A stretch of DNA of 64,000 nt from Carcharhinus amblyrhynchos (taxonomy: Eukaryota). Location of the stretch: contig OZ336874.1 in assembly GCA_965287045.1 (NCBI GenBank), forward strand, positions 90,024,001 through 90,088,000. Direction: 5' to 3'. Shown here piece by piece: positions 1 through 64,000 of the stretch. The notes beneath the pieces were generated by a model. It did not search any database. It was not told where the DNA came from and saw only the letters and a list, made by a program, of their open reading frames with translations. Positions within the stretch are counted from its first letter, which is position 1. The number at the start of each line of letters is the position of its first letter. The translations under genes and the position numbers were made by a program.

Positions 1-160
1 GCTGGGTCAAAGTCCTGCAACTCCCTCCCTATCAGCACTATGGGTGTACCTGCACCACACAGACTGCTGCAATTCAAGAAGGCAGCTCACTGTCCCCTTC
101 TCAAATGCAATTAAGGATGGGCTATACATGCTGGCCTAGCCAGCAATACCCACATTTTAT
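1..160 (+). mobile_element. 3' end of a CR1/L2-group LINE (old shark family); tail resumes at 461-477 after a SINE insertion
   Basis: GCTGGGTCAAA.TCCTG.AACTCCCT...TTCAAGAAGGCAGCTCAC...GATGGGC...CCCACAT motif recurs at 30730-30905, 42310-42480 and (minus) 59490-59560. Confidence 0.75.
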
Positions 161-460
161 AGAATCATAGAATCTCTACATTGCAGAATGAGGCCATTTG
201 GCCCATCAAGCCTGCACTGACAACAATCTCACCTAGGCCCTAACCCCATTACCCCACATATTTACCCTGCTATTCCCCTGACACTAAGGGGCAATTTTTT
301 ATGGCCAATCTATTTAACTGCGCATCTTTGGACTATGGAAGGAAACCAGAGCGCCAGAAGGAAACCCACACAGACATGGGGGAATATGCAAAGTCCACAC
401 AGTCCCTGAGACTGGAATTAAACCCAGGTCCCTGGAGCTGTGAGGCAGCAGTACCACCGT
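161..460 (-). mobile_element. HE1-like V-SINE (CR1-type tail)
   Basis: Reverse complement of tRNA-like head, V-domain and ...CTGCAATGTAGAGATTCTATGATTCT tail. Confidence 0.85.
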
Positions 461-2296
461 ATGAATGAATAGAAAAGATACTGCTCCTTAAAAATTGTAT
501 CTAATGAGCATTCGAGTGCTCAACTTCGATTTAGTACCTTCAGACAAATTGAAAAGATACTCAGCAATTAGAACCAAATTTTGTGGCAGTCTAACTTTCA
601 TATAAGCATGTCTAATTATTTCTGGACACATTTTGTGTCTAATTTCATCCTTTGGCAAAATTAACCCCCATTGAAATTTCCATACTGTAATCAGCCACAT
701 GTTGGTTTGCAGTGCGAGGTTGATTATCTTGAAAAAAAGGCCTGAGTAAATCATGATCAGCTGGACACTGGTACTGACTCCTGCTACTGTCCCCCCGCAG
801 ATCTTTCCTGGCCCACTGCGCTACTCGAGTAGTGCAACAGGCTAGGAAAATCATGCCCTAGATTGCAGTTTAAAGGACATTTTTAATGCTCTTATAGAGT
901 GATCCATTTAAAGTTGGCAACACCTTTGAGACTAGTGGATTTATTTCAGAGTGCATTTCCCTCTTTTTATGATATCAACTGAAAAAGTACTGATTGTGCC
1001 TGCCATCTAGGATCAATCAGTTCTAATATTGGCCATGTTAATTGTATGTCAAAGAAGGACTGTAAACTTATCCATTTTCTCAAACTACATGCTTAAGCTA
1101 GCCTTAGAAATGACACTTTGTTTACTAAACAGTAACAATAGCTGATAGAGGTGCTAGCTGTGTACTTTTGATAGAACCCAAAGGAGAGGAAATTAAATCT
1201 TTTGGTGATAGAGTGTTCAAGGATAAAAATGGCATTGTCACAGAAGATTATTTCACTTCATGTTTTAAAATAGATTAAATTAATAAGCAAAGAAAATAAT
1301 ATGCAAACTGAATTATTACACCCACAAGCCCAAGGTCATGCCTGCCATTTTCTCAAATTCAGACTTCAGTTGTAATATTTTAATTCATTATTATATAGAA
1401 AGCTGCCATTTTCCTCATCATTCTGAGTGAAAATATTCTAGCCTTATAAATCATTTGTAGGATTATCATCTTACAGTTTGTCAATAGAGTTGACCAAAAT
1501 ACAATGTTATCTTGTCACTAATCATGTCTGCTTAAAAGTATGTTATTGAAGACTGAATGAAAACAAAATGCCCAGTAGAAAAAAAGAATACTGGGTATTT
1601 ATAGTATTTAAAAAAATATTTTACAGTACATTGGCATCACTGGCTAGGTAACATTTTTGTTACCTTTGAGAAGGTGGTGGTTGTAGTATAAGAGTCTGAC
1701 ATAGAAAGAGTCAATGTGGGACTGGATACAGTGCTGCTCATACTAGGCAGATATCTGGATCTGCACTAATCTGTGCATGATCAAGAGCATGGACATGGGG
1801 CAGGGTAGTGGCCGCTGACAGCTACCTCTTGTCCTTGCTGCTGACCCTCATGGACCCTCTTTCCACATGATCCCTCCTCCATGATACACGCCCCCCCCCC
1901 AAAACCATTTACCTTTTCCCTGGGTTTCTCCACAATCCTGGGAATCCAACAAGTGTTATTCCAGTTAGAGCCACAGCCATGGCACTGCTGAGTGGAAAAA
2001 CTACCAGCCTCTGATTGATGTCCTCAGTCTGAAAGGAGCACTGTTGTTTACTTAACTTCCTGTTGGTAGAAGATATAGTGGCCCTTCCACCTCAGAGTCA
2101 GTGGTAACATCTTGCTGCTTTTTCAGGCAGTAGGTAAGACACCTGCCAAGATTGAAGATTCTGCCCATTGTACCACACACACACACCCAGATGATTTGCT
2201 TCAAGCAGCAGTTCACTATAAATTTAATTTTCAATCAGCTGTGTTTATAAATTTTTAAATAAATTTCTGTAGTACAAGTGCGGCACAATGGCCCAG

Positions 2297-2612
2297 CAGG
2301 GCAGTATTGTGGCACAGTGGCTAGCACTGCTGCCTCACAGCACCAGGGACCCGGGTTCCATCCTCGGCTTGGGTCACTGCCTATGTGGACTTTGCACGTT
2401 CTCCCCATGTCTTCCTGGGTTTCCTCTGAGTACTCTGACTTCCTCCCACAGTCTGAAAGATATGCTGGTTAGGTGCATCAGCCATGCTAAAATTCTCCCT
2501 CAGTGTACCCGAACAGGCACTGGAGTGTGGTGACAAGCGGATTTTCACAGTAACGTCATTGCAGTGTTAATGTAAGCCTACCTATGACACTAATAAATAA
2601 ACTTAAACTTAA
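2297..2612 (+). mobile_element. V-SINE with alternative (AATAAA-bearing) tail
   Basis: A-box TGGCACAGTGG, B-box-like GGTTCCATCC, V-domain, tail TTTTCACAGTAAC...TATGACACTAATAAATAAACTTAAACTTAAA. Confidence 0.85.
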
Positions 2613-3045
2613 ACCAAGCTGTAATATGTGGTTGCATTAAGCTCATCTGGTAACCTGCTGACAATATACTCTGACTCAGGGCAATCTTCAGATCAGGAAT
2701 TGGCTTTGGCAAATCTGCTTAGATGACTCAAAAGTTATCGCATTTAGATATGAAATGAAGGTTTAATTTGGACTCGGTTGCAAAAAAGAAGATATGTACG
2801 ATCTCTGAGGATGACACTTAACTATCAAACAGGAGCAGACTTGTCAGTGTGATTTTCCATCAGGTACTGATAATGCTATATAAAACCAGCAAGGCCATTT
2901 CAATGACTACCAGTATAGTTACATTTTAAAAATGGCTCTGGTAAAACTTTACAATGAGTTATCAAATTTACCTCATTTTTTAAAGACTTTGTTTTCAATT
3001 TAACCCAATTATTATCTTCTCCATGAAAATGCAACTCATTATATT

Positions 3046-4175
3046 GGGTGGGACTCTCCCAAAAAAATTCTAGGTGTTGAATTTGCATAAAAACTGGAGT
3101 AAATCCTGCTGGTTTTTTCAGCGGGACTTTGAAAATGAATCTCCCACATTCTCCCATGAAGAGTCCCAGAATGTGAATATCATTAAAAATCAGGTGGGCA
3201 GGACCTATTCCTGCCCGAGAGACCAGCAGCATAGTGCTGAGTGGACCACTATCAGAGCGGAAATCAGCGCATGAACAGTACCAGCTTCCTATTCACTGGC
3301 CAGCTTCGATTGCTGGCCAGCCCCATGACCCCCACATCGCTGGCTAGGCGACCACCCCACACCAGAACACTGGCCTTCCAGAAGCATCCAGGCCAGCCTT
3401 AATCTTTCTACCCCCGCCCCTCCCCCTCTCCCCCAGCCTACCTCGATCTCCCCCTCCTCCCATCTCCGCCACCAGCGGTCCTGACCTCTGCACCCCACTG
3501 GTAGCCCCCACACCCCACCCTCCCCTCCCCACTATCCTGACATTCCTCCCCGCAGCCCTGACCCCTCCGGCAGGCCAACTACCCATCCCGATGGCCAGCC
3601 CCTATCGTTGGCTTCCGCCCCTCTGTCACTGCCAAGTGTCAGTTTGACTTACCGGGACCTCTTAACCCCAACGACCTCAGCCCAGATGCCCTGCCCTTAT
3701 TGGCCCCACCTCCCCTGGCCACATCCTTGACACTGCCTGATGCCTGGTGGGCAGTGCCAAGGTGCCCCCTTGGCATTGCCATTTTTCCCATTGGGCAGTG
3801 CAGGGAACCAGGCTGGCACTGCCTGACTGGCAATACTCATGAGGCAAATCCCCAACACCTAAACTCTTGGGGAGGCCTCCATGGCCCCGTTTACTTCAAT
3901 GGGGTCATGCTGCCAGCTCCCCACAAGTGGAGAGCTGTTGTAAACCCCACTGGAGTGAAACACTCTTGGCAGGGGGGAGACTCTAGCAGACCCGGAGACT
4001 TCAGTCCTGAGCCCTCTAATGATATTGGACTCGTCATTTAAATAATTTATGCAGCTCTGCGCTGATTTCTAGTGCGGAGTTGATGGCACCGGAATTCCAG
4101 TGCGAGGCCTTGGCACCCAGCAGGAAGCCTGCACACAGCCTCTGCTTGAGTCTCCCAGTCAGTTGTGCTGCTAAT
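3046..4175. mobile_element. Non-autonomous DNA transposon with GC-rich low-complexity interior
   Basis: 3070-3250 is clearly homologous to 63786-63975; a TGCCAAGGTGCCC block recurs at 42655-42700. Confidence 0.6.
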
Positions 4176-5045
4176 GCATTTTACACAATTATGTATAAAA
4201 GCTATGATTGCTGATACAATGCAGGTAAGGTATATTCTCTGTTATTCAGGTTTTAAATCATACTGTGAAATACGCATGCACGCGAAATTCCTCTTGCTGC
4301 TATTTTAACTGACAATTTTAAGCTTAATTCTTTTGGTATAACCTTGAAGAAAGGAATTATATTCAGACAAATTAAGGACTCACAAAATACTCTTTCAAGG
4401 CCATCACATTTACTACTTGATCATTCTTACATCAATAATTTTATTATTTTTCTATTGAACGTTTTTCTCCTTAGTAAATAGTGTCTTTCGTAGATGCATT
4501 CATTTTAACATGTTTGGTTGAGTACAATTTAAACTGAATATTAAATGTTTCTGGCATTTAGTGGCCACAAAGTGGCACTTTACTAAGAAGTGTTCCAAGT
4601 TGTTACTTACCACACCCCATAGTTAGCACATGTTGCAATTTTAGTGATGTTTTTTGAAGTGAACAGTATTATCCAAAACTACAATAGTGAATTAATAACA
4701 AATCTACACAGTCCTTAACTTTCACTAAAATACAGTTAAATCTGATGTTACAATACACAATTATATGTACAAATACTGTCACACAAAGGTCTGTAGAAAC
4801 ACAGTGCCCTGGCAGTACAGTGATGCTGCATAATGAAGCTCAGATGTATTTCATAAATAAATGTGGCATGTGGGTTTTCTCGGTCAATTTTCTCATTGAT
4901 GAATTCTTAACCTCAGTTGTACAGCTACCATATAGTCGAAGCAAACATCCTCTGATGGCTGCAAGATGCCCAGTCAAACCAGTAAGCTGACACAGATGAG
5001 CTGCAGATTATGTCGATGTTATAGAAACATAGGCCTGAATTTTAC

Positions 5046-5150
5046 ACAGTAGTAGCAGATAGTGCTGCTTCACAATGCCAGGGACTCAAGTTCGATTCCC
5101 AGCTTGGGTGACGATGCGGAATCTGCATGTCCTCCCTGTTTCTGTGTGGT
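5046..5150 (+). mobile_element. V-SINE 5' half (split by CR1 insertion)
   Basis: tRNA-like head with GTTCGATTCCC; V-domain interrupted, resumes at about 6483. Confidence 0.75.
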
Positions 5151-6482
5151 AGATAGTTGAGTCATGTTGAGATCAAAAAGGAGGAGGTTTGGGGTTCTTG
5201 AGAAACATTAAGGTAGAAACGCTCAGGTAAGTCCCCAGAGCCTGATGGGATATATCCCAGAATACTAAAAGAGACAAGGCAGGAAATTGCTCGGGCCTTG
5301 AGAGAAATTTTTGTATCCTCACTGGCTATAGGGGAGGTCCCATAAGATTGAAGAATAACCAATGTTGTTCCATTGTTTAACAAGGGTAGCAAGAATAATC
5401 TAGGTAATTACAGGGGTGATGAGCCTTATGTCAGTGGTAGGGAAATTATTGGAGAGGATTCTTCAAGACAGGATTTAATCCGACTTGGAAATAAGTGGAC
5501 ATATTTGCAAGGGGCAACATGGTTTTGTGATGAGGAAGTCATGTTTCACTAACTTGATTGAGTTGTTTGAGGAAGTGATTGATGAGGGTAGGGCAGTGGA
5601 TGTTATCTATATGGACTTCAGTAAGGCTTTTGACAAGGTCCCTCATGGAAGACTGGTTCAGAAGGTGAAGTCGCACGAGATCAAAGGTGAGCTGGCAAGG
5701 TGAATACAGAATTAGCTCGGTCACAGAAGACAAAGGGTAGCAGTGGAAGGGTGTGTTTCTGAATGGAGGGATGTGACAAGTTACGTTCCTCAGGGATCAG
5801 TGCTGGGACCCTTGCTGTTTGTAATATATATAAATGATTTGGAGGAAAATGTAACTGGTTTGATTCGTAAGTTTGTGGACAACAGAAAGGTTGGTGGATT
5901 TGCGGATAACGATGAGAACCATCAGAGGATACAACAGGACATAAGTTGGTTGGAGACTTGGGCGGACAGGTGGGAGATGGTGTTTAATCCAGACAAATGT
6001 GAGGTAATGCATTTTGGAAGGTCTAATAGAGATAGGAAAATATACAGTAAATGGCAGAACCCTACAGGTACACAGGTCACTGAATGCAGATGGAGAAGGT
6101 AGTCATGAAGGTATACAGCATGCTTGCCTTCATTGGCTGGGGCATTGAGTTTAAAAATTGGCATGTCATGTTGCAGCTTGAAGAGCCAATTATGAGGGGG
6201 CATAGGTTTAAGGTGTGAGGGGCAAGGTTTAAAGGAAATGTAGGAGGCAAATTTTTTACACAGCGAGTTGTGGGTGCCTGGAACTCGCTGTCGAGGGAGA
6301 TAATGGAAGCAGATACAATAGTGACTTTTAAGGGGTGTCTTGACAAATACATGAATAGGATGAGAATAGAGGGATATGGTCCCTGGAAGGGTAGGAGGTT
6401 TTAGTTCAGTTGGGCAGCATGGTCGGTGCCAGCTTGGAGGGCCGAAGGGCCTGTTCTGTGCTGTAATTTTCTTTGTTCTTTG
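5151..6482 (+). mobile_element. 5'-truncated CR1/HER1 LINE, degenerate RT region
   Basis: ORF pieces QHGF..KSC.TNL, DFSKAFDKVPH, VPQGSVLGPLLF; tail GGGCCGAAGGGCCTGTTCTGTGCTGT..(TTCTTTG)n. Confidence 0.9.
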
Positions 6483-6670
6483 TTTCGTCTGGATGCTCCA
6501 GTTTCCTCCCACAGGCCAAAGATGCGCATGTTAGGCGAATTGGCTATCGCAAATTCTCCCTCAATGCACCTGAACAGGTGCTGGAATGTGGCGACTAGGG
6601 GATTTTCACAGTAACTTCATTGCCGTGTTAATGTAAGCCTACTTATGACACTAATAAATAAACCTTAAAA
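6483..6670 (+). mobile_element. V-SINE 3' half, AATAAA-type tail
   Basis: GCTCCAGTTTCCTCCCACAG...GGCGACTAGGGGATTTTCACAGTAACTTC...TAATAAATAAAC. Confidence 0.8.
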
Positions 6671-6671
6671 A

Positions 6672-6900
6672 CATGCACCCAACCCAAAAGAGTGTAAAAG
6701 CTTGTGAGAAGACATCAGGTGTGCATTCCAACATCATTGTACACTCGCGTGATTACAGTTGATGAGTGCAGCCAGGAGTTGGGCATGTGCCAACTAATAA
6801 TTAATCAACCAGCTAAGGCAATTAAAAGGACAATTCAAGACAATTTCACGTTGCCCATATGATTCAGTAGTCATTGTATGAGCGACACAGCTTGGCAGTC
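6672..6900 (+). mobile_element. Harbinger-type subterminal fragment (TIR-like start at about 5032)
   Basis: Resembles the reverse complement of 46130-46350, which abuts a Harbinger transposase remnant. Confidence 0.45.
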
Positions 6901-6924
6901 ATTCTGTTTTTTCATTAAGGATGG

Positions 6925-7189
6925 TGCAGTAAGGGATGGGGGATTTCCCAAGTGCCACATGATTGGCAAGGCCCCTGGATCACCCTGACAGGAAGCTAAG
7001 CCAGTCGGCAGGAACGAGTATACTACGGGTCGAGAAGAGACTCGCAGTTGGAGCCAGGGAGTCGAGTAGAGCAGTCGCGTTGTAATTTACCATGAACTTC
7101 TGTGTACATTATTCACTATTTGTCAATAAAACCTTTGTTGATTCAAGCCACATTGTGTCGCCGTCAATCTACTATATTGGTGATAAGGT
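6925..7189 (+). mobile_element. Gypsy-type 5' LTR plus primer-binding site
   Basis: Termini TGCAGT...ACTATA (decayed TGTAGT/ACTACA), internal AATAAA, followed by TTGGTGATAAGG (CpG-decayed TGGCGACGAGG) and a gag ATG at 7282. Confidence 0.6.
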
Positions 7190-7281
7190 AAAACATCAAT
7201 GTCTTCAGGGATCACGGTGTTCATCAAGAGGGAAAACTAGAATGTGAGAGTAAGAAGAAATAGGGTATAATCAATTAGCAA

Positions 7282-9220
7282 TGCTTATAGTTGGAAAAAT
7301 CAAGCCATTGAGCCCTAAGTAGATAACTTGATCAATTGGGCCAATGGGCTAACGAATGGCAGATGGGGTTTATTTTAGACAAATGCGAGGTGTTGCATTT
7401 TGATAGAGCGAACCACGGCAGGACTTATTCAGTTAATGATGGGGCGTTGGGGAGAGTTACAGAACAAAGAGATCTAGGGGTACATGTTCATAGCTCCTTG
7501 AAAGTGGACAGGGTAGTGAAGAAGGCATTTGGCATGCTTGGTTTGAACGGTCAGAACATTGAGTACAGGAGTTGGAATGTCTTGATGAAGTTATACAAGA
7601 TATTGGTAAGGCCACTCTTGGAATATTGTGTGCAATTCTGGTCACCCTATTATAGAAAGGATATAAAAAGAAAACAAGAAAGAGTGCACAAAAGATTTGC
7701 TGGGATGCTACTGGGACTTGATGGATTGAGTTATAAGGAGAGGGTGGGTAAACTGGGGCTTTTTCCTCTGGAATGTAGGAGGCTAAGGGGTGATCTTATA
7801 GGTCTGTAAAATAATGAGGGGCACAGATCAGCTGGATAGTCAATATCTTTTCCCAAAGGGAGGGGAGTCTAAAACTAGAGGGCATAGGTTTAAGGTGAGA
7901 GGGGAGAGATACAGAAATGTCCAGAGGGGCAGTTTTTTTCACACAGAGGGTGGTGAGTGTCTGGAACAAGTTGCCAGAGGTAGTAGTAGAGGCGGATACA
8001 ATTTTGTCTTTTAAAAAGCATTTAGATACTTACAAGGGTACGGTGTGTATCGAGGGATATGGGCCAAATGCTGGCAACTGGGATTAGCTTAGGTATTTTA
8101 AAAAAAAGGGCAGCATGGACGAGTTGGGCTGAAGGGCCTGTTTCCATGCTGTAAACTTCTATGATTTATGATTCTATGACTCTAACTGGGGTTTATACAT
8201 AGAAAGGCTGTGTTATTTCTTTGTGTTGAATGAAAGGACTGCTGAAGAAAAGTGAAAGATTATTTTGCTAACGGTCTATGGTCCACAGTTTAGTGAGAAC
8301 ATTAATATCGTCAGATGCTCCAAACACAAATTGTTTTGACCAGGTGTGGAGCTGGTCAAAATCATTTTAGCCTTCATCCCTCAATATTAAGCTAAGGTAC
8401 AAATTTCATACAGCATTCTGTGAGCCAGAGGCTCTCAGGCTTTGTGGCAACACTTAGGGGACTGGCAGAACACTGTGAATTTAGTCCAGCATTAGCAGAA
8501 ATGTTAAAGGATAGATTAGTCTGTGGTATAAATAGTTTAATAAAATAAAAAGTTACTGGCGGACACCAAAATTACTTCAGAAAAAGTTGTGGAGCTCACC
8601 CCAGAGACTGAATGCTTGGAGGAGAACGTAACAGAGTTGCAAGGTTTACAAGGCACGCTGAACGAGCTCAAATGTTTGTGGTGGGAAACGGCTGTTGTAC
8701 AAAACAGCCCAGGTGCAGGCGCAACATAGAAGAATTGAAACAGTGAAGGCTAAGGTATATTTTCAATGTGGGGGAAAACACTCTCAAGAAGTTTGTTAGT
8801 ACCAGAATTATGTGTGACTCAAGTGTAGCAAAAAAGTGGTTTCATACCGTCGTACAGAGCATAGCAACCAGTACAGTCAGTAATAAGAAAGATTAGTTAA
8901 TTCCGTTAAACAATTTGGATGAAGAGCCTAACAAGGGATTCGAGTCATTCGAATAAAGATAACTTTACTGGTAAATAGTTAAACACTCAGGATGGAGTTG
9001 ATACAGGGGCACTGGCCACAGTAAAGGGGAGCAGACATTTTGTTATCTTGACGAAGGAGTTTAACCATTCACATTAAGTGAGTCAGGTACCATTTTGTCC
9101 ACATATAGTGGCAAGACACTGCAGACTTTAGATGCAGCATCAATACTATGGCATATCAGAAAAAAAGTGGCTAGTCACAGACCTTGTTTAATGGGTTGTG
9201 ATTGGTTGAGGAATCAATAC
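7282..9220 (+). pseudogene. Degenerate Gypsy gag-protease, interrupted by CR1 at 7329-8182
   Basis: Manual translation: MLIVGKIKP..|NWGLYIERLCYFF..KIILLTVYGPQ; LLADTKITSEKVVEL; zinc-knuckle remnant CGGKH; protease VDTGA; CLMGCDWLR. Confidence 0.75.
7329..8182 (+). mobile_element. 5'-truncated CR1/HER1 LINE
   Basis: ORF 7336-7809 (WQM.F..DKCEVLHF, LVRPLLEYCVQFWSP); (CTATGA)-type tail; TAACT target duplication at 7324-7328 and 8183-8187. Confidence 0.9.
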
Positions 9221-9241
9221 AGATTCCGTACTGTAGGGATT

Positions 9242-9427
9242 CTATGATTCAGGCATTATGAGACTGAAAATCAGATTATGAGTTTGGGTCCCACACCTAC
9301 CCGAAAGAATTGTCTTGTGCTTCACCTCCTCTCCTATTTTGTTCACTTGGAAGTAATACCCAAGGCACTCTACATATTGTTCCCCCGCAAAGAAATCAAA
9401 TGGATCTATCCATCGAAAGAGGGACAC
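9242..9427 (-). pseudogene. Gypsy gag N-terminal fragment
   Basis: ORF MSLFRWIDPFD..EQYVECLGYYFQVNKIGEE..ILSGRCGTQTHNLI, similar to the gag start at 7282/8185. Confidence 0.65.
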
Positions 9428-9744
9428 CTTGGTAAATACCCTTTTCTTATCTCAATTTCATTGAACTTAAAATTTAAATGGATCTTTCTTATCTTCAGAT
9501 CAGAATAATATGTGGCTTGGAGGGGAACTTGCAGATTGGGGTGTTCCAATGGTGTTCCTATGCATCTTAATTTTGTGTTCTTTTTTTTTACAGGGAGTCA
9601 GTATGTCCAGTAGGAATGCAACTCAGATACTGAGAAAGCAGGATAATTACTCATTTTAGCCATATAGCATTTATTTAGCAGAACGTTAATACATTCTTAT
9701 TTATAATTAAAGAGGACTCCAAAGGATTTTGATTAAAATAATGG

Positions 9745-10455
9745 AAGGTGAATTAAGGTATAATGACTCCGAACATTGAATACAGTAGTTGGGACGTCTT
9801 GTTGAAGTTGTGCCAGACATTGGTAAGGCCACATTTGGAATATTGTGTGCAATCCTGATCACCCTATTATAGAAAGGTTATTATTAAACTAGAAAGAGTG
9901 CAGAAAAAATTTATTCAGATGCTACCGGGATGATGGATTGAGTTATAAGGAGAGGGTGGGTAAACTGGGACTTTTTTCTCTGGAGCATAGGGGGCTGAGG
10001 GGTGATCTTATAGAGGCCTACAAAATAATGAGTGGCACAAATCAGTTGGATAGTCATTATCTTTTCCCAAAGGTAGGGGGTCTAAAACTAGAGGGCATAG
10101 GTTTAAGGTGAGAGGGGAGAGATACAGAAGTGTTGGAGGGGCAATTTTTTCAGACAGAGGATGATTTAAGGTTTAATGTGAGAGGGGAGAGATACAAAAG
10201 TGTTCAGAGGGGCAATTTTTTCAGACAGAGGATGGTGAGTGTCTGGAACAAGTTGCCAGAGGTAGTAGTAGAGGCAGGTACAATTTTATCTTTTAAAAAG
10301 CAGTTAGACAGTTACAGGGGTACGATGAATATAGAGGGATATGGGCCAAATGCAGGTAATGGGGTTAGCTTAGGGGTTTAAAGAGAAAGGGTGGCATGGA
10401 CAAGTTGAGCTGAAGGGCCTGTTTCCATGCTATAAACCTCTATGACTCTATGAGT
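9745..10455 (+). mobile_element. CR1/HER1 3' fragment with an internal ~69-bp tandem duplication
   Basis: Near-identical family to 7329-8182; 10100-10165 is repeated at 10169-10234. Confidence 0.88.
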
Positions 10456-10940
10456 CATGTAATACTAGATTAATGGGAGGAGCAAGAGGAACAGCTTGCT
10501 GTTTAGTTTCTGACTAGCGCTTTTTAAAGACAGAAATCTGCTCTCTGTTCACAAAATCTTTTTGAAAACTCCAAGGCTGTTAACCCAAGTTAAAGCAAGT
10601 ATGTCTGTGTTTGCTAATGATATTTAAAGTAGGTTTTTGTCTATAGGAAGACTGTTGCATGCTTAGGACTTATATAGTGATAAATTAGAAATTAGAGTTG
10701 GTTTTTTGATGTTTAAAGATTATTCATCTGTTAAAAATTAAGCTACTTTATTTTGTTTCAGCGATATTTAACCTGTGCAATGAATAAAACTTACCTTGAT
10801 AAAAAATCCCTAATTTGTCAGTAGAATCATTCCTGGAGCAAAGCATTCTATTCTCACATTGATGCCAAAAAATTAAAAAAATGTTGGGGTCCAACCTGAA
10901 GTCAGAATGTACCTTGGAGTTTGAGACCTGCACCCTAACA
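10456..10940 (+). mobile_element. LTR-like remnant
   Basis: AT-rich with AATAAA, ending ...CCCTAACA; similar architecture to 40563-41801. Confidence 0.4.
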
Positions 10941-11535
10941 CATGCCAGTAGTGGAGGGAGTGGATATTGAATGTGGTGGATAAGGCTCCAGTCATGCAGG
11001 TTGTTTTGTCCTGGATGGTGCCAAGCTTCTTGAGTGTTGTTTCAGCTGCATTCATCCAGGTAATTGGAGTGTATTTCATCTTGTAATGGGGGCAAGGCTC
11101 TGGGGAGTCAGGAGATTGAGTTGCTCTCCGCAGAATTCCCAACTTCTGAACTGCCCTTGTACCTATAGTATTTATATGACTGGTCAAGTTCAGTTTCTGA
11201 TCAATGATAACACCAAGACATTGATTGTGGGGATTCAATGATGGTAATGCCTTTGAATGTCAAAAAGAGATGGTTGGATTTTCTCTTGTTGGAGATAGTC
11301 ATTGCCTGGCTCTTGTGTGGTGCAAATGTTACTTGTCACTTATCATCAAATCCAAATGTCATCCACGTATTGCAACATATGAACATGGCATGCTTCAGTA
11401 TGTGAGGAACTGCAACTGGTGCTGACATTGTGCAATCATCAGCAGCATTCTCACTTCTGATGTTATGATGGAGGTAGGTCATTGATCAAGCAGCTGAAGA
11501 TGGTTGGGTCTAGGACACCACCCTGAGGAACAGTT
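10941..11535 (-). mobile_element. CR1/L2-group LINE ORF2 fragment (family of 1-160)
   Basis: ORF 10873-11238 LGVIIDQKLNLTSHINT..RAVQKLGILRR..TTLKKL.TIQDK. Confidence 0.8.
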
Positions 11536-12769
11536 ATGATACTTCATCATTATATTTAAATCAGGCTCACACAATGCATTTGAAACTTGTTTTAAATTTA
11601 ACATCTGAAAGCAAGTTTTTGCCAGAGATCACTAGAAATGGCAATAAAATTGAGGCAAAAGCTGTTTGCTACAATAGGTTAGTGCTTTAGAGAGCACTCC
11701 TTGCTGGCCAAGGGTACAAGTGTACTCCCCACAATGCCTCAAGGCAGCTATTGACCTCCCTTCTGCCGATCACGGCCTTTCCTCACTATTGCGATGGTGA
11801 CTTTTCCCAGAAAGCTCTGATCATAAGCTTCTCGCTGGGCTTTGATGAGCACAACGTCCTACAAAATGTGCCTATTACAAGCCCAAATCTATCCTGCTTA
11901 TCAGGGTCCACTCCAAGGATCCCTTATTGTGGCCTTCTGCTGACAATTTTCCTTGTCAATCTGGCTAGTTGCTGAATATCTAGTGGAAGAGGAAAACGTT
12001 ATTAATATCAACAAAACCTCTACAGCCTTCCCGGATTTTAGATGCACTGCAGGATTTCTTCACTTTAATATTACATCTCTGTAAATATCAGAGCTAAAGG
12101 CAGTCTTCATTCACCTCTGAGGAATATAAGGACAGGAGCAGATCATTCAACCTGCTCTGCCATTCAATTCGATCATGGATGATCTTTACCTGAACTTCAT
12201 TTACCCACCTTAGCTAACAAAAATCTATTGATCATCCTCCCTTCCTCTTCATAGTAGCACTTTTCACCTGCTCCCTCATTTGCCAGTTAACATTTCACCC
12301 ATTCCCAACAATTCATTTTGACATTTTCTCCCCTTATTCTTTAGTTCTTATTGGCATTCTTACCCCTTCTCCTTAGTCCATGTCGTCAGTTGTGTTGGAA
12401 CATAACGTACACACTAGTGCTCTTATCCCTGCTCAAGTTAAGCTGACATCCTCCTGATTTCTCAGTTCAAGCTGATATATTCTTTGCCCTCTCAACATTC
12501 ATGCTGATATTTTCCTCTCTCCTTTCCCAGTTCACAATCTGCAGCCTCCCCTTTTCTCAGTTCATACTGGCTTCCATTCCCTTATCTTTATAGTTCAAAA
12601 CATTGGTTAACATTGCTGATTGTCCTTTCCTGAAGATGTACCTATTTCTTTGAGGAAATATTTTTCCAATACTTAAAATTCTTGCAGTTTGCAAACAGGA
12701 ATGCCTCTTCCTGAAATCACTATAGCCTAGGTTCTTAACTGATGCTGCCAATATTCTAAGAGATGACAA

Positions 12770-13080
12770 GGTCCCCATGTATTCTGGACATATTCTCTTC
12801 CACCTTCTTTTCTCAAGAAAAAGATACAAAATTCTGAGAACATGTACCAACTGATTCAAGAATAGCTTCTTCCCTGCTGCCAACAGACTCTTGGATGGAC
12901 CTACGATATATTAAGCTGATCTTTTTCTATACCCTATCTGAAACTACAACAGCATATTCTGCACCCTCTCCTTTCCTTCTCTCCTATGTACTCTATGAAC
13001 GGTATGTTTGGTCTGTATAGCGCGCAAGAAACAAAACTTTTCACTGTGTCTCAAGACATATGACAATAATAAACCTAGTC
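12770..13080 (+). mobile_element. Rex1/Babar-type LINE 3' end
   Basis: AAAAGATACAAAA..CTGAG..CA.GTACCAAC.GA.TCAAGAA.AGCTTCTTCCCTGCTGCC; tail TTTTCACTGT...TATGACAATAATAAA; homologous to 57630-57841. Confidence 0.75.
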
Positions 13081-13589
13081 AAAAGTTCTTGTGTGTGGGA
13101 GTTTCTGTTCTTACATAATAAATGGAAAAACTAACTCCTACTCATTGCAGGCTTCCATCTCCCAAGATGGTTGCAGTAAAACATAGGAGCCAAGGGAGGA
13201 AACTTGGAATGACGCTGTGATGTGGTGCTGGGAGCAGTGCTGAAACCAGAGTCCAGGAACATTGCTAATTTTAGGCTGCAAGTACAGACTTGCACACACT
13301 GATCTAAAAATGTTGACAGTTCGTGTGAAACATGGATAGTTGGAACATGTGCGTAAGGATAATTAATCTAGAAATAGTAACACTAAAACTCATGTGCTAA
13401 ATGAATTTAAGTGCATTGTTGAGGCAAATTATAGAAAGCATTACACTGCACCAACAGGCACATCTGCCCAGGGTTACTTGATGCGTGCAACAGCTGCAAA
13501 AGTGGAAACATACATCATGCTCTAGTACATTTTTAAAGATCTTTTTTCCTTTTTATCCTTTTCTTGAAGACAACAACATTCTCAATCTT

Positions 13590-13885
13590 CCAAGTTACTG
13601 GTGACATTCCAATACATTTCCCAAGTATCCATTTTCAAGTGTGAATCTGGTCAGGTCATTTGGCAGATTTTTTCACTGTGTGATGAATCACAGCTAAACC
13701 AAGACTACCTTTATCCAATGGGCACATTTTCCAGCTAGGATTTTATACTCACTAACCCAAAGAACGCTGACATCATTTGTGATGCTCCATTGTAGCAACC
13801 GCTAACACATCACATGAAAAACCAAACCTGGGATTTCCTGGTCTGTATATACATTATATTTAACAACTGAAATATCAAGAGAAAT
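13590..13885 (-). mobile_element. LF-SINE-like ancient SINE remnant
   Basis: Minus strand reads TACAGACCAGGAAATCCCAGGTTTG ... GCTGTGAT..CACAGTGAA..CTGCCAA..TTCACACTTGAAAATGGATACTTGGG, collinear with recalled LF-SINE consensus blocks. Confidence 0.6.
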
Positions 13886-14209
13886 CAAACTGATGCCATC
13901 AAATTGGTATAGATTTTGGTAGCAGTGGTGACCTGCCATTGGTGGGGTCTTCCAGTTCCAGTAATGTCTATATGCCGCAGGGCATTGCCATCAACAGGAC
14001 TGGAAGATCCCACTAGCAAGAAAATCTCAGTCATTGTAAAGGTTGCTTCCAGAATATGCTAGGGTAATATTTCAACACTTTCACAAAGAAATAAATTACC
14101 TATGAGGTAACCAAGATACAGCAGCTGCTGGAAATCTGAAATAAAAACAAATATTGAAGGAAATACTCATATGCCAGGCACCATTGGTGAACAGTGAAAC
14201 AGAGTAAAT

Positions 14210-14638
14210 GGACTAGATTTTCCCTCCAGAGACAGAAAGCATCAGCCAGGACTCTTTCCAAGTACCAGACTTATTCCCGGGGGAAATTGTTGCTCATTGG
14301 GCATTTTGCGGATGTCTGTTTAATTGGAAAGGAGACAAGTTTTCCTCCGATTAAGGACAGCTAGTAGGGACTCTGAATTGCAAAATGATTGCAGTACACA
14401 AGGAAGCATTCAGCACACCCGTGTCTGTGCTGGCTCTCCAAAAGTGCAATTTCCCTCATGCCACTCCTCAACCTTTTCCAGATAGGACTGCACGTTCTTC
14501 TTTTCAGATAATGGTGGGATTTTCCAGCCTCACTCGTCCCGAAACCATAAAATCCATACTGAGGTCAGCTGACCTTCCCATTGTCTGTTCCTCGCCTGCT
14601 CCAATTCCCGTGGTGGGCAGGGAGGTAAAATTCTGGCC
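14210..14638. mobile_element. PIF/Harbinger-type MITE
   Basis: TIR-like ends GGACTAGATTTT / AAAATTCTGGCC; 3-bp TSD AAT at 14207-14209 and 14639-14641. Confidence 0.65.
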
Positions 14639-14639
14639 A

Positions 14640-16990
14640 ATAATCCAATTGCCTTTTAAATGCCTCAATTAAACCTTCCTCTACCACACTCATAGGCAAT
14701 GCATTCCAGATTCCAACTACCCATTGGGGGCGATTTTACCATTGCGTTGTGCCTGTTTTCAGGCACAAAAATGGGGTAAAGTTAGCCATGAGGTGAATAG
14801 CATGATCTGTACCCACATTCATATAGATCCCCACTTACCAAGGCCTGAAAATGGCCGCAGTCGGCACCGTGCCCAAAATGGGTTTAATGAGCTGGAGGCC
14901 CAATCTTCCCTGCATTTCCCCCTTTACTATTGGATTTACCTGTCCAGATTCAGCACGAAACGGACATGTTTCAGGTACTCCATCTTCTGAAGAAGCAAGA
15001 GCTTCCTATGGCTGTCTGACTCAAATTGGTCATGGGGGAGGGGTGAGGGTGGGGCAGGGGGGTGGGTAGGGGGGAGCAGGGAGGTGCGGGGGTAGGGAGG
15101 CAGGCCAAATCATTCTCAGGTGGGAGGGGGGGAGGAGGGAGACCAGATGGTTCTCTGTTGGGGAATGGGTTGGTTGCGGAGGCAGAGAGAAGGAGGGAGG
15201 CCCGATCATTCTCTGGTGGGGGTGGGGGGTGGGGGGTGGTAGGAGGGAGGCCCGATCGATCTCTGGTGGGGAGGGGAAGGGAGAGGGAGTAGGGGGGTTC
15301 GCTACTACTCTGTGGGCAATTGGTGGGGGGAAAGGGAGGGATCTACTTCCACTCTGAGGGCAATTGGTAGGAGAAAAATGGGGTCTCCTGCCACTCTGTG
15401 GGTGATCGGTGGGGGGGAGGAAGGGGCAGGGGGTTGTGATTAGCCTGGGTAGCACAAGGGGGACAGTTATGTTGTGGGGATGGGGTGATGTCTGTGGGGA
15501 TCATCACTCCCAGGCCGTTTTATCTACCTTTTGCGGCCGCAAGCGATATGACAGGGGAACGTTTTTCAAATTTTGTTTTACTGCGCATGTATAGCTGAAG
15601 TCTCTGATCAGAGCAGCAGCATTTCAGGTGCGATAAGCCTCGCCCACAGTGCAATTCAGACTCACAATTTTTTTTCAGGCTAAGTGCAAATGGAGATGCC
15701 TGGGAACAGGTTTCCAAGTTGGATTTGAATTGCACCCAAATTCAGCAAGTAGAATCAAAATCACCCCCATTGTATGAAATAAATCTTTCCATGTCTTCCT
15801 TGCTTTTTTGCCAATAATCTTAAATTTATGCCATCTTGTTCTCAATCTTTTCATCAATGGGAAAAGTATTCTTTTATCTGCTCTGGCCAGACCACTCATG
15901 GTTTTGAATCATTTTTGTGGATCTTTTCTTCACTCTCTCTGAAGCCTTCACATCTTTCCGAATGTATAGTGCCCAAAACTGGACACAATATTTCAGTTGA
16001 GGCCAAACCAGTGTTCTATATAATGTAACCTGACTCTCTTGCTTTTGCACTATATGCATTATATGACTCTATCAATAAAACCCAGAATAAGATTAACCAC
16101 TGTCTCAAACTATTCTGAGATCTTCAATGGCTAATGTACATAAGCACCTAGGTCCCTTTGCCCCTGTGCACTGTTTAAAACTAAATGCTTTATTGTATAA
16201 TGTCTCTCTGTGTTTTTCCTCCTAAAATGAATCATTTCACACTTTTCTGCATTAAATTTCATCTACCATTTGTCCACCAGCTCCATCAACCCATCTGTGT
16301 CCTTTTGAAGTTCTACACTATCCTCCCACTGTTCACAATGCTTCCAACTTTTGTATTTTCCACAACTATTAAAACTGTGCCCTGCTCACCAAAGTCATTA
16401 ATAAGTACCAGAAAGGTCAAGGATTCTAACACTGTCTCATGGCAATCTCCTTCAGTCCAGCAATCATCCATTAATCACTATCCTTTGCTTCTGTCACTCA
16501 GCCAATTTTGTATCCATGTCATTACTGTCTCTTTAATAGATGAGTATAACTTTGCTCCCAAGTCTGCTGCACGCACTTCATCAAATATCTTTTGGAAATC
16601 CATGTACACCACATCAGCAGCATCACCTTCATCAACACTTTCTGTTACCTCATCAAAAGGCCCTAGAATGTTAGTTAAACATGATTTACCCTTAACAAAT
16701 TCATGCTGGCTTTCTTTAATTAACCTGCATATGCCAAAGTGACAATTTTGTCTCATCTTATCATTTCTAGAAGCTTCCCATCACTGAAGTTAAATGGACT
16801 GGCCTGTAGTTCCAGGGTCTTTAGTCCCATTTTTGAACAAAGGTGCAACATTTGCACTTTTCCAGTGCTCTGGCACCACCCTGGAATCAGATTGGAAATT
16901 TATGGCCAGTGTAATTTGCACTCTCACTTCCCTCGGTATGCTTGGATGCATTTCATCCAGTCTGGATGCCTTATCAACGTTGAGTACAGA
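14640..16990 (-). mobile_element. Old CR1 LINE ORF2, interrupted by the MITE at 14726-15768
   Basis: Minus ORFs ESQHEFVKGKSCLTN..DVVYMDFQK.FD; LYRTLVWPQLKYCVQFW. Confidence 0.85.
14726..15768. mobile_element. PIF/Harbinger-type MITE inserted in a CR1
   Basis: TIRs GGGGGCGATTTT / AAAATCACCCCC, 3-bp TSD ATT; CR1 sequence is continuous across the insertion. Confidence 0.8.
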
Positions 16991-17149
16991 GGATCAGTCT
17001 CTGTGGGCAATCAGTGTAATATTGGAGTGTTCAGGACTGAAACGGTTAATGTGGAACTGGGGAAAGAGTACTACCCACATGATGCTGTAAAAGGGGGTCA
17101 CAGATAATAAAGTCATCAGATTATTACTTGAAATGGTGTAAATTGAGAG

Positions 17150-17835
17150 AGCTGGATACTCAGTGAGACAGCGCACAGGTACAGCAGGCAGTAAAGAAGG
17201 CAAGTAGTATGTTGGCCTTCGTAGTGAGAGGATTTGTGGATGTTTTGCTGAAATTGTATAGGGTGTTGGTGAGGCACACCTGGAGTATTGTGTGCAGTTT
17301 TGATGTCCTTATCTATGGAAGGATATCCTTACTGTAGAGGGAGTACAGTGAATTTTGACCAGGCTGATTCCTGGGATGGCAGATCTGTCATATAAGGACA
17401 GACTAAGTCACTTAGGATTATATCCAATGGAGTTTAGAAGAGTGAGAGGGGATTTCATTGAAACTTACAAAATTCTAACAGGGTTAGACAGGGTAGATTC
17501 AGAAAGAATGTTCCCAATGGTAGGAGAATCCAGAACTAGGGGTCATAGTATGAGGATAAGGAGGAAATCTTCTAGAACTGAAGTGAGAAGACATTTCTTC
17601 ACCCAGAGGGTGGTGAATGTGTGGAATTCAATACCACAGAAGGTAGTTAAGGCCAAAACATTGTCTGATTTCAAGAAGAAATTAGATATAACTTGAAGGG
17701 CTAAATGGATATGGGGGGAAGGGTAGGATCAGGATATTACATTTGATGATCAGCCATGATCAAAATGAGTGGCAGAGCAGGCTCAAAGGGCCGAATGGCC
17801 TACTCCTGTTTCTAGTTTTTATGTTTCTAAGTTTA
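17150..17835 (+). mobile_element. CR1 3' fragment
   Basis: ORF 17355-17696 TRLIPGM..EFRRVRGD.IETYKIL..FFTQRVVNVWNS; tail GGCCGAATGGCCTACTCCTG. Confidence 0.88.
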
Positions 17836-17963
17836 TATAACTAGGAGGAGTCTGGTAGTAGTCTGAGTGGAGATAATTCAGGGATTGGTCTGAAGAAGCC
17901 TATTGTATTGAATATCTGTGCAAAATTATGTTCTACAAAAAATAGTTAATGTTCAGATTCTAC

Positions 17964-18167
17964 AGTGGGATTTTCTGGCCATTTCTGCTGGCGGAATTTT
18001 CTGGTCCTGCCTAAGTCAATGGCAGGACAGGCAAGCCATGCAAAATTGAATTTGGTAGAACTGGAAAGGTTGAATTTGGTAGAACTGGAAGATCCCACTA
18101 GTGGCCAATGGTGAGCACTTCCACTGTGGGGAACGGGCCCACTATGGGGGAATTGGAAAACTCTGCC
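17964..18167. mobile_element. Short MITE with an internal ~24-bp tandem duplication
   Basis: Ends GTGGGATTTTC / GAAAACTCTGCC; TTGAATTTGGTAGAACTGGAA occurs twice; related to 13915-14030. Confidence 0.55.
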
Positions 18168-18749
18168 ATATGTCTCTGAACCTCTTCCTTAAACGACGAT
18201 AACAATAAACACCAATCAATACCAGTAGAACTGAATCCATAATCTGAAATCTTTATGGTCTGGTATGTTCTTCACTCTTCCGTCACAATCAAGCCAGACG
18301 ACCAGTTGTGGTTCAGTGAGAATATAGAAGAATATTCTAAGAATAGCATTAGCCATGCCTGAGGATGAGGTGCAGGCTGCAGCATCGATGCTTTATGCTC
18401 CATAACTATCTATACCTTTAGCTATCTGTTATATGAAGCTAAAACACTGGCATCTATTGTTACAATTATGAGGTTTATAGGATTATTATGTTTTGGGACT
18501 GTGAATTTAGAGTAAAATGAATGGTGTCATGTATCTGTTCTGAATGGTTTGACTGCTTGAGATTAAAGGAGGCCCAGATTGCTTTACTGGGAAGAAGGTG
18601 CAATGTGTCCATGTGCAGATTCTGTGACCAAAGCTCGTGATGTCATGGACAGCTCCTTGTCGCTTCCTTTGCTTTCCTTGCCATTCTCTCTACTCCCCCA
18701 CCATTCTCCCCACTCCCCTCAATATTTAGCTTCATTCACAATTCCTCAG

Positions 18750-19065
18750 CTGAAGAAGCATTCTATGCCAACAGGTAGCAACACGGAGACAACATCCAGT
18801 CTTGGAATGATAACTGGTAAATTATTTTCTTATCTGGCTATGACAATCTCTAATGAGAGAAGCATAACTACTCCCCCTTGATATTCAAGACATTACCATC
18901 ATTGAATACGTAACAATCAACATTCTGTGGATCATCATTGATGAGAAACTTAACTGAAGAAATTACATAAATGTGATGGGTACTAGTATAAATACTAATT
19001 CAGGTCAGAGGCTGGGTAATCTGCAGCAAATGGCTCAGCTCCTGACTCCTTAAAGTCTTTGCACC
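18750..19065 (+). mobile_element. CR1/L2-group LINE fragment
   Basis: Reverse-complement homolog of 11100-11340. Confidence 0.6.
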
Positions 19066-20699
19066 TGGCACTGATCGAAATATGGCTCTTTCCCAAATGA
19101 CATCTTCCTGGAATTAATCAAATAAATCCTGCCCACAGTGTTCAGTGTCATTAATCACAACATGGGTAGCAGCTGGTAGGAGCTCAGTAGTGCTGCCGAG
19201 TACAAGGGCCCTCGAATACTGATGTTGCAGAAAAGGCAGATGGTTGGCATCAACAATGCAAGTGCAATCCAAAATACTGCCGGTCTTGTCATTCTATTCG
19301 CACTAACCCTCACTGGCTTCACAGACAATTTAGTCGTCTTTTCAGGATAAATCTATATTGATTTTCATATAGAATCATAAAATCATACAGTGTCGAAGAG
19401 GCCCTTTGAGCCATCGAGTCTGTACCAATACTTGCCATAAATTCTTATTTAAAAGAACTGGCATAAAGTTTATTAATGGTTGTGGTATTAAGCATCAAAT
19501 TACAATGGTAATTTTCTAATAGCACCTTTTTCTCTATTAAATACTTATAATCATGTACAGCCATTTTAAGATGTGAATGTTGAATGCATTAGCTACTTTT
19601 CCTGCTCCAGAATACGCATGAATAGGGAAATGTAATAGTGTCATTGAAAAAAGACATTAAGAGGTTAAAAAATTACCTCTCTGAAATAATGGAGCCTTGC
19701 AGCTTTGCTTTCAAACTGCTGTGCATATTCATGACATATTAGCATCACTGGTGTGGCAGAAGAAACAGTTCAGAAGTAACATGTTATAGACATGAAGCAT
19801 ATGTTTTGTTATGAGAAGTATACATGGGCTTGGTGTCTGTTGCAGAATTCAATGATGTGTACCAATTGCTGTGTGTTTATTTAGTCTGGATTATTATAGT
19901 AATCAACCTTCCTAAATGCAAGTAAAAGCTTTAAGTATGAAGAATAGTGATTTTGTTGATCAAACATAACATGTGTACCGATCTCTCATGGGCAATGTGG
20001 AAAATGTATGCTAAGATCCTGTGTTCATGTTTCCAACTCATTTACATAAATGTTGAATATTTATGTATAATTTTTCTTTGCACAGATGGAGATAAAGGGG
20101 CTGATTTTTGCTAGTTATGCCTCATGGGTGAGTTTACTGGGAGGAACAGACTGGAGAAAAGAGCAATGTTCAAGTCTCATTGTTTGTGTTGAGTATTTTT
20201 GCCAGGCCTGTTATAGAGCTGGATTTTCACTACCAAGGCAAGGAATGCTGACCATCGCTAGAATTTAATATTTTATTTTTGGGGGTGCGACCGACGCAGA
20301 AGAATGTTAAATTGAACGTGAGTAGGTGGCACTAATCAGTCACTTAAAATACTTAAAGAGAGTAATTGGTGCCAATTTTATGTTGCCCGCATGATTTCTT
20401 GGGTGGCACATGGGCAAGATGGGCAGGTGACCATCCCATTTCTTTCATTTTTCCCATCCAGAAGCAGTTTAAAAGGGGACTGAAGCATTTTCTGTATGAG
20501 TAATTAGAGAGTTTGCTGTTGTTTTAGTCTTGAGATTTCAGACTTTTGCCTCTGGTTGCTTCTGAAGTATTTGTTTTGTTAGCCTTGTTCTGAGGGTTCT
20601 TTTCTTTTTCAACTCTGTTGGTGCAGTTCTGCCTATTGCAGCCTTCAGTGCATGGGGCTGTGCCAACTGCAACCCAGCAGATGGGGATTGTGTGGTATG

Positions 20700-20980
20700 A
20701 ACATGCGAACAAAGAACAGGAGTGTGCCATTTTGCCCCTTGAACCTGCTTCGCCATGCAATAAGATCTTGGTTGATCTGATAGTAAGCTCAAATCTGCAC
20801 ACTGCCCACTCCCAATAATCTATCACCCACTTCTGCTTACCAAGAATCTATCTACATTTGCCTTAAAAATATCCAAAGCCTCTGCTTCCACAGCATTTTC
20901 AGGAAAGGATCTAAAGGCTCATGATCACCTGAGTGAATAAATTTCACCTCATCTCTGTTTTAGTTGGGCAATCCCTTTAA
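20700..20980 (-). mobile_element. CR1 3' tail
   Basis: GAACAAAGAACAGGAG..GCCATT..GCCCCTTGAACCTGCT..GCCAT.CAATAAGATC. Confidence 0.75.
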
Positions 20981-21089
20981 ACATGGACTACACTCAGTGT
21001 ATAATCTTCAGAACTGTCATTTATTTGAAAATGGACACTAACAAGATTGTTTAGATGGCCAAAGGTCAGGTGAGTTCTGTAATTTCTGT

Positions 21090-21585
21090 ACATAAGAACT
21101 AAGAAAATTACAGCACAGGAACAGGCCCTTCAGCTCTCCAAGCCTGCACTGATTGAACGAAAACCCCTTACCTTTCTGGAGACCATATTTCACTATTCCC
21201 ATTCTATTCATGTATTTGTCAAGATGCCCCTTAAAAGTCAATATTGTATCTACTTCCACTACCTCCCCAGCAGCAAGTTCCAGGCACTCACCACTCTCTG
21301 GAAGAAACTTGCATCGTACATCTCCTTTAAACATTTCTGCTCACACCTTAAACCTATGCCCCTGGTAATTGACTCTGACACCCTGGGAAAAAGCTTCTGA
21401 CTATTGGTCTGTTCATGCCCCTTATAATCTTGTAGACTTCTATCAGGTTGCCCCTCAACCTCCGTGATTTTAATGAGAACACACCAAGTTTCTCTAACCT
21501 CGCCTCATAACTAATGCCCTTCAGAACAGGCAAATTCCTGGTAATTCTGTTTTGCACCCTCTTCAAAGCCGTCACATCCTTCATG
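21090..21585 (-). mobile_element. CR1/HER1 3' fragment
   Basis: ORFs 21354-21617 and 21038-21334; same family as the tail at 6200-6482. Confidence 0.85.
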
Positions 21586-21611
21586 CATAGAAGTATCTTA
21601 TACCTGAGAGA

Positions 21612-21897
21612 GATCACGCTGGCATAGTGGTTAGCACTGCTGTCTCACAGTGCCAGGGATCAGGGTTCAATTCCAGCCTAAGGTCACTGTCTGCGTGGGT
21701 TTCCTCCAGTTTCCTCCCACAGTCCAAAAATGTGCAGATTTGGTTGATTGGCATGCTAAATTGACCCTGGTGGCAGGGGGTTAGCAGGGTGAATAGGTGG
21801 AGCTATGGGGGTAAGGCCTGGGTGGGATTATGGTTGGTACGGACTTGATGAACCGAATGACCTCCTTCTGCACTGTAGAGATTCTATGGTTCTATGA
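21612..21897 (+). mobile_element. HE1-like V-SINE (CR1-type tail), internally deleted
   Basis: A/B boxes; tail CCTCCTTCTGCACTGTAGAGATTCTATGGTTCTATGA. Confidence 0.82.
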
Positions 21898-23003
21898 TCC
21901 TTCTAGAAAGTTCTCAAATGGGTTTCCCAGGTGCAAAGGGACCATCTTTCCCAACTCAGTTAAAGAGACCTGACAAACTGAGTGCCAGACATGTCGTTGG
22001 CATGAGGATGAAATATCAAATAAGAAGTTCTCGTGAGCTAATCATGGCAGATATGCTTATAGGATCAATCATTCCTCAATTGCGTATTAACCTCCCTGGC
22101 TCTAACCCAAAATGTGAGCAATATAAGGCATTGAAACATACCTTCATGTGACTAAAATCAGTTGCATTTATTATCCCAAGAATCAGCGAAAACTCAAGTA
22201 GCATACACAACACCAGCTGTGAGATACCAGCAGCAAAAAAGGCAGTAACCCCATACTTTTTCAAACCTGGACACTGTTACATCTAAAAAGTCCCCCAATC
22301 TGATTCCGATTCCAAACCACCCATAAAGAAACTTGATCACCCATCCAAAATCACACTGACTACAGATAATAAGGAAAAGGGTACCAGGGTTTCAGTTCTC
22401 TCCTGGTACTGTCAGTAAAACTCCAATCATTAGAATTAGCAGCCAGCATGCTTCAAGCAAGTCTGACAATCTCCATGCCCAATTTTGGGGTTATCCAATT
22501 TCGCCCTTTCTGTGTCTTTTGTAATTTTAAAGAGTGTATTACATCACCCCTCAGCCTCCCTTTTCAAAAGAACAGACCCAAACTGTTCATCCTTTCATTG
22601 TATAAATATTCTGGCAATGACAACCTTATTGATTCTATGGAATCATTGGACTACATTCTGTATTGGACAGGGTTGGTAGGGCTTGGAATTAGCCACTCTG
22701 ACAATTTTTCTTCCATTAGCACCGTCCCTGACTGCTGCTTAGGTAGTACTCTTGCAATCCACACTCTATTATGTTTCCCCTCTCTCAAGCCTAATTTCAG
22801 TTAGGTAAATACACTTTGAAAAGTTGGGCTGTCTTCCCATTTTCTTTTAGAATCATGATTCAAATTACTTTGTTAAGAACAGTCAATCTTTTAAGTGCAG
22901 TTTTTCCACCTTTACAGATGCTTCTCTGTTTTCCATGCACTGCTGGATTTTCCAGACCTCCCTGTGTAATCTTCTGATTGTTGGTGGGGCATAACACCTT
23001 TGA

Positions 23004-23199
23004 CTTGGCCACAATGGTTATCACTGCTGCTTCACAGCACCAGGGAACTGGGTTCAATGCCCAGCTTGGGTAACTGTCTGTGTGGAGTTTGCATGTTCTC
23101 CCGATGTCTTTGTGGGTTTCCTCTGGGTACTCCGTTTTCCTCCCACATTCTGAAAGATGTGCTGGTTAGTTGCATTGACCCAAACAGATTGTGGCGACT
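23004..23199 (+). mobile_element. V-SINE 5' part (host of the full-length CR1)
   Basis: Head and V-domain end in GTGGCGACT; continues as GACTAGGGGAATTTCACAG at 27913. Confidence 0.85.
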
Positions 23200-23548
23200 C
23201 AGTGTTCTCCGAAGCAGTGTACTGGTGGCTGGTGAGTCTTGAACTTGCGATTTACTTTATTTCTTCTGTGTATTGCCGGTTTGCGGGGTTTTTGTTTGTT
23301 TTCGCTTTCCGTAGCTGGAGATAGGCGTGGGGGCAGTCGGGAAGGGAGCGCGGGAGTACAAAAAGAAGGCCGCAATAGACAGTGGGCAGCTTCGGGAGCA
23401 GGCAGTGGAGTGAGGTGGGTGCAGAGTGAGTGCTGTAAGGGCTTTGGCTCACAGGGCTTAGGTGAGAGCAGGCTTAGGCAAAGTGAGTTACTTATCCAAT
23501 TTTTCCTGTTTTCCATTTGTGTCCATAATTCTAAGGGTGGTCAAATAA

Positions 23549-24448
23549 ATGGCAGGGTCCTTGGGGAGACGCGTCAGCTGCGTTAGGTGCAATATGTGGG
23601 AGTTCCTGGAGATGCCACATCTCCTGAGAGTCCAAATCTGCACCAAATGCAGCGGTTGAGGGCCCGGGTTAGGCAATTAGAGCTGAGACTGGAAGATTTA
23701 TTTTCAGTCAGGGAGAACGAGGCAATAATGAATAGGAACCACGGTCACGTGGAGATCCCAGAGCCTAGTGGGGGGGATGGGTGGGTTACTGTTAGGAAGG
23801 GGAAAAAAGAAGAGGAGTAATGGTCCAAAGACTACCCCAGAGGTAGTCTCCCAAAATATCAGGGGTAAGGCGACAACTGGGGTAGAAAGGGCAAGAGAGG
23901 AAGACCAGAATGCCTCAGAGGGAAGGAAGGGGGCTGGATATGAGATAGTGGTGGGGGTTGGGAGGGTTAAAGGAATTGATAGGCGGTTCTGTGGGCAAAA
24001 GCGGGATTCCAGGATGGTAGTCCGCCTCCCTGGAGCAGGAGTACAGGATGTGTCAGAGAGGGTAGAGGGAATGTTGAAGGGCCAAGGGACCCAGACGGAT
24101 GTAATTATACATGTAGGAGAGAAGGAAGTAGGAAGGAAGAGCAGGGGGGATATACGTAGGCAGTTCAGGGAGTTGAGGGCCAGGCTGAAGTGCAGGGCCT
24201 CCAGGGCAGTGTTCTCTGGGCTGCTGCCAGTGCCCAGTAATAGCAGGGCTAAAAATAATGAGATCCTACAGCTGAATGCATGGCTGAAGGATTGGTGCAG
24301 GATAGAGGGTTTTAGTTTTGTACACCATTGGGAAGTCTTTGTGAGGGAAGGGCACCTGTACAAGTGGGATGGGGAACATTTAAATGGGAAGGCCACACAT
24401 ATTTTAGCTGGGAGGTTAGCTGGAGTGTTTCGGCAGAGTTTAAACTAA
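23549..24448 (+). pseudogene. CR1 ORF1: zinc finger/leucine zipper plus SGNH esterase-like domain (frameshifted)
   Basis: ATG at 23549; CVRCNMWE..CTKC; RLRARVRQLELRLEDL; IDRRFCG..RDSRMVVRLPGA.VQDVSER; SGLLPVP; WDGEHLN. Confidence 0.88.
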
Positions 24449-27371
24449 TATGGAGCGGGGGTGGAGGGGAGACAGGTAACTCAGTAGGCACTGGGATTGG
24501 GAGTGAGTTGGGTGACAGGGTAAGTCTAGATGATAGGAAAATCTCCCAGGAGAAGAAAGATCCAAGTGGGCCTGAGGGTCTTCAGTGCATCTGTTTTAAT
24601 GCGAGGAGTGTGACAGGTGAGACGGATGAACTTAAGACCTTAGTGTTCGCAAGGAATTTGGATGTGGTGGCAGTGACGGAGACGTGGTTAAAGGAAGGGC
24701 AGAACTGGCAGCTAAATACTCCTCAGTATAAGTGTTTAAGGCATGACAGGGGAGGGTTGAAAAGAGGAGGGGGAGTGGCGCTGTTAGTTAGGGAGCACAT
24801 CACAGCGGTGCAGAGGGAGGACAATATAGAGGGGTTAGGAATTGAGTCTCTGTGGGTGGAGTTGAGGAATAGGAAAGGAGCGATTACTATGCTAGGGGTG
24901 TACTACAGACCACCCGACAGCCGCAGACAGTGGAAGAGGGTATATGTAGAGACATTTTGGGTAAGTGTAGGAAGAACAGGGTTGTTGTAGTGGGAGATTT
25001 TAATCTCCCTGGGGTGGATTGGAAGGTGCCTAGAGCTGAGGGTTCGGACGGGGAGGAATTCGTAAGATGTGTATTGGAAGGGTCCTTGGAGCAGTGTGTA
25101 GACAGCCCGACTAGAGAGGGGGCTATACTGGATTTAGTTCTGGGCAATGAGCTGGGTCACGTGGTTGAGGTTGCAGTAGGTGAACATGTGGCTAATAGTG
25201 ACCACAACTCTGTCTACTTTAGGATACTAATGGAAAAAGATGAGTGCTGTCCTAAGGGGAGGGTGCTAAATTGGGGGAAAGCTAGATACAACTGGATTAG
25301 GCAGGAGCTTAGGGGTACAGACTGGGATAGGCTGTTGGAGGGCAAGCCCACGTTAGGTACGTGGGAGTCTTTCAAGGGAAAACTGAAATGGGTGCAGGAA
25401 AGGCATGTGCCGGTTAGGAGGAAGGATGGGAAAGGTAGGATTAGAGAGCCGTGGATTACTAGAGATATTGAGGACCTGGTCAGGAAGAAATGAAAGGCGT
25501 ATGTTAGGTCTAAACAACTGGGAACGGAGAGAGCGTTAGAGGAATACAGAGAGAGTAGGAGGGATCTCAAAAGTGAAGTAAGGAGGGCAAAAAGGGAGCA
25601 TGAAATGGCTTTGGCAGGTAGGATTAAGGAAAATCCAAAGGCGTTTTACTCCTATGTTAGGAACAAAAGGGTGGCCAGGGGAAAAATCGGTCCCCTCAGG
25701 GACAGAGGAAGGGAATTGTGCTTAGAGTCCGGGGGAATGGGGGAGATCCTGAATGAATACTTTGCATCGGTATTCACGAAGGACAGGGGCTTGATGTCTG
25801 GTACAGTCTTCGAGGGAGCTTTAGACCAATTGAAGGAACTATTGATTACGAGGAAAGAGGTGTTAGGGCTTTTAGGTAGCATTAAAACTGATAAATCTCC
25901 GGGGCCTGATGGCATTTATCCTAGGCTGCTTAGGGAGGCGAGAGATGAAATTGCTGGGCCTCTGACGCAAATCTTTGTCTCTTCTTTGGACACAAGTGAG
26001 GTCCCAGAGGACTGGAGGATAGCGAACATGGTACCGTTGTTTAAAAAGGGTAGGAGGAATAACCCGGGTAACTATAGGCCGGTGAGTTTGACGTCAGTGG
26101 TAGGCAAGTTGATGGAGAGGATTCTTAGGGATAGGATGTATGAGCACTTAGAGCGTTGCGATCCAATTAAGGATACGCAGCATGGCTTTGTAACAGGGAA
26201 GTCTTGCCTTACGAATCTGGTAGAATTTTTTGAGGAGGTGACAAAAACGATTGACAAAGGATGAGCTGTTGATGTCGTCTATATGGATTTCAGTAAGGCG
26301 TTTGACAAAGTCCCTCACGGTAGGTTGGTAGAAAAGCTTAAGGCTCATGGGATACAAGGCCAGGTATCTAGATGGGTTGAGAACTGGCTTGCTAAGAGGA
26401 GACAGAGAGTAGTAATGGAGGGGTCATTTTCTAGCTGGAGGTCTGTCACTAGTGGTGTGCCGCAGGGCTCAGTACTGGGATCTCTTCTCTTTATGGTATA
26501 AATAAATGACTTGGAAGAGGGAGTAAGTGGTGTGATCAGCAAATTTGCAGATGACACTAAGATAGCTGGACTGGCGGGCAGTGAGGAGCAGTGTCTGGCA
26601 ATACAACGGGATATTGATAGGCTGGTATATTGGGCAGATATATGGCAAATGGAGTTTAATACGGATAAATGTGAGGTGATGCATTTTGGCTGGAATAATG
26701 TAGGGGGGAGTTATATGATAAAGGGTAAGCCTATAAAGAGAATAGAAACGCAGCGGGACCTGGGGGTGCAAGTGCACAAGTCTTTGAAGGTGGCAGTACA
26801 AGTGGAGAAGGTTATGAAGAAAGCTTATGGTATGTTAGCCTTTATAGGAAGGGGTATAGAATATAAGAGCTGGAGTCTAATGTTGCAGTTGTATAGAATG
26901 TTGGTTAGGCCGCATTTAGAGTGCTGCGTCCAGTTCTGGTCGCCTTACTACCGGAAGGACGTTGAGACTCTGGAGAGAGTGCAGAGGAGGTTTACCAGGA
27001 TGTTGCCTGGTATGGAAGGACTGGGTTATAAGGAAAGATTGAGCAAGTTGGGGCTGCTTTCCCTTGAAAGACGGCGACTGAGGGGGTATCTAATAGAGGT
27101 ATATAAGATTATGAAGGGTATAGATAGAGTAAACAGTGGTAAGCTATTTCCTATGTTAGAAACGCACAGTACGAGGGGCCACGGGCTTAGGGTGAGGGGG
27201 GAGAGGTATAACACAGATATTAGAGGGAGGTTTTTCACACAGAGGGTAGTGGGTGTATGGAATGCTCTGCCAAGTAAGGTGGTGGAGGCAGGCACGCTGG
27301 AGTTGTTTAAGAGTAACTTAGACAGGCACATGAGTGGGTTAGAGATGGGAGAATATAGGAGATTGTTTTAA
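24439..27371 (+). pseudogene. CR1 ORF2: APE endonuclease plus reverse transcriptase (one frameshift near 24930; stops ending at 25493, 26264, 26501)
   Basis: NARS, VTETWL, GGGVAL, YYRPP, GDFN, LDLVL, SDH; SPGPDGI, NYRPVSLTS, DFSKAFDKVPH, GVPQGSVLG, FADDTK. Confidence 0.95.
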
Positions 27372-27912
27372 ATAAGATTCATTAGCACTGGGACGTCCCT
27401 GGTAATGTAAAAGGATGTGGTATGATACTAATGTTTTTCTCTTTTAATTCACAGGTTTTAAGTCGGTCCGCCTTGTTGTCCAACGAAGGGCATACACGCG
27501 ATGGGTCATACTTGGGCTGCTGTTGAATGTTTGAGAGTAGCCTAGTGCTTCATGTCATTAGTGTGTGCTTAACTGGACCAGACGCTGGGCAACACGACAG
27601 CTCAGTAACTATCACTGTTTGCTGTGCAGACACATGGATTTGGGCCAGTCTCTGTGGGAGTTTGCGCATTCTCCCCGTGCTTGCGTGTGTTTTCTCCGGG
27701 TGCTCCGGTTTCCTCCCACACCCCAAAGATGTACTATTAGGCTGATTGGAGGTAATAAATTGTCCCTAAATTAGTTTCCCTCAATGTGGAATGCCATAAA
27801 CAATAGATAAGGGTCATGGGTGGAGGGGGGGGACTGGTAATGTTAAAATGGTGGCGCGAGCTCGTTCGGCCAAAGGGCCTGTTTCCCGGGCTGTTTTCGT
27901 TCTTTGTTCTTT

Positions 27913-27992
27913 GACTAGGGGAATTTCACAGTAACTTCACTGCAGTGTTAATGTAAGCTTTACTTGTGATTAATAAATCTACTTTACTTATT
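27913..27992 (+). mobile_element. V-SINE 3' tail (continuation of 23004-23199)
   Basis: GACTAGGGGAATTTCACAGTAACTTCACTGCAGTGTTAATGTAAGC..TAATAAA. Confidence 0.85.
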
Positions 27993-29099
27993 TAGAGATG
28001 AAGAATTTGAAACAGAATTAAGAACAGTCTGAATGGTTGGTTTAGTAGATTGCAGGCCTCATAATTTGAAGAACTGCTGCTGTAAGTGTTGAGACTATAA
28101 GTTTTTTCTATTATTTATCCATGCCTTTCCTGAACTAAATGTAAGCTGACAGAAACCTGTAAAAGTAACTCATGAATAAAATATGGGTTAAAATAGCTGT
28201 CACGCATTATGCTATGGAAGTCACATATTCATCATTCTCAACACGCAAACAGGATGTTTTGTTAATTCACAGGCAGATCATCTCTCCAAAATGATGACAT
28301 CATCTACATGTTGCTGTTTCCATAGAGTCAGTTTTCCATTCACTTTAATGTGATTGCAGCTATTTAAAATCAGACAAAATGCTTCTTAATTTCTTCTGGA
28401 ATTAGATTTGAGCAAAATAAAAAAAATACAAAAAACTGGAAATCTGAAATAAAAACAAAACATGTTGGAAATCAGTTTGGGAAAGGAGAAAATATTCTTC
28501 AAAACACTCCCAGGAGGCCTCAAGTCCATAAACATCTTTTAATTACACCACAGCTTTGTTTCCAGAAGGAAAATCATGAATGTCACAATAATATTTCTCT
28601 CAGCAATTTTAGAAATGGTCTGATACTTTTGGTCGAACTTGTGAAATCTTAAAACTTTAGTCTTTAATCTTTATTGGAAATGGGTGCTAAGACTTAGGAT
28701 GTTGCCACTCACTAGCAATCATCCCTTCAACATGGTTCTTGGCTGCTGTGTTGACAATCTCCTTACAATTTACTCCTATTATTGCATTCCTCCTCTGTCA
28801 TTACTAATTTCAATCCGTTATGTACACTTCCCTCCAATAGAAAGGGACCGGGACGATTGGTACTGGGTGCAGAACTGATTTTTATGCCCGTGCATTATTT
28901 TCCGGGATCAGTGCGATCCGCGTCAGACATGGCAAGATCAGAAAGTTGCCCCTGAGATATATATGTTAGCTCATATTCCATGATTGGGCAGCATTTGTTA
29001 AACAATCTTGAGTACATGAACAGCCAAAGTGAAAAACAATTTAAGATGATCAGTTGAGCTCATGATGTGGTTAATTTATACTTCTGGAGTTGAAGACCT

Positions 29100-29750
29100 G
29101 GGCCAGATTTTATCATTTGGAGGCTAAGTGCCAGATCCGGATGTAAAACGGATCCGAGCCCGGAATCCCCGTTCGAGCGCACCCATACACTTTTTGCCAG
29201 CTCTGGTCTGGTCTGCGCTTGGGGTGGGGCTTAGCGCTGCCAGAATGATCGGAGCTCTGAACTGCGCATGTGCAGTTCGAAAAAAACTGAAACAGCATGC
29301 CTGCCTGCGAAAGACAAAAAGAGAGAGAGCTGGGGTGGGGGAGATGGCAGGGGAGGATAAGCTGCGATCGGAACCCCTGGGAGGCAGCCCCCCTGCCCCC
29401 CCGCACCCCCCCTCCCCCCCGGATCAGACCCTCCCCCCCTCCCCCCCGGGAGGCAGCCCTCCTGTCCCCCACAATCAGACACGCCTCCCCCCCCAACCCC
29501 GGGAGACAGCCCCCCTGGCAGACCCCAGCCCCACGATCAGACACCCCTTGGAGGCAGGACCCCCCCCCCCAGGATCAGACCCTCCCGGGAGGCAGGCTGC
29601 CCCCCCCCCCCCCACCCCCGGCCCCCTGCGATCAGACCCCCCTCCCACCGGTCAGACTCCCCCTAGGGAGGTAGGGCCCCCCTCGGCAGAGCACACCCCC
29701 AACCTACCTGGATTGCTGCTGTCCCTCCACCATCCTTCTGACCTGCACTC
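29100..29750. mobile_element. Harbinger-type MITE fragment with a C-rich minisatellite
   Basis: TIR-like GGGCCAGATTTTATCA; GGGGTGGGGCTTAGCG..ACTGCGCATGTGCAG block mirrors 15570-15650; repeated GATCAGACCC units. Confidence 0.6.
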
Positions 29751-29861
29751 GTTGATGTGGAGATGCCGGCGTTGGACTGGGGTCAACACAGTAAGAAGTC
29801 TCACAACATCAGGTTAAAGTCCTGATGAAGTTTAACCTGGTGTTGTGAGACTTCTTACTGT
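29751..29861. repeat. Penelope-type terminal repeat remnant forming a 31-bp inverted repeat
   Basis: 29788-29818 pairs with 29831-29861 (30/31); 12-nt loop; same arm sequence at 47382-47410. Confidence 0.75.
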
Positions 29862-30004
29862 AGTTGTTGGAGAGCCTGCAGCACATTCCTGGCCTTCGCT
29901 GGCGTTTGCCAGAGGAGGGACGCGGGCTCAGATGGGTCTCTGGTGGGGTGGGGTGGGGTGGTGGAGGATGCGGGGAGGATGGACTTGGGAGAATCTCCAC
30001 CGAC

Positions 30005-30600
30005 CATAAGTCCATAAGTCATCGGAGTAGAAGTAGGCCAACTGGCCTATTATTTTTGCTTTGCCATTCAATGAGATCCTGATTGATCTAATATAATCCT
30101 CAACTTCACTTCCCCGCCTTATCCCCATAACCCTTGATTCCCTTACTGATTAAAAATCTGTCGATCTCAGCTTTGAACATATTTAATGACTTAGCCTCTA
30201 CAGCTCTCTGTGGTAAAGAAGTCTACCGATTCATTATCTTCTATCAGAAGAAATTCCTCCTTGTCTATTGTTCCAGAGCAACCCATTATTCTAAGATTAT
30301 GGCCTCTGGTCCTAGACTCTCCCACAAGAGGAAACATCCTCTCAGCATTTAGCCTGTCATGTCCCCTGAGAGTTCTAAATGTCTCAATAAGGTCACTTCA
30401 TTCTTCTAAATACCCAATGTACTTAATCTCTCCTCATAAGAAAATCCCTCCATAACCTAATGAGCTTTCTCTGGACTGCCTCTAATGCCAGTATATCTTT
30501 ACTTAGAAAAGAGGACCAAAACTGTTCACAGTATTCCAGGTGTGGTCTAACTAGGGCCATATATAGTTTTAGCAAGACTTTCCTATTTTTATACTCAATT
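30005..30600 (-). mobile_element. CR1 3' fragment
   Basis: ORF 30423-30689 IEYKNRKVLLKLY.ALVRPHLEYC.QFWS; tail CCATAAGTCCATAAG. Confidence 0.85.
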
Positions 30601-30905
30601 GCAAACCCACGACCACTACCATTTAGAAGGATAGAGCAGCAGGTACCTAGGAACACCACTATCTGGAAGTTCCTCTCCAACTTACTCATAATCCTGACTT
30701 GGAAATATATAATTGTTTCTTCACTGCTGCTGGGTCACAATTCTGGAACTCCTTCCCTTGCAGCACTGTGGGTGCACCTATACCTCAGGGACTGTGGAGG
30801 TTCAAGAAGGCAGCTCACTACCACCTTCTCAAGGACAATTAGGGATGGGCAATACATGTTAGTCGAGCCAGTGACATCCAAATCCTATGTCTGAATAAAT
30901 AAAAT
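30601..30905 (+). mobile_element. CR1/L2-group LINE 3' end
   Basis: Same family as 1-160. Confidence 0.78.
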
Positions 30906-32314
30906 GCTGCAAATCTATCCCAGGCTCCAAGGACCCTGCAGCAGGGGAATTGCCCATTGGAAATTTAAAACTTCTAGGCAATTCCCACATAAATTCACAT
31001 GCCAGGAATTCCATAGTGTCCTGATGGCATGTTCAGTTGTATGTCCAGCCTCCAACAAATCTGGAGACCAGAAGCATTGGGCTGACATGTGCAAAGCTTG
31101 TGTAGAGACAAACAAAATGTGAACAGATTCGGAAGAATAGCACATTTTTTGTTCACTCGTGATAATTTTCTTTATGGAATATGTATGCAGAATAATTTGA
31201 AAATGATGGCAAATGTAAAGGGCGATGTTTGGATAACTCAGGGCTTTAGCGAGGTAACCATTTTCACATCATATGGAACAGTTCTCACTTCCCAGGAGTG
31301 TCTGGAATAGGATTTGATTGTTCTGACTCACAGGTGAGAAAGGGACCACTAACCCAAAGGCTCACTCGTTGATGAATGACTTTCAGTACATCTCCAGCAA
31401 TTTCTGTTTTTATTGTGGCCCACATTTACATGTGTTGCACTCCCACCAGTTACACAAGGACTATGTGACCTCCAAAACTGACCCCCATTAAAGTACATAG
31501 GACCAGAGGAGAACAGATCAGATTCATGGGCCCAACATAGCCCTAAGCCACTCAGGATGCTAATTGGACACTTGCCAATGCGCAAAGGATGGAAACCTCT
31601 GGGCCAATTGCTGTCTTGTTGGGACCGAGATCCCTTCCTTACCTGGGAAATTATATTTCTCTCCTGTCAGCTCTATTGCGATGAAATTGTTTATTTTCCA
31701 TAGGATTCTAATTCATATCTACCTCTGACAAGGCCAATCAGAAATTTCCAGCATAAGAACAGAATCTGCCATAGCAGTGTTTTGGTCCATTTCTGGGTCC
31801 TTCCACTCCATTACTAAAGGAATGAAAGCTGGCACGTGCTGGAAGATCCATGCAAATTCAGAGCCTATTTAAATGCCCTCTGTTCTACAGGGTGGTATCA
31901 AGCACTTAGAATGAAATTATTTATAGTTCAAAATAATGAAAAATAATAAATGAAAATGCTTTTTTTGTTCCTTCTATAAGCATCTAAATTGAATGCACAA
32001 CTTTGCTGTCTGTTTATGGAAGTTCAAGACCTTTACAATTGCAAAGTGTAGACCATGGTTGGGGGAAGCAAGATAATAGGTGAGGGCAGCAAGACGGTGG
32101 TCTGACCACCAGATTTTCCTGACTTCCAGAACCCCAGAAGGTAAAAGAAGTTAAGAAGGTTTTACAGTGCTGCATATCTGTAGCCCAGGAGGAGCAGGAG
32201 GGTATTAGATGGTAAGGCTATATGAGGGGGAATGTGGAATGGATGGGTAGAGGGTATCAGGGGAATGGGGTTTGGTGGGAAGGTGAGGGCCAGTGGGCCC
32301 AACACTCTTTCATA

Positions 32315-32465
32315 AAAATAAAAGTAAATTACTGCGGATGCTGGAATTTGAAACCAAAAGAGGAAATGCTGGAAAATCTCAGCATGTCTGGCAGAAGGTG
32401 TAAGGAAAGGAAAGAGCTGATGTTTAGAGTTCAGATGACCCTTTGTCAAAGCATTTGACAAAGGC
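32315..32465 (-). mobile_element. Penelope-like terminal repeat fragment
   Basis: ACTGCGGATGCTGGAA..TGAAAC..AAATGCTGGAAAATCTCAGCA.GTCTGGCAG; ends in a CCTTTGTCAAA/TTTGACAAAGG palindrome; relatives at 14120-14205 and 28430-28475. Confidence 0.65.
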
Positions 32466-34339
32466 CTGTCTCGATCAATCCTGCCCCCTAGTCCTGTCCC
32501 TGACAGTTGTCCCCCAGTTCTACCCTACCTGAGTGAAAATTATGCATGGGATGTTTCCCCCATGGAGACGGGTCTGCCAAATTGGGAGATTTCCCAACTC
32601 CAGCTTCCTACCAACACTTTGAAAATTGAACTCATACTTTTCCAAAAACAAAAGTTATGGTTAAAAGTGTATCAGTCTAGAAAAGCTGCATGTTATACCA
32701 GTCAAGTTCAATGTGCTGGAAACAATTTACCCTTAAATCAAGGAAATGAAGAAAATGGTTCAGTGCCTTGATCAGTAATCAGTTAGACTGTAATTAAGAA
32801 GCCTTGTGATTTGTGGGAAATGACTTATTTTTCTTTCTTCTTGAACCAAATCCTTTACTTTGAAGCCTTAAAATATCAGTTGAACCTTTGGTCAACCACA
32901 TTACTGCTGCCATCTGTATTTTGTAGCAAGACTTGATTCACAGTCCAAGCATCATTCATATGACATATGTGGAAGAATCATCTTCCCTCACCCCTGCTAA
33001 GAGAGGACTTTTATCTGCTGAGCAGCAAGCGGGTAAGAGATCTGCATTGCCTGCCCATCCAGTTGGCTAACTGTCAGCTGAATAGAGTGTACAGATGCCC
33101 CCTCTCCCACAAGAACATTTAGTTCAAGGCCATTTCATTGTTGCAGAAGATCGTTGAACCTTTTGCGTTCAGATGGGCAGCATAGTTGGTGCAGACTTGG
33201 AGGGTTGAAGGGCCTGTACATGTGCTGTAATTTTCTTTGTTTTTTGTTCTAACCAGGTACGGTCACAACATGGTGCCCACTGACCTTGGCAGGCACCTCA
33301 TTCCAGACCTTCTTAATCAGGTGTTGTGTATGTGGTGTCTGTCCCTTTAAAACAGCATGGCAGGAGAGAGTCACCTGACTTAAGAAACAGATGGGATCTC
33401 AGTGGGGGATCACCCAACTGGTGAAGTTCTCACTCTGGGAGAATCATCTAGCAACCATATAGTTAGCATCACAAAGACTGGAGCTTGGCTCAAGGGCAAC
33501 ATGGAGCTGCAACTTCTATGCCTAGTGTCTCTTCTCAATAAATACCATTTGACTTAACAAAGTCTGAATCTCTTGATGAAGCCTGAGTGCCACAATGTAA
33601 TAGGTGGCCTGGTCTTCCCATCCCTGGACAATGGGATGTTACACCTGGCACTGACCAGTTTAGACAAACATTCGTTTGAGAAATGGGGGACACTTTGCCC
33701 ACCTGACTTACCTTCCCACTTTTTATAGATTCCTGGCACTGATGACATTCCTGGAGACCACTAAAGTTCTTGGTCTTCAGCCACGCAGCACCTGAGTTAG
33801 CCTCTACCAAAACTTCTGGCAGTCTTTAGGGAGCTGCCTCTTCTCATCTTAACTCCCGCGAGTCTGTATTGGACCTGGTGCCCAATGTGTTCCCACCCCC
33901 GCCTACTCAGAGACGCAAAGGGCAGATGCATTACATGCTCAGGCAGCTTTCATTGTGTAACATTGCGTTAGCAACATGATCTTGGGCAGGAGTGGGTTTC
34001 ACATCCTCTCCCACCTACATCAACTTCATGCATGTCCCAAATATGAATTTCAGACCATGGAGTCAGTTCAGCAGGGTACAAGGGAAGCCTGGGGCATTTT
34101 GGGGCTCCTTGGAGCACTCCACTTTTTGAGTGCACAAATATAAGTTTCACACTTGGCTTACACTACTGGGTGTTCACCAGGTTTTACTTAACAGAGTGCT
34201 AGCAGCAAATGCTACACTGAATCAGCAGCGAGCTATTTCATAAGCGATGCAATGGTAGCATAGGATCCCAATATGTATGTCTTCATGAGGCTCCAGTTTT
34301 GAGTCAGGCAGGTGCCTCAATCAAGTCAAAAGAAACCAA

Positions 34340-34975
34340 ATTAAAATGAAAAATGCTGGATAAAGTCTGGTAGCATCTGTGGAGAGAGAACCACATTTGA
34401 TATGTTTAGTCCTTATGACCCTTCTAGAGACCCATTCTGTAGAAGGATCATATGCACTTGAAATGCTAACTATGTTTCTTACTCCACAGACCTGCTGAGT
34501 TTATTTGGCATTTTCTGCTTTTATTTCAGATTTCTAGCATCTGCAGTATTTTGCCTTTGCATTAAAATGGATATGAGGCAAAAAGTTAGCGTACCTCTTC
34601 CGTGCACCTAACACACCTCCTAACCGCCACCTAACACACATTCCCCACCCCTCAACCTTCAGCATTCTAAAGGGACTGTTCCTTCCATGATACCATGGTC
34701 CATTCCTCAGTCATCCCCACATCTTTCCCCATTTCACTACACCACATCATAAACATACAGAAAATGCAATACCGTTTACCTCCTCCCTTTCCACCTTCTG
34801 AGGCCCCAAAACACTCCTTCCAACTCAGTCCACAACTGTAATCCTGACCTTCCAGATACCTATCATTTTCATTTTCCATCTTTCTCCCACTCTAATATTT
34901 CTGTCCTTAGTGTCCTGCAATGATCCAACGAAGCACAACACAAACTTGAGGGAAAGTACCTTTGCTTCAATTTTC
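34340..34975 (+). mobile_element. Penelope-like element remnants: inverted terminal pair (34340-34560) and ORF C-terminal fragment
   Basis: 34350-34425 and 34435-34550 are imperfect inverted copies; GGCCCCAAAACACTCCTTCCA and AACGAAGCACAACACAAACTTGAGGGA resemble PLE GIY-YIG-region sequence. Confidence 0.55.
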
Positions 34976-36049
34976 ATTCACATTTGGGGAAAGAGTTCAG
35001 AGGCAATTTGGCATATTATTTGCACCACAGCCCAGTGTGCTGGTTTTGAGGCACTATTTTGCTCCCAGGTCATCTTCCTAGAGGTGGAATGGGGATTGAG
35101 AGGGCTGTAAGCAGCGGATAACCAATTGTCAGGAGTTAAGTGGCCTTAATTGCCCACTTAAAAAAGCTGACTGAAACTTTTTAATTGACCTGTGGGCCCC
35201 AAAGGCATCAGAAACTAGGCTAGATGCCAAGTGATAGTCTGTTGACACAGACTGGGGCTGCTGCCATACATCTTCCCTGCCTATTTATCAAAAACTGCAG
35301 CCACAACCACTCTACAGAGGCATTTCAGTTGGATTTTAACCTATATTCCTTTCAGTTTGAGGAGGTTAAAGTTGCTCCTTTGGCCTATGCTGGGAAAGTA
35401 TACATTTCTGGTCTTTAAATTCCGGGCGGGGGAGGGGGTGTGTTCACAATCTCCTTTTCTGTAATTTCTGTGGGAGACTGATAAGACTTGCCAAAGAAAC
35501 AATTTAATAGATAGAGCTCTCTGAAATATTAAACACTAGTAGAATTGGCTGTTGGGAGATGATGCCGCTAATACCCCAAAGTGGTACATCGATAGTGCAT
35601 TGTAGGGTAATAAAGATCAAACACATCTGGTATCATTTTGGCATGGTGCAATAGTATGAAGAGTGTGATTGGAATCAGAAGCCTATGTTACAGTTCTCTG
35701 AACTTGTATTTTCATTAATTTGAATGGAAGTAAAAGTTAGGCATGATTTAAAACTGGCTGTTGATTCGCTATCAATCATTTGATACTACTACTCAAAATC
35801 TACCCTACTGCCTCACAAGTTTACAACACAAATGTACCTAACTATCTGAAGTCTGTAAAATAGTCAGCTGAGGTACTTGCATGATGAGTCAAACCAGCAC
35901 ATTTTTGAATTCCGGCTTTGTCTGAAATATTACTTTTAACAGGTGTATTTAGAATTTGTTTTCAGCTGTACTGCTTAGAAAGCATTCTACAAGTTGCATT
36001 TCAATAGTTTCAGCAAAAGGTCTCTTTCCCTTCCCACCATTCTATTATG

Positions 36050-36290
36050 GGGCCCTTATCCTGGAACTCCCAGTGTATATTTCCATATATGTCCTTATAA
36101 AGTAGACAGAACAGGAACAGGAGGAAGAGGAAATGATGGAGGAAACGCAGCACAATCTACATCAAAAGAGAAGGCAAAGAACAAATACCCTTCCACCAGT
36201 CCACACATGACACTGCTTCCTGAAGAATATCCGAGAAAAGGACTGCTTAAGGAGACAAGAGTTCCGTAAGGAGGGCATAGAGGTATTGTG
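36050..36290 (+). pseudogene. Harbinger transposase N-terminal fragment
   Basis: Acidic stretch followed by DCLRRQEFRKEGIE (cf. CLRRLRFRKE). Confidence 0.45.
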
Positions 36291-36849
36291 TTTCATTGAG
36301 GTTACTGAAAAAATAGGCATAGCTTAGACATTATGGGGGAGAATTTGGGCTGTGTACCCTATCCCCAAATTTTGAGGCTGCTTAAATTATGTAAATTGTC
36401 CCCATGCACACACTTCCGATATGTGCAAATACAAATTTGATACACATATGATTGCGTTTTTGCAAACCTTTTACAAATATGTGTCCATAAGCTGTTTACT
36501 AGCATAGTCCTAACAAATTTCAGCAGCATGTAGAGCAAGTAAAACATGATGTTTATCAGTGTATAACAAGTTTCACACCTCTCTTCACCTTGCATAGCTG
36601 GACTTGATGTTAAACAGTATGAAGGATCCACAAACAATGCTAATTAAAGGGGTCAGGAACTAGATACAAGTTAGTTGCTAGATTATTTCCTCGGCTGTTG
36701 CTGCAATTCTATGTGTTTTGAGTACTTTCCACTACGTACTTGCTAAAAATTTCAATAGTACAGGATATGTTCTGGCTGAATCACTTTTTAGGTAACTTAA
36801 GGCTTGCGAACACACAGTTGCTTCCAGATATAGGAGACCTAGTAGGGCT

Positions 36850-37880
36850 TTTTGTTAGTATTGAGCGTAACTAGGAAAGTGAGTAGAGGCCAAGCAGAGC
36901 AGGACCAGCCGCTCAAAGAAGGAAGGTGAAGGAGAAAAGGGTTCTTAGCAAAAGATGGTATTTATAGACAACGTTAAGGGATCAGTTGTTGTCCCTGAAC
37001 TTTAATCATTACCAATGTTCAAAATGTCTGTACTTCACTCATGAAATCCTGACTGAAATCTGCTAACTACTGAATCCATAACTGAAACCTCAAGATACAG
37101 TAAAAATTGTGTTTCCTGTGGCTGGGAATGTGTTTGTGGCTCTGAACCTTTATATCTCTGGCTCTTTCCAGGCTGCTGATCAAGATGTAAGTAACACTCA
37201 GTTTGCAATGTATTCCTGAATAAAGGAAGTAGTTACTGATGCTCTCCATGTAAAGAGGAGAAGGTCATGTCAGCTCCTCCTGCCAGAGACAAGAAGAAGG
37301 AATAACCATGAGGATTTTCAGGGAATGCATGCTTCTTCATCTTGTAGAATGCCATTGATTGTATGCATGTAGCGTTGTATATACCTCTTGTGAACTCAGA
37401 CAATTACCTGAAAAAAAGGATTCCATTCCCTTAATATCTTTGACCCCTGGCAATACCCCATGCAGATCAAGGCCGTTATTTTGATAGCAGTTCTGATTAA
37501 TTTATTTTGTGACAGCCCACTAATCTAGTTGTATCTCAGTCAACACAGGAAACCAAGAGTGGGTGACGAGGGATATCCACTCTTGTCACGGTTTATGATT
37601 TGAGTCTGAAATCCATTCACACGTGCACAAACCATATGATAACCATTCTGTCACAAAGATTATTATAGTGGTCCATTGGCATTCTTGCGCAACCTTTCTG
37701 CTACTTGAGCTGTTCTGGAGCAGCTCTTCCATGTTCAGCTGAATGGATCTCAATATTTGCTGTGGTGTGCTAAATGTTGCAAAATCTGTCCATCACGAGG
37801 AACAACTATCAGGTAAGAAGTTTAGGAATAGGACCATGAATTCAAGAGGAGGTCGCAACCTGAACAGATCCTTTTTGTTT
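36850..37880 (+). pseudogene. Harbinger (HARBI1-like) DDE transposase, degenerate
   Basis: Manual translation: FTHEILTEIC, VALNLYISGSFQAA, VTDAL, AIDCMHVAL, FHSLNI, GDEGYPL, IGILAQPFCYL.CSGAAL, VVC*MLQNL. Confidence 0.85.
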
Positions 37881-38099
37881 GCCTCTAGGTGAACAAATAA
37901 TTCATAAACAATACCAATAGCCACAACTTTAATTCCCCTATCATCAACATTTCCACACTCCCTAGTGTTCCTCTGTCACTTGACTATCATGTTGTCCTTT
38001 TCCACAATGCTAAAATAAAATCCAACACAAGATACACATTCCAATCCAAATTTAGAAATGAAATCATATCATTGTGCACACAATATATGCTAATTAGTC

Positions 38100-38783
38100 T
38101 TGTACATTCCCTAACCGCCTCTTCTGCATGTCTTTGTCTGCCCTGGTTCTCTTATGAGATGCTTCCCCAAAGGCTGGAGCATGACTGGTGAAAGGTTGCT
38201 GATGGTCTTAGTGAAGATTGCAAATGGTCTTAGTGGACGGAGTGCAGGGTGTTAATCTGCTAAGGGCCTATTGGCCCATCTTCAGAATACATCACTTTAA
38301 TCTAGGCTGCAGAAGTTTGGTCATGTAGAGTAGCAAGAATGAGAGCAGAATGTTGTTATTCTGAGAGAGGATGGCAGGTCCATACCCCACTGAACAATTA
38401 CCACTCTACTGGGCAGCTCTTTACTATTCCTAAATTGCTGGAGAACAGTTTGCTGGAATGCTATGGTGCCATGGCAACCCAATTATAGACTGGTATCTAG
38501 ATCCATGATGCCAGCAGTGTGAGCTATGGCATTTGAAGATGCATTCACTGACTTTGAGAGCTCATGTCAGGTCATTAAACTGCATTGCATCCAGGTTCTT
38601 TGAGATACAGTCCTGACATTGACCTCTATTGCTTATTCCTTCCATTGCCTTCTGAGCATGTGTAAGAGGGCCTCCAATCCTCTTAGGAATATGAGACACC
38701 ACTACTTTTTTTCACCTTATCCAACAGATTTACAGTGCAAAATTTGAAAATCTTGGAGTGCATTCTCTTCAATAATCAGCCAT
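38100..38783 (-). pseudogene. Harbinger Myb/SANT-like accessory gene, degenerate
   Basis: ATG at 38783: MADY*RECTPRFSNFAL...LLDKVKK...MLRRQWKE (cf. RERAPRFSDAALEALV..LRRQWEEI); convergent with the transposase. Confidence 0.65.
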
Positions 38784-38837
38784 TGTTTAGTCTTCCAGAT
38801 CGCAATATTCAGAATGTGCCACAGTCACACTACACGC

Positions 38838-39560
38838 CCCCTTTAAGAAGTGCAGGTTATCATTAAGTAGTGTTAGACACTTAAATATGGGCCACCTGAT
38901 GACATGCAGCCAATGAACTGCTTGGGGACTGTATACCAATATCATAGAATCCATACAGTGCAGAAGGAGACCACTCGGCCCATCGAGTCTGCGCCAACAC
39001 TTATATAGGCTTATCCCAGAACCCCACTTATGTACCCGCTAATTCTCCTAACCTATGTATCTTGGGACACTAAAGGACAATTTAGCGTAGCTAGTCAACC
39101 TAACCTGCACATCTATGGACTGTGGGAGGAAACCAGAGCACTTGGAGGAAACACATGCAGACGTGGGGAGAATATACAAACTTCACACAGACTATGACGC
39201 AAGGCTGGAAGTGATCCCAGGTCCCTGGCACTGTGAGACAGCAGTGCTAACCACTGTGCCACCATGCTGCCCAAAACATGCCAATTAATCATGGAAGGGG
39301 GCAGTCCAAAACTACCAGCATCTTTAGTGTCCCAAGATATATAGATTAGGGGAATTAGCGGAGTAAGTAAGTGAGATTCCAGGATAAGCTTATGTAAGTG
39401 TTGGTACAGATTCAATGGGCCGAGTGGTCTCCTTCTGCACTGTAGAGATCCTATGATATTGGCATGCAGTCTTCGTGCAGTTCATTGGCTGCATGTCAGC
39501 AGGAGGCCCGTATTTGAGTGCCTAACACTACTTAATGCTCACCTGCACTTCTTAAAGGGG
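38838..39560. repeat. ~240-bp inverted duplication (arms 38838-39075 and 39322-39560)
   Basis: Arms align end to end by eye at roughly 85% identity. Confidence 0.92.
38941..39272 (-). mobile_element. HE1-like V-SINE
   Basis: Full head, V-domain and CR1-type tail on the minus strand. Confidence 0.87.
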
Positions 39561-40562
39561 ACGACCCACCCAAACTTGGCATCCCATCCATATTTCAATC
39601 AAAGGTCTAGGGCTATTCAAACATTGTGATCTTTGGGTTTGGTTTGGGGAATTATTCAATGTAACCCAGAATACCCCAAAGGTTTGTATATATTTTCAAG
39701 AGGTGCCGCCATGTCTCTCTTAGGTGCATCTCTGTGCTTTGCCCAGGTGCAACCTGATGGCTAAGATATTAATGCATTGCAATGGTTTCATTTCATTCAT
39801 TTCAGTGCATCTGAGTCCCTTTGAGGACTCTTCTTAGTCCTTATGATACAGCATAGAGGGAATGCAGCCTATTGTACCTATGTTGGCTCTGTGAAAGATA
39901 TATCCAATTCATTCCACTCCCTCTCCTTTTTCCATAGCCTTGCAAATTTTTACCCAGAAAGTGATGAGAAGGTATCTGTGAAGATTGACTTAAACTTAGT
40001 TTGTCCAATCCCACGCAGAACAATCAGCAGCCAGCCTCCATAACCAGCTCTTCTCCATCACAATCTCTTATGCTCCAGCACAGGTAATGTCGCACGCTTG
40101 AAGATCCTCCTTAAATTTTGCTAGGTTTTCTTTGGTCAGCCCCATGTTCTTATTCCATCTGGTGGTGTCCAGTCTACTGTTGAACAGAGTATAAATTCTC
40201 CAGGTACTTCTCAAGGAGATCTAAGCCACAAAATTTCACACTGAGCAGGCTTATGCATGTTCCCAAAATTCCTTTGCTCCTATGTTCTGTTCAGTCCCTT
40301 GAATTTGGTCTGCAGTTCAGTTAGATCATGATTAATTGACAAGTAAATGGTTAATTTCAATGTTACTGACAGAAAGATTTAGGAGCTCCTTGAATTTGTT
40401 ATTGGAGATGAACAATAACAACTTGTACTTTTATAGCCCCTTTAACATAATAATACGCCTCAAGGTGCTTCATAGGAACATAATGAAATCCATTCTTCCT
40501 GTGTCATTGTGTGCTATGTAAGCTTGTATTTTTTTACTGAATTTAATACTCAAAGTACAAGA

Positions 40563-41801
40563 TGTTATGATGGTTGTTACATTTGTTGCTGCCTCGTTAC
40601 AAAGGGGAGTTATTTGATAGGTCACCAGATCAGTTCAAGGGCCAGTTAGCGAGTTATAATAATATGAAGGGAAATGTTCCAGTGAATCATAGAATTCCCA
40701 GAATCATAGAATTCCTACTGTGTAGAAAGAGGCCATTCAGCCCATCAAGTCTGCACCTACCACAATCCCATCCAGGTCCTATTCCCATAACCCCACATAT
40801 TTACCCTGCTAATCCCCTGACATTAGGGTCAATTTAGCATGGCCAATCAACTTAACCCACACGTCTTTGGACCGTGGGAAGAAACCGAAACACTGGGAGG
40901 AAAACCCACACAGACACAGGAAGAATGTGCAAACTCCATGCAGACAGTGACCCGAGACCAGAATTGAACCCGGATCCCTGGTGCTGTGAAGCAGCAGTAC
41001 CACCATGACGCTCCGAAAGAGGGAGAAAGGAGGGGGGCGGGGAGAAGCCCCAATACAAAGTCCTAGGTAACGGCCAAAGACAGGGGACAGAAGTAGGTCC
41101 TAGTTAAGTTAAGAAGAAAATAAAGGAGCAGAGAAATAGGCTTCAAGTTATAGAAAGTACAGTGGGGAGCAGACTCTCAGTAAAGAGGGCCATTGGGACA
41201 AAGATGCCCCTTTAAAGCAATGGTATTCTCCTCGGCATGGCCAACAATCTGAAATTATGCTTGTAGATTGATACTTAGGTGTAGGCAGGAATCCAAGGAA
41301 ATGGAATCTGGGAAGGCAGGACTTAAGCCATGTAAGGTTGGCCATCTTTGAAGCTATCCAAGTTGGAATAACTTTTGGAAAGAATTCCAAAGCAAGGTCT
41401 TCAAAGTGAAAATTAGAAATGCTGTTAAGAAAGATGGAATTTCAGTGAGTTTGGTTGACTAACTTCTAAATTTTTGAGAAATCCATAAAATCTGTTTTGG
41501 CCACATCCCCCATTTATTATGTAGTGTGGAATGTCGGATGGTTAATACACATGTACCCCGTAATTAATGTGAATGTTAGAGTATAAAGTGCATATTGTAA
41601 ATGGTTTTATTTTTCAGAACCTGTATAGTAAAGTTAATTTTTGTTTGTTCAAAACCCATGGAATCTTGTGATCTTATTCACTTAATCTTGAATCTCAAAC
41701 TTAATCTCGTGAATCTCAAACTTTATCTACTTTAAACAAATCAGTTTTGATCCCTAACCAGATCTCACCCACAGCCTGGCACCTGTCCAAGCACCATTAC
41801 A
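40563..41801 (+). mobile_element. Probable solo LTR with an inserted SINE
   Basis: TGTTATGATGG...ACCATTACA termini, near-TSD AAGA/AATA; lies between two parts of an L2-like tail (40410-40485 and 41805-41935). Confidence 0.5.
40685..41010 (-). mobile_element. HE1-like V-SINE
   Basis: Head, V-domain and CR1-type tail. Confidence 0.87.
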
Positions 41802-41949
41802 AATATTATAAAGCAAAACTGAAAACTGGGCAGCATAAGTCAATTTTAGGGCAGTTGACCAAAAGCTTGGTCTGGTCAAGAAGTTTTAAGGAGTATCTTA
41901 AGGAAGGAAGGAGATGTACAAAGGTGCGGAGTTTTTTTGCAGTGAATGA

Positions 41950-42480
41950 CTCATTTCTTGGCTCCCTAGAGCCTTTCTGCCACATAAGTCAGGAGTAGAA
42001 TGGAATACTCTTTGTTTGTCCGTATGAGTGCAATTCCAACAGCACTCAAGAAGCTCAATACCATTCAAGCCAAAGCAGTCTGCTTGATTGGTACTCCATC
42101 TCCCACCTTAACCTTTATCTGCAGAGTGCAGCATCTTCATGGTGCACTGCACAACTTGTCAAGACAATTCTTCAGCAGCCCAATTGTAACTTATCCCACT
42201 TAGATGAACAAGGACAGAAAGTGCATGGAAACCTCATTAACTTCAAAGACTCCTCCAATCACACAAACATTGACTTGAAAATATGTCACTATTTCTTCAT
42301 TATTGCTTGAGTCAAAACCCTGGAATACTCAATCTAACAGCATTGTAGAAGTACCTTCCCTACATGGACTGCCAAAGTTCAAGAAGGCACCTCACCATCA
42401 TTTCCTCAGGGGAATTAGTGATCAGCAACAAATACTGGCCTTGTTAGTGATGCCTCCATTTTGTGAATGAATTAAAAATA
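41950..42480 (+). mobile_element. CR1/L2-group LINE 3' end
   Basis: ORF MEYS...PTALKKLNTIQAKAVCLIGTP; tail as at 1-160. Confidence 0.78.
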
Positions 42481-42919
42481 AGTATTTGGTGAATGGAGGG
42501 CCAAGATATGCAATTGAGATTTAGTACAGGCAATTGTAAGTGACTGGGTGAGATACAAGTAATTTTATTGTAAAGTTATTTTGCGATTGTTTTAAGGTTG
42601 GCTGTTAAAAATGTTTTAAATGGTTCCTTCAATAATTTCATCAACACTTTGGTGGGCAGTGCCAAGGTGCCCAGTTGGCGGTGCCATAGTGCCAGGCTAA
42701 TCACATGTAAAGCAGCATTAAAATATATTTAAATAATTTATTCAGCTTCTTGCCAATTTCCAGCAAGAGGCTAACCTCGCCAGAAATCCAGCTCCCTGTA
42801 AGATTGCTGGAGCTGAAAAATTGGGCTTGATCCTGATTTCTCAGCTGTCATGCAATTTTACTGGTCCACCCCATCCATTAATAGGTCTCACTAAGATCAC
42901 CTCTCATTCTTCAATCTGG

Positions 42920-43372
42920 AGATTGCCTTCATCAGCCGAGGCATAGATTACCAAAGCAGGGAAGTCAAATTGGAGTTGAATAGAGCTTTGGTGAGGTCAC
43001 AGCTAGAGAACTGTGAGAAATGTGAGTTTTGGTCATCACATTATTGGAAGGATGTGATTGCGCTGGAGGTGGTGCAGAGGAGATTCACCAGGATGCTGCC
43101 TAGAATGGAACACTTAAGTTATGAAGAGAGATTGGGTAGGCTTGTGTTGTTTTCATTGGAGCAGAGAAGATTGAGGGGTGATCTGATAGAGCTGTACAAG
43201 ATTATGAGGGACATGGACAGAATTGGTAAGGAGCAGCTGGTCCCCTTAGTTGAAGAGTCAGTTACGAGGAAAAATAGGTTCAAGGTGAGGGACAGGAAGC
43301 TTGGGGGAGAACATGAGGAAAAATGTTTTTGCTCAGAGGGTGGTGACAGTCTGGAATGCGCTGCCTGGGAGT
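42920..43372 (+). mobile_element. CR1 ORF2 C-terminal fragment
   Basis: ORF 42970-43437 VQRRFTRMLP..SLEQRRLRGDLIE.YKIM. Confidence 0.85.
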
Positions 43373-44529
43373 TACTTGATTACTGTACCACCACTTCATG
43401 CACAATTGAACATGTTCAAGATAAAATCTGTTATTGACAATTCATTCTTCTTGTTACTCATTTGCCTTGCAGTTGTAATTGACTGAAATTCATGAATAGT
43501 TTCATAACAGATTTAGATAACTTTACATCTATCATCATTCAACAATTGGGTACAATGTTTAAGGTTTTATCTATTGCCCCAAGGAATATTTGAAATATGT
43601 GGCTTTAACTCTGTTACTTGGGACAATTACGGATGAGCAATAAATGCTGGCCCAACCAGTGATACCCACACCCTTCTAATGAACAAAAAAAGTAAGTCAC
43701 TGTGGTTGTTAAGCTAAACCTTAATTTCTGCGCCATTTTCACTTTTGTCAATATGACATACAAACCAAAGGGGGAAAGTAAAATACTTCAGTATTAACAA
43801 TTGTTGAGAGACAATCCCAGTAATCACAAGAATCTTAGACTCAGAGGGACCCATTGTAACCCTGCCAATTGTTCTGCGATTCTGTCATTCTCCCACTGGA
43901 GTTACTACAGGCACCCCCTCAGTTTCAACAAATATTCAGGATCACCACTTCTACAAAGATATCTTCTACTTCTAAGTTCCTGTCCAACACTTTTATATAA
44001 ATGAACACTCACACTCAACGATAAACACTTACAATTTTTTTGTTTTCCTTACTGTGTCTCCAGAAAGTAGTTTTTCTTGACATTCTGTTGCGATGGGAAA
44101 GTTGGTAGTAGAATGCTCACTTTCGTCACTGTTTTTTAAAGATGTGGCAGTGTGACAATTTCTGAGATGCTGAATCTGAAAATATCTAGATACTGTCGTA
44201 GCCAGATTGTACTCTCAATGTGGTCAAAAATGTGCCTTTCCTTGCAAGGGACCTGACCTATGATAGCATGACCCAGAAGTAATCGCCATATTCCATATGC
44301 CAGTTACTAGATGTATTGTGTGATACACCAGAAACATCTCTGAGAATTTTAAACATGACGATCTGTGGGAAGGACCTGAAGCGACCGCGTTTTTCAGTTC
44401 CTCCCAATTTCCTGGAAACAGTGCAATATTACGCTGATTAACCGCCAGTGTGAAATATCCAGATAGGGTCAGCGAGACTGGGGAGGTGGAAATGTGGCAG
44501 TCGCCTGATCCAGTGGTGACCTGGCAGCA

Positions 44530-45185
44530 TACCAGCATAAAGATCCACTGTTCCCTGCAAGTGGCAACACATGTGGATAAAGTGATCAAGAAGTCATATG
44601 GCATGTTTGCCTTCATTGGTTGCAGATTATTGGGGCAGAGAGTATCAAAATTGGCAACCATGTTGCAGCTGTATAGAACTTTGCTTAGGTCGCATTTGGA
44701 ATATTGTGTACAGATCTGATTGCCACAATAAAGAAGGATATGGAGGCTTTGGACAGGGTACAGAAAAGGTTCACCAGGATATTGCCTGGTTTGGAGGATA
44801 TTAGCTGAGGAGAGATTGGACAAATTTGGTTTGTTTTCACTTGAACTTTGGAGGCTGATGGAGGTAGCCTAATAAAAGTTTACAAAATTATGAGAGGCAT
44901 GCATAGAATGGATAGTCGGAGTCTTTTTCCCAGGATAGAAATGTCAATTACTAGGGGACATAGGTTTAAGGTAAAAAGGGCAAAGTTTAAAGGAAACGGG
45001 TGACATAAGTTTTTTTTTACAAAGAGTATGGTAAGTGCCTGAAATGTGCTGCCAGAAGAGGTGGTAGAAGCAGATACAATAGAAATTTTAAGAGGCATCT
45101 TGACAGATACATGAATAGGCAGGAGATAGACAGATACGGACTGTGTAGAGGCAAAGATTTTTAGTACAGAAAGGCGTCATTTTTA
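44530..45185 (+). mobile_element. CR1 3' fragment
   Basis: SLQVATHVDKVIKKSYGMFAFIG..LQLYRTL..HLEYCVQ. Confidence 0.85.
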
Positions 45186-45269
45186 CTTGGCTTATTGTCC
45201 CCTCCACCACAGTCTTCATGATGATGTGACAGCAATTGATCTTTCCTCTATCCCTGTCCTTGGGTGCCT

Positions 45270-46352
45270 GAGTGGTCCCATCTATCAACTGGCCATCTGG
45301 CACCTTGATGGCCACATGAATGCAATCAATTGCACCAAGATGTGGGGGAACCACAAATCCACTGGACTGCTCACCCTGACTGTCTTGGTTTATCCTGAAA
45401 TGGATCAATATCCTCACCCACCTGAACAAAGTGCCATTCACCAGCTTGACACAGCTATGCACATCTGACTGGGTGACTGCATATATCGCTTACAGACTTC
45501 TGGAAAGATCCCACAGAAGTTAAGGGCCACAGTCATTTTGAGAGCCATGGGATTTGGGTGTCCACCCACACAATTGGAGGCTATCCCTGGATATTATGTT
45601 TTCCCTTGCAAGTCGGAGACTAGTGTGGCACTGGATCTCTGTTGTGTAAGTGTAGGTGGATTAACGGCTGAACGGCCTGGCAGCTGGTTAGTGGTATTTT
45701 CTGAGGGGCTGTACTATTTGCCCTTTCTGTTGGCTCGGAACATCCTGCTCCTGCAGATCTCCTCTTAGATGATGGCTGCTCTTTTCTTTTTGGCCCTTGT
45801 CTTCCTCCTCAATGGAAGTGTTCTTTCATGAATACTCAATAATCCACCTACTGATATGCATGAGGGGCTGATTGGTGTACTGTTTGTGCCTAAGGGTTGG
45901 AAATATCAGAGAGATTTAACAAGACTGAAATGTCCTGAAAAGTCCAAACAAGATGCACAAACCTCAAAGGAAACCAATGAAAACATTCACAAACCTCTAG
46001 CCTAAGCCCGTGCCAAACTCTGGAAAGCTCTGACCAACTCAGCCTGCCTTTGCTCCTACCTCATTTTATCCCACACTTAGATGACAAGTTGCCAAAAACG
46101 GTTTGCTGCTTGCCTGTGTTGCCCATGTGCTAACCTAAAAACTGCACAGGCAACATTAAATCCAGGCTAACTCATGTTTAAGACATTTACATTGCCTTCT
46201 TAAATGTCAGTGGGTGGTGGTCTAACTTGCACATGCATCCAGCAATCAAAATATCACGTGAATACATGATGATGCTGGGATGCCTTTCCCACATTTTCTT
46301 GCGCTATTTTGTCCAGTTACAGGTCGGGCACATTGGATATTAAATATTGCCT
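45270..46352 (-). mobile_element. Harbinger 5' half with transposase remnant
   Basis: GAIDCIHVAIKVP (ORF 45088-45462); GGHPNPMALKMTVALNF upstream; subterminal region matches 6672-6900. Confidence 0.8.
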
Positions 46353-46988
46353 CTGTTTTATTTACAGAGATGAATTGAAATAATGATTTGCGATCAGATA
46401 CAGCTTCAAATCATCAACTAGTTCATGTCACAAAAAATAGATGAATGAGTACAATTAGATCATTTCACAACACTTTTCAGGTATGGAAACTATAAAAATA
46501 TTAATAATAAATAATCACATCCCTGAGTTAATCTATTGAGTAAACAGGCTACTCTCAATTGTCCACTTAACTTATTACTACCATTTATAATGATACTTAT
46601 GTGATAATGCCAGGAGGAAGGGTTTTGCACCTTCTGTTCAAATTATAGGTAGCTATGAATTTACGTTTTATCAAATATATATTTTACATTGGGATAAAGT
46701 TTTTTTAAAAAGCAGATGAAGCAGCTAAACTTTCAGTCAGAAACCATTGCACACTTTAAGATCTGTCTGCTCACTCCTCAGTTTTGAATTTTCTGTAATT
46801 CTGCACAAAATAATGTTTTTCTGGAAGAAAAAGGATGCCATCTGTCTATTCATTATGTTTGCTGCTAATGCCCATTCCCACTGTTACAGTATCAGCTTCA
46901 TTAAAATCTAAATGTCCCAAAAGTTATGCTCTATTCCAACATCATTTTGCAATGCTAGATTGGGTGAAGTAAGCTAAAATGAGACTAT

Positions 46989-47114
46989 GGCTGGAATTTT
47001 ACCGCGCCACCCACCGCAAGAATTGGAATGGGTGAGGGGCGGAAAATGGGAAGGTCTGTTGACCTTGGAATGGGATTTTATGGTTTCAGGATGAGGAGGG
47101 TGTAAAATCCGGCC
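46989..47114. mobile_element. ~125-bp MITE
   Basis: TIRs GGCTGGAATTTTA / TAAAATCCGGCC; inverted sister copy at 56212-56333. Confidence 0.7.
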
Positions 47115-47283
47115 CACAGTTTTATTATTACCAGAGTGAAGTTAATTTCATCTATGTTCTTAAATGGTGATTAGACCACTTAAGAATATAGGTAAAATTA
47201 TTATTACTTTAAGATGTATATCCTTTGTCTACATGATATTTGGATGAAAAGCATTGCCTGTTACATTCCAACAATGTGGAACT

Positions 47284-47410
47284 GAGCTTTTGAAAAGGAG
47301 TGCTGCTCCTTCATCATCACCTAATGAAAGAGCAGTGCTCTGAAAGCTCGTGGCTTGTGCTACCAAATAAATCAGTTGGACTTTAACCTGGTATTGTGAG
47401 ACTTCTTACT
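47284..47410 (+). ncRNA. Degenerate minimal type-I hammerhead ribozyme motifs in a Penelope terminal repeat
   Basis: CAC-CTAATGA-AAGAGCAGTGCTCT-GAAA-GCTC-GTG on +; TGATGAAGGAGCAGCACTCC on - immediately upstream. Confidence 0.55.
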
Positions 47411-47594
47411 CCAATTGAGAATGAAGGTAACTTGCAGGCTCTGTAAATGCGCCCTCAGAGATATCTGGCTAAGAACCCTCATGGTGAAGGTAACCTCTGA
47501 ATAGTTGAAAAGATGTAAAAATAGGTGTTACTGTGCTTACCTGTTAATTAGTATGTAGGGGGAATCCCATCCATAGGATCGCCTGTAACTGATG

Positions 47595-47900
47595 CAACAC
47601 AGTGGGACAGTGGTTAGCACTGCTGCCTCACAGTATCAGAAGACCCAGGTTCAATTCCTGGCTTGGGTCACTGTCTGTGTGGAATTTGTGCATTCTTCCT
47701 GCGTCTGCATGTGTTGCCTCTGGGTGCTCTGGTTTCCTCCCACAGTCCAAAAGATGTGCAGGTTAGTTCAATTGACCATGCTAAATTCTCCCTCAGTGTG
47801 CCCAAACTTGCGCTAGAGCATGACGACTTGGGGATTATCACAGTAACTTCATTGCAGTGTGAATGTAAGCCTACTTACTAAGAAATAAACTTTAAACTTT
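47595..47900 (+). mobile_element. V-SINE, AATAAA-type tail
   Basis: Same structure as 2297-2612. Confidence 0.85.
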
Positions 47901-48959
47901 TTGGTGTGGCCCTCTGGCATCCATTGCTCTGGGCTAAGGAGGGGGTGGGGGGGGTGGTGGGTAGGGTTGTACTGCTGGATTTAAAGAAAGGAGAGGTTGG
48001 TGGCCCACTGGCCTAACACTGGGAGACCGCTTCCAGAAAATGGTTAGACTTCAGCTTCAGTAGGAAGTCAATCCACCATCAAGAAGATTCCAGAGGTGTT
48101 AGCAATTTGAGGAATTTAGTTGAACCTAGTTACCTAACTGCTGCTGATGGGGAACTGATCCGGTGTGAGACTCTCTCATTTTCCTTCTAACCTTGCCTAC
48201 AAACCAGATTTAATGGTACTGAGAAAATTCAACCCCTACTATTTCAGAAATTCTGTTATTTCTATCAAACTTAAAAAGATTTGAATTAAGTATGCATAAA
48301 AATGGTATGAATGATATAACAAATAAAGTCAAGCCAGGTAGTAGTTAAGCTCACAAACTCAAATGGTAAGCACACTTATTTGGAAACACAGGGTGGAATG
48401 TTGCACAGCTAACCAGCTTGCAGCAGGAGGCCAGTAACAGATTGGGAATCCATTAGTTATCTTAGAGGGCTTTGCCGTGGCTCTTGAACTCAACCATGGT
48501 ATCAACAGTCTCCTTCCAGTTTTTCCAACCAATCTGAGTGAGAATGAAGGCGACATGCCAAATCTGTTAAAGAAAGAAAGGACTTTTGGTTAAAGGATCC
48601 CAGCAGGGACAGAACAACCGAAATGTCTGTTTGTTTCTTTGGTTTCAGTAATGATAATAATGGAAAGAAGACTTATAGAGGCTGTGTTACAAACTCAAAA
48701 GGTATGGTTTTTATTCAACTGAATGTAACATTTGTTGCCCCAGTGATTCCTACCTGGCATGGGAAGTTAGTTAGGACATTTAGTAATGATTGCCTTTCAA
48801 AACTCAAATATATCCCTTTCCATAATAAACAACAGACAGCTTTACATGCACTGTCATGTGTAACTGAATTATCCACTACATGACAACTGCTCTCATGCAT
48901 TAACAAACTTTGCTATTCTTGTCAGTCTCCACAGATGCGTTGCATTACAGAGTTGTTAA

Positions 48960-49640
48960 GTCATGCAGGTCACCTGGCTAAGGAGCAGTCTCTACTCTCA
49001 AAGGCACTACAGGAGATGGCTGCAAACATCATTAAAGTTACAGATGACAAACTCAGTGATTTGACATAGAACATCGATGCTTGCTTGGATGAACTTCAGA
49101 ATACCAGCAAAAAGTTCAGTGAGGTGGAAGTTAGAATCCTTAATGTTAAAAGTGCTGCTTCTTCAGTTGAGGCTCTGCTGCAATCCTTAGAGAATGAGTT
49201 GTATGGTATGTCAGATATCTTTGGATCTGGAAAATTGTGCCTGGAGGAAGAATATCCATGTGATCGGTTTTCAGAGGGAGCTAAAGGCAGGCTCCTGTTA
49301 AATTTGATGGAAACAGGCGGCTACATTTTTTTAACCTTGATGTGAAGGTGGGGCAGATCAAGCTTGGAGGGGTGCATCATATCCTATCCTTGAGGCCCAG
49401 GGACAACCAATGTTCTTGGCCTATTCATATATTTCCATAGTTCAGGGAGTGCCAGAGAGTTTTGGAGGCTGCTAGGCCTTGTGGGACTTGGCTGTAAGAG
49501 GTGGTGAAAGGCTTGTTCTTACAGGACTTCTCGGCAGCAGTGCAGCAAAAAGGCAAAGTATTTGCTGCGGTTAGAAAGTGTTTGATGTCATTTGGAATTT
49601 AGTATGCCCTGCACAACCCTGCTGAGATTTGATGCATCTT
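48960..49640 (+). pseudogene. L1/Tx1-clade ORF1 remnant
   Basis: Coiled coil FSEVEVRI..LQSLENE, then decayed RRKNI..SEGAKG, LQDFSAAVQQKGKVF, TLLRF. Confidence 0.65.
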
Positions 49641-49679
49641 TACCTATCACTGCAACCCCACTCATTGTTCCATGGCTAA

Positions 49680-49902
49680 TCCATCTAATGTACACACCTT
49701 TGGACATTAACGGACAATTTAATATGGCCAATCCACATAACCTCCACATCTTTGGACTGTGGGATGAACTGGGGCACCCGAAGGAAACCCATGCAGATAT
49801 GGGGAGAACATGTAAACACCACACAGACAGTCACCCAAGACTGGAATTGAGCCTGGGTGCCTGTGTAGCAGCAGTGCTAACAATTGTGTCACCATGCCAC
49901 CC
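49680..49902 (-). mobile_element. V-SINE
   Basis: V-domain and head on the minus strand. Confidence 0.8.
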
Positions 49903-50039
49903 ATTAGCTTTTTTGTTGTCGGAATACTGGTTTAGATATGGCATGAAATTAGTCTTTGGACTTTAGTTGGTGTGCCTCGCGTACATCTGTGTTAGATTTG
50001 CTTGATTTCTTGATGATTCCTTTGGAAATTTCCACTGTT

Positions 50040-50960
50040 GGTCAGCCAGTCAACTGGGAATAGTGCAGGGATGGGAGATAGTGTTAAATTTCCCAATCCT
50101 TTGTGAATCGGCTAAATTCTTCACTCATGAAGAATTTTCATTCAACATAATGTCTGGAATACTGCAATGGCTGAAGTGTGCTTTCAAGTATTCTATTATC
50201 TCCCCTGTTTAGTAACAGCTGATGTATTGCCCAGTAGTCAGAACAGTAATCCAGAGTAACAAGATAATTAGTTCCTGCTATAGTGAAGAGGTCTACTCTC
50301 AGCTTTACCCATGGTGTGTCTGGGATGCTATGCATCATCAATAGCTCTTAAGGTTGTTTATCTAGGTGCTCATTACAAGCAAAATACCACTCAATATGAG
50401 GAGTCCAAGAGGCGTAGACAAAGGTCATAGGTAGAAGAAGGATTGGAATGAGGCACTCACTGAATGTTAAAATGGCGGCACGGGCTTGTAGGGCAGAAGG
50501 GCCTGTTTCCTGTGCTGTGTTGTTCTTTGTACTTTGATCATTAATTTCATTGCCCATGTTTGGCCAGTAGAGCACGTAACTTACCTTCCTGAGACTCGAT
50601 TTAATTCCTTGATGGCTTGTTTGGATGCACTTCAATATCTATTCTGTCATATCCTGTGGGATGATGATTATTGCCTTTGTTCAAGTTGTCACCTTGGCCT
50701 ATCAATTCATCTTGCTCTGTCCAATATGCTCTTGTGACCACAGGTGTGCCCTTGCTGCTCTCTGGATATCCTTTCATTACTACTTCTTGTAGCACTTGGA
50801 GGGTTGCATCTTGCTAAGTTGTTCACTCAATTTGAGCAAGGCACTTGTCTGTCGAATCAATGTTCCTGCTGGGTTGATGATTTTCAGAGCATGTTGAGCT
50901 GCTGTAGTACTTCTCACCGTAGTACTGCAGCACTGGCACTGTGGTCACTCGTCGTTTGAT
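50040..50960 (-). pseudogene. Gypsy pol fragment (linker, integrase zinc finger and core)
   Basis: LQEVVMKGYP..RAYW..QDEL; SHQGI..SLRK..VLYWPNM.NEI; PWVKL.VDLF..YLVTLDYCSDYW. Confidence 0.85.
50400..50535 (+). mobile_element. Short CR1 3' tail inserted in the Gypsy integrase
   Basis: AATGTTAAAATGGCGGC..GAAGGGCCTGTTTCC..GTTCTTTG shares diagnostic sequence with 27839-27912. Confidence 0.75.
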
Positions 50961-51106
50961 TTTAGTGAGCGCTCTGGACGTATCTGGACTTCTGGAAGGC
51001 ATTTAATAAGCTGCCACACAAAAGATTAATACACAAGGTTAGATTACATGTGATTAGAGATAATTTACTAGCTTGGATAGGTGACTGGCTGATGGACAGA
51101 AGACAG

Positions 51107-52318
51107 GGGGACAATTTTATCAGTGCGTTGCGCCCATTTTCGGACGTTGTTGTAAAGTGGGGCATAAAGCGATTAGTGCGATTGGTGCCGGTTTTAGTGA
51201 CCAATGCCATTTTACAAGTACCAGATTTCTGGCACAGTTAGCCACTCAACAGCAAGAGGCACGTTAATATATTTAAGTTATTTAAATATTGCTTAATATT
51301 TGCTTAGCAAGCCCGGCACTCAATTGTTTGGGTTCGGTCCCCTTTACGACCTCGCTGGGAAGGATTCTTGCCAGTGACGAATAATCCTGCTTCCCATAAA
51401 CAGGGAGCAGTTGACTTTGCCTCGTGGGTGGAACAGGAGGCCATTGAGGCCCCCTGGGGAGGCCGAGGGCAAGGGCGTGGATGTCCCTTTGACAGTGCCA
51501 GACTGGCAGTGACACCTTGGCATCTGGGCAATGCCAGTCTGGACACCTGGGCAGTGCCAGGGGATGGGAATAATGGGGAAGGGGCCAATGGGGATGGGTT
51601 AATGGAGGAGGGGATCTGCTGCCATTGTGCAGTGATTGGTTGGGGGAAGGGAGGGAGACAGGGCCTGCTGCCACTCTGCAGTGGTCGGTAGGGGGTGGGA
51701 GCCAGGAAGATGGGGCCTGCTGCCACTCTGCTGCAAGTTGCTGGAGGGGGAAGGGCCTGCTGCCACTCCGCAGCAGTCGGTGGGGGTAGGAGGGAGGTGG
51801 GGCCCCCTGCCACTCTGCAGCAATCGGTGGCAGGAGGGAGGGAGAGGGGGGCCTGCTGCCACTCTGCAGCGGTCAGTGGGGGGAGGGCAGCGGGCCTATG
51901 ATTGGTGGGGGAGGGATGGGGTCTGCAATCAATCTGTGTGGCGGGAGGGTCAGCAGGATCCCGCGATTGCGGGAAGGGGGGCTGCTTCAGGCTGCATCCT
52001 CTAGCAGGGGCCTGACAGCTCTCTCTTTTCTGTCAGACTCCTGTAATGTTAATGTACATGTGCAGAATCAGAGGCCTGCACATGCGCAGTACCTCCCTCT
52101 GCAGGTTTTCGGGTGCATAAAGTCCCACCCTACAGGCTTCTGCAGCAAATAACAGACTTGCTCAGAATTTTGCAGGCAGAACGCGTATGGGGGTGGGGGT
52201 GGGGGGGGCGGGGGGGTGTGTGGGCAGGTGCTAAAAACACGCCCAAAAGACAGATCTGAAACTCTCCCAGTTTGAAGTCCACCCAGAACTTGGACAAAAA
52301 AATGGTAAAATCGTCCTC
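51107..52318. mobile_element. PIF/Harbinger-type MITE with a ~50-bp minisatellite
   Basis: TIRs GGGGACAATTTTATCA / TGGTAAAATCGTCCTC; 2-3 bp AG/CAG duplication; CTGCTGCCACTCTGCAG units at 51615-51875. Confidence 0.8.
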
Positions 52319-52331
52319 AGAGAGTCAAGAT

Positions 52332-52403
52332 AAATGGATTTTTTTCTGGATAGCAAAAATGGTTTTTTTTCTGGATAGCAAAAATGGATTTTTTTCTGGA
52401 TAG
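52332..52403. repeat. Three tandem copies of a ~25-bp unit
   Basis: AAATGG(A)TTTTTTTCTGGATAGCAA x3. Confidence 0.9.
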
Positions 52404-54236
52404 TAGTAACTTGTGTTGTGCCACAGTGTTCAGTCCCTGGGTCTCAACTACTTACAATCTATATTCTATACTATATATTTATACTTGGATACAGGATAGA
52501 ATCTCTATAGCCAAATTTGCAGATTTTGGCAGGACAGTAAGTTGCAATGAGGTAATAAGAACCTTACAAATGGATGTAGAGAGGTAAGAGGAATGGGCCA
52601 AAATGGAGTTTAGTGTGGATAAGTGTGAGGTCATTCATTTTGGTTGGGAAAAAGGGAAGGCAACTTATTATCTAAATGGGGAGAGACTTTGGGGTACTTC
52701 AGTGCAGAAGGATCTGGGTGTCATTGTTCATGAGTCATAGAAAACTAGCAGGCAGGTATAGTAGTTAATAAAGCAAGCAAATGGAATGTTGGCATTTATT
52801 GCTAAAAGAATTGAGTATAAAGATAAGGAACTATTGTTACAATGATATAAGGTATTGATGAGACTGCACTTGGAGTATTGTGCAGTTTTGTTCCCCTTAT
52901 CTGAGTAAAGATGTAATGGCATTGGAGGCAGTTCAGAAGAGATTCACTAGATTGATTCCATTAGGTTGGAAGATAGCAAATGTAACTCCATTATTCTAAA
53001 AGGGAGGTGATTCCAGAGATTCCAGAGATTGATTCCAGAGATCAGGTGTTTGTTGTATGAAGAGAGATTGAACAGTTTAGGTCTATACTCTCTGGAATTT
53101 AGAAGAATAAGGGGTGATCAAATTGAGATATACAAGATGATAATAGGTATGGATAAAGTAGACACGGAGAGGATGCTTCCTCTTGTGGGGCATTGTAGGA
53201 TGTGAGATCATAGTCACAGAACTTGTGGGGCTACTGCTGAAAAGATTTGTCAGAGAACAGCCAACAACAACATCAAGCAAGGTACGTCTTCAACCCATTA
53301 AAAGCCCAGTGTGTACCAGCCTGGAGATGCACAGTGTCATATGCTCATCCTGAAAACCACCCATCCTATAAGTAGACCATTGCAACAAATACACATTGAA
53401 TGGCAGATCAGGCTTGACGGCTGCATGATCTGCTCCTGCTCCTATTGTATTCTTATATTCTTATTTTCAGTCCATTAATTTGAATGATGGAAAATTGTGG
53501 ACAGCATACATCCAGATTTCCGAGGTATTCCCAATAGGATAAACGTTTGCCAGTAGTACAAACACCTAAAATTTATCAGGCTGTTATGCTCCTTAAAATT
53601 CTGTTTTAGTCCAGGGAAAAAGCCTTTGTATTGAACCTTTAGGTGAATTAGAAAACAAGATACCCAATAATGAGACTATCACAATTGCATCACAGTTTTC
53701 AATCAGCATAATTTTTTTTTATGTTAACGTGATACTGATTGATTTAGCTTTGTGGAGCTGGAGGGCCTATATATAGTTATAGATGGTTGTGAGTGTACAA
53801 CTGTAATCAAATCCCAAAGATCAGATGATATTCACAAACCATTTATCCTCTGAATTCTTCAAATAAGCTGACAGCGTATCACTCGTTTTCTAGTATTCTA
53901 CGCTAACTCAAGACATTGCAATCCTGTTTAAAAATATCAAACTACTTCCTATTAATTTTAATGTTGTATTTTAATCTTAAACATTAATTAGTCATGAACT
54001 TCCCAGGTGGAGTTGGAGTGCCTATCCATAGTGTCTATCAAAGTAAGTATATTTATGAGCTAGCGCACCCAAATAATAACATAACACTTGTTTAATCTCT
54101 GTTTCAATCATTGTCTTTTTTTGTCATAGCTTTCGAAACACCCAATCTATATAGAGGAAGTATGCCCATGACTCAAGACCAGCAGAAAGAGGAAAGCAGT
54201 GCAAGCAAGAATCACTTCACTTCATTGCAATATAAA

Positions 54237-54352
54237 GCCTATATTACAACATTAGAAGTGATTACAGTTCAAATGTACTCCATTAGCTGCAAAACACTAT
54301 GGGGCTTCCTGAGATCACGAAAGGTACTATACAAATGAAAGCTTTTTTTTGT
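54237..54352 (+). mobile_element. DeuSINE/SacSINE1-like 3' tail
   Basis: CCTATATTACAACA..GTGATTACAGTTCAAATGTACTCCATTAGCTGCAAAACACT.TGGG..TCCTGAGATCACGAAAGGTACTATACAAATG matches recalled tail consensus. Confidence 0.6.
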
Positions 54353-55985
54353 CTTTACTCTTTGCTGTATTGCCCATTTTAGACATAATAAAGCAACCCT
54401 TTCCAAATCTACAAGTGAAGTGCATGTGGAGTGCAGATGAGCGTGGACCCTGGACACAGGTGTGGTCCAATGCAAAGGAAAATCTGCCCAATATATTTTA
54501 GAGTATTAAATCACCTGTTACTACCTCTCTTCAAGCTCATAAAAGGTATTTCACCAAGGTGAGGGTAAACTCTCCTTGTAGAGAAACGACAAGCTATGGT
54601 CATTTACAAGAATTTTCTTATAAATTTTTGGCACGAAGTAAAACATTATTTAAAAAGAGCAAAATTAAAATTTGACTCAACCAATGATATTTCTCTATTC
54701 CCTTGAAAAAGGAAAAAGTGGGGTTACCTAATAGAGATATTTAAAATTATGAAAAAATTTGATAGAGTGGATATGGCTGGATTATTCCCATCACGGAAAG
54801 AGCATAACTGGAGGCCATCAATATAAGATAGTCACCAAGAAATCACACTACTCAAGAGGAGGTGTTGTAATATGTGGCAGGCAACTTTTACAAACACGTC
54901 ATCCTCAAATGGTTCACAGCCGTCGAAAGGCAAGGATGAATTCAGGCCAGCACCAGACGTCAATGCAATTGAGAACAAGGAGACACTGGAGGATGCAGAC
55001 ATGTCTAAATGGTTCTCTGGAAACCTGCATTCCGTCCTTGGCAGCCTTTGTCTGAGTTGTACCTGTCAGTAGGATTGTCAATGTGACACAGAGAGTGTTG
55101 CATAGTTGCTACTGTTGGGAGGAGCTTGGTGACATTGGAAGCATGGAGTGACGAGTCCAGTGGGGGTTAGTAGAGCAGTTGCTGCTTCTGGTAGGCTGCC
55201 ATTGTGACTGGGATGCAGGAGAGATGCTGGAAAAGATGACGTCTATCTCTAGTTTCCGGGACAATCTATTCCAGTTGGCACACCATTACAGGAAGGTCTT
55301 CCCATGATCAGGACAATGTGAACCTCATATGTAAGCACCCACAATCAGAGTTAAATGGTTGGTTGAAAAGTGAATATGGTGAGGACTGAATCTGTTTGAA
55401 AGTTTGAAGCAAGCTTTCTTCTTTTGTTGTTGCAGGTTACTCAGGGTAAGTTTTGTAGAGCTTGTTAAATCCAGATTAAGTCTGCCTTACTGGTTAGTGA
55501 GGGATCACAGATTAAGGGAACTTAGTCTTACAAAATTTGCCCGTTGAATAACACAATCCTTCAAACTTTCAAATTAAAAAATTCAAAATGAGCATTATAT
55601 ATCAATTTCCTATTTTTCTAGCATCAGAAATATTTTAATATTAAAGTAATAATGACCTCGGACCATTGTAAAATGCAAAAATGCATATTTGATAAGCTTG
55701 GGACTAAAACTTACTTTAAATTGGTCACATTCCTATTTCTAGACCAGTGTGGCAAGCCACCTGAATAATTCATTGCAGCTACTTGTCACATGAGAATGCT
55801 TTGTGAGCTTAGGTCATCTCGTGCTGTATCATTGGATTTCATCTTGCTTCACTTGCAACATAGATTATTCCAACATATTGTTCATTAGAGGTTTTTATTT
55901 CTGGGTACTCACAAGTCAGTGACTGATAATCATTAGTCATTAGTCATTAATGTTGCTTTCTTGACAGAGAGGCCAATGGACTTAC

Positions 55986-56032
55986 TGTGTGTGTGTGTGT
56001 GTGGGGGGGGGGGGGTGGTGCTGTGTGTGTGT
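55986..56032. repeat. (GT)n / poly-G microsatellite
   Basis: Direct inspection. Confidence 0.9.
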
Positions 56033-56211
56033 TTCCATTGTTATGTTACTAGGCAGATTCTTTCATTGGAAGATGGTTTCTGATTGATCAAGCAAGGTGA
56101 ACAGAGAAAGTTTTCTCATTATTGTACATGGGATTGAAACCTGATTACAATTTCGTGTGAGTTGCACGTGGAATATTTAATTTGAATAAAAGATGATCCA
56201 CAAAAGCTATA

Positions 56212-56333
56212 GGATGGGACTTTATGACTTTGCTCATCCCAAAACTGTAAAATCCTGCCCGAGGTCAATGGACCTTTCCATTGTCCTTGCCTGCTCCGAT
56301 TACTGTGGCGAGCAGGGCCGCAAAATTCCAGCC
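56212..56333. mobile_element. ~122-bp MITE
   Basis: Ends GGATGGGACTTT / AAAATTCCAGCC; 3-bp TSD ATA. Confidence 0.72.
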
Positions 56334-56539
56334 ATAGTATTGTACTTGTGTGCTGATTGTGGAAACAACCTGTCATTTATTTAATTAACAGCTATTTCAG
56401 TGTATTCTGTCTGATCTTTAAATGAATAATGTTGCCACTTTAAACTGGATGCAAAGGCTAAAATTGCATACATGGGAGTGATGTCAATGTTACATAGTGT
56501 CATGTTCAGCAGCATTACTCAGACCTTCACAATAAATAA

Positions 56540-56850
56540 AGGATGGCACGTTGGCACAATGATTAGAACTGCTGCCTCACAGCACCAGGGACCCAGGTTT
56601 GATTCCTGGCTTGGGTCACTGTCTGTGAAGAGTCTGCATGTGCTTTCTGTGTCTGCGTGGGTTCCCTCCGGGTACTCTGGTTTCCTCCCATAGTCCAAAG
56701 ATGTGCAGGATAGATGTTTTGACCATGCTAAATTCTCCCTCCACGTACCCGAACAGACACCAGAGAGTGGCAACTGGGGGATTTTCACTCTAACTTCATT
56801 GCAATGTGAATGTAAGCCTATTTGTGATAAATAAATAAACTTTAAATTTA
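56540..56850 (+). mobile_element. V-SINE, AATAAA-type tail
   Basis: Same structure as 2297-2612. Confidence 0.85.
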
Positions 56851-57520
56851 ATAATAGATTTCATTATATCACATTCAAGGAGATAAACGAATCCCATAGT
56901 TTTTGCTACTTGGTCACAGGCCTTTGCTTGACAATCCCAAGAGCTGTTCATACCCGCATCAACTATAGGTTAACGCAAAGTCAATTTAACTCTATAGGTT
57001 AATGCAAAGTTAATTTACATAACACCGTTTTCTGCAAAAACTGTTGTTAAACACTGAAGCATCCTCAACAGTTGCTTTGATCAATAGATCAGCAAAGGCA
57101 TGTTTTGTAACTTTCCAACACTTATGAAATTGGAATCAGAATTACATAACGGATCATGGAGCATTCTAAGATACACAATTCTTTTATCAGAAAAAATGCA
57201 ACTTGTTAATAAAATTGACAATTGTTAGGCAGTATCTCTGACACTGTTGCATGGGTTTCCTGTTTATTGATAGACAACAGATACAATTGTAATTTTTCAT
57301 TCTTTTAAGGATCTGGCCAATGCTGGCAGAGTTGCATTTATTGTCATTCGGCACTGTAACCGTTGAATGCAGGTCCAATCTGACAGCTATACCTTCACAA
57401 CTTGCCTAGCTCACTCAGTGTGGTGCCTTTGAGTCACTTTTGACTTGGCATGTTGAAGTCATCGCCTAGAGCATATTTTGTTCCCTTGCTTCCTCAGTGC
57501 TTCCTCAGAGGGATGTTCAA

Positions 57521-57620
57521 TATCATAGAAATGGTACAAAACAGAGGGAGGCCATTCAGCCCACTGAGTCTGCACCAACAACAATCCCACCCAGGCCTTA
57601 TCCTCATAACCCCAAGTATA
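57521..57620 (-). mobile_element. V-SINE tail; continues at 59243-59292
   Basis: ATCATAGAA...CCCACCCAGGCCTTATCC.CATAACCCC then TAATC.CCCTGACACTAAAGGGCAATTTAGCATGGCC after the insert. Confidence 0.7.
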
Positions 57621-57629
57621 CATCTCATT

Positions 57630-57841
57630 ATTTCTTGCTGCCTCGACAAAGCAGCCAACATAATTGATGACCTCACGCACCCTGGACATTCTCCTTTCCA
57701 TCACCTTCCTTTGGGAATAAGATACCAAAAGTCTGAGGTCACATACCAACTGACTGAAGAACAGCGTCTTCCCTGCTGTTGTCAGACTTTTGAATGGACT
57801 TACCTTGCATTAAGTTGATCTTTCTCTTCACCTTAGCTATG
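57630..57841 (+). mobile_element. Rex1/Babar 3' fragment
   Basis: CLDKAANIIDDLTHPGHSPFHHLPLGIRY. Confidence 0.78.
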
Positions 57842-59242
57842 AAATGGCAGAGGTTATAGTGGATGCATTGGTGGTTATTTTCCAGACATCACTGGATTCC
57901 GGGGAAGTGCCGGAAGATTGGAAAACGGCTAATGTTACGCCGTTGTTTAAGAAGGGTGCCAGGCAAAAGGCAGGGAATTATAGGCCGGTTAGTTTAACGT
58001 CTGTGGTAGGTAAAATGCTAGAATCCGTCATTAAGGAGGAAATTGCGAGGCATCTTGAAGGGAATTGCTTGATAGAGCAGACGCAGCACGGTTTCATTAA
58101 AGGGAAGTCGTGTCTGACAAATTTACTGGAGTTCTATGAGGATGTGTCTAGGGCGGTCGATAGAGGAGAGCCGGTGGATGTGGTCTTTCTGGATTTTCAG
58201 AAGGCGTTTGACAAGTACCTCATAAGAGGTTATTGCAGAAGGTAAGGGGACTTGGAGTTGGGGGTAGGGTGTTAGCGTGGATAGAGGACTGGTTGTCAAA
58301 TAGGAGGCAGAGAGTGGGGGTCAACGGGTGCTATTCAGATTGGCGGATGGTGACTAGTGGAGTGCCCCAGGGGTCGGTTCTGGGGCCTCAGCTTTTTACC
58401 ATTTATATAGATGATCTGGAGGAGGGAACCGAGTGTAGGGTGTCGAAATTTGCTGATGACACCAAGATTGGGGGAACGGCAAATTGTGCGGAGGGTGTGG
58501 AGCGTCTGCAGAAGGATCTAGATAGGCTGGGCGAATGGGCCAGGAAATGGCAAATGGAATTTAACGTTGGCAAGTGTGAGGCAAATGGGATGCTGGCCTT
58601 CATAGCGAAGGGGATTGAATATAAAAGTAGGGAGGTCTTGCTGCAGCTGTATAGGGCATTGGTGAGGCCGCAGCTGGAGTACTGTGTGCAGTTTTGGGCG
58701 CCACACCTGCGCAAAGATATTTTGGCCTTGGAGGGAGTGCAGAGGAGGTTTACTAGGCTGATACCGGAGTTGAGGGGGTTGAGCTATGAGGAGAGGCTGA
58801 ATAAAGTAGGCTTGTACTCGTTAGAGTTTAGAAGAATGAGGGGAGATCTCATTGAGACGTATAAGATGATGAGTGGGATGGATAGGATAGAGGGGGAGAG
58901 ACTCTTCCCGCTCAAAAAAGACAGTAGGACTAGGGGGCACAGCCTCAAGATAAAGGGGGGGCGTTTTAGAACGGAGTTGAGGAGGAACTTCTTCACTCAA
59001 AGGGTGGTGAATCTCTGGAATTCTCTACCCGTTGAAGTGGTGGAGGCTGCCTCGCTAAATATTTTCAAGAAGCGGGTTGATGGGTTTTTGATAAGAGAGG
59101 GGATTAAGGGTTATGGGGAGAGGGCCGGAAAGTGGAACTGAGCCACGACAGATCAGCCATGATCTTATTGAATGGCGGGGCAGGCTCGAAGGGCCAGATG
59201 GCCTACTCCTGCTCCTATTTCTTATGTTCTTATGTTCTTATG
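57842..59242 (+). mobile_element. Young 5'-truncated CR1 with a 147-bp internal deletion
   Basis: ORFs 57844-58245 and 58233-59141 with RT motifs; (TTCTTATG)n tail. Confidence 0.93.
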
Positions 59243-59489
59243 TAATCGCCCTGACACTAAAGGGCAATTTAGCATGGCCAATCCACCTAACCATAAACCA
59301 TTGGAGGAGTATGCAGGAGTAGTGATTTGTAGGTTAGAGGGCTTTGTCAAACTTCATCATTCATTTTTACTTTGCACCTTTTCATGTAAAATTTACAGTG
59401 TTATGGGAAAGAGTAGGGGAGGAATGCTAATAGATTTACTGTTTCAAAGAGCTGACACCAACAGAATAGGCTGAATGGTTCCCTTTTAT

Positions 59490-59815
59490 TTTCATTTGTT
59501 CATGGGATATGGCCATCGCTGGCATTTACCACCTATCCCCAATTGCTCGTGGTGGTGAGCCCCCTTCTTGAACAATGCAATCCCTGTGGTATATGAATAG
59601 CCACAGTGTTTTTAGAAAGGGAATTCCAGCATTTTGATCCAGCGAAAGGGAGGATACACCACCCATTAGACCACAGCTAGAGGTGAAGGAACAGCAATAT
59701 AGTTCCCAGGTGTCTGGTTTAAAGGGGAACTCAGATGGTGGCATTCCGATGTTTGCGCTGTCCTTCACCTTCTAAATGGTAGAGGTCACGGGTTTGGACG
59801 GTGCTGTTGAAAGTG
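59490..59815 (-). mobile_element. CR1/L2-group LINE 3' end
   Basis: Reverse complement of the family at 30601-30905. Confidence 0.75.
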
Positions 59816-59829
59816 TTTGTGTGTTGTAG

Positions 59830-61320
59830 TCCACATGGATTAAGTAAAGCTTTTGACAAGGTCCCGCATGGAAGACTGATCAAGAAGGTATGAGCCCATG
59901 TGATCCAGGGCAGTTTGGCAAATTGGATCCAAAATTGGCTTAAGTGGCAAGAGGCAGAAAATGATGGCTGAAGGTTATTTTTGCGATTGGAAGTCTGTGT
60001 CTGGTGGTGTAAATCATAGAAACCCTGCAGTGCAGAAAGAGGCCATCTGGCCCATCAAGTCTGCACCAACCACAATCCCACCCAGGCCCTACTCCCATAT
60101 CCCTACACATTTACCCACTAATCCCTCTAACTACACATCTCAGGATACTAAGGGACAATTTTAGCATGGCCAATCAACCTAACCTGCACATCTTTGGATT
60201 GTGGCAGGAAACCCACGCAGACAAGAGTAGAATGTGCAAACTCCACACAGACAGTGAGGAATTGAACCCAGGTCCCTGGAGTTGTGAAGCAGCAGCGCTA
60301 ACCACTGTGCTACTGTGCTGCCCATTATATTGCAGGGATTGTTTGTGGGCCCCTTGCTGTTTGTAGTGTACTTTAATAATCTAGGTGTGAATGTGGAGGT
60401 ACAATCAGTAAGTTCGCAGATGACACAGAAATTGGTGGTGTGGTAAATAATGAGGAGACCCTTAGATTACAGGATAATATAGATAGCCTGGTCAGAACAG
60501 TGCCAAATGAAATTTAACCCTAAAAAGTGTGAGATGATTAACAATGCAAGGGAATGCACAATGAACAATAGGATACTAGGAAGTACAGAGGATCAGAGGA
60601 CCTTGGAGTTCATGTCCAAAAATCCCCGAAGGCAGGATAAGGGAGTTAAGAAGGCATATGAATACTTGCCTTTATTGGCTGAGACATTGAATATAACAGC
60701 TGGGGGTTGGGGGGGTGGTGAGGTGGAGGGAGTTATAATGGAGCTGAATAAAACACTCGTTAGATCTCATCTAGAGGACTGTATACAGTTTTGGTCAGCA
60801 CACAATAGGAAAAATGTGATTACACTAAAAAGTGTGCAGAGGAGATTCACTGGGATGTTTCATGGGCTGGAGTGTTTCAGCTATGAAGAGAGACTGGTTA
60901 GGTTTGGGTTGCTCTTCTTAGAGCAGAGAAGGCTGATAGGGAATCTCATCGAGGTGTAGAAAATTATTAGGGACATATACAGAGTAGATAGGAAGAAACT
61001 TTTCTCCTTAGTAGAGGGGTCAATACCAAGGGGTATAGAGTTAATGTGAGGGTAGGAGATTTAGAGGATATTTGAGGAAAATACTTCTTCGCCCAGAAGG
61101 TGGGTGGGAATCTGGAACTCACTGCCTGAGAGTGTGTTGGATGCAACAACCCTTACAACATTTAGGAAGCATTTCCATGAGCACTTGAAATGATCATTGC
61201 ACCCAAGGCTATGGACCAAGTGCTGGAAAATAGGATTTGAACAGATAGGTGTGTTGGATATCCAGCGCAGATATGATGGGCCGAGCGACTTCTTTCTATG
61301 CTCTAAAATTATATGACTCT
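59830..61320 (+). mobile_element. Old CR1, interrupted by a SINE at 60011-60323
   Basis: SKAFDKVPHGRL; MKFNPKKCE; LVRSHLEDCIQFWS; CR1 tail. Confidence 0.83.
60011..60323 (-). mobile_element. HE1-like V-SINE
   Basis: Head, V-domain and CR1-type tail. Confidence 0.86.
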
Positions 61321-62244
61321 AATGCAGTGGGACTTCACGGGACTTCATTATGGAAGATGTTTACCTCACCAAGTGCGTGCCATTTATATATAATCGCAAA
61401 AGTGAGTGTTTTAATTTCTTGGTGATGGGAACATAATTTGAATGAGAACCTTCATTCCAGTGGGATTGCCTTTTAATAAGTGTGCATGGCTGACCAATGC
61501 GTGCAAAAAGGATTCCTGACATCATTCATTGGAAATTCTAACCTATCTTTAACCACCCTGAAAGTCCCAAGAATTTGATTCCTAAAATCTATTTTTCCAG
61601 TGGGAAACTGATATTTGGCCTCATGTTAAATTAAGCTCCTTCATTCACCAAGCTGCCTGATGTTGGTGGGACCGGTATTTCCATTCAAAGTTGTCAAATC
61701 CATTTTCTTTCTCCATATCAGTTTGCACTGTTAAAACTAATTTTACTTCTTCCAGTTTTATTTTGTGTCAACAATATGGAATTGGAGGATGCAATCTTGA
61801 TTTGCGAAAAAAACCCAAATTCAGAATTGGAGGGAAAAAATAATTTGATAAGTACACTTTCCTTAAGCTCCAAGATGTTACTTGCAAAAATTTGTCCATG
61901 TGAGAATAATCTAGCGTATGTTAAAAAGTATCTGTGTATGTTTCATATCAGCTTTTTCCATTAAAAAATCTAGGTTTACATGTATAATGAACTGACAACA
62001 TAAACTTTCCATGATATAATGCATGCTGTCACCAACTGTAATGATATAACTGATGTAACTGTAGTGCCTCATTATTGTGTTTCTCAGCAATTCAGCCTAT
62101 ATTGTAAAGAAGCTCCAGTGCTCTAAGGAGCCTACAGCTCTGCTTCCTAAATGTTCCTGGGTTTTACGATTCAACTTTCAAAGTTTGACTTTCATATGAC
62201 CTCTTCGTAAAAAACTCATGTCAATGGATGTCTTCTGGGTGACA

Positions 62245-62558
62245 AAACTACTATATTCCTTGTACACTCATGACTGTGTGGCCAAATTCTGCTCCAATTC
62301 AATTTTCAAGTTAGCTGACGACACCACTGTAGTGGGTCGGATCTCAAACAATGACAAAACAGAGTACAGGAAAGAGATAGAGAATCTGGTGAAGTATGTG
62401 CACAATAATAATCTCTCCTGCAATGTCAGTGAAACAAAGGAGATAGACATTGACTTCAGGAAACATAGTGGAGGACATGCCGCTGTCCACATCAATGGAG
62501 ATGAAGTAGAAATGGTCGAGAGCTTCAGGTTTCTAGGTGTCCCGATCACCAACAACAA
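62245..62558 (+). mobile_element. Rex1/Babar RT fragment
   Basis: LLYSLYTHDCVAK..NSIFKLADDTTVVGRISNND.TEYRKEI..KEI.IDFRK..FRFLGV. Confidence 0.85.
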
Positions 62559-63775
62559 GTCATAAGAACATAAGAGCATAAGAACATAAGAAATAGGAGC
62601 AGGAGTAGGCCATCTAGCCCCTTGAGCCTGCCCCGCCATTCAATAAGATCATGGCTGATCTGTCGTGTCTCAGTTCCACATTCCCGCCCTCTCCCCATAA
62701 CCCTTAATCCCCTTGCCTATCAAAAACCTATCAACCCGCGTCTTAAAAATATTTAGCGAGGCAGCCTCCACCACTTCAACGGGCAGAGAATTCCAGAGAT
62801 TCACCACCCTTTGAGTGAAGAAGTTCCTCCTCAACTCCGTTCTAAACCGCACCCCCCCTTTATCTTGAGGCTGTGCCCTCTAGTCCTACTCTCCCTTCTG
62901 AGCAGGAAGAGCCTCTCCACCTCTATCCTATCCATCCCATTCATCAACTTATATGTCTCAATGAGATCTCCCCTCATTCTTCTAAACTCTAATGAGTACA
63001 AACCTAGTTTATTCAGCCTCTCCTCATAGTTCAACCTCCTCAACTCCGGTATCAGCCTAGTAAACCTCCTCTGCACTCCCTCCAAGGCCAAAATATCCTT
63101 GCGTAAGTGCGGCGACCAAAACTGCACACAGTACTCCAGCTGCGGCCTCACCAATGCCCTATACAGCTGCAGCAAGACCTCCCTACTTTTATATTCAATC
63201 CCCCTCGCTATGAAGGCCAGCATCCCATTCGCCTTCCTGACCACCTGCTGCACCTGTAGGCTGGGTTTTTGCGACTCATGCACAAGGACCCTAAGGTCCC
63301 TCTGCACCGTTGCATGGTGCAGTTTTTCGCCATGTAAGTAATAGTCCTGCCTACCATTATTCCTACAAAAGTGGACCACTTCACACTTGCCAACATTAAA
63401 TTTCATTTGCTAGTTCCTGGCCCATTCGCCCAGCCTATCTAGATCCTTCTGCAGACTCTCCACACCCTCCGCACAATTTGTCGTTCCCCCAATCTTGGTA
63501 TCATCAGCAAATTTTGACACCATACACTCGGTTCCCTCCTCCAGATCATCTATATAAATGGTAAATAGCTGAGGCCCCAGCACCGGCCCCTGGGGCACTC
63601 CACTAGCCACCAACCGCCAATCCGAATAGCACCCATTGACCCCCACTCTCTGCCTCCTATTTGACAACCAGTCCTCTATCCACGCTAACACCCTACCCCC
63701 AACTCCATACACCCTGACCTTCTGTAATAACCTCTTGTGAGGTACCTTGTCAAATGCCTCCTGAAAATCAAGAAA
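62559..63775 (-). mobile_element. Young 5'-truncated CR1 (same subfamily as 57842-59242)
   Basis: ORFs 63410-63778, 62831-63406 and 62670-62852; matching tail. Confidence 0.93.
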
Positions 63776-63785
63776 CAAGTCCTGG

Positions 63786-64000
63786 TTCTAAGTGTTGAAT
63801 TCATGTGAAAACTGGAGTAAATCACGCTTTTTTTTTCAGTGAGAGTTTCAAAATGAATGTCCCACATTCTGTACACTGCAGAGCGCACTAGTGTGATTCA
63901 CTCCAAAATGCCAGGGGTGGGACTTATTCCTGCTGGAAAGGCTGGCAGCATAGTGCTGAGCGGGCCACTGTGCATGCACTGATCTGTTAGTGCTGGAATC
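63786..64000. mobile_element. Non-autonomous DNA transposon fragment (family of 3046-4175)
   Basis: Homologous to 3070-3270. Confidence 0.65.

Follow-up and report, generated by a model that had tools for sequence, protein, structure and literature searches.

The window, a stretch of 64,000 nucleotides analysed at its full length, contains a dead full-length CR1 LINE at 23200-27912 (+). This element is nested within a free type-B V-SINE, the head of which lies at 23007 and the tail of which resumes at 27913. Architecture and sequence style underlie the presumed identities used here (CR1, V-domain, HE1, shark); for CR1 the presumption follows architecture and tail, and the ORF2 trees described below contain copies of this genome alone. 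The window copy belongs to subfamily W, and its features are compared with those of subfamilies X, Y and Z.

23007-23199 (+): 5′ portion of the surrounding free V-SINE (type B, family D2/D20), which continues at 27913
23196-23199 (+): left TSD copy, GACT (right copy at 27913-27916); a single GACT in the type-B SINE majority
23200-27912 (+): CR1-type LINE copy, subfamily W, full-length and inactivated, delimited by the 5′ and 3′ ends of 30 loci
23232-23237 (+): putative splice-donor-like GTGAGT, shared by W with Y and Z, the latter two represented by a single long copy each
23549-24448 (+): ORF1, resembling esterases (SGNH), with a start predicted from the sequence and Pfam matches below curated cut-offs
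24570-27371 (+): ORF2, endonuclease-reverse transcriptase (PF03372, PF14529, PF00078), several broken frames, start approximate
27428-27454 (+): putative splice-acceptor-like site common to W, X, Y and Z, with an AG preceded by a pyrimidine tract and a branch-point-like motif
27465-27579 (+): folded domain, a predicted three-way junction by fold z of the W, X, Y and Z majorities, which includes a supposed decayed tail as a hairpin
27587-27638 (+): V-SINE-derived head with the B-box deleted, by alignment to free V-SINEs
27639-27734 (+): V-domain, by inter-subfamily differences and likeness to the free type-A SINE
27735-27770 (+): end of the similarity to free V-SINEs, with identity in about 22 of 33 columns
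27771-27849 (+): fast-evolving spacer
27850-27912 (+): terminal stem-loop and GTTCTTT repeats, of the type found in V-less sister CR1s
27913-27985 (+): 3′ part of the host type-B V-SINE (family D19)
50390-50535 (+): 5′-truncated LINE 3′ end, from a different subfamily within this clade

The LINE copy in the window

The 5′ ends of the LINE in 30 loci fall mostly at 23197-23204, and the 3′ ends at 27906-27912 in 30/30. In Pfam the ORF1 product matches OSK at E 1.2e-5; its match to Lipase_GDSL_2 has E 3.8e-4, and neither reaches the curated cut-off. All three ORF2 matches are above theirs, giving the AP endonuclease and reverse transcriptase of a CR1-clade LINE. Copies also show the constant 3′ terminus, closing in a stem-loop and short tandem repeat, the variable 5′ truncation and the short or missing TSD of this clade. 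Canonical vertebrate CR1 elements, abundant in elasmobranchs, carry an esterase ORF1, to which the ORF1 here is putatively alike, and an APE-RT ORF2 as here; unlike the present copy, no SINE-derived or long structured 3′ UTR is mentioned for them in the excerpted text of the source (PMC13343379).

The 3′ UTR of 541 nt follows the ORF2 stop at 27369-27371 and closes at 27912 (+). The original prediction had set a 540-bp UTR inside TSDs; the extent of the UTR and the presence of a TSD stand, but the TSD measures just 4 bp (GACT), duplicated here against the single GACT of the type-B SINE majority. The prediction also cited 50400-50535 as an independent insertion with the diagnostic end. The stretch 50390-50535 is instead a 5′-truncated LINE 3′ end, with another LINE locus (L155) and not a free SINE as its best match.

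At the 5′ end of the LINE (23200-23390; loci L184, L193 and L377), some copies have an initiator-like start about 30 nt past a TATA-like box in upstream repeat units. A second GC-rich/TATA-like unit lies near 23345-23365, and in L184 the first 160 nt are duplicated. The sequence arrangement suggests a tandem-monomer promoter.

CR1 insertions recur in the 3′ part of type-B V-SINEs, as seen for the window copy and two nested CR1 tail fragments (L118:- and L040); a target preference is possible, as is the mere abundance of these SINEs. At 6419-6660 the end of a GTTCTTT-tailed short-UTR CR1 abuts a 5′-truncated V-SINE, so such LINE/V-SINE junctions can arise by chance nesting. Two young copies of another CR1 family, at 58212-59243 and 62568-63745, lie 3-5 kb from each other in inverted orientation and are 94% alike.

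A V-SINE segment shared by one LINE clade

Between ORF2 and the terminal tail the UTR resembles the free V-SINEs of the same genome. A SINE-like head without a B-box had been proposed from 27587, and it is recovered there, with 31-33 of 51 columns identical to the free V-SINE majority. The B-box region is one 18-nt gap in all four subfamilies and is deleted in 15/15 LINE rows, leaving an alignable head in place of the tRNA-derived head with A and B boxes of a V-SINE. From the type-A free SINE the V-domain shows 8-10 differences in 94-95 nt, or 89-91% identity to the dominant free SINE of the genome, which is presumed to be HE1/V. The name V-domain is similarly assumed, 27639-27734 having been matched only to free SINEs of this genome. 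The V region also holds more CpG in LINE copies than in free SINEs, as had been noticed, with a mean of 4.2 (n=13) against 2.7 (n=170); age alone may explain the excess. The terminal CR1 tail consists, as described, of a CR1-type stem-loop and GTTCTTT repeats, and it is not the tail common to the free V-SINEs of the genome.

The 2.9-Gb genome was searched with the ORF2 end plus the UTR as query, and 40 of 6,893 candidates were scored, one of them the window copy itself. The ORF2 end was joined to the same SINE-derived UTR in 39/39 non-self loci, with at least 785 of 813 nt covered (93-95%). At these LINE loci the 3′ end is constant and the 5′ ends are scattered. The module also occurs in other subfamilies, namely Y (copies 98-99% alike), Z (97-98%), X (89-92%) and several smaller ones. 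In subfamily X (L328, L334, L337) about 80 extra nt past the ORF2 stop look as if the beginning of the UTR had been duplicated in place. A sample of 1,000,000 bases, drawn as 100 evenly placed 10-kb stretches, held 210 V-domain matches. Thirteen had the LINE-type head, all 13 with a GTTCTTT-type tail, a density that would put the LINE-type copies of the whole genome in the tens of thousands.

The V-bearing CR1s form one clade (24 of 56 rows, support 100/100) in a tree of 836 ORF2 columns. Their sister is a short-UTR, GTTCTTT-tailed family, here called S, and further short-UTR outgroups with the same tail type branch outside (support 100/100 and 98/97). A smaller tree gave the same nesting. The trees were built from copies of this genome with up to 3-4 rows per group, using 56 of 152 rows and, in the smaller one, 40 of 128 (one partial row dropped). 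A single gain of the V segment on the stem of the clade would be the simplest reading of these sequences. With 39 of 39 further copies and one gain on the tree, the capture of a V-SINE into a LINE is real and lineage-wide, as had been proposed for a master element.

The segment does not move independently, as a unit that begins at the head and is flanked by a TSD of its own, and it is fixed in all subfamilies. Among loci found by the head alone, 26/30 extend upstream, by at least 50 nt into the LINE UTR or to ORF2, and L129 and L142 begin at the head. Five copies (L040, L129, L142, L205 and L077) are 5′-truncated within a few bases of the start of the SINE head (27584-27590), three of which came from queries beginning at the head, leaving an excess unproven. 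Such truncations could reflect stalling of the RT at the fold, or a minor head-started RNA.

Constraint and predicted RNA structure

Among the W, X, Y and Z majorities the V-domain differs at 35/576 positions (0.061), against 139/409 (0.34) at four-fold sites of ORF2. The corresponding p-distances are 0.064 for the terminal tail, 0.146 for the head, 0.22 for the 130 nt upstream and 0.47 for the spacer. For the pairs W-Z and X-Y, which share part of the tree, the V-domain gives 12/192 against 47/135 at four-fold sites (Fisher p 5e-11). The V-domain distances among subfamilies are low and flat, at 4-9 of 96 sites; Y and Z each sit on a branch of 0.13, yet 4/96 of their V sites differ. The distances of the head and upstream domain track the ORF2 ranking, with W-X closest and Y-Z farthest. 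Within-subfamily variation by region was not used, since the loci had been picked by likeness to that region.

Retention of the V-domain by selection had been suggested, and on these sequence comparisons, including that with the adjacent UTR, it is likely. As the constraint was measured between master lineages, it would have acted on elements that went on copying. A coding role was considered and rejected: every frame contains 1-6 stops, and none is open across the block in any subfamily.

A multi-branch fold is predicted for the head together with the 5′ part of the V-domain, with a helix between head and V-domain as its closing stem (z -1.5 to -3.3). Across 19 copies (15 LINE, 4 SINE), 92.8% of the cells are paired, and 7/35 pairs show two-sided change, about four of these changes being events at the subfamily or SINE-versus-LINE level. 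The covariation exceeds 500/500 shuffles and all slid controls, with the structure derived from one of the rows and the shuffle test inflated by related rows. Conservation extends to the 3′ half of the V-domain, where the fold has no unusual stability (z 0.0 to +1.0), so folding cannot explain the conservation of the whole domain.

Upstream, the stretch 27465-27579 has fold z values of -6.4 (W), -2.0 (X), -5.0 (Y) and -5.3 (Z) on the majorities, with 94.3% of cells paired. Changes there are mostly one-sided, with little two-sided change, and covariation is not above shuffles (39/500). One hairpin of this domain is lost whole in subfamily Y. A search of Rfam 15 returned no match at the gathering score, two chance-level matches (E 1.3 and 4.1) and none in L046.

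Origin of the segment and the meaning of its retention

The ancestor of the clade probably gained an internal segment of about 470 nt, comprising the V-SINE head and V-domain, likely placed before its own tail, and selection likely kept a folded RNA module thereafter. The segment would have entered the RNA of a master LINE by insertion or template switching, possibly with a cross-back at the GGGCCGAA motif common to SINE and LINE tails. Two features speak against a purely native tail: on its 5′ side, six bases are more SINE-like than S-like, and the spacer is 70-78 nt long, against 66 nt for the type-A SINE body; a crossover at the motif common to both tails would fit these two features. The W spacer reached p 0.03 in 1 of 12 homology tests against SINE bodies or the S 3′ end, and homology was not accepted. 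From this one test and the spacer length, the captured SINE may have extended up to its tail. Loss of the B-box would have abolished internal Pol III activity. The fold of head and V-domain, with the upstream domain, might then act in cis on the Pol II LINE RNA, through stability, export or RNP packaging. ORF2 would still recognise its native cognate stem-loop, as stringent LINEs require in the excerpted account of PMC4176376.

In the form weighed here, the original prediction has transcription of a master LINE continue into a whole V-SINE lying downstream; the LINE would then have adopted the S-type CR1 tail of that SINE for RT recognition and lost its own. The head, V-domain and tail are indeed spaced as in the type-A free SINE, and V-SINEs are known to borrow CR1 tails, on the excerpted text for HE1/HER1 (PMC3747384). 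Yet adoption is unlikely on the evidence of the tail itself, which agrees better with family S (56/68, 57/68, 61/71 and 48/60) than with the CR1-type tail of the free type-A SINE (47/68, 49/65, 51/66 and 44/58). Family S closes 76 nt past the stop with the same stem-loop and repeat, and this tail type is older than the capture within the LINE's own clade, recurring in successive outgroups. The 197 free V-SINE matches of the 1-Mb sample, the sole basis for this question, comprise 104 with tail A, 61 with tail B, 31 unclassed and one with a GTTCTTT-type tail. In that case the tail comes from a CR1 fragment inserted into a type-B SINE, leaving 0/197 free owners of the LINE tail. The piece at 50390-50535 is LINE-derived, and a remnant of a former tail was not found. 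The decayed CR1 tail claimed at 27461-27495 scores no better than shuffles against three tail types (12 tests, p 0.075-0.88); the A that forms CGAAGGGC (27487) is private to the window copy, the majority having G; and the motif, which folds as a hairpin within a larger structure, is lost in subfamily Y. The score, the private base and the loss in Y leave an abandoned tail at this position without grounds. A remnant just past the ORF2 stop, also considered, likewise showed no similarity above shuffles. Since the tail is closer to S, is present in the outgroups and has no free owner, it is most likely, on sequence, native to the LINE, with the gained segment internal; an extinct SINE family with a GTTCTTT-type tail is possible as donor.

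Internal gain also has to be weighed against accounts of the block that differ in its expression, its conservation or its direction of travel. It could be the second exon of a spliced LINE transcript, joining a 5′ leader or ORF1 to the 3′ module in a short non-coding or ORF1-only RNA. In all four subfamilies the conserved block begins exactly at the pyrimidine tract and CAG/G, with divergent sequence 5′ of it, and donor-like sites occur near the 5′ end (the GTGAGT of W, Y and Z) and past ORF1 (W, X, Y and L107). This account is improbable, for the post-ORF1 site is deleted in Z, no leader-joined genomic copy occurs among 40 young Y/Z copies or 127 copies in earlier loci, and no ORF1-joined copy among 30 ORF1-end loci; a first set of 30 loci held no spliced retrocopy. 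In two young copies the truncation falls on the acceptor AG or close to it, and the flanks are unrelated. The range 27397-27690 is covered, with a likeness of at least 85%, by contigs from four sequencing runs of four organisms, the RNA nature of the runs being a guess; none of 15 joints viewed of 45 lies at the acceptor, which carries no weight for expression or splicing. It is very unlikely that the V-domain is a passenger homogenised by gene conversion with free V-SINEs or by module swaps between subfamilies. Free V-SINEs are abundant enough for this, at 197 matches per Mb, and the low, flat V distances would suit it, but seven V columns are common to all four LINE subfamilies and absent in both free SINE types, which makes conversion from free SINEs unlikely. 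Head and upstream domain follow the ORF2 ranking with pairing preserved, and both flanks of the V-domain have diverged, so that exchange would need confinement to the domain. Least credible of all, and close to dismissible, is an origin of the V-domain in the LINE UTR followed by transfer to SINEs, an idea after PMC5786205 (Kojima 2018), which in its excerpted part describes SINE bodies that in some cases incorporate portions of LINE UTRs. V-less CR1s surround the V-bearing clade on the tree, the clade carries a degraded SINE head, and V-SINEs span vertebrates to cnidarians, according to the extract of PMC4824008.

Gain of an internal V-SINE segment has partial likenesses in known systems, described here from excerpts of the cited sources. 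The HE1 V-SINE and the HER1 CR1-type LINE are a SINE-LINE partner pair of sharks and rays (PMC3747384). As there, a V-SINE head and V-domain lie beside a CR1-type stem-loop tail in a shark-like genome. In that pair, however, the SINE takes the LINE tail, whereas here an autonomous LINE houses a B-box-less SINE head and core in its UTR, and its terminal tail differs from those of the free V-SINEs. The closest printed precedent among these excerpts is MER6/MER6A, a mammalian Tc1/Mariner MITE carrying an Ac1-like V-SINE, the copies of which diverge approximately neutrally (PMC6887750). In both cases a V-SINE without independent transcription is spread by another mobile element; in MER6 it is a neutral passenger of a non-autonomous DNA carrier, whereas here the carrier is an autonomous retroelement passing through RNA and the V-domain (0.061 against 0.34 at four-fold sites) is constrained over successive masters. 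In the stringent-type ZfL2-1/ZfL2-2, ORF2 recognises the cognate 3′ stem-loop (PMC4176376), which fits a clade keeping its own tail, although that was shown in L2 elements, not this CR1, and with no SINE-derived module in the excerpt.

According to the excerpt of PMC4824008, it is not known why SINE central domains have been conserved over hundreds of millions of years, the candidates being an RNA-level benefit to the element or a benefit to the host; the extracts of PMC5499810 and PMC11481361 also call their function unknown. In the extract of PMC5786205, a Repbase-wide comparison found no sequence resembling conserved SINE bodies. The literature search, with repeat databases and supplements outside its scope, found no LINE with a V-SINE in its 3′ UTR, and a library entry may exist.

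The system is a nested-element capture, a known kind, and a LINE-held V-SINE makes the question of the V-domain testable. Here an autonomous Pol II element, in which the SINE promoter has been lost, holds the domain as tightly as the RT-recognition tail, and the V-less sister family S offers a natural control. About 6% of V-domain matches (13/210) are LINE ends that repeat annotation would label SINEs. In a wider and tentative reading, the V-domain could be a portable cis-acting RNA element that boosts any retrotransposon RNA, Pol III or Pol II. The CR1 clade would then have domesticated a parasite's domain and built from it a structured, possibly spliced 3′ module of 300 nt, kept by two independent young lineages. 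The constraint between master lineages points to a benefit for the element itself, and the captured SINE core likely helps the RNA that carries it.
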